Shown here: piece by piece, positions 1 through 18,330 of the stretch | Layout: each line of letters opens with the position of its first letter | Position numbering within the stretch: the first letter of the stretch is position 1 | IMG/VR virus record: IMGVR_UViG_3300005329_000001 | DNA: 18,330 nt | Source of the DNA: a virus | Taxonomy: Duplodnaviria; Heunggongvirae; Uroviricota; Caudoviricetes | Direction: 5' to 3' (one strand) | Notes under the pieces: generated by a model | What the model was told of the DNA's origin: nothing | Seen by the model: only the letters and a program-made list of their open reading frames with translations | Databases searched by the model: none | Made by a program: the position numbers and the translations under genes

Positions 1-657
1 CGCCGTCTTCTTCGTATCCTTGGTCTTGTCGAAGCCAGGAGGGATCACCTGGCCGCAGTGGGTGCAGCGGATTGTGCCTGCTGGCGTGGGAGCTTGCTGG
101 ATGGTTTCAGGAGGAAGGTTTCGGGGAGTCGGGCGAACAGGAAGGGTCTCGGCCTCTCTGGCTTGCCGTTCGGTGAGTCTGAGTCTACCGATTGCTTCTA
201 AGTCTGGGAGTCTGCGGCGTCTGGGCTCCACAGGAGTTGGCGTGAGGTCCGTTCGGGAATCAAGCGTGTCACGAACAGCGACCGAGTAGCGAGAGAGCTG
301 AGTCAGTGTTTCCGATCGCGGTTCGTTGTAGCCCAGTGGGATCAGCGTAGTCTCGCCGTACTTCTGCCTGAACTCCTCCGTCATCTTCTGAACCCAGCGT
401 CCGCACGGCGCCTTCATTTGGATGCACGTAGAGCAGCAGGTAGAGCCAAAGACGGAACTTACCAGGGCCGCCGTCTCCGAGATCAACTCGGAAGGGAAAA
501 AGAAGATGTTGTCTTCCGGGTAGACCTGCCCGACGAGTCTAGCCACTCCTACGACCGAATTCAGAAATGCGTTGAACTGATCGGCGGGTGGGACTACTGC
601 GACGCCAATGTGGCCGTTCCTGTATCGCCACAGAGCGATGTGGACGAGATTGTCCAT
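1..657 (-). CDS. Hypothetical protein, runs off the window start (MDNLVHIALWRYRNGHIG...; Cys clusters TCCSTC and CTHC; Pro/Arg-rich linker)
   Basis: Manual translation shows no stop from ATG 657 to base 1; GGGAGA Shine-Dalgarno just upstream; absent from the ORF track because it is truncated. Confidence 0.75.
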   Translation of the reverse strand, partial: MDNLVHIALWRYRNGHIGVAVVPPADQFNAFLNSVVGVARLVGQVYPEDNIFFFPSELISETAALVSSVFGSTCCSTCIQMKAPCGRWVQKMTEEFRQKYGETTLIPLGYNEPRSETLTQLSRYSVAVRDTLDSRTDLTPTPVEPRRRRLPDLEAIGRLRLTERQAREAETLPVRPTPRNLPPETIQQAPTPAGTIRCTHCGQVIPPGFDKTKDTKKTA

Positions 658-792
658 GATGTCTCCCGGCTAAAACTGCGCGGGTTTCCCCGCGAGAACC
701 CATTGGGTCCTACCGATGAGACTCGCACCGAAATGCGCGTCTCCATCTACTAGACTTATAACAGGAAGTCGGGAGAGATTGCGGGGCGGGAT

Positions 793-1296
793 CTAGTGGT
801 GCGGGACGGGCGGAGCGGGAGGCGTGAAGCTCGAGTTACCGGTCGGCATCGTCGGCATCACCGGAGCAACGACCGCGGGAGCGGCCGCAACCGGGGCAGG
901 AGCCTCTTCGACAGCCGGCTCCTCGACCACTTCGGCCACCGTCGACTTCGGCTCTTCCGTCACGCCGGCGAAGGCGCGCTGGCGAAGGGTCGAGAAGGCG
1001 GAGACCAGCTCACGCAGCTCGGCGGCGACGATCGGCTCGAGAGTGCTGCTGGACTTCACCTTCTCGTAGGCGTCGCCGAGGGTGGCGATTCCCTGGCCGA
1101 GGACGTACAGGCCGGACGAGAACGACTCGGCCTCCGGGCCGACGGTCTTGAGGAGGGCAGACTCGGCGACCGGCGTGCTGGCGACCTTCACCGCCTTCGG
1201 CTTGGCCTTCACCGCGGCCTTCGCCACGGGTGCCTTCTTGGCGGGAGCGGCCGCCTTCTCGCCCTTCGGCTTGCGCTCGTAGACGCCACGAGGCAT
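793..1296 (-). CDS. Protein with Lys/Ala/Pro-rich histone H1-like N-terminus (MPRGVYERKPK...) and Ala/Pro/Glu-rich C-terminus
   Basis: ORF track; GC3-rich codon usage; start abuts the upstream stop (TAA ATG). Confidence 0.85.
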   Translation of the reverse strand: MPRGVYERKPKGEKAAAPAKKAPVAKAAVKAKPKAVKVASTPVAESALLKTVGPEAESFSSGLYVLGQGIATLGDAYEKVKSSSTLEPIVAAELRELVSAFSTLRQRAFAGVTEEPKSTVAEVVEEPAVEEAPAPVAAAPAVVAPVMPTMPTGNSSFTPPAPPVPHH

Positions 1297-1416
1297 TTAC
1301 TTGCTCTCCTTCTTGGCGGCGACCTTCTTCTTGGTCGTCTTCTTGGCCACCTTCGGGGCAGCGGTCTTCTTCGCCTTCGACTTCGTCTTGCTACGATCGT
1401 ACACACCACGCGGCAT
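1297..1416 (-). CDS. 39-aa basic histone-like peptide MPRGVYDRSKTKSKAKKTAAPKVAKKTTKKKVAAKKESK
   Basis: Manual translation; GAGAGG SD upstream; same MPRGVYxR start as the next gene; below ORF-track size cutoff. Confidence 0.85.
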   Translation of the reverse strand: MPRGVYDRSKTKSKAKKTAAPKVAKKTTKKKVAAKKESK

Positions 1417-1438
1417 TGAGGCCTCTCTTTCGGATTTT

Positions 1439-1525
1439 GTCTTGTCTTCAGCCCAAGACATTCTTTACGTCTTGTAGTTAAGACACGAAGACAGATGTAG
1501 TCAAGGGCTCAAGACAAGAAAAGAC
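1439..1525. promoter_or_regulatory. Cluster of 8 AAGAC/GTCTT motifs including two GTCTT-N6-AAGAC palindromes (operator-like)
   Basis: GTCTT at 1439, 1444, 1469; AAGAC at 1455, 1480, 1488, 1511, 1521. Confidence 0.45.
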
Positions 1526-1747
1526 CGAAAAGCGACATACGAAGATCCGTTCGAAAAATACTCCTTCGAGCGAGCGGATTTCTTTTTCCTGGAAGTACCT
1601 GAAGAGGGAGCGAGGGATTTCTTGTAAGGCGCGGAAATGCTTCAGGAAGTAGTCCTTCTTCTTCACTGACGCTAGATAGACCTCTACCGCCTCTTCCCCT
1701 CTACTATTTCAACCGCTCGCCAAGTTTCTACCCGGCGAGGGAGAAGT

Positions 1748-2153
1748 AGAGCTGATCGGCCCTCGTCGTTCTCCGCACCGGACACCCCTTTCGAGGCATG
1801 TCGCCGTCGTGCTTCTGAAGAACGCTTCCGTACCGAACGCAGGAACAGGTCAGTGAAGCCTATTTCCGTTCTGGTGTTCGGTCTCGACAGGGCCGCTTGC
1901 CCCTCCCGCTCGGGGGAGGATTTTTCGAATCAGGACGCGGATGGGCGGTGTTCCCCAGCGAGATCTACTGGCAGTCACGGTCGTCAAATCGTGCATCGTC
2001 AGGGTTCATCGCTGCGCCGCCCCTCTGGGAATGAGACCCGCCTGGGAGCTCCGTGCTACGTCTGCACGTCCGACCGAACTCTCCCCGGTACGTTCACCGG
2101 CTCGCTGGCGACTACTAAAACAAAGTCCGCACGACCGATGCCGATCTTGCCCC
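1748..2153 (-). ncRNA. Candidate ~406-nt structured ncRNA of unknown family
   Basis: Terminal long-range helix (GGGGC/GCUCU, GAUCGGC/GCCGAUC, UCG-UCGU/ACGA-CGA), 8-bp CCAGCGAG/CUCGCUGG, GAAA-capped hairpin at 1781-1802; G-U pairs favour the minus strand; no convincing CDS. Confidence 0.5.
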
Positions 2154-2181
2154 ATACAGTAGGAGAGTCAAGTTGACGACC

Positions 2182-2296
2182 GCCTGCTTGTCTGGCAGTC
2201 TGATGTTGCGACGCGTCCTGCGCGTTCGTACCTGGCTGTCAGACCACGACTGACGAAAAGACACTTCGTGGTGGTGCCACTCGGCGGTGGGCAGGC
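2182..2296 (+). ncRNA. Candidate ~115-nt multibranch small RNA followed by a terminator
   Basis: Closing stem 2182-2188/2290-2296, 11-bp stem 2190-2200/2234-2244, two further hairpins. Confidence 0.45.
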
Positions 2297-2298
2297 AG

Positions 2299-2334
2299 AA
2301 GGCTCTCGGTTGACACCGAGGGCCTTTTGTCTTT
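2299..2334 (+). terminator. Rho-independent terminator
   Basis: 12-bp stem AAGGCTCTCGGT/ACCGAGGGCCTT, 4-nt loop, T-rich tail. Confidence 0.8.
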
Positions 2335-2362
2335 CTGATTCTCGCGAGATCCGAGATACTCG

Positions 2363-2401
2363 AAAAAAGTAGTTGACGTTATTTCCGCGCCTGCGTAGAC
2401 C
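2363..2401 (+). promoter_or_regulatory. Putative sigma70-type promoter upstream of the tRNA array
   Basis: A-tract, TTGACG at 2373, 17-nt spacer, TAGACC at 2396 (weak -10). Confidence 0.5.
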
Positions 2402-2441
2402 TATAAACAGGATCAAGACAGTGCTGACCAGGACCTCGCAT

Positions 2442-2567
2442 ATGACGACCAAAGGGACGAAGCGCTCGGGCGCCTCGCTCATTGGCTATTCGTGCGATCG
2501 CCAGGAGCAGCCGAGCATCCGCCTCTTCGCCGGTCATCTGGCCAATTGGGAAGGTGCCGGCCCCTAG
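2442..2567 (+). CDS. Possible 41-aa leader peptide (MTTKGTKRSGASLIGYS...)
   Basis: ATG with AGGA 8 nt upstream; lies between the promoter and a terminator-like hairpin. Confidence 0.3.
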   Translation: MTTKGTKRSGASLIGYSCDRQEQPSIRLFAGHLANWEGAGP

Positions 2568-2593
2568 AAGGACTCCCGATAAGGGAACTTGCT

Positions 2594-2635
2594 AGAGGGT
2601 CGGCAGACGAGAGTCTCCCGGCCCTCTTCGTTTTT
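2594..2635 (+). terminator. Terminator/attenuator-like hairpin upstream of the first tRNA
   Basis: AGAGGGTCGG/CCGGCCCTCT stem capped by AGAC-GAGA-GTCT, followed by TCGTTTTT. Confidence 0.6.
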
Positions 2636-2660
2636 GGAGGTGCGGATCGGCAGCAGTGAT

Positions 2661-2728
2661 GGGCAGCGAGCTGGGCTCAGCGGAGACTCCAAATCTCGGC
2701 GTGCAGGGTTCGATTCCTTGGCGGCCCG
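2661..2728 (+). tRNA. trnW: tRNA-Trp(CCA), minimal D-arm (GAGC-TGG-GCTC)
   Basis: Loop CT-CCA-AA, T-loop TTCGATT, G73, one acceptor mismatch. Confidence 0.75.
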
Positions 2729-2733
2729 CAAAT

Positions 2734-2804
2734 GCCCCTGTCGTTCAACGGCAGGACACTGGTTTCGTAAACCAGGAATGCGAGTTCGATTCTCGCCGGG
2801 GGCT
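2734..2804 (+). tRNA. trnT: tRNA-Thr(CGT)
   Basis: Full cloverleaf; loop TT-CGT-AA. Confidence 0.92.
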
Positions 2805-2810
2805 CTGAAC

Positions 2811-2886
2811 GCGGATGAGGTGTACTTGGTTGCACGCGTGCTTGCCAAGCATGAGGTAGCCGGTTCGAATCCGGTCATCCGCACCA
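2811..2886 (+). tRNA. trnG: tRNA-Gly(GCC), A73, CCA encoded
   Basis: Full cloverleaf; loop TT-GCC-AA. Confidence 0.92.
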
Positions 2887-2967
2887 GGGGAATTCAGGAG
2901 AGTGCTCCGATGAAGGTGATGCAGTAGCGTAGTAAGAAGTGCTGCCGGCGAGTGAGCCGGCACGTTT

Positions 2968-3051
2968 GCCGGGGTTGACGGTAAGGTCACCGAGGCTGTC
3001 TGTAAAACAGTCGTCCCCAGGAACAACCCGGTTCGAGTCCGGGCTCCGGCA
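2968..3051 (+). tRNA. trnY: tRNA-Tyr(GTA)
   Basis: Loop CT-GTA-AA, long variable region, canonical T-arm; atypical D-arm linker. Confidence 0.88.
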
Positions 3052-3148
3052 CCGAGGCGAGTAGCTCTCGCCGCGACTTTGAAAACCGAATAGTCGACAG
3101 CGAAGAAACTGGCTCCGGCATGTGCCGTCGCGACACAGTCGGGGCTTT

Positions 3149-3220
3149 GGGTGCCTAGCACAATGGAAGTGCAGCGGACTCTTAATCCGTTGGTTGTGGG
3201 TTCGACTCCCACGGCACCCA
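3149..3220 (+). tRNA. trnK: tRNA-Lys(CTT)
   Basis: Full cloverleaf; loop CT-CTT-AA. Confidence 0.95.
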
Positions 3221-3273
3221 CTGAGGTGAAGCATGGAACGAAAATCAAGCCCGAGCCGACAGCAGCATAGTCA

Positions 3274-3345
3274 GCTCCCGGAGCTCGGGCGGTAGAGCAG
3301 CGGACTTTTAATCCGTTGGCGAGGGTTCGACACCCTACGGGAGCA
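3274..3345 (+). tRNA. trnK: tRNA-Lys(TTT)
   Basis: Full cloverleaf; loop CT-TTT-AA. Confidence 0.92.
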
Positions 3346-3349
3346 CAAT

Positions 3350-3420
3350 GCGCGTGTGATGTAGCGGTAGCATTCCAGTCTTCCAAACTGGCTGCGCGGG
3401 TTCAATCCCCGCCACGCGCT
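3350..3420 (+). tRNA. trnG: tRNA-Gly(TCC)
   Basis: Full cloverleaf; loop CT-TCC-AA; U73. Confidence 0.95.
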
Positions 3421-3460
3421 CTAAAACCGGGTGATCCAGGTTCGAGTCCTGGGTGGGAAG
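3421..3460 (+). other. Isolated tRNA 3' half (CTA-AA, anticodon-stem strand ACCGG, variable loop, T-arm, acceptor strand)
   Basis: CCAGG-TTCGAGT-CCTGG T-arm with no 5' half upstream; starts right after the tRNA-Gly discriminator. Confidence 0.75.
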
Positions 3461-3515
3461 GTGCGGCCCCTTGGTCTCCGTCGATGGCCGTCGACGGTGC
3501 GGGCCTCTGGTCTCC
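3461..3515 (+). repeat. Two 19-nt direct repeats (GTGCGG...TGGTCTCC, 16/19 identical); partial third copy at 3748-3759
   Basis: 3461-3479 and 3497-3515. Confidence 0.65.
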
Positions 3516-3539
3516 TTGAGAAGTCTCGCGAGCTCTCTC

Positions 3540-3577
3540 AACCCACTAGCTCAATTGGTAGAGCACTCGGTCTTTTG
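3540..3577 (+). other. Isolated tRNA 5' half (acceptor strand, D-arm, anticodon-stem strand, CT-TTT)
   Basis: TA-GCTC-AATTGGTA-GAGC-A-CTCGGT-CT; complementary to the 3' half at 3421-3460. Confidence 0.75.
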
Positions 3578-3578
3578 T

Positions 3579-3650
3579 TCGGGCGCCTCCGGCGAGGGGC
3601 GGGGTCTTTGAAATCCTGCTTGCTGGGATCGACACCCAGAGCCCGATCCA
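3579..3650 (+). tRNA. trnQ: tRNA-Gln(TTG), minimal D-arm, T-loop ATCGACA, CCA encoded
   Basis: Loop CT-TTG-AA; CCTC-CGGC-GAGG D-arm; acceptor TCGGGC/GCCCGA. Confidence 0.65.
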
Positions 3651-3660
3651 ACGTTTCTAC

Positions 3661-3731
3661 TCCGGGTTCGTCTAATGGTAGGACAGCGGTCTCTGACACC
3701 GTATGTGGGGGTTCGAGTCCCTCACCCGGAA
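3661..3731 (+). tRNA. trnQ: tRNA-Gln(CTG)
   Basis: Full cloverleaf; loop CT-CTG-AC; U1-A72. Confidence 0.93.
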
Positions 3732-3818
3732 CCGCCCGATGTCGTCTCCTCTGGTCTCCATGGAGCACCGCCTGACGAGGCAAAGGACTCCGGGTGCGGA
3801 GAGGACTAGGGTGACTCT

Positions 3819-3890
3819 GCCGACGTAGCACAACGGAAGTGCAGCGCCCTTGTAAAGCGAAGGTTGTCGGTTCGATTCCGACCGTCGGCT
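3819..3890 (+). tRNA. trnT: tRNA-Thr(TGT)
   Basis: Cloverleaf; loop CT-TGT-AA; anticodon stem only 3 WC pairs. Confidence 0.85.
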
Positions 3891-4106
3891 CTAGACTTTC
3901 TCCCAGCGTGCTTGCCAGTTGATTTCGAAATCGAAGGAAACGTCACCAGATCCGGGCTTGGTCTTCACGCCCACCACAGATGTGACAATGCTTGCTTGGT
4001 ACTGACTACCGTCTGGAAGAGTGATGGTTACCCACGTAGGACGAGCGGAGGTGACCTCGTAGTCGAGAGGCAGAGAAGTTTCGGCTTTGGTCTTCGTCAT
4101 GATCAT
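3891..4106 (-). CDS. Small hypothetical protein antisense to the tRNA array (start may be 4100)
   Basis: ORF fills the spacer between tRNA-Thr and tRNA-Asn exactly; protein-like composition. Confidence 0.6.
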   Translation of the reverse strand: MIMTKTKAETSLPLDYEVTSARPTWVTITLPDGSQYQASIVTSVVGVKTKPGSGDVSFDFEINWQARWEKV

Positions 4107-4178
4107 TCCAGTGTAGCTCAGCGGAAGAGCAGCCGGCTGTTAACCGGAAGGTCACAGGTTCGAATCCTGTCTCTGGAG
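4107..4178 (+). tRNA. trnN: tRNA-Asn(GTT)
   Basis: Full cloverleaf; loop CT-GTT-AA; G73. Confidence 0.93.
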
Positions 4179-4183
4179 CAAGT

Positions 4184-4254
4184 GGTCCGCAGTTCTGGGA
4201 GCGAACGAGATTGCAAACCTCGTGAGTGCGGTTCGACTCCGCAGCGGACCTCCA
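4184..4254 (+). tRNA. trnC: tRNA-Cys(GCA), minimal D-arm (GTTC-TGG-GAGC), U73, CCA encoded
   Basis: Loop TT-GCA-AA; perfect acceptor stem GGTCCGC/GCGGACC. Confidence 0.85.
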
Positions 4255-4258
4255 TTAC

Positions 4259-4333
4259 GGCCCCATCCACTAACGGTTAGGTGACTGCCCTCTCAAGGCA
4301 GGTGTCCGGGTTCGAATCCCGGTGGGGTCACCA
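4259..4333 (+). tRNA. trnE: tRNA-Glu(CTC), CCA encoded
   Basis: Full cloverleaf; loop CT-CTC-AA. Confidence 0.93.
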
Positions 4334-4403
4334 CGCAAATACGGTGTTGGCGCATACGGGCCTCCAAAGCCCGAGGAATGGGTTGAAGCCCCATTGAAGC
4401 GTG
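4333..4403 (+). pseudogene. Degenerate tRNA-Trp(CCA)
   Basis: Good anticodon arm CGGGC-CTCCAAA-GCCCG and T-arm; acceptor only 4 bp. Confidence 0.55.
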
Positions 4404-4408
4404 ACAAT

Positions 4409-4484
4409 CTCCCGCTCCTCTAACTGGCAAGGAGAACCGCCTTTCACGCGGACAATACGGGTTCAACTCCCGTGCGGGAGACCA
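4409..4484 (+). tRNA. trnE: tRNA-Glu(TTC), CCA encoded
   Basis: Full cloverleaf; loop CT-TTC-AC. Confidence 0.92.
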
Positions 4485-4553
4485 CTCAATAGCAGTGTGT
4501 GATGCACGCTCGGCCTGGTGTCGAGAGGAACGGTTTTGATCCGGTGCGAGTAT

Positions 4554-4628
4554 CAAGGTGTAGCTCAATGGTAGAGCTCTCGGTTTGGGACCGAGTGGCT
4601 GGAGGTTCGAGTCCTCTCACCTTGACCA
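4554..4628 (+). tRNA. trnP: tRNA-Pro(TGG), CCA encoded
   Basis: Full cloverleaf; C1-G72; loop TT-TGG-GA. Confidence 0.95.
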
Positions 4629-4637
4629 GTAGAATCA

Positions 4638-4709
4638 CGGGATGTAGCGCAGCGGTAGCGCGCTCGCTTGGGGTGCGAGAGGTCGCCAGTTCGATCCTGG
4701 CCATCCCGA
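4638..4709 (+). tRNA. trnP: tRNA-Pro(GGG)
   Basis: Full cloverleaf; loop TT-GGG-GT. Confidence 0.95.
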
Positions 4710-4841
4710 CTCTACGTAGCCTCGACGCAGTGCCGGTGCAGTGTGACCGGACGAAGAGGGCACAGCCTTACATGCCGACCTGCGACAGCCGGGGCGGGGA
4801 AGAACTCTTCAGGTTCGCTACCTGAAGACGGTTGCCACAAT

Positions 4842-4913
4842 CGGAGTGTAGCGAAGCGGTATCGCGCTCGGTTCGGGACCGAGAGATCGGGAGTTCGATC
4901 CTCCCCACTCCGA
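4842..4913 (+). tRNA. trnP: tRNA-Pro(CGG)
   Basis: Full cloverleaf; loop TT-CGG-GA. Confidence 0.95.
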
Positions 4914-4926
4914 CTAGATTTGCCAT

Positions 4927-4998
4927 GCGCCTTTCGTCCAACGGTTAGGACACTCGCCTGATTAGCGAGATATGAGGGTTCGAATCCTTCAGGGCGCA
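4927..4998 (+). tRNA. trnI: tRNA-Ile(GAT), unusual U37
   Basis: Full cloverleaf; loop CT-GAT-TA. Confidence 0.88.
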
Positions 4999-5000
4999 CC

Positions 5001-5077
5001 CCGTGGGTAGTGTTCAATGGCAGCACGTCTGAGTGTGGATCAGAAGGTGCGGGTTCGAATCCCGTCCCAACGGACCA
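5001..5077 (+). tRNA. trnH: tRNA-His(GTG) without G-1/C73 (A73, bulged acceptor), CCA encoded
   Basis: Loop GT-GTG-GA; acceptor CCGTGGG/CCC-A-ACGG. Confidence 0.8.
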
Positions 5078-5081
5078 GTAT

Positions 5082-5159
5082 GGTGGACGAAGGCAAAATG
5101 GAGGAGCCGCCTGATTGTGGATCAGGTGCTAGCGGGTTCGACTCCCGTCGTTCACCCCA
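5082..5159 (+). tRNA. trnH: tRNA-His(GTG) with G-1:C73, CCA encoded
   Basis: Loop TT-GTG-GA; 8-bp acceptor including G-1. Confidence 0.92.
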
Positions 5160-5226
5160 ATAGCAAGGACGAAGGCTATCTGTCGCTCCGCGCAGAGAGA
5201 GGTGAGCGCTCACCTCATCGTCCGAT

Positions 5227-5302
5227 GCCTGCGAGGTCCACTGGTGTGGACGCTCCCCTGTCACGGGAGATTCGGCGAGTTCGATCCTCGTCGCAGGCGC
5301 CA
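5227..5302 (+). tRNA. trnD: tRNA-Asp(GTC), CCA encoded
   Basis: Full cloverleaf; loop CT-GTC-AC; G73. Confidence 0.95.
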
Positions 5303-5376
5303 TCTCCGTAGCTCAAATGCAGAGCTCCTCGGCCGTTACCGAGGCGATCCGGCCTAGCGACCCGGCAGAGGTGCCA
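5302..5376 (+). pseudogene. Degenerate tRNA-Asn-like gene (6-nt anticodon loop CCGTTA, non-canonical T-loop), G73 plus CCA
   Basis: D-arm GCTC/GAGC and stem CCTCGG/CCGAGG intact. Confidence 0.6.
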
Positions 5377-5378
5377 AC

Positions 5379-5454
5379 GCTCCGGTAGCATAGAGGGTCT
5401 GTGCGCCGCTCTGAAAAAGCGGAGGCGTCGGTTCGATCCCGACCTGGAGCACCA
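5379..5454 (+). tRNA. trnF: tRNA-Phe(GAA), CCA encoded
   Basis: Full cloverleaf; loop CT-GAA-AA. Confidence 0.95.
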
Positions 5455-5529
5455 TCGCAAAAGTTCTCTCTCGCAGAGATAAGGAAGCGCGGGCAATTTT
5501 GCCCTTTAGCGTTTCCAAGGAGAGAGACC

Positions 5530-6498
5530 ATGAGCGACAAGAAGCGTTCGCGCAATCGTATCGAGACCAAGATCGCCTTCTCCAACCTCAACGTTCCGCC
5601 GGGGATGTCGGAGAAGGAGATCGAGCTGCAGGCGCGGGCGGCCGAGGCGACCCGCTCTTCGATCGCCGAGCTGGAAGTGAGCAAGGCGGCGCAGGCCGTC
5701 ACCGCGGCGAGCCTGGCAACCCAGAAGTCCCTTTCGACGATCAACGAGGAGCTGGCCAACAAGCTCTCGCTCCTCCAGGACGTCAAGACGAACATCGACC
5801 TCGAGGCCAAGGAACTCACCAAGCTCTACGGCGCCCGAGTCATCCTCGAGCACCTCGATGTGCTGAAGGCCGAGCACGACGAGCAGAAGGCGGCGCTCGA
5901 GAAGGAGATCCTCGAAGCCCGCACGAAGAACGCCGAGGACTGGAACGCGACGAAGAAGGAGCGCGAGCGCGAACAGGCCGATTACGAGTACACGACCAAG
6001 CAGACCCGCAAGGCGGATCTGGATGCGTGGAACGAGCAGGTCCGGGTGCGCAACATCCAAGAGCTCGCTCGCCAGGACCAGCTCCAGAAGATCTGGGCGC
6101 AGCGGGAAGACGAGCTGAAGCTCCGTGAGAAGGAGCTGATCGATCTTCGGGCCGCGGTCGCCGGTCACCTGGGCGAGATCGAGAAGGCGGTCAAGCAGGC
6201 AGTGGCAATCGAGAGCAACCGCCTGACTCGGGATCACAACCACGCCAAGGAGCTCCTCGAGAAGGATCGGGCGAGCGAGAAGGCGCTCTACGAGGCGGAC
6301 AAGAAGGCTCTTACGGAGCAGAACGCTCGGCTGACGAAGCTGAACGAAGAGCTGCAGATCGCGCTGAAGGAAGCCAACCAGAAGAACGCGGAGATCGCCA
6401 CGAAGGCCCTCGAGTCGACCTCGAGCCGCGAGGCGCTCACCACGCTGCAGACGACGCTCAAGGACGCGGGCGTCAACGGCAGCATTCGGAAGTCGTAA
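5530..6498 (+). CDS. 322-aa all-helical coiled-coil protein (resembles bacterial proteins loosely annotated myosin-heavy-chain-like)
   Basis: AGGAGAG SD before ATG 5530; heptad-rich, motifs EREREQADYEY and WAQREDEL; the ORF-track start 5401 lies inside tRNA-Phe. Confidence 0.9.
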   Translation: MSDKKRSRNRIETKIAFSNLNVPPGMSEKEIELQARAAEATRSSIAELEVSKAAQAVTAASLATQKSLSTINEELANKLSLLQDVKTNIDLEAKELTKLYGARVILEHLDVLKAEHDEQKAALEKEILEARTKNAEDWNATKKEREREQADYEYTTKQTRKADLDAWNEQVRVRNIQELARQDQLQKIWAQREDELKLREKELIDLRAAVAGHLGEIEKAVKQAVAIESNRLTRDHNHAKELLEKDRASEKALYEADKKALTEQNARLTKLNEELQIALKEANQKNAEIATKALESTSSREALTTLQTTLKDAGVNGSIRKS

Positions 6499-6511
6499 GC
6501 AGGGGTAGCAC

Positions 6512-6536
6512 GAAACGGGGTTCGCCCCGTTTCTTT
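6512..6536 (+). terminator. UUCG hairpin, probable terminator or processing signal
   Basis: GAAACGGGG-TTCG-CCCCGTTTC followed by TTT. Confidence 0.7.
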
Positions 6537-6545
6537 AGCTAGTAC

Positions 6546-6618
<73 letters not shown>

Positions 6619-6630
6619 CTGAAGAAGCAC

Positions 6631-6705
6631 GCGGGAGTAGCTCACTGGTAGAGCGCTGGCTCGACACGCCAGAGGTAGAGGGATCGATACCCTCCTTCCG
6701 CACCA
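6631..6705 (+). tRNA. trnV: tRNA-Val(GAC), C33 and T-loop ATCGATA, CCA encoded
   Basis: Stems intact; loop TC-GAC-AC. Confidence 0.85.
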
Positions 6706-6706
6706 T

Positions 6707-6779
6707 GGGGACGTAGCTCAGTTGGGAGAGCGCATCGTTCGCAACGATGAGGTCGAGGGTTCGATCCCCTTCGTCTCCA
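6707..6779 (+). tRNA. trnA: tRNA-Ala(CGC)
   Basis: Full cloverleaf; G3:U70; loop TT-CGC-AA. Confidence 0.95.
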
Positions 6780-6798
6780 CTCATGGTAGGATCCACTC

Positions 6799-7071
6799 AT
6801 GGCGAAAGCGCGGCGGCTCTTTCATCACAAGTGGCGCTGGCAGCGAGTGACAAAGCTGATGGCGCGGGACGGGATGACCTGCATGATCTGCAAGGAGGCC
6901 CTCGATCGCCGCATCAAGGACGTCTTCAGCGAGATGTACATCACCTTCGACCACATCATCCCGAGGTCGGGGGGAGGCACGGACCACATCGACAACCTCC
7001 GCCTGGCCCATCAGGGCTGCAACCGGCGACGGGGCTGTGATCCGATCTTGCCAGAGAGTGAAGCAGCATAA
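6799..7071 (+). CDS. Freestanding HNH endonuclease
   Basis: CMIC...TFDHIIPRSGGGTDHIDNLRLAHQGCN HNH motif. Confidence 0.9.
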   Translation: MAKARRLFHHKWRWQRVTKLMARDGMTCMICKEALDRRIKDVFSEMYITFDHIIPRSGGGTDHIDNLRLAHQGCNRRRGCDPILPESEAA

Positions 7072-7072
7072 T

Positions 7073-7147
7073 GGGGTCGAGAAGTCTGGTGACCAGGACT
7101 GTTTTGCAAGCAGACCGCGGTGGGTTCGATTCCCATCGGCTCCACCA
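7073..7147 (+). tRNA. trnA: tRNA-Ala(TGC), atypical D-arm, CCA encoded
   Basis: G3:U70; loop TT-TGC-AA; canonical T-arm. Confidence 0.85.
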
Positions 7148-7152
7148 TCGAC

Positions 7153-7263
7153 GCGCAGAAGTCTGAACCACGACACCAGCCAGTGAGGGCGAAAGCACCT
7201 GGGAGTGGGAGACGAAAGTCGATTGCACCACGCCGGAGACGCGGGAGTATAGCCCGCCTGCGC
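7153..7263 (+). ncRNA. Candidate structured RNA with three GNRA-capped hairpins
   Basis: Closing stem GCGCAG/CTGCGC; GC-GAAA-GC, GAC-GAAA-GTC, CG-GAGA-CG. Confidence 0.5.
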
Positions 7264-7273
7264 ACACTGATAG

Positions 7274-7344
7274 GCCCCTGTCGTTCAATGGCAGGACGCA
7301 TCCTTGGTAAGGATGAAAAGAGGGTTCGATTCCCTCCCGGGGCT
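7274..7344 (+). tRNA. trnT: tRNA-Thr(GGT)
   Basis: Full cloverleaf; loop TT-GGT-AA. Confidence 0.93.
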
Positions 7345-7346
7345 CC

Positions 7347-7576
7347 GCATCTTGATTTCGAGCCATCGCGGCGAGCGGAAGGAATCGTCTCGCTGAGGAA
7401 GTTCGCGGGTGCTCAGGACGAGTGTCCGAGCTCTGTGGGAGGAGAAATCCGCTGAACCACAACTCGGCCTGCACTAAGGCAAACAGGAGATGTTGACCCT
7501 GTCCGGCGAGTCTCCGGGTTGCTGCTTAGACGAATGATGGCATAGAACAAAACCGCGGCTACGGATCTCAAGATGT
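7347..7576 (+). ncRNA. rnpB: Minimal RNase P RNA (catalytic domain intact, specificity domain strongly reduced, no P18/P19)
   Basis: P1 7347-7355/7568-7576; P2 7362-7368/7535-7541; P3 7370-7394; GAGGAAGUUCGCGG pairing with CCGCGGCU (7553-7560) as P4 with bulged U7402; P5 GUGC/GCAC; P15/P16 with GGU at 7517-7519; AGACGAAUGA and AACAAAAC conserved segments. Confidence 0.9.
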
Positions 7577-7579
7577 CTT

Positions 7580-7651
7580 GTCCTCGTAGTGAAACGGATA
7601 TCACGCGACGCTACGAACGTTGTATTCCAGGTTCGAATCCTGGCGAGGACG
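7580..7651 (+). tRNA. trnR: tRNA-Arg(ACG)
   Basis: Full cloverleaf; loop CT-ACG-AA. Confidence 0.95.
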
Positions 7652-7654
7652 CTG

Positions 7655-7822
7655 ATGGAAGAGCCTTTCAAGATTCCATGGATTCACAGGCAAGACGTCA
7701 GGTACGTCAAAAGAGGGATGTACCGCCTGGTGATCTACGCAAGACGGCACTTCTACTATGACGTGTTTCTCGAGTTCTGCTCTCGTGGTGAAACGGACAT
7801 CATGCAGCCCTCCGAAGGCTGA
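7655..7822 (+). CDS. Possible small ORF (MEEPFKIPWIHRQD...), 3' end overlaps tRNA-Arg(CCG)
   Basis: Fills a 127-nt spacer; GAGG upstream; overlap with a tRNA lowers confidence. Confidence 0.3.
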   Translation: MEEPFKIPWIHRQDVRYVKRGMYRLVIYARRHFYYDVFLEFCSRGETDIMQPSEG

Positions 7823-7850
7823 GTTGCAGGTTCGATTCCTGCCGAGAGCA
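7779..7850 (+). tRNA. trnR: tRNA-Arg(CCG)
   Basis: Full cloverleaf; loop CT-CCG-AA. Confidence 0.95.
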
Positions 7851-7856
7851 CAACAC

Positions 7857-7930
7857 GTCCCTGCAGCATGATTGGATCATGCAGCCGCCTCCTAAGCGGA
7901 AGAGTGCCGGTTCGAATCCGGCCAGGGACA
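7857..7930 (+). tRNA. trnR: tRNA-Arg(CCT)
   Basis: Full cloverleaf; loop CT-CCT-AA. Confidence 0.93.
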
Positions 7931-7931
7931 C

Positions 7932-8003
7932 TGCGGGCTGGAGAAAGGGCAACTCACTAGGCTCATAACCTAGAGATTCCACGTTCAACTCGTGGGCCCG
8001 CTA
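7932..8003 (+). tRNA. trnM: tRNA-Met(CAT), initiator-like (1:72 mismatch)
   Basis: Loop CT-CAT-AA; U1:U72 mismatch; only two G-C pairs at the anticodon stem base. Confidence 0.85.
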
Positions 8004-8004
8004 C

Positions 8005-8071
8005 CGCTCGACCTCTGGGAGGAACGAGGCTTCATACGCCTTGGAGATCGGTTCGATTCCGATGCGAGCGA
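8005..8071 (+). tRNA. tRNA-Met/Ile2(CAT), minimal D-arm (CCTC-TGG-GAGG)
   Basis: Stem GAGGC/GCCTT closing TT-CAT-AC; canonical T-arm. Confidence 0.75.
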
Positions 8072-8075
8072 CTGC

Positions 8076-8151
8076 GCAGCGCAGTTCACCAGGTGGTGAT
8101 GCCTCTCTCACACGGAGGATGAGCAGGGTTCGAGTCCCTGGCGCTGTACCA
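8076..8151 (+). tRNA. trnV: tRNA-Val(CAC), CCA encoded
   Basis: Cloverleaf; loop CT-CAC-AC. Confidence 0.9.
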
Positions 8152-8153
8152 AT

Positions 8154-8237
8154 GCGAGCGTGGCGGAACTGGTAGACGCGCCAGCTTGAGGTGCTGGTGG
8201 CCGAAAGGCCGTGGGAGTTCGAGTCTCCCCGTTCGCA
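8154..8237 (+). tRNA. trnL: tRNA-Leu(GAG), long variable arm
   Basis: Class II cloverleaf; loop TT-GAG-GT. Confidence 0.95.
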
Positions 8238-8244
8238 CAAATCT

Positions 8245-8331
8245 GCTCGGGTGGCGTAACTGGTAAACGCGCCGGTCTCAGAAGCCGGTGGGCGAAAGTC
8301 CGTGTGAGTTCGAGTCTCATCCCGAGCACCA
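8245..8331 (+). tRNA. trnL: tRNA-Leu(CAG), long variable arm, CCA encoded
   Basis: Class II cloverleaf; loop CT-CAG-AA. Confidence 0.95.
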
Positions 8332-8332
8332 T

Positions 8333-8406
8333 GCCGACGTAGTCCAACTGGTAGAGACGTCCGCCTTAGAAGCGGAACAGTAGGAGTTCGAATCTCCTCG
8401 TCGGCA
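8333..8406 (+). tRNA. trnL: tRNA with Leu anticodon TAG but short variable loop
   Basis: Loop CT-TAG-AA; 5-nt variable loop ACAGT. Confidence 0.88.
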
Positions 8407-8411
8407 CTCAT

Positions 8412-8485
8412 GCTCCCGTAGCCCAACTGGTAGAGGCACCGCATTCAAAACGCGGGCAGTATCGGTTCGAATCCGATCGGGAGTA
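8412..8485 (+). tRNA. trnL: tRNA with Leu anticodon CAA but short variable loop
   Basis: Loop TT-CAA-AA; 5-nt variable loop GCAGT. Confidence 0.88.
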
Positions 8486-8518
8486 CAATCTGGTCAGTGC
8501 GAAGAAAGGAAGCGTGTC

Positions 8519-9064
8519 GTGGAGACCCTGGTACTTGACGTCGCATACAGACCACACAGCCGCGTTCCGTGGCAAGAGGCGATCATCAAGGTCCTCGTCG
8601 ACAAGACTGTAGAGGTCGTCGAGAACTACCCGGATCGCTACATCAACACAGTGAGCTGGAAGATCGAGATGCCTTCGATCGTCCGGCTCATCATGCCCGT
8701 GAAGAAGGAGAAGGCCATCAAGTTCTCCCGTCACGGCATCTACGCTCGCGATAAGGGTAAGTGCCAGTACTGCGGGAACCGCGTCTCGAAGAAGGAGATG
8801 CAGTACGAGCACGTGATCCCACGTGCCCAGGGTGGAAAGACATGCTGGGAGAACATCGTCGTCGCCTGCATGTCATGCAACCAGCGGAAGGCCGGTAGGA
8901 CTCCTGCGCAAGCGGGAATGCGCCTCTTGTCGACGCCGGTAAAGCCGAAGAGACTCCCAGACATGGGAGACTACGGCATGACCTACAACCCGGGCATGCC
9001 AGAGGCGTGGAAGACGTACTTGAGATCCCACGCTTACTGGAACGTAGCTCTCGAGGAAGAATAA
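8519..9064 (+). CDS. HNH endonuclease (McrA-like HNH family with N-terminal LVLD..Y.P extension)
   Basis: RDKGKCQYCG...EHVIPRAQGGKTCWENIVVACMSCNQRK; GTG start with AAAGGA SD. Confidence 0.92.
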   Translation: METLVLDVAYRPHSRVPWQEAIIKVLVDKTVEVVENYPDRYINTVSWKIEMPSIVRLIMPVKKEKAIKFSRHGIYARDKGKCQYCGNRVSKKEMQYEHVIPRAQGGKTCWENIVVACMSCNQRKAGRTPAQAGMRLLSTPVKPKRLPDMGDYGMTYNPGMPEAWKTYLRSHAYWNVALEEE

Positions 9065-9078
9065 TCGGGAGGCCACGT

Positions 9079-9363
9079 ATGCGGATCTTGAAGGCAGTGC
9101 TCTTGCTCGTTCTCTTCGTCTCGCCCGCCATGGGATTCGAGACGGCCCCTCGGAAGCTCGCCCCGGCAAGAACTCCGGGTCAGCGTCCGGTGGGAGCTCA
9201 GCCGGATGGTGAGCTCTGCGGGAACGGGAACACGTTCTGCTCCGCCGGCGAAGTCTGCACCAGTCACTTCGACTGCGTGACGGTCTGCGGGACGTTGTAC
9301 TGCTGGTACCAGCTCGAGTCGGCGTGGCAGAACTGCCCCGCTGGTGAGTGCCTCTGTCAGTAA
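9079..9363 (+). CDS. 94-aa secreted cysteine-rich protein
   Basis: GGGAGG SD before ATG 9079; signal peptide MRILKAVLLLVLFVSPAMG; 9 Cys in the C-terminal 48 aa. Confidence 0.8.
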   Translation: MRILKAVLLLVLFVSPAMGFETAPRKLAPARTPGQRPVGAQPDGELCGNGNTFCSAGEVCTSHFDCVTVCGTLYCWYQLESAWQNCPAGECLCQ

Positions 9364-9369
9364 CCGGAT

Positions 9370-9458
9370 GGGGAAGTGGCCGAGAGGCTTAAGGCAGCGG
9401 TCTTGAAAACCGCCGGGCCCCGCAAGGGGCTCCGGGGGTTCGAATCCCTCCTTCCCCG
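9370..9458 (+). tRNA. trnS: tRNA-Ser(TGA)
   Basis: Class II cloverleaf; loop CT-TGA-AA; G73. Confidence 0.95.
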
Positions 9459-9495
9459 CCCTCATTCCGCGCCGCGGCGGTCTCCGCGGCATCTT

Positions 9496-9582
9496 GGAGA
9501 GTGAACTGCACAGGGTGCAGGCCTGCTTGGAAAGCAGTGCGGGCGGCGCAAGCTGTCTGAGGTTCGAATCCTTCTCTCTCCG
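9496..9582 (+). tRNA. trnS: tRNA-Ser(GGA) with 6-bp D-stem/3-nt loop and probable 8/4 acceptor/T-stem fold
   Basis: CTGCAC-AGG-GTGCAG D-arm; loop TT-GGA-AA; 7-bp GCAA-capped variable arm; G73. Confidence 0.8.
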
Positions 9583-9595
9583 CCGGAGCAAGACC

Positions 9596-9763
9596 ATGAA
9601 GGTGAGAACGTTCGACGACGATCACATGGCCGAGGCCGAGCTGCTGAGCGCTCCTGGCGCGACAGGGCTCTGCAAGGTGAAGATCGGGGACAGAACCCTC
9701 GCTCGACACGTTGATCGGCTGGAGCCTCTGGACGACGAAGCCAGGAAGCTCCTGAAGAAGTAG
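9596..9763 (+). CDS. 55-aa hypothetical protein (MKVRTFDDDHMAEAELL...)
   Basis: GGAG SD; fits between two tRNA-Ser genes; the ORF-track start 9494 lies in the tRNA region. Confidence 0.75.
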   Translation: MKVRTFDDDHMAEAELLSAPGATGLCKVKIGDRTLARHVDRLEPLDDEARKLLKK

Positions 9764-9768
9764 TTCTG

Positions 9769-9858
9769 GGAGGGTTTGCACATTGGCAAGTCAGCTCGCC
9801 TCGAAAGCGAGTGGGCTGGGAAACCGGCTCTGGGAGTTCAACTCTCCCCCCTTCCGCC
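9769..9858 (+). tRNA. trnS: tRNA-Ser(CGA), acceptor one pair short, CCA encoded
   Basis: Loop CT-CGA-AA; long variable arm; G73. Confidence 0.82.
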
Positions 9859-9863
9859 AGTAG

Positions 9864-9929
9864 TTGTCGTGCAACGAGGAAGCCGGCAGCGAACAGAGAC
9901 TTTGCTGGCCTCGCAGTGACACAGTCTCT
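9864..9929 (+). ncRNA. Candidate pseudoknotted RNA element
   Basis: Stem GCCGGCA/TGCTGGC whose loop AGAGACT (9894-9900) complements AGTCTCT (9923-9929). Confidence 0.45.
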
Positions 9930-9931
9930 CT

Positions 9932-10017
9932 GCCCGAGTGGTGGAACCGGAATACACAGCCCACTTAAAATGAGCCGCGCCAAGAAGCGCTTGCGGGTTC
10001 GAATCCCGCCTCGGGCA
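9932..10017 (+). tRNA. trnL: tRNA-Leu(TAA), long variable arm, no intron
   Basis: Class II cloverleaf; loop CT-TAA-AA. Confidence 0.93.
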
Positions 10018-10021
10018 CTAT

Positions 10022-10109
10022 GGAGTGGTGGCAGAGCTGGCCTATTGCACCCGGTTGCTAACCGGACGGGTCCGAAAGGGCTCCGAGGGTTCGAATCCCT
10101 CTCACTCCT
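10022..10109 (+). tRNA. trnS: tRNA-Ser(GCT), U73
   Basis: Class II cloverleaf; loop TT-GCT-AA. Confidence 0.92.
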
Positions 10110-10139
10110 CCCCATCTTCGCTGTAGACTATTCGGATTC

Positions 10140-10211
10140 GCCCCCATGGTGTAACGGATAGCGCATCCGCCTTCTAAGCGGATAGTAGAGGTTCGATTCC
10201 TCTTGGGGGCG
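10140..10211 (+). tRNA. trnR: tRNA-Arg(TCT)
   Basis: Full cloverleaf; loop CT-TCT-AA. Confidence 0.95.
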
Positions 10212-10215
10212 CTAC

Positions 10216-10305
10216 CGGCCTGTAGGTTAACGGTAAGACCGACCGCCTTATAAGCGGGGAGCGCCAGATAAGCGCGAAGTGCGGGTTCGAATCCCGCCAG
10301 GCCGA
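10216..10305 (+). tRNA. tRNA with anticodon TAT (Ile AUA reading) and a long variable arm
   Basis: Loop CT-TAT-AA; GCGC-CAGATAA-GCGC variable arm; C1-G72, A73. Confidence 0.85.
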
Positions 10306-10309
10306 CCGA

Positions 10310-10738
10310 TTACGTGTAGGTGAGCTTGACGGTCTCGGTCTGACCGTTGTCGAGCTGGAAGACCAGCAGGTTCACTTCGGCCGCGGCGTTGGTCACGGCG
10401 ATCGCGAACGCTCCGCTGGAGTTCGTCGCGAGCCAGAGCGACTTGGTGCCCGATCCGGCCACGGCCGTACCCGTACCGCCGCTGATCACCATGGTGCCAG
10501 CGCCCGAGACGGGAACCGATGTGACCAGGATGTCGGTGGCCACCTTGATCGGCGTGCCGTCGAGGTCGGTGAGCTGGCCTGTGACGATGATGACGTTGGT
10601 GTTCTCGGCGCCGACCGACAGCGCCAGCACCTTCTCGTTGTTCGTGATCGCCTGTAGTACGGTGGCGATGACATCGCCGCTGTCTGCGAAGTGCTTCAGC
10701 TTCGCGAGCTGGTCCGCGGACACGTTGATCTTACTCAT
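10310..10738 (-). CDS. 142-aa Thr/Val/Gly-rich beta-strand protein, possibly virion accessory/Ig-like
   Basis: AGAGGAG SD before ATG 10738; composition only. Confidence 0.8.
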   Translation of the reverse strand: MSKINVSADQLAKLKHFADSGDVIATVLQAITNNEKVLALSVGAENTNVIIVTGQLTDLDGTPIKVATDILVTSVPVSGAGTMVISGGTGTAVAGSGTKSLWLATNSSGAFAIAVTNAAAEVNLLVFQLDNGQTETVKLTYT

Positions 10739-10877
10739 TCGCTTCTCCTCTTCGAAAGATTCGTGACCACGGGGTGGTCGTAGCTTCTGTAGCGTCTCAA
10801 AGAGACCTGGCGGTGGGAAGAGAAGAACAGCTTGATTCCACAGGCTCTTGGCGGTATCGCTGAAGACGGAGGCCACC

Positions 10878-11159
10878 ATGAGCGACCGTGAGAAGCCGGA
10901 CTACGAACGGGCATTTACCACCATCGAGGACTGCGAGAAGGAGATCTCTCGTCTCAAGGACGACATCTGCCGGAAGGTCAAAGCAAGAGGCCAGACCAAG
11001 CAGAACAAGAAGGACGCGATGGCGGGCTACAACGAGACTCTGAAGGAGCTCGAGGCCGATCTCGACTTCAACACCGAGGTCATCGACGAGCTCTTGCGCC
11101 ACATGAAGCTGCTCGATGCTCAGGGCGGCCCGAAGTCTCCCAAGCTCCAGAGCGTGTAG
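10878..11159 (+). CDS. 93-aa helical/coiled-coil hypothetical protein
   Basis: GGAGG SD before ATG 10878. Confidence 0.85.
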   Translation: MSDREKPDYERAFTTIEDCEKEISRLKDDICRKVKARGQTKQNKKDAMAGYNETLKELEADLDFNTEVIDELLRHMKLLDAQGGPKSPKLQSV

Positions 11160-11162
11160 CGC

Positions 11163-11191
11163 TTGACATCTTGCTCGAGCATGGGTAGCTT
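11163..11191 (+). promoter_or_regulatory. sigma70-type promoter for the Pth-like/tRNA-like unit
   Basis: TTGACA-17 nt-TAGCTT. Confidence 0.75.
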
Positions 11192-11207
11192 CCTGTTCGA
11201 GTACATC

Positions 11208-11225
11208 ATGTCCGCTTGCGCTTAA
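11208..11225 (+). CDS. 5-codon uORF ATG TCC GCT TGC GCT TAA, candidate +1 frameshift entry into the Pth-like frame
   Basis: First ATG after the promoter; two in-frame GCT-T tetramers (11214-11217, 11220-11223). Confidence 0.55.
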   Translation: MSACA

Positions 11226-11244
11226 CACACAGCTCCATCACTAC

Positions 11245-11580
11245 GTGATCATTCGCGAGGACCTTCCTCGCGGAACTCTCGCCGCCCAGATCACCCACGC
11301 GGCTCGAGAGTCCTCCACGCAGTTCAAGATAGATCATTCACCCCTGCCGATTTTCGCCGTCGTGCTTGCTGCACGCTGCGAGACAGATCTGCTCGAGCTC
11401 GAAGCACGCCTGCGAGCCGGCGGGGTCCCTCACTTCGCCATGCGCGAGCCCGATCCGCCACTGAACGGCGCGATCACCGCCATCGGCTTGCCCCCACAAC
11501 CCAAGTCCCAGCTCAAGAAGTACTTGAGCAGCATTCCCAAATTGAAAGAGGAGAGTTCCTATGAAAAACGCCCGCTATAA
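11245..11580 (+). CDS. Pth2-like peptidyl-tRNA hydrolase family protein; true N-terminus probably upstream via frameshift
   Basis: HYVIIREDL..G..AAQ.THA, VVL, EPD...G.ITAIG..P motifs typical of Pth2-fold proteins; frame open from 11167 with no ATG/GTG/TTG before 11245 and no SD at 11245. Confidence 0.75.
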   Translation: MIIREDLPRGTLAAQITHAARESSTQFKIDHSPLPIFAVVLAARCETDLLELEARLRAGGVPHFAMREPDPPLNGAITAIGLPPQPKSQLKKYLSSIPKLKEESSYEKRPL

Positions 11581-11842
11581 CATCCGTGAGTTGAGTACCA
11601 AGCTGCGCACGACGGCCGAGGAGATTCAGAAGCTGAAGAAGCAGATTCGCACGCCGCACTACTTGCCGTCGGCGCAGGAGTACAAGATCTTGGTGCATCT
11701 GAAGCACCTCGCTACGGCGCTGTGCTGTCTCCGAGCGCACCATCGCGGCAAGATGCACTTGCCGAACGATCTCGAGATGAATACACACTTGATCGAAGAG
11801 TTCGAGGGTGTGTACCTTCTCGTGAAGGAGGCTGCAGCGTAA
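11561..11842 (+). CDS. 93-aa basic helical hypothetical protein coupled to the Pth-like gene
   Basis: GAGGAG SD; 20-nt overlap with the upstream CDS. Confidence 0.8.
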   Translation: MKNARYNIRELSTKLRTTAEEIQKLKKQIRTPHYLPSAQEYKILVHLKHLATALCCLRAHHRGKMHLPNDLEMNTHLIEEFEGVYLLVKEAAA

Positions 11843-11849
11843 CACCTAC

Positions 11850-18330: not shown

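What the first reader, a model, noticed from the sequence alone, without database searches (positions are those of the whole stretch)
3421..3577. A tRNA gene split into two halves in permuted order (3' half first), with a CUA or UUU anticodon
Seen: 3421-3460 is a 3' half and 3540-3577 a 5' half, separated by a 79-nt structured spacer. They complement each other: CTCGGT/ACCGGG anticodon stem and CCCAC/GTGGG acceptor pairs. Both resemble canonical tRNA-Trp sequence (TAG-TCAATTGGTAGAGCAC-CGGTCT and AAAACCGGGTG). The 3' half begins exactly after the tRNA-Gly discriminator with CUA-AA, so a 33/34 join gives an amber anticodon; a 36/37 join gives Lys(UUU). Established: permuted tRNA genes occur in some algae and archaea, permuted two-piece tmRNA occurs in bacteria, and PrrC cuts tRNA-Lys(UUU) 5' of the wobble base. 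Inference: a two-piece or pre-nicked tRNA, a ligation substrate or an anticodon-nuclease decoy. Caveats: two terminal acceptor mismatches and no CCA.
Basis: partly seen in the sequence, partly recalled or inferred. Interest (0 to 1): 0.72.

Follow-up and report, generated by a model that had tools for sequence, protein, structure and literature searches.

The report
Permuted tRNA-like RNA in phage array
A 210-kb soil phage carries, inside its array of about 47 tRNA genes, a conserved 158-base RNA built like a tRNA with its two halves swapped and its acceptor end capped by a long conserved arm, so it most likely mimics tRNA rather than decoding, and its job is unknown.

Summary
Window 3421-3460 (3' half) and 3540-3573 (5' half) are complementary tRNA halves in swapped order. 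Joined in silico, ARAGORN accepts them as a tRNA, and the unconstrained fold of 3421-3578 is a permuted cloverleaf.

It is not a decaying remnant. The same element sits after tRNA-Gly(TCC) in two diverged relatives (L005, L012). All eight helices, including those joining the two halves and those inside the 79-nt "spacer", keep pairing through 16 doubly changed pairs. 97.7% of cells are paired, against at most 4 such pairs in slid registers.

The decoding reading is not supported:
- The would-be anticodon letters differ between lineages; CUA occurs only in the window lineage.
- The spacer is the most conserved part. In L012 it continues the acceptor stem as one unbroken helix.
- Non-canonical Trp, Cys and Gln(UUG) genes lie at their syntenic positions, so the set is complete without it.
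- The phage has no RtcB, Rnl, LigT or Ro60 gene.

Best reading: an accessory tRNA-mimic non-coding RNA with YrlA-like connectivity, but lacking YrlA's Ro60 handle, gene linkage and Rfam match. Close relatives lack it, and one has an HNH gene at the site.

This scan has noted permuted tRNA mimics in other phages, tied to Ro60-like proteins and an ACAGCAA handle. Both are absent here.

The parts
3350..3420 (+). tRNA-Gly(UCC), upstream neighbour; its discriminator U3420 directly precedes the element
   Evidence: ARAGORN; Rfam tRNA 63.2 bits
3421..3426 (+). 5' tail of the element (CUAAAA); letters not conserved between lineages
3427..3432 (+). closing stem, 5' strand in gene order (equivalent to tRNA 39-44); pairs with 3565-3570
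   Evidence: helix 1: 3 of 6 pairs changed on both sides
3436..3452 (+). T arm, 5-bp stem with loop UUCGAGU
   Evidence: helix 2 (compensatory A-U to G-C)
3453..3457 (+). acceptor-type stem, 3' strand (GUGGG); pairs with 3542-3546
   Evidence: helix 3: 3 of 4 pairs changed on both sides
3458..3517 (+). long arm capping the acceptor stem: AAGG/CCUU base helix, two 20-nt direct repeats (3460-3479, 3496-3515; GGUGCG..UGGUCUCC) that pair with each other, and an apical hairpin 3478-3497
   Evidence: repeats specific to the element; helices 4-6; most invariant letters of the family
3520..3539 (+). small second hairpin before the 5' half; present in the window and L005, absent in L012
   Evidence: helix 7; deleted in L012
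3540..3546 (+). AA plus acceptor-type stem 5' strand (CCCAC)
3547..3564 (+). U8-A9 and the D arm (GCUC/AAUUGGUA/GAGC), with A14, G18, G19 and A21 kept in all lineages
   Evidence: helix 8
3565..3571 (+). closing stem, 3' strand in gene order (equivalent to tRNA 26-31)
   Evidence: helix 1
3572..3578 (+). 3' tail CUUUUGU; a CUUUU run follows the closing stem in all three lineages
3579..3650 (+). downstream neighbour: non-canonical tRNA-Gln(UUG) with encoded CCA, missed by ARAGORN and Rfam
   Evidence: cloverleaf fold; synteny with Gln(ttg) of relatives; alignment; compensatory acceptor change in strain L010

Best explanation
Window 3421-3578 encodes a roughly 158-nt structured non-coding RNA. 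Its core is a circularly permuted tRNA: closing stem, T arm, acceptor-type stem, D arm, closing stem. The acceptor end is not free. It is capped by a conserved, roughly 60-nt arm made of two mutually pairing 20-nt repeats and an apical hairpin. The element is co-transcribed with the tRNA array. In the window and L005 it would be freed by the enzymes that trim its neighbours, RNase Z or 3' trimming at tRNA-Gly and RNase P at tRNA-Gln(UUG). Shown: the structure, its conservation and its covariation. Inferred: that it acts as a whole molecule presenting a tRNA elbow plus a specific arm, that is, a tRNA mimic serving as decoy, tether or scaffold for a tRNA-recognising factor. Also inferred: that it is an accessory function, possibly against tRNA-directed host defences. 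It is not a decoding tRNA.
For: - The same element lies after tRNA-Gly(TCC) in three lineages whose neighbouring protein is only 39-50% identical.
- The window and L005 copies fold on their own into the same architecture.
- Window versus L005: of 44 consensus pairs, 25 are unchanged, 6 changed on one side, 13 changed on both sides and 0 are broken. In 5000 shuffles the mean was 2.1 compensatory (max 8) and 12.9 broken (min 5).
- The tool count gives 100% cells paired and 13 double changes, against 0-3 in slid registers.
- With L012 added: 97.7% paired, 16 pairs and 24 cells changed on both sides, against at most 4 pairs in slid registers.
- The tRNA tertiary nucleotides are kept (U8, A14, G18-G19, A21, T-loop C56/A58).
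- The linker is the most invariant part. In L012 the acceptor stem and linker form one continuous 11-bp helix with no single-stranded leader.
- The anticodon-end letters are not conserved.
- The phage already has Trp, Cys and Gln(UUG) genes at syntenic sites.
- There are no promoter-like or terminator-like sites in 2500-4300, and no coding signal.
- It is an accessory: absent from L002, L003 and L011, and replaced by an HNH gene in L004, with flanks 80-85% identical up to the junctions.
- A soil strain keeps the element with 1 change in 156 nt while tRNA-Gly beside it differs at about 18 positions.
- Phage tRNAs are an established escape from tRNA-cleaving defences (PMC11455837).
Against: - No expression or end-mapping data exist.
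- There are only three diverged lineages. The consensus structure was derived from the same sequences, and alignment A4 is fitted to the model, so the counts lean toward the structure.
- No partner protein is identified.
- The conserved linker structure could also serve processing rather than function in the mature RNA.
- M. smegmatis YrlA, which has the same connectivity, is cut by RNase P and gets CCA in vivo (PMC4201824), so cleavage at the acceptor cannot be excluded for the window and L005 forms.
- The folding z-score of the single sequence is modest (-1.17).
Confidence: 0.55

Rival explanations
1. It is a genuine permuted or split tRNA gene. RNase P and RNase Z or exonucleases cut out the capping arm, leaving a two-piece tRNA held together by the closing and acceptor stems. 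This may receive CCA, and may be sealed in the anticodon loop by a 3'-OH/5'-P ligase to give a decoding or chargeable tRNA.
For: The joined halves satisfy ARAGORN. The neighbours' processing would leave 5'-P and 3'-OH ends at the open loop (established enzymology of RNase Z and RNase P). M. smegmatis YrlA is cut by RNase P and CCA-tailed. The phage has two ATP-dependent ligase-family genes and a mini RNase P RNA in the same array. CUUUU near the open end hints at Lys(UUU) ancestry.
Against: The loop letters and lengths differ in each lineage, and no 7-nt loop or common anticodon results from any single join rule. The L005 3' tail is about 50 nt longer. L012 does not abut tRNA-Gly, and its acceptor is a continuous helix with the arm, a poor RNase P substrate. 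The terminal acceptor pairs are mismatched. The arm is more conserved than the tRNA-like stems. No RtcB, Rnl1, Rnl2, LigT or CCA-adding enzyme is encoded. All 20 amino acids are already served.
Confidence: 0.15
2. It is a cis-acting element of the polycistronic tRNA transcript. As a tRNA-shaped module it would recruit or pace RNase P/RNase Z, or protect the precursor from exonucleases, with no role once released.
For: It sits between tRNAs with no promoter or terminator of its own. It shares sequence motifs (YUGGUCUC, GUGCGG) with another conserved structured spacer, Gln(CUG)-Thr(UGU), present in four lineages. The tRNA elbow is the landmark that RNase P and RNase Z use (preprint text).
Against: Close relatives process the same Gly-Gln junction with a 3- or 6-nt spacer and no element. 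The specific, nearly invariant arm is hard to explain by processing alone.
Confidence: 0.12
3. It is a Y RNA of the YrlA type that works with a Ro60/Rsr protein supplied by the host.
For: It has the same T arm, closed acceptor stem, D arm connectivity as YrlA (PMC4201824). YrlA-like RNAs are known in phages. This scan noted permuted tRNA mimics next to Ro60-like genes in other phages (unchecked notes).
Against: No TROVE gene in the complete phage genome. No GNCGAAN0-1G motif. No extended helix formed by the 5' and 3' ends that is conserved between lineages. No RF02553 match even at E up to 10. No ACAGCAA handle.
Confidence: 0.08
4. It is the RNA or DNA footprint of a small mobile or recombination-prone cassette at a hot spot, and its structure serves its own spread rather than the phage.
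For: The distribution is patchy: each bearer has a closer relative without it, with sharp junctions at tRNA boundaries and an HNH gene in the same slot in L004. It is near-identical in a strain whose flanks differ.
Against: There is one copy per genome, always at the same site. There is no associated ORF, no terminal repeats and no copies elsewhere in the public collections scanned. Its divergence between lineages (72%) matches that of the flanking tRNAs, as expected for vertical descent with losses.
Confidence: 0.07
5. It is a non-functional remnant of a tandem duplication and two deletions of a tRNA gene.
For: Both ends keep pieces of a CUUUU(A/G) loop, as expected if two tandem copies were trimmed. 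The acceptor has mismatches.
Against: 0 of 44 pairs are broken, with 13 compensated, between lineages as diverged as the functional tRNAs. A third lineage keeps it.
Confidence: 0.03

Closest known systems
YrlA-type bacterial and phage Y RNAs (Rfam RF02553; Chen et al. 2014, PMC4201824)
   Same: A tRNA-like domain with the T arm before the D arm, an acceptor-type stem closed between them, and the RNA's 5' and 3' ends on the anticodon side. tRNA tertiary nucleotides are kept. It occurs in phages.
   Different: No Ro60-binding helix or GNCGAAN0-1G motif, no Ro60 gene in the phage and no RF02553 match. The acceptor is capped by a conserved 60-80-nt branched arm with two 20-nt repeats instead of a short loop. 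It is embedded in a tRNA array flush with neighbouring tRNAs.
Circularly permuted tRNA genes of Cyanidioschyzon merolae, other algae and Thermofilum (from memory: Soma et al. 2007; Chan et al. 2011; reviewed in PMC4090602)
   Same: A 3' half upstream of the 5' half on one strand, with the halves forming a cloverleaf and the break in the anticodon loop.
   Different: Those mature by a bulge-helix-bulge endonuclease and ligase through a circular intermediate, have short unconserved linkers and give ordinary decoding tRNAs. Here the linker is the conserved part, the loop letters vary, and no such pathway is known in bacteria.
Two-piece (permuted) tmRNA (Rfam RF04321)
   Same: A bacterial precedent for a permuted tRNA-like gene whose product works with the acceptor-side and 5' pieces base-paired.
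   Different: tmRNA has no true D stem, carries a tag reading frame and has a free CCA end. There is no RF04321 match here, and the phage has a standard one-piece tmRNA elsewhere.
Stable tRNA-like RNAs of unknown function in phage tRNA clusters (T4 species 1 and 2 RNAs and T5 RNA1; from memory and an unchecked scan note)
   Same: Non-decoding, tRNA-related small RNAs co-transcribed with phage tRNAs and released by tRNA-processing enzymes.
   Different: Those are not described as permuted.

Membership tests
Canonical tRNA (Rfam RF00005) | Contiguous cloverleaf recognised by tRNA models | tested here: not met
   No RF00005 match in 3421-3578 at E up to 10.
Circularly permuted tRNA gene (algal/archaeal type) | 3' half precedes 5' half and the two form a cloverleaf | tested here: met
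Circularly permuted tRNA gene (algal/archaeal type) | A conserved 7-nt anticodon loop and anticodon after joining | tested here: not met
   The end letters and lengths differ in the three lineages.
Circularly permuted tRNA gene (algal/archaeal type) | A short dispensable linker between the acceptor 3' and 5' ends, removed by RNase P/Z | tested here: not met
   The linker is 60-80 nt, nearly invariant in sequence, with covarying helices. It is continuous with the acceptor helix in L012.
Circularly permuted tRNA gene (algal/archaeal type) | Bulge-helix-bulge motif at the termini and a circular intermediate | not testable with these tools
   The flanks are neighbouring tRNAs in the window and L005, leaving no leader or trailer to form it. 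RNA data are lacking.
YrlA / Y RNA | tRNA-like domain with T arm, closed acceptor-type stem, D arm connectivity | tested here: met
   definition from PMC4201824.
YrlA / Y RNA | Ro60-binding helix from the 5' and 3' ends with the GNCGAAN0-1G motif | tested here: not met
   Motif absent on both strands of the window and L005 copies. The tails beyond the 6-bp closing stem do not pair consistently.
YrlA / Y RNA | Encoded near a Ro60/TROVE gene | tested here: not met
   No PF05731 match in the complete 210-kb genome, with positive controls. The host is unknown.
YrlA / Y RNA | Match to Rfam RF02553 | tested here: not met
   No hit on the element at E up to 10. RF02553 hits in the array are adjacent-tRNA artefacts.
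Two-piece tmRNA | Match to RF04321, a tag reading frame and no D stem | tested here: not met
   No hit on the element. It has a full D stem. A one-piece tmRNA lies at genome 7787-8147.
Handle-bearing phage Y-RNA-like arrays noted earlier in this scan | Conserved closing helix with an ACAGCAA bulge beside a Ro60-like protein | tested here: not met
   No ACAGCAA in the window. In L005 and L012 the motif occurs only once each, more than 1.4 kb from the element. No TROVE gene.

The most novel reading that the evidence does not exclude
The element founds an undescribed class of phage tRNA mimics in which a permuted tRNA core displays a protein- or RNA-specific arm from its acceptor end. It would serve as a dedicated counter-defence decoy or sensor-blocker against tRNA-directed immunity. 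More speculatively, it could be the RNA partner of the phage's own vault-like gene set: the MVP homologue at genome 204387-207182 and the PARP-like gene at window 14306-15730.
Probability: 0.12. Interest if true: 0.85.

Novelty: new variant of a known kind. Interest (0 to 1): 0.62.

Why it matters
Permuted tRNA genes are known as decoding genes only in a few algae and archaea, and permuted tRNA mimics only as Ro60 partners. This is a covariation-supported permuted tRNA-like RNA with neither property, embedded in one of the fullest tRNA sets seen in a phage. That array also holds a miniature RNase P RNA and several rewired tRNAs. It gives a defined 158-nt candidate for testing what non-decoding tRNA look-alikes do for phages, at a time when tRNA cleavage is emerging as a common bacterial defence. 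It also shows that standard tRNA finders miss both this element and four working tRNAs in the same array.

Tried and rejected
- Exact-core scans of the viral collection for either half found nothing.
- Scans with the linker repeats found only near-identical strains (L008-L010) and one chance hit in coding DNA (L007). The two-repeat signature gave nothing in the viral or genome collections.
- GenBank phages hold no relative of the locus.
- A single-protein scan of viral contigs found nothing. The profile scan found only the distant L011, which has other tRNA-like pieces in the gap but not this element.
- For RNA evidence, no RNA holder was listed for the element. In the one metatranscriptome laid, nothing attributable to the element was covered. 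This says nothing about expression.
- The P0011 contig could not be fetched. L013 and L015 do not reach the site or lack the element.
- A specific tRNA ancestry (Trp or Lys) could not be established.
- The overlapping ORF 3431-3775 was rejected: GC3 is 0.57, it crosses two tRNA genes, and its frame is not conserved.
- The CUUUU tail is not a terminator by the consensus scan.
- The Vault-repeat (PF01505) and T4 Rnl1 (PF09511) searches were uninformative because their controls rang nowhere.
- One literature query failed on a short term.
- One search added nothing beyond tRNA hits.

Full report
**Setting.** The window is bases 181814-200143 of a complete 210,330-bp virus record with terminal repeats and 59.6% G+C. 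Matching DNA occurs in rhizosphere and soil metagenomes. ARAGORN finds 43 tRNA genes, all on the plus strand between 2734 and 12077, and a tmRNA elsewhere in the genome. Trp and Cys appeared to be missing.

**The observation.**
- 3421-3460 carries the 3' strand of an anticodon-type stem, a T arm and GTGGG.
- 3540-3573 carries CCCAC, U8-A9, a canonical D arm and the 5' strand of the same stem.
- The element begins at the base after the discriminator of tRNA-Gly(UCC).
- Rejoined in silico, the halves are accepted by ARAGORN as tRNA(CUA) or, with another join, Lys(UUU). They have a 6-bp anticodon stem and 5 of 7 acceptor pairs.
- The unconstrained minimum-energy fold of 3421-3578 is a permuted cloverleaf.
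- No Rfam family, including tRNA, YrlA and permuted tmRNA, matches it in genomic order.

**Neighbours and the tRNA set.**
- The 72 nt after the element (3579-3650) fold as a non-canonical cloverleaf with a CUUUGAA loop and an encoded CCA.
- Relatives were found through the protein encoded at 5500-6498. Their arrays are syntenic: Thr, Gly, Tyr, Lys, Lys, Gly(UCC), [gap], Gln(UUG), Gln(CUG), Thr, Asn, Cys, Glu and so on.
- So 3579-3650 is the orthologue of tRNA-Gln(UUG). A near-identical strain (L010) carries a compensatory change in its acceptor stem.
- Window 2660-2732 and 4184-4253 align with the relatives' Trp(CCA) and Cys(GCA) genes.
- The phage therefore serves all twenty amino acids without the split element.

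**Relatives keep the element.** The Gly(UCC)-Gln gap is 157 nt in the window. In the relatives:

| Locus | Gap between Gly(UCC) and the next Gln gene | Content |
|---|---|---|
| L002 | 6 nt | empty |
| L003 | 3 nt | empty |
| L004 | 359 nt | an HNH endonuclease gene |
| L005 | 207 nt | the element |
| L012 | 356 nt | the element, then a degenerate Gln(UUG)-like gene seen by eye |

- L005 8294-8457 is the same element end to end, 72-77% identical. That is within the 63-97% range of the functional tRNAs around it.
- A covariance model built from the window and L005 scores 163-193 bits on these copies. It scores 33 bits or less on the adjacent-tRNA artefacts elsewhere in 124 kb of arrays.
- The model then found a third, more diverged copy at L012 1989-2131 (53 bits), again in the gap after Gly(UCC).

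**Covariation.**
- The window and L005 copies fold independently into one architecture. A closing stem and T arm lead to an acceptor-type stem. That stem opens onto a long arm and a small hairpin, followed by the D arm.
- Of 44 consensus pairs, 25 are identical, 6 differ on one side, 13 differ on both sides with pairing kept, and none is broken.
- Shuffling L005's substitutions among columns gave a mean of 2.1 compensatory pairs (max 8) and 12.9 broken pairs (min 5) in 5000 trials.
- The counting tool gives 100% paired cells and 13 double changes, against 0-3 in slid registers. At least one double change falls in each of the eight helices.
- With L012 added: 97.7% paired, with 16 pairs and 24 cells changed on both sides, against at most 4 pairs in slid registers.
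- Caveats: there are only three lineages, the structure was derived from these sequences, and A4 is model-fitted.
- Even so, a decaying remnant is excluded. The helices that join the two halves (closing stem and acceptor stem) covary, so the halves are selected to pair.

**Why it is probably not a decoding tRNA.**
1. The letters at the open end vary: CUAAAA, CUUUUAA and GGCAGU at the 5' end. The 3' tails differ in length by about 50 nt. Only a CUUUU run after the closing stem is shared. CUA exists only in the window lineage.
2. In L012 the element is 81 nt from tRNA-Gly, so the "starts at position 34" coincidence is not conserved.
3. The 79-nt spacer is the best-conserved part. It has two 20-nt direct repeats that occur nowhere else in the genome and pair with each other, plus an apical hairpin whose stem sequence changes while pairing is kept.
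4. In L012 the small hairpin is absent. The acceptor stem and arm form one continuous 11-bp helix with a single A.A mismatch. That leaves no single-stranded leader for RNase P.
5. The terminal acceptor pairs are mismatched in the window and L005.
6. The phage encodes no RtcB, Rnl2-type or LigT enzyme and no CCA-adding enzyme. The Rnl1 search was uninformative. Two ATP-dependent ligase-family genes exist, but nothing ties them to RNA.

**What it resembles.** The connectivity of T arm, closed acceptor-type stem and D arm, with the ends on the anticodon side, is that of the tRNA-like domain of YrlA Y RNAs. One of those is even cut by RNase P and CCA-tailed (PMC4201824). Membership fails on every partner feature:
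- no Ro60-binding helix or GNCGAAN0-1G motif;
- no TROVE gene;
- no RF02553 match.

Earlier notes of this scan describe permuted tRNA mimics in other phages, on units with an ACAGCAA handle beside Ro60-like genes (unchecked). That handle is absent here. The searchable literature held no description of a permuted tRNA-like RNA in a phage tRNA array.

**Distribution.** Each bearer has a closer relative without the element. The window and L002 are about 80% identical, and L005 and L004 about 85% identical. In both pairs the identity runs right up to the end of tRNA-Gly and resumes within or just after tRNA-Gln(UUG). A soil strain carries the element with one change in 156 nt, while the adjacent tRNA-Gly differs at about 18 positions and the Gln(UUG) slot is replaced. 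The element is thus an accessory at a recombination hot spot. Its inter-lineage divergence, equal to that of the flanks, favours descent with repeated loss over recent transfer.

**Mechanism proposed.**
- *Shown:* a conserved, covarying RNA structure with a tRNA elbow and a specific arm, no own promoter-like or terminator-like signal and no coding capacity.
- *Inferred:* it is co-transcribed with the array. It is released by the neighbours' processing in the window and L005 forms. It then acts as a whole-molecule tRNA mimic for a tRNA-recognising factor. A role against tRNA-directed defences is plausible, given that phage tRNAs are a known escape route (PMC11455837), but it is untested.
- The split or two-piece tRNA, cis-processing, host-Ro60, mobile-cassette and remnant readings are ranked under the rival explanations.

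**Verdict.** The "permuted tRNA" anatomy is right and under selection. The "CUA/UUU anticodon, ligation substrate" reading is not supported. The element is best filed as a new variant of the tRNA-mimic kind, and its function is open.

Noticed in passing
window 7350-7577 (+): A 228-nt partial match to bacterial RNase P RNA (46.6 bits, below the gathering score). It keeps the catalytic-core motifs, with the roughly 105-nt specificity-domain block reduced to 7 nt. It lies between tRNA-Thr and tRNA-Arg. blastn finds it in none of L002-L004 or L011. An earlier agent of this scan has already reported it.
   Followed up: partly
window 2660-2732, 4184-4253, 3579-3650, 9495-9582: Four tRNA genes missed by ARAGORN and by Rfam's gathering threshold: Trp(CCA), Cys(GCA), Gln(UUG) and probably Ser(GGA). 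The first three were identified by synteny and alignment with relatives, the last by its loop and an 8-bit-short tRNA-Sec-model hit. The first three have minimal D arms.
   Followed up: partly
window 3734-3818 (+); L005 8661-8749; L002 4464-4552; L004 8304-8392: The spacer between tRNA-Gln(CUG) and tRNA-Thr(UGU) is a conserved structured RNA in four lineages. It has a CUCUCC/GGAGAG closing stem and an inner hairpin that covaries around a GACG loop. It contains the same YUGGUCUC and GUGCGG motifs as the element's arm.
   Followed up: partly
L004 7807-8139 (+): A 110-aa HNH endonuclease gene occupies exactly the Gly(UCC)-Gln(UUG) slot that holds the element in the closely related L005. Other HNH genes sit inside the arrays, including window 8519-9064.
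   Followed up: partly
window 14306-15730 (-); genome 204387-207182 (-) = L018 388-3183: The phage encodes a PARP-like protein (WGR, PARP regulatory and catalytic domains) and, about 7 kb away, a 932-aa major vault protein homologue (MVP shoulder domain, 83.6 bits). These are two protein components of eukaryotic vaults, next to an RNA-rich locus. PARP is also present in relatives that lack the element.
   Followed up: partly
window 5500-6498 (+): A roughly 322-aa protein with no Pfam family is conserved inside the tRNA array, between tRNA-Phe and tRNA-Ala, in all relatives found (39-62% identity). Sources annotate homologues only as coiled-coil-type proteins.
   Followed up: no
L011 6701-7054: In the distant relative, the gap after tRNA-Gly(UCC) holds a different tRNA-like piece: a 7-bp acceptor (CTCTCCT/AGGAGAG) plus a T arm and one long hairpin. 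It is followed by an odd tRNA with a CCAUGAC anticodon loop.
   Followed up: no
L005 8449-8510: The extra 50 nt after the L005 element contain GGAGG, a 6-nt spacer and ATG, opening a 16-codon frame that runs into tRNA-Gln(UUG). This is probably chance.
   Followed up: no
genome 18299-18883 (-) and 208362-208706 (+): Two ATP-dependent DNA-ligase-family domains, one above the Pfam cut-off. RtcB, Rnl2, LigT, TROVE and CCA-adding enzyme families were not found in the genome.
   Followed up: partly

Follow-up and report, generated by a model that had tools for sequence, protein, structure and literature searches.

A miniature RNase P RNA gene in the tRNA array of a large soil phage and its relatives in other phage tRNA loci

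The tRNA array of an uncultured soil phage contains a gene of about 230 nt for an RNase P RNA of bacterial type, which is probably a functional, phage-encoded ribozyme with little left beyond its catalytic domain. The RNA of RNase P belongs to the small number of ribozymes that are universal and, to our knowledge, has been considered a gene of cells and organelles alone. A gene of this kind in a virus would extend the translation-related functions of large phages to tRNA 5' processing. Within the incomplete span of literature that we covered, we found no description of an RNase P RNA encoded by a virus, and the family of such RNAs in phage arrays is apparently unpublished.

The DNA analysed here, which we call the window, is a stretch of 18,330 nt corresponding to positions 181,814-200,143 of a complete 210,330-bp uncultured phage genome from IMG/VR, which has direct terminal repeats and a G+C content of 59.6%. 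DNA of this soil phage is present in many rhizosphere metagenomes and in one mine metagenome. Its terminase is less than 30% identical to those of cultured phages, among which it has no close relative, and 21 uncultured relatives were recovered at 55-100% terminase identity. ARAGORN places 43 tRNA genes in the window between 2.7 and 12.1 kb, all on the + strand; 36 of these calls reach the Rfam tRNA cut-off and 7 miss it. A canonical T-loop is present in 42 of the 43 tRNAs and the D-loop GG likewise in 42, and the 3' CCA is encoded by only 15 of the 43 genes. Searches of the phage genome revealed no CCA-adding enzyme (PF01743). Most open reading frames of the window belong to no known family.

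Several of the tRNA calls, at window positions 8333-8486, 11925-12077, 10216-10307 and 11850-11922, are odd. Among the odd calls are four tRNA-Leu of only 75-77 nt that lack the long variable arm, a 92-nt tRNA-Ile(TAT), a tRNA-Tyr(ATA), and overlapping Met/Met and Ile/His predictions. A free-standing HNH endonuclease gene (HNH_5, E 2e-15) lies within the array at 8519-9064 (+).

Identification and architecture of the RNA

A preliminary description of this DNA, made from its letters alone, had proposed that an RNase P RNA is embedded in the tRNA array and had named a covariance-model search against the RNase P families as the check. When run with lax filters on the 321 bases around the RNA, cmscan aligned RF00010 (RNaseP_bact_a) to 7350-7577 (+) with 46.6 bits and an E-value of 1.5e-13; this match, the strongest given by any Rfam family of the RNase P clan, establishes that the RNA is real and lies where it had been placed. 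The alignment spans the whole model from end to end (1-367), and a search of the complete genome with RF00010 recovered the same match (E 2.3e-14) as the sole one in 210 kb. The Rfam gathering cut-off for this family is 100 bits and the score of the window RNA falls short of it; consequently, a default Rfam search of the window reports only tRNAs and misses the RNase P RNA. A blastn comparison of the RNA with 50,697 cultured-phage records gave no match.

The features recognised in and around the gene are listed below; L249 is a contig from a close relative of the phage.

7274..7346 (+): tRNA-Thr(GGU) (ARAGORN; Rfam tRNA, 55.1 bits), with discriminator U7344 and no encoded CCA
7348..7577 (+): miniature RNase P RNA gene of ~230 nt (RF00010 match, 63-bp model, identity to L249)
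7348-7355/7568-7575 plus 7357-7360/7562-7565 (+): P1, 12 pairs, nearly all with compensatory changes across homologues
7362-7367/7536-7541 (+): P2, a perfect 6 bp in nine of nine homologues, with 7 different sequences
7370-7394 (+): P3 hairpin (Rfam alignment, RNAalifold)
7395..7408 (+): CR-I (GAGGAA) and the P4 5' strand (RF00010 alignment)
7400-7408/7553-7560 (+): P4, with U7402 bulged; two columns covary across the lineage
7409-7412/7471-7474 (+): P5, enclosing the 58-nt specificity-domain remnant (whole element 7409..7474)
7416-7420/7500-7504 (+): P6 pseudoknot, 5' strand in the remnant and 3' strand in L17; covaries across the lineage
7426-7430/7463-7467 (+): P7, in the specificity-domain remnant
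7435-7438/7457-7460 (+): GUGG/CCAC helix, in the specificity-domain remnant
7441-7450 (+): P9-like hairpin with a GAAA loop, in the specificity-domain remnant
7475..7523 (+): J5/15 (UAA) through the P15 3' strand (RF00010 alignment, RNAalifold)
7478-7481/7520-7523 (+): P15
7486-7491/7510-7515 (+): P16
7516-7519 (+): L15 GGGU, which would pair with the substrate 3' CCA
7524..7527 (+): P18 site, 4 nt between P15 and CR-IV; place of an HNH insertion in L249
7528-7536 (+): CR-IV (AGACGAAUG, J18/2) (RF00010 alignment)
7546-7552 (+): CR-V/J2-4 (ACAAAAC), followed by the P4 3' strand at 7553-7560
7580..7652 (+): tRNA-Arg(ACG) (ARAGORN; Rfam tRNA, 58.5 bits)

The secondary structure comprises 63 modelled base pairs, placed by hand and by homology, all of which are canonical. 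In the RF00010 alignment P1, P2, P3, CR-I, P5, a P9-like hairpin, P15, P16/17, the L15 GGGU, CR-IV and CR-V are retained. The elements named in the preliminary description could be located in this structure, among them the P4 helix with a bulged U, in which U7402 is the bulged base and the pairs (A-U, G-C, U.G, C-G, G-C, C-G, G-C and G-C) are all canonical; the GGU of P15, within the L15 GGGU; the AGAYGAAUGA and ACARAA segments, corresponding to CR-IV and to ACAAAAC at 7546-7552; and a specificity domain of about 58 nt, this being the exact distance between the P5 strands. The absences that it had reported are likewise borne out by the RF00010 alignment. There is no CR-II/CR-III module and no P12-P14, the distal specificity domain (P10-P14) having shrunk from 105 model positions to 7 nt, with smaller losses elsewhere; the 24 model positions of P18 are reduced to 0, which leaves a spacing of only 4 nt from P15 to CR-IV.

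The core also has peculiarities of its own. The P4 strands are altered (GAGGAAGUUC / GGCUA), such that the segment 7395..7408 reads GAGGAAGUUCGCGG versus the canonical GAGGAAAGUCCGG, and J3/4 is one nucleotide shorter. P3 is the most variable helix. The gene is tightly packed between the tRNA-Thr and tRNA-Arg genes that had been given as its flanks and that both ARAGORN and the Rfam tRNA model recover: P1 starts 3 nt past tRNA-Thr(GGU) and ends (7575) 4 nt before tRNA-Arg(ACG).

Selection in close relatives and an endonuclease insertion

Near-identical copies of the RNA occur on two contigs from other rhizosphere samples (L248 and L289), and more divergent ones on L249, a 17-kb contig with a syntenic array of 36 tRNAs, and in X18, a variant from a mine metagenome. 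The window RNA is 93-94% identical to that of L249, as compared to 78% for the flanking tRNA-Thr and 75% for the flanking tRNA-Arg. None of the 12 substitutions in the L249 RNA breaks a pair, where random placement would break 3.9 on average (P = 0.003). At the P15 pair 7479/7522 L249 displays a double compensatory change from G-C to C-G, which it has in common with X18; two further substitutions yield G.U pairs, the GAAA loop of the hairpin becomes GAGA and so remains a GNRA loop, and the remaining changes fall at unpaired positions. X18 additionally shows a second double change, from A-U to C-G, at the hairpin pair 7443/7448, and only one of its 13 changes, in P3, breaks a pair (P = 0.027). 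Because the RNA is more conserved than the flanking tRNAs and its substitutions avoid breaking pairs, the fold is under purifying selection. The high identity could in part reflect gene conversion near a homing site rather than selection.

The homing site in question is marked by a 343-nt insertion in the RNase P RNA gene of L249, precisely where P18 would stand (between window positions 7525 and 7527). The insertion codes for an HNH endonuclease of 113 aa (L249:5230-5571 (-)) that matches PHROG 3106 with an E-value of 5e-25, and a Pfam search of this open reading frame gave no match. The end of the frame, comprising its last codons and the stop codon, overlaps CR-IV and the 3' strand of P2 in L249. 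X18 carries L249-like substitutions without the HNH insert. The interrupted RNA of L249 may or may not remain functional; the presence of an HNH gene inside a ribozyme gene shows a part of the RNA that is tolerant of insertion.

Two spacers of the array that encode no tRNA are also conserved. The spacer at 7653-7778, between tRNA-Arg(ACG) and tRNA-Arg(CCG), is 90.5% identical to its L249 counterpart, which is above the identity of the flanking tRNAs; it has no match in Rfam and a fold z-score of only -1.1. The GNRA-rich spacer at 7148-7273, upstream of tRNA-Thr, is 80% identical to that of L249. We considered the latter as a potential trans-acting specificity domain and ruled this out, as it has no similarity to RNase P RNA and a fold z-score of -0.9.

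A lineage of variant-P4 RNAs in phage tRNA loci

Two motif scans for more distant relatives were unproductive. Matches of the pattern GAGGAAGT..AGAYGAATG on viral contigs proved to be due to chance only, and the 64 matches of a three-anchor scan with miniature spacing comprised one gut-phage protein-coding gene family along with chance hits, none of them RNase P. The productive search was a size-independent scan of viral contigs for the 3' core of the RNA, which uncovered RNase P RNAs in large phages, at loci rich in tRNA genes. These fall into two sets. Members of the variant-P4 set share the strands GAGG(N)AAGUUC and GGCUA and score 33-169 bits, mostly below the Rfam cut-off. They include the window RNA, L248, L289, L249, L290, L277, L280, L274, L286 and about 30 more. 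A scan of metagenomes restricted to GGCUA gave 57 loci, most of which belong to the same lineage, with RNAs of 204-410 nt. Representative sizes are 204 nt (L290), 245 nt (L280), 277 nt (L277) and 354 nt (L298). The short members are all below the Rfam cut-offs, at 42-58 bits, and the 204-nt member has the archaeal model as its best match; current annotation misses such RNAs because their scores fall under these cut-offs.

The same reduced plan is found on soil, freshwater and marine contigs, and across the viral and metagenomic contigs the lineage members adjoin tRNA genes of the same strand, often at 0-7 nt on both sides. Beside the L277 RNA there is also a partial tmRNA-like match (L277:2-77 (-)). 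When about 186,000 species genomes were scanned, 5 loci were recovered, only one of them a true member of the lineage. This one (L302) is on a 3,650-bp contig with four same-strand tRNAs (JAYVGZ010000557.1) in a metagenome-assembled bin assigned to Pseudomonadota, and is probably a mis-binned phage fragment.

An alignment of nine short members (204-309 nt), with pairs derived from RNAalifold and from our own scripts, provides further support for the structure. RNAalifold predicts 45 pairs, of which 26 show compensatory changes, distributed over P1, P3, P4, P15 and P16; P2, P5 and the P6 pseudoknot also covary among the distant homologues. P6 is GGACG/UGUCC in the window RNA and GAGCAG/CUGCUC in L277, and comprises 7-9 bp of different sequence in L274, L280 and L286. 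P18 is missing in four members, namely the window RNA, L289, L290 and L277. The last is the nearest larger form of the window RNA, which resembles an L277-type molecule in which a 10-nt GNRA hairpin has taken the place of the distal specificity domain. The lineage represents a natural series from about 400 to about 200 nt, in which the specificity domain and P18 were lost together and P6 was kept.

The second set has a canonical P4. Its RNAs (L236, L234 and L237) are about 320 nt long and score 182-209 bits, above the Rfam cut-off. L236 is a 321-nt copy (G022:C1:305811-306131; 208 bits) in a complete 463-kb phage, and the other carriers are several contigs of 100-155 kb; the neighbouring tRNAs are separated from the RNAs by 2-7 nt on either side. 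These RNAs apparently constitute a second phage RNase P lineage, independent of the variant-P4 one.

No copy of the RNA was detected in the 21 terminase relatives, three near-complete genomes included, with RF00010, BLAST, lax cmscan or an nhmmer profile of the lineage. Positive controls in this search were strong, and the tRNA arrays of five of these relatives, with 13-38 tRNAs, were covered. Since the gene is absent from these five more distant relatives, a large array can be operated without it. The other carrier contigs, most of which are fragments, gave no match when searched for the terminase. In one terminase relative (G006), the tRNA array contains a full tmRNA (L215:3493-3844 (-); 121.9 bits), which is not an RNase P RNA.

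Proposed function, alternatives and known systems

Homology to RF00010, the core motifs, the canonical fold, selection, covariation and the array context all speak for a functional RNase P RNA. Set against these are the score under the Rfam cut-off, the departure of the P4 strands from the near-universal bacterial sequence together with the shorter J3/4, the interruption by the HNH frame in L249, and the encoding of a CCA for L15 by only 15 of the 43 tRNA genes. On balance, we consider it probable that the RNA is functional; from its architecture and surroundings we infer catalysis, the use of a host RnpA and the processing of the phage's own array.

The mechanism that we envisage would begin with co-transcription of the RNA with the tRNA array. 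Scans for sigma-70 promoters and terminators found nothing near the RNA, and this, along with the flanks of 3-4 nt, is why release by tRNA processing is proposed. The 5' end would arise through 3' maturation of the CCA-less tRNA-Thr. The 3' end, with a 4-nt tail (UCUU), would result when RNase P cuts at the 5' boundary of tRNA-Arg, 7579|7580. Maturation of the two neighbouring tRNAs would in this manner release an RNA of about 235 nt whose own 3' end is made by RNase P. The released RNA is predicted to fold into P1-P5, P15-P17, the P6 pseudoknot and a small P7/P9-like remnant, and would then most likely be bound by the host RnpA to form a hybrid holoenzyme. The preliminary description had noted that the window has no RnpA gene, and a six-frame search for PF00825 extends this to the whole 210-kb genome; the host protein is suggested as the partner because the phage encodes none and the catalytic domain is complete and under selection. 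Such a hybrid enzyme would trim the 5' leaders of the phage's 43 pre-tRNAs, with substrates probably recognised through the acceptor stem, the leader and, where present, the CCA via L15, and with the elbow formed by the T-loop and D-loop left unread.

The same retained core could alternatively act on the host rather than on the array. The regions of RNase P RNA that are kept here are known protein-contact regions. An RNA retaining this protein-binding core (P2-P4, CR-IV and CR-V) might therefore capture host RnpA and starve or redirect the host RNase P without efficient catalysis. A phage devoid of its own RnpA would be suited to such a takeover, and the loss of the specificity domain together with the altered P4 could lower catalytic efficiency, as in constructs that consist of the catalytic domain only (PMC5839562). 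Nevertheless, the L15 GGU, the A-rich J5/15, P15/P16, the P6 pseudoknot and the bulged U are conserved or covary, and these serve substrate binding and catalysis, not obviously protein capture; moreover, the demand of a phage with 43 tRNA genes is for additional RNase P activity, not for a reduction of it. We accordingly regard capture of the host protein as unlikely. To much the same degree we doubt that the RNA is a specialised ribozyme with narrower or different substrates, such as CCA-bearing or unusual tRNAs, structured spacers or phage mRNAs, perhaps working with an unrecognised phage protein in place of host RnpA. Loss of elbow recognition alters the choice of substrate, the array includes conserved non-tRNA spacers (e.g. 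7653-7778) and some odd tRNAs, and the many window frames of no known family leave room for a partner. Yet the elbows are ordinary in 42 of the 43 tRNAs, a result that also contradicts the earlier suggestion that loss of the elbow-reading domain suits many tRNAs with abnormal D- and T-loops; the conserved spacers have no significant fold or Rfam match, and no candidate protein partner was identified.

Decay offers another way to account for a shortened RNA that fails to reach the Rfam cut-off, is missing from more distant relatives and is interrupted by an HNH gene in L249: an rnpB captured from a host or from another phage could have been retained only through its position inside the array. 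We consider this very improbable, given that all modelled pairs are intact, that substitutions avoid breaking pairs (P = 0.003) and include two double compensatory changes, that the RNA is conserved above its flanking tRNAs, and that homologues of the same reduced plan with extensive covariation are present in soil, freshwater and marine samples. The two motif scans with mostly chance or coding matches, and the open reading frames that overlap the RNA in mechanical lists, might raise the suspicion of a chance resemblance or a mis-annotated protein-coding region. The full-length structural alignment at an E-value of about 1e-13, the covariation of the homologues as RNA helices and the 63 intact pairs effectively refute this, and the overlapping frames extend through tRNA genes as well.

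Comparison with known systems clarifies what is peculiar about the functional phage ribozyme that we favour. With the bacterial type A RNAs (E. coli M1 RNA/rnpB; RF00010) it shares P1-P5, P15-P17, the L15 GGU, the P6 pseudoknot, CR-I, CR-IV, CR-V and a P4 with a bulged U. It differs from them in its length of 230 nt versus about 350-400 nt, in lacking CR-II/CR-III, P10-P14 and P18, in its altered P4 strands, and in being phage-encoded within a tRNA array with no adjoining rnpA. Almost the same architecture is found in the engineered Eco CP RPR and its delta-P18 variants, which likewise consist of a catalytic domain without the specificity domain and keep a P6-type pairing (PMC5839562). In these E. 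coli constructs the catalytic-domain ribozyme depends on the P6-like pairing, and P18 is dispensable, with no gain from it, once the specificity domain is removed (PMC5839562). The joint loss of the specificity domain and P18 with retention of P6 in the phage RNAs matches these findings and is the outcome that the deletion experiments on E. coli M1 RNA predict. The Eco CP RPR molecules are laboratory truncations of reduced efficiency, whereas the window RNA is a natural gene under selection, with a small P7/P9-like remnant and a P4 of variant sequence. Compared with the other variant-P4 phage RNAs, with which it shares the P4 form and the setting in same-strand tRNA arrays of large phages, it is distinguished by its rhizosphere source, by its own remnant with an added P7 and GNRA hairpin, and by the existence of an HNH-interrupted allele.

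Comparable natural reductions are viable, as the archaeal type T RNAs and the mitochondrial rnpB of budding yeasts illustrate. The type T RNAs of Pyrobaculum and other Thermoproteaceae are about 200 nt long and retain the catalytic domain while having lost most of the specificity domain (PMC3579882). Their core is of archaeal type, with a 3-bp P2, a shortened P15, a 2-nt linker between P5 and P15, and archaeal protein partners (PMC3579882). In contrast, the window RNA has a P2 of 6 bp, a 3-nt linker (UAA) and the bacterial L15 GGU; the two reductions are a case of convergence and not of homology. The rnpB/RPM1 RNAs of budding-yeast mitochondria are of bacterial derivation and go down to about 150 nt (PMC3790967). 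They resemble the phage case in their drastic reduction, their small genome and the polycistronic transcription of tRNAs. However, they are A/U-rich, preserve little beyond P1 and P4 and work with a dedicated protein, whereas the window RNA keeps the full bacterial catalytic domain.

Taken together, these observations lead us to a wider proposal, which we advance tentatively and to which we would give slightly less than an even chance: that large phages possess an RNase P ribozyme of bacterial type, which evolution has repeatedly reduced to the catalytic domain; that the window copy is an active natural enzyme of 230 nt without elbow recognition, probably borrowing the host RnpA for maturation of the phage's own tRNAs; and that the gene also serves as an HNH homing site at P18. 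For mechanistic and structural work, the lineage supplies minimal bacterial RNase P ribozymes that need no engineering.

Close to the tRNA array, the window also encodes a 474-aa protein (14306-15730 (-)) with WGR, PARP regulatory and PARP catalytic domains (E 2e-33), which amounts to a full PARP1-like core in a phage.
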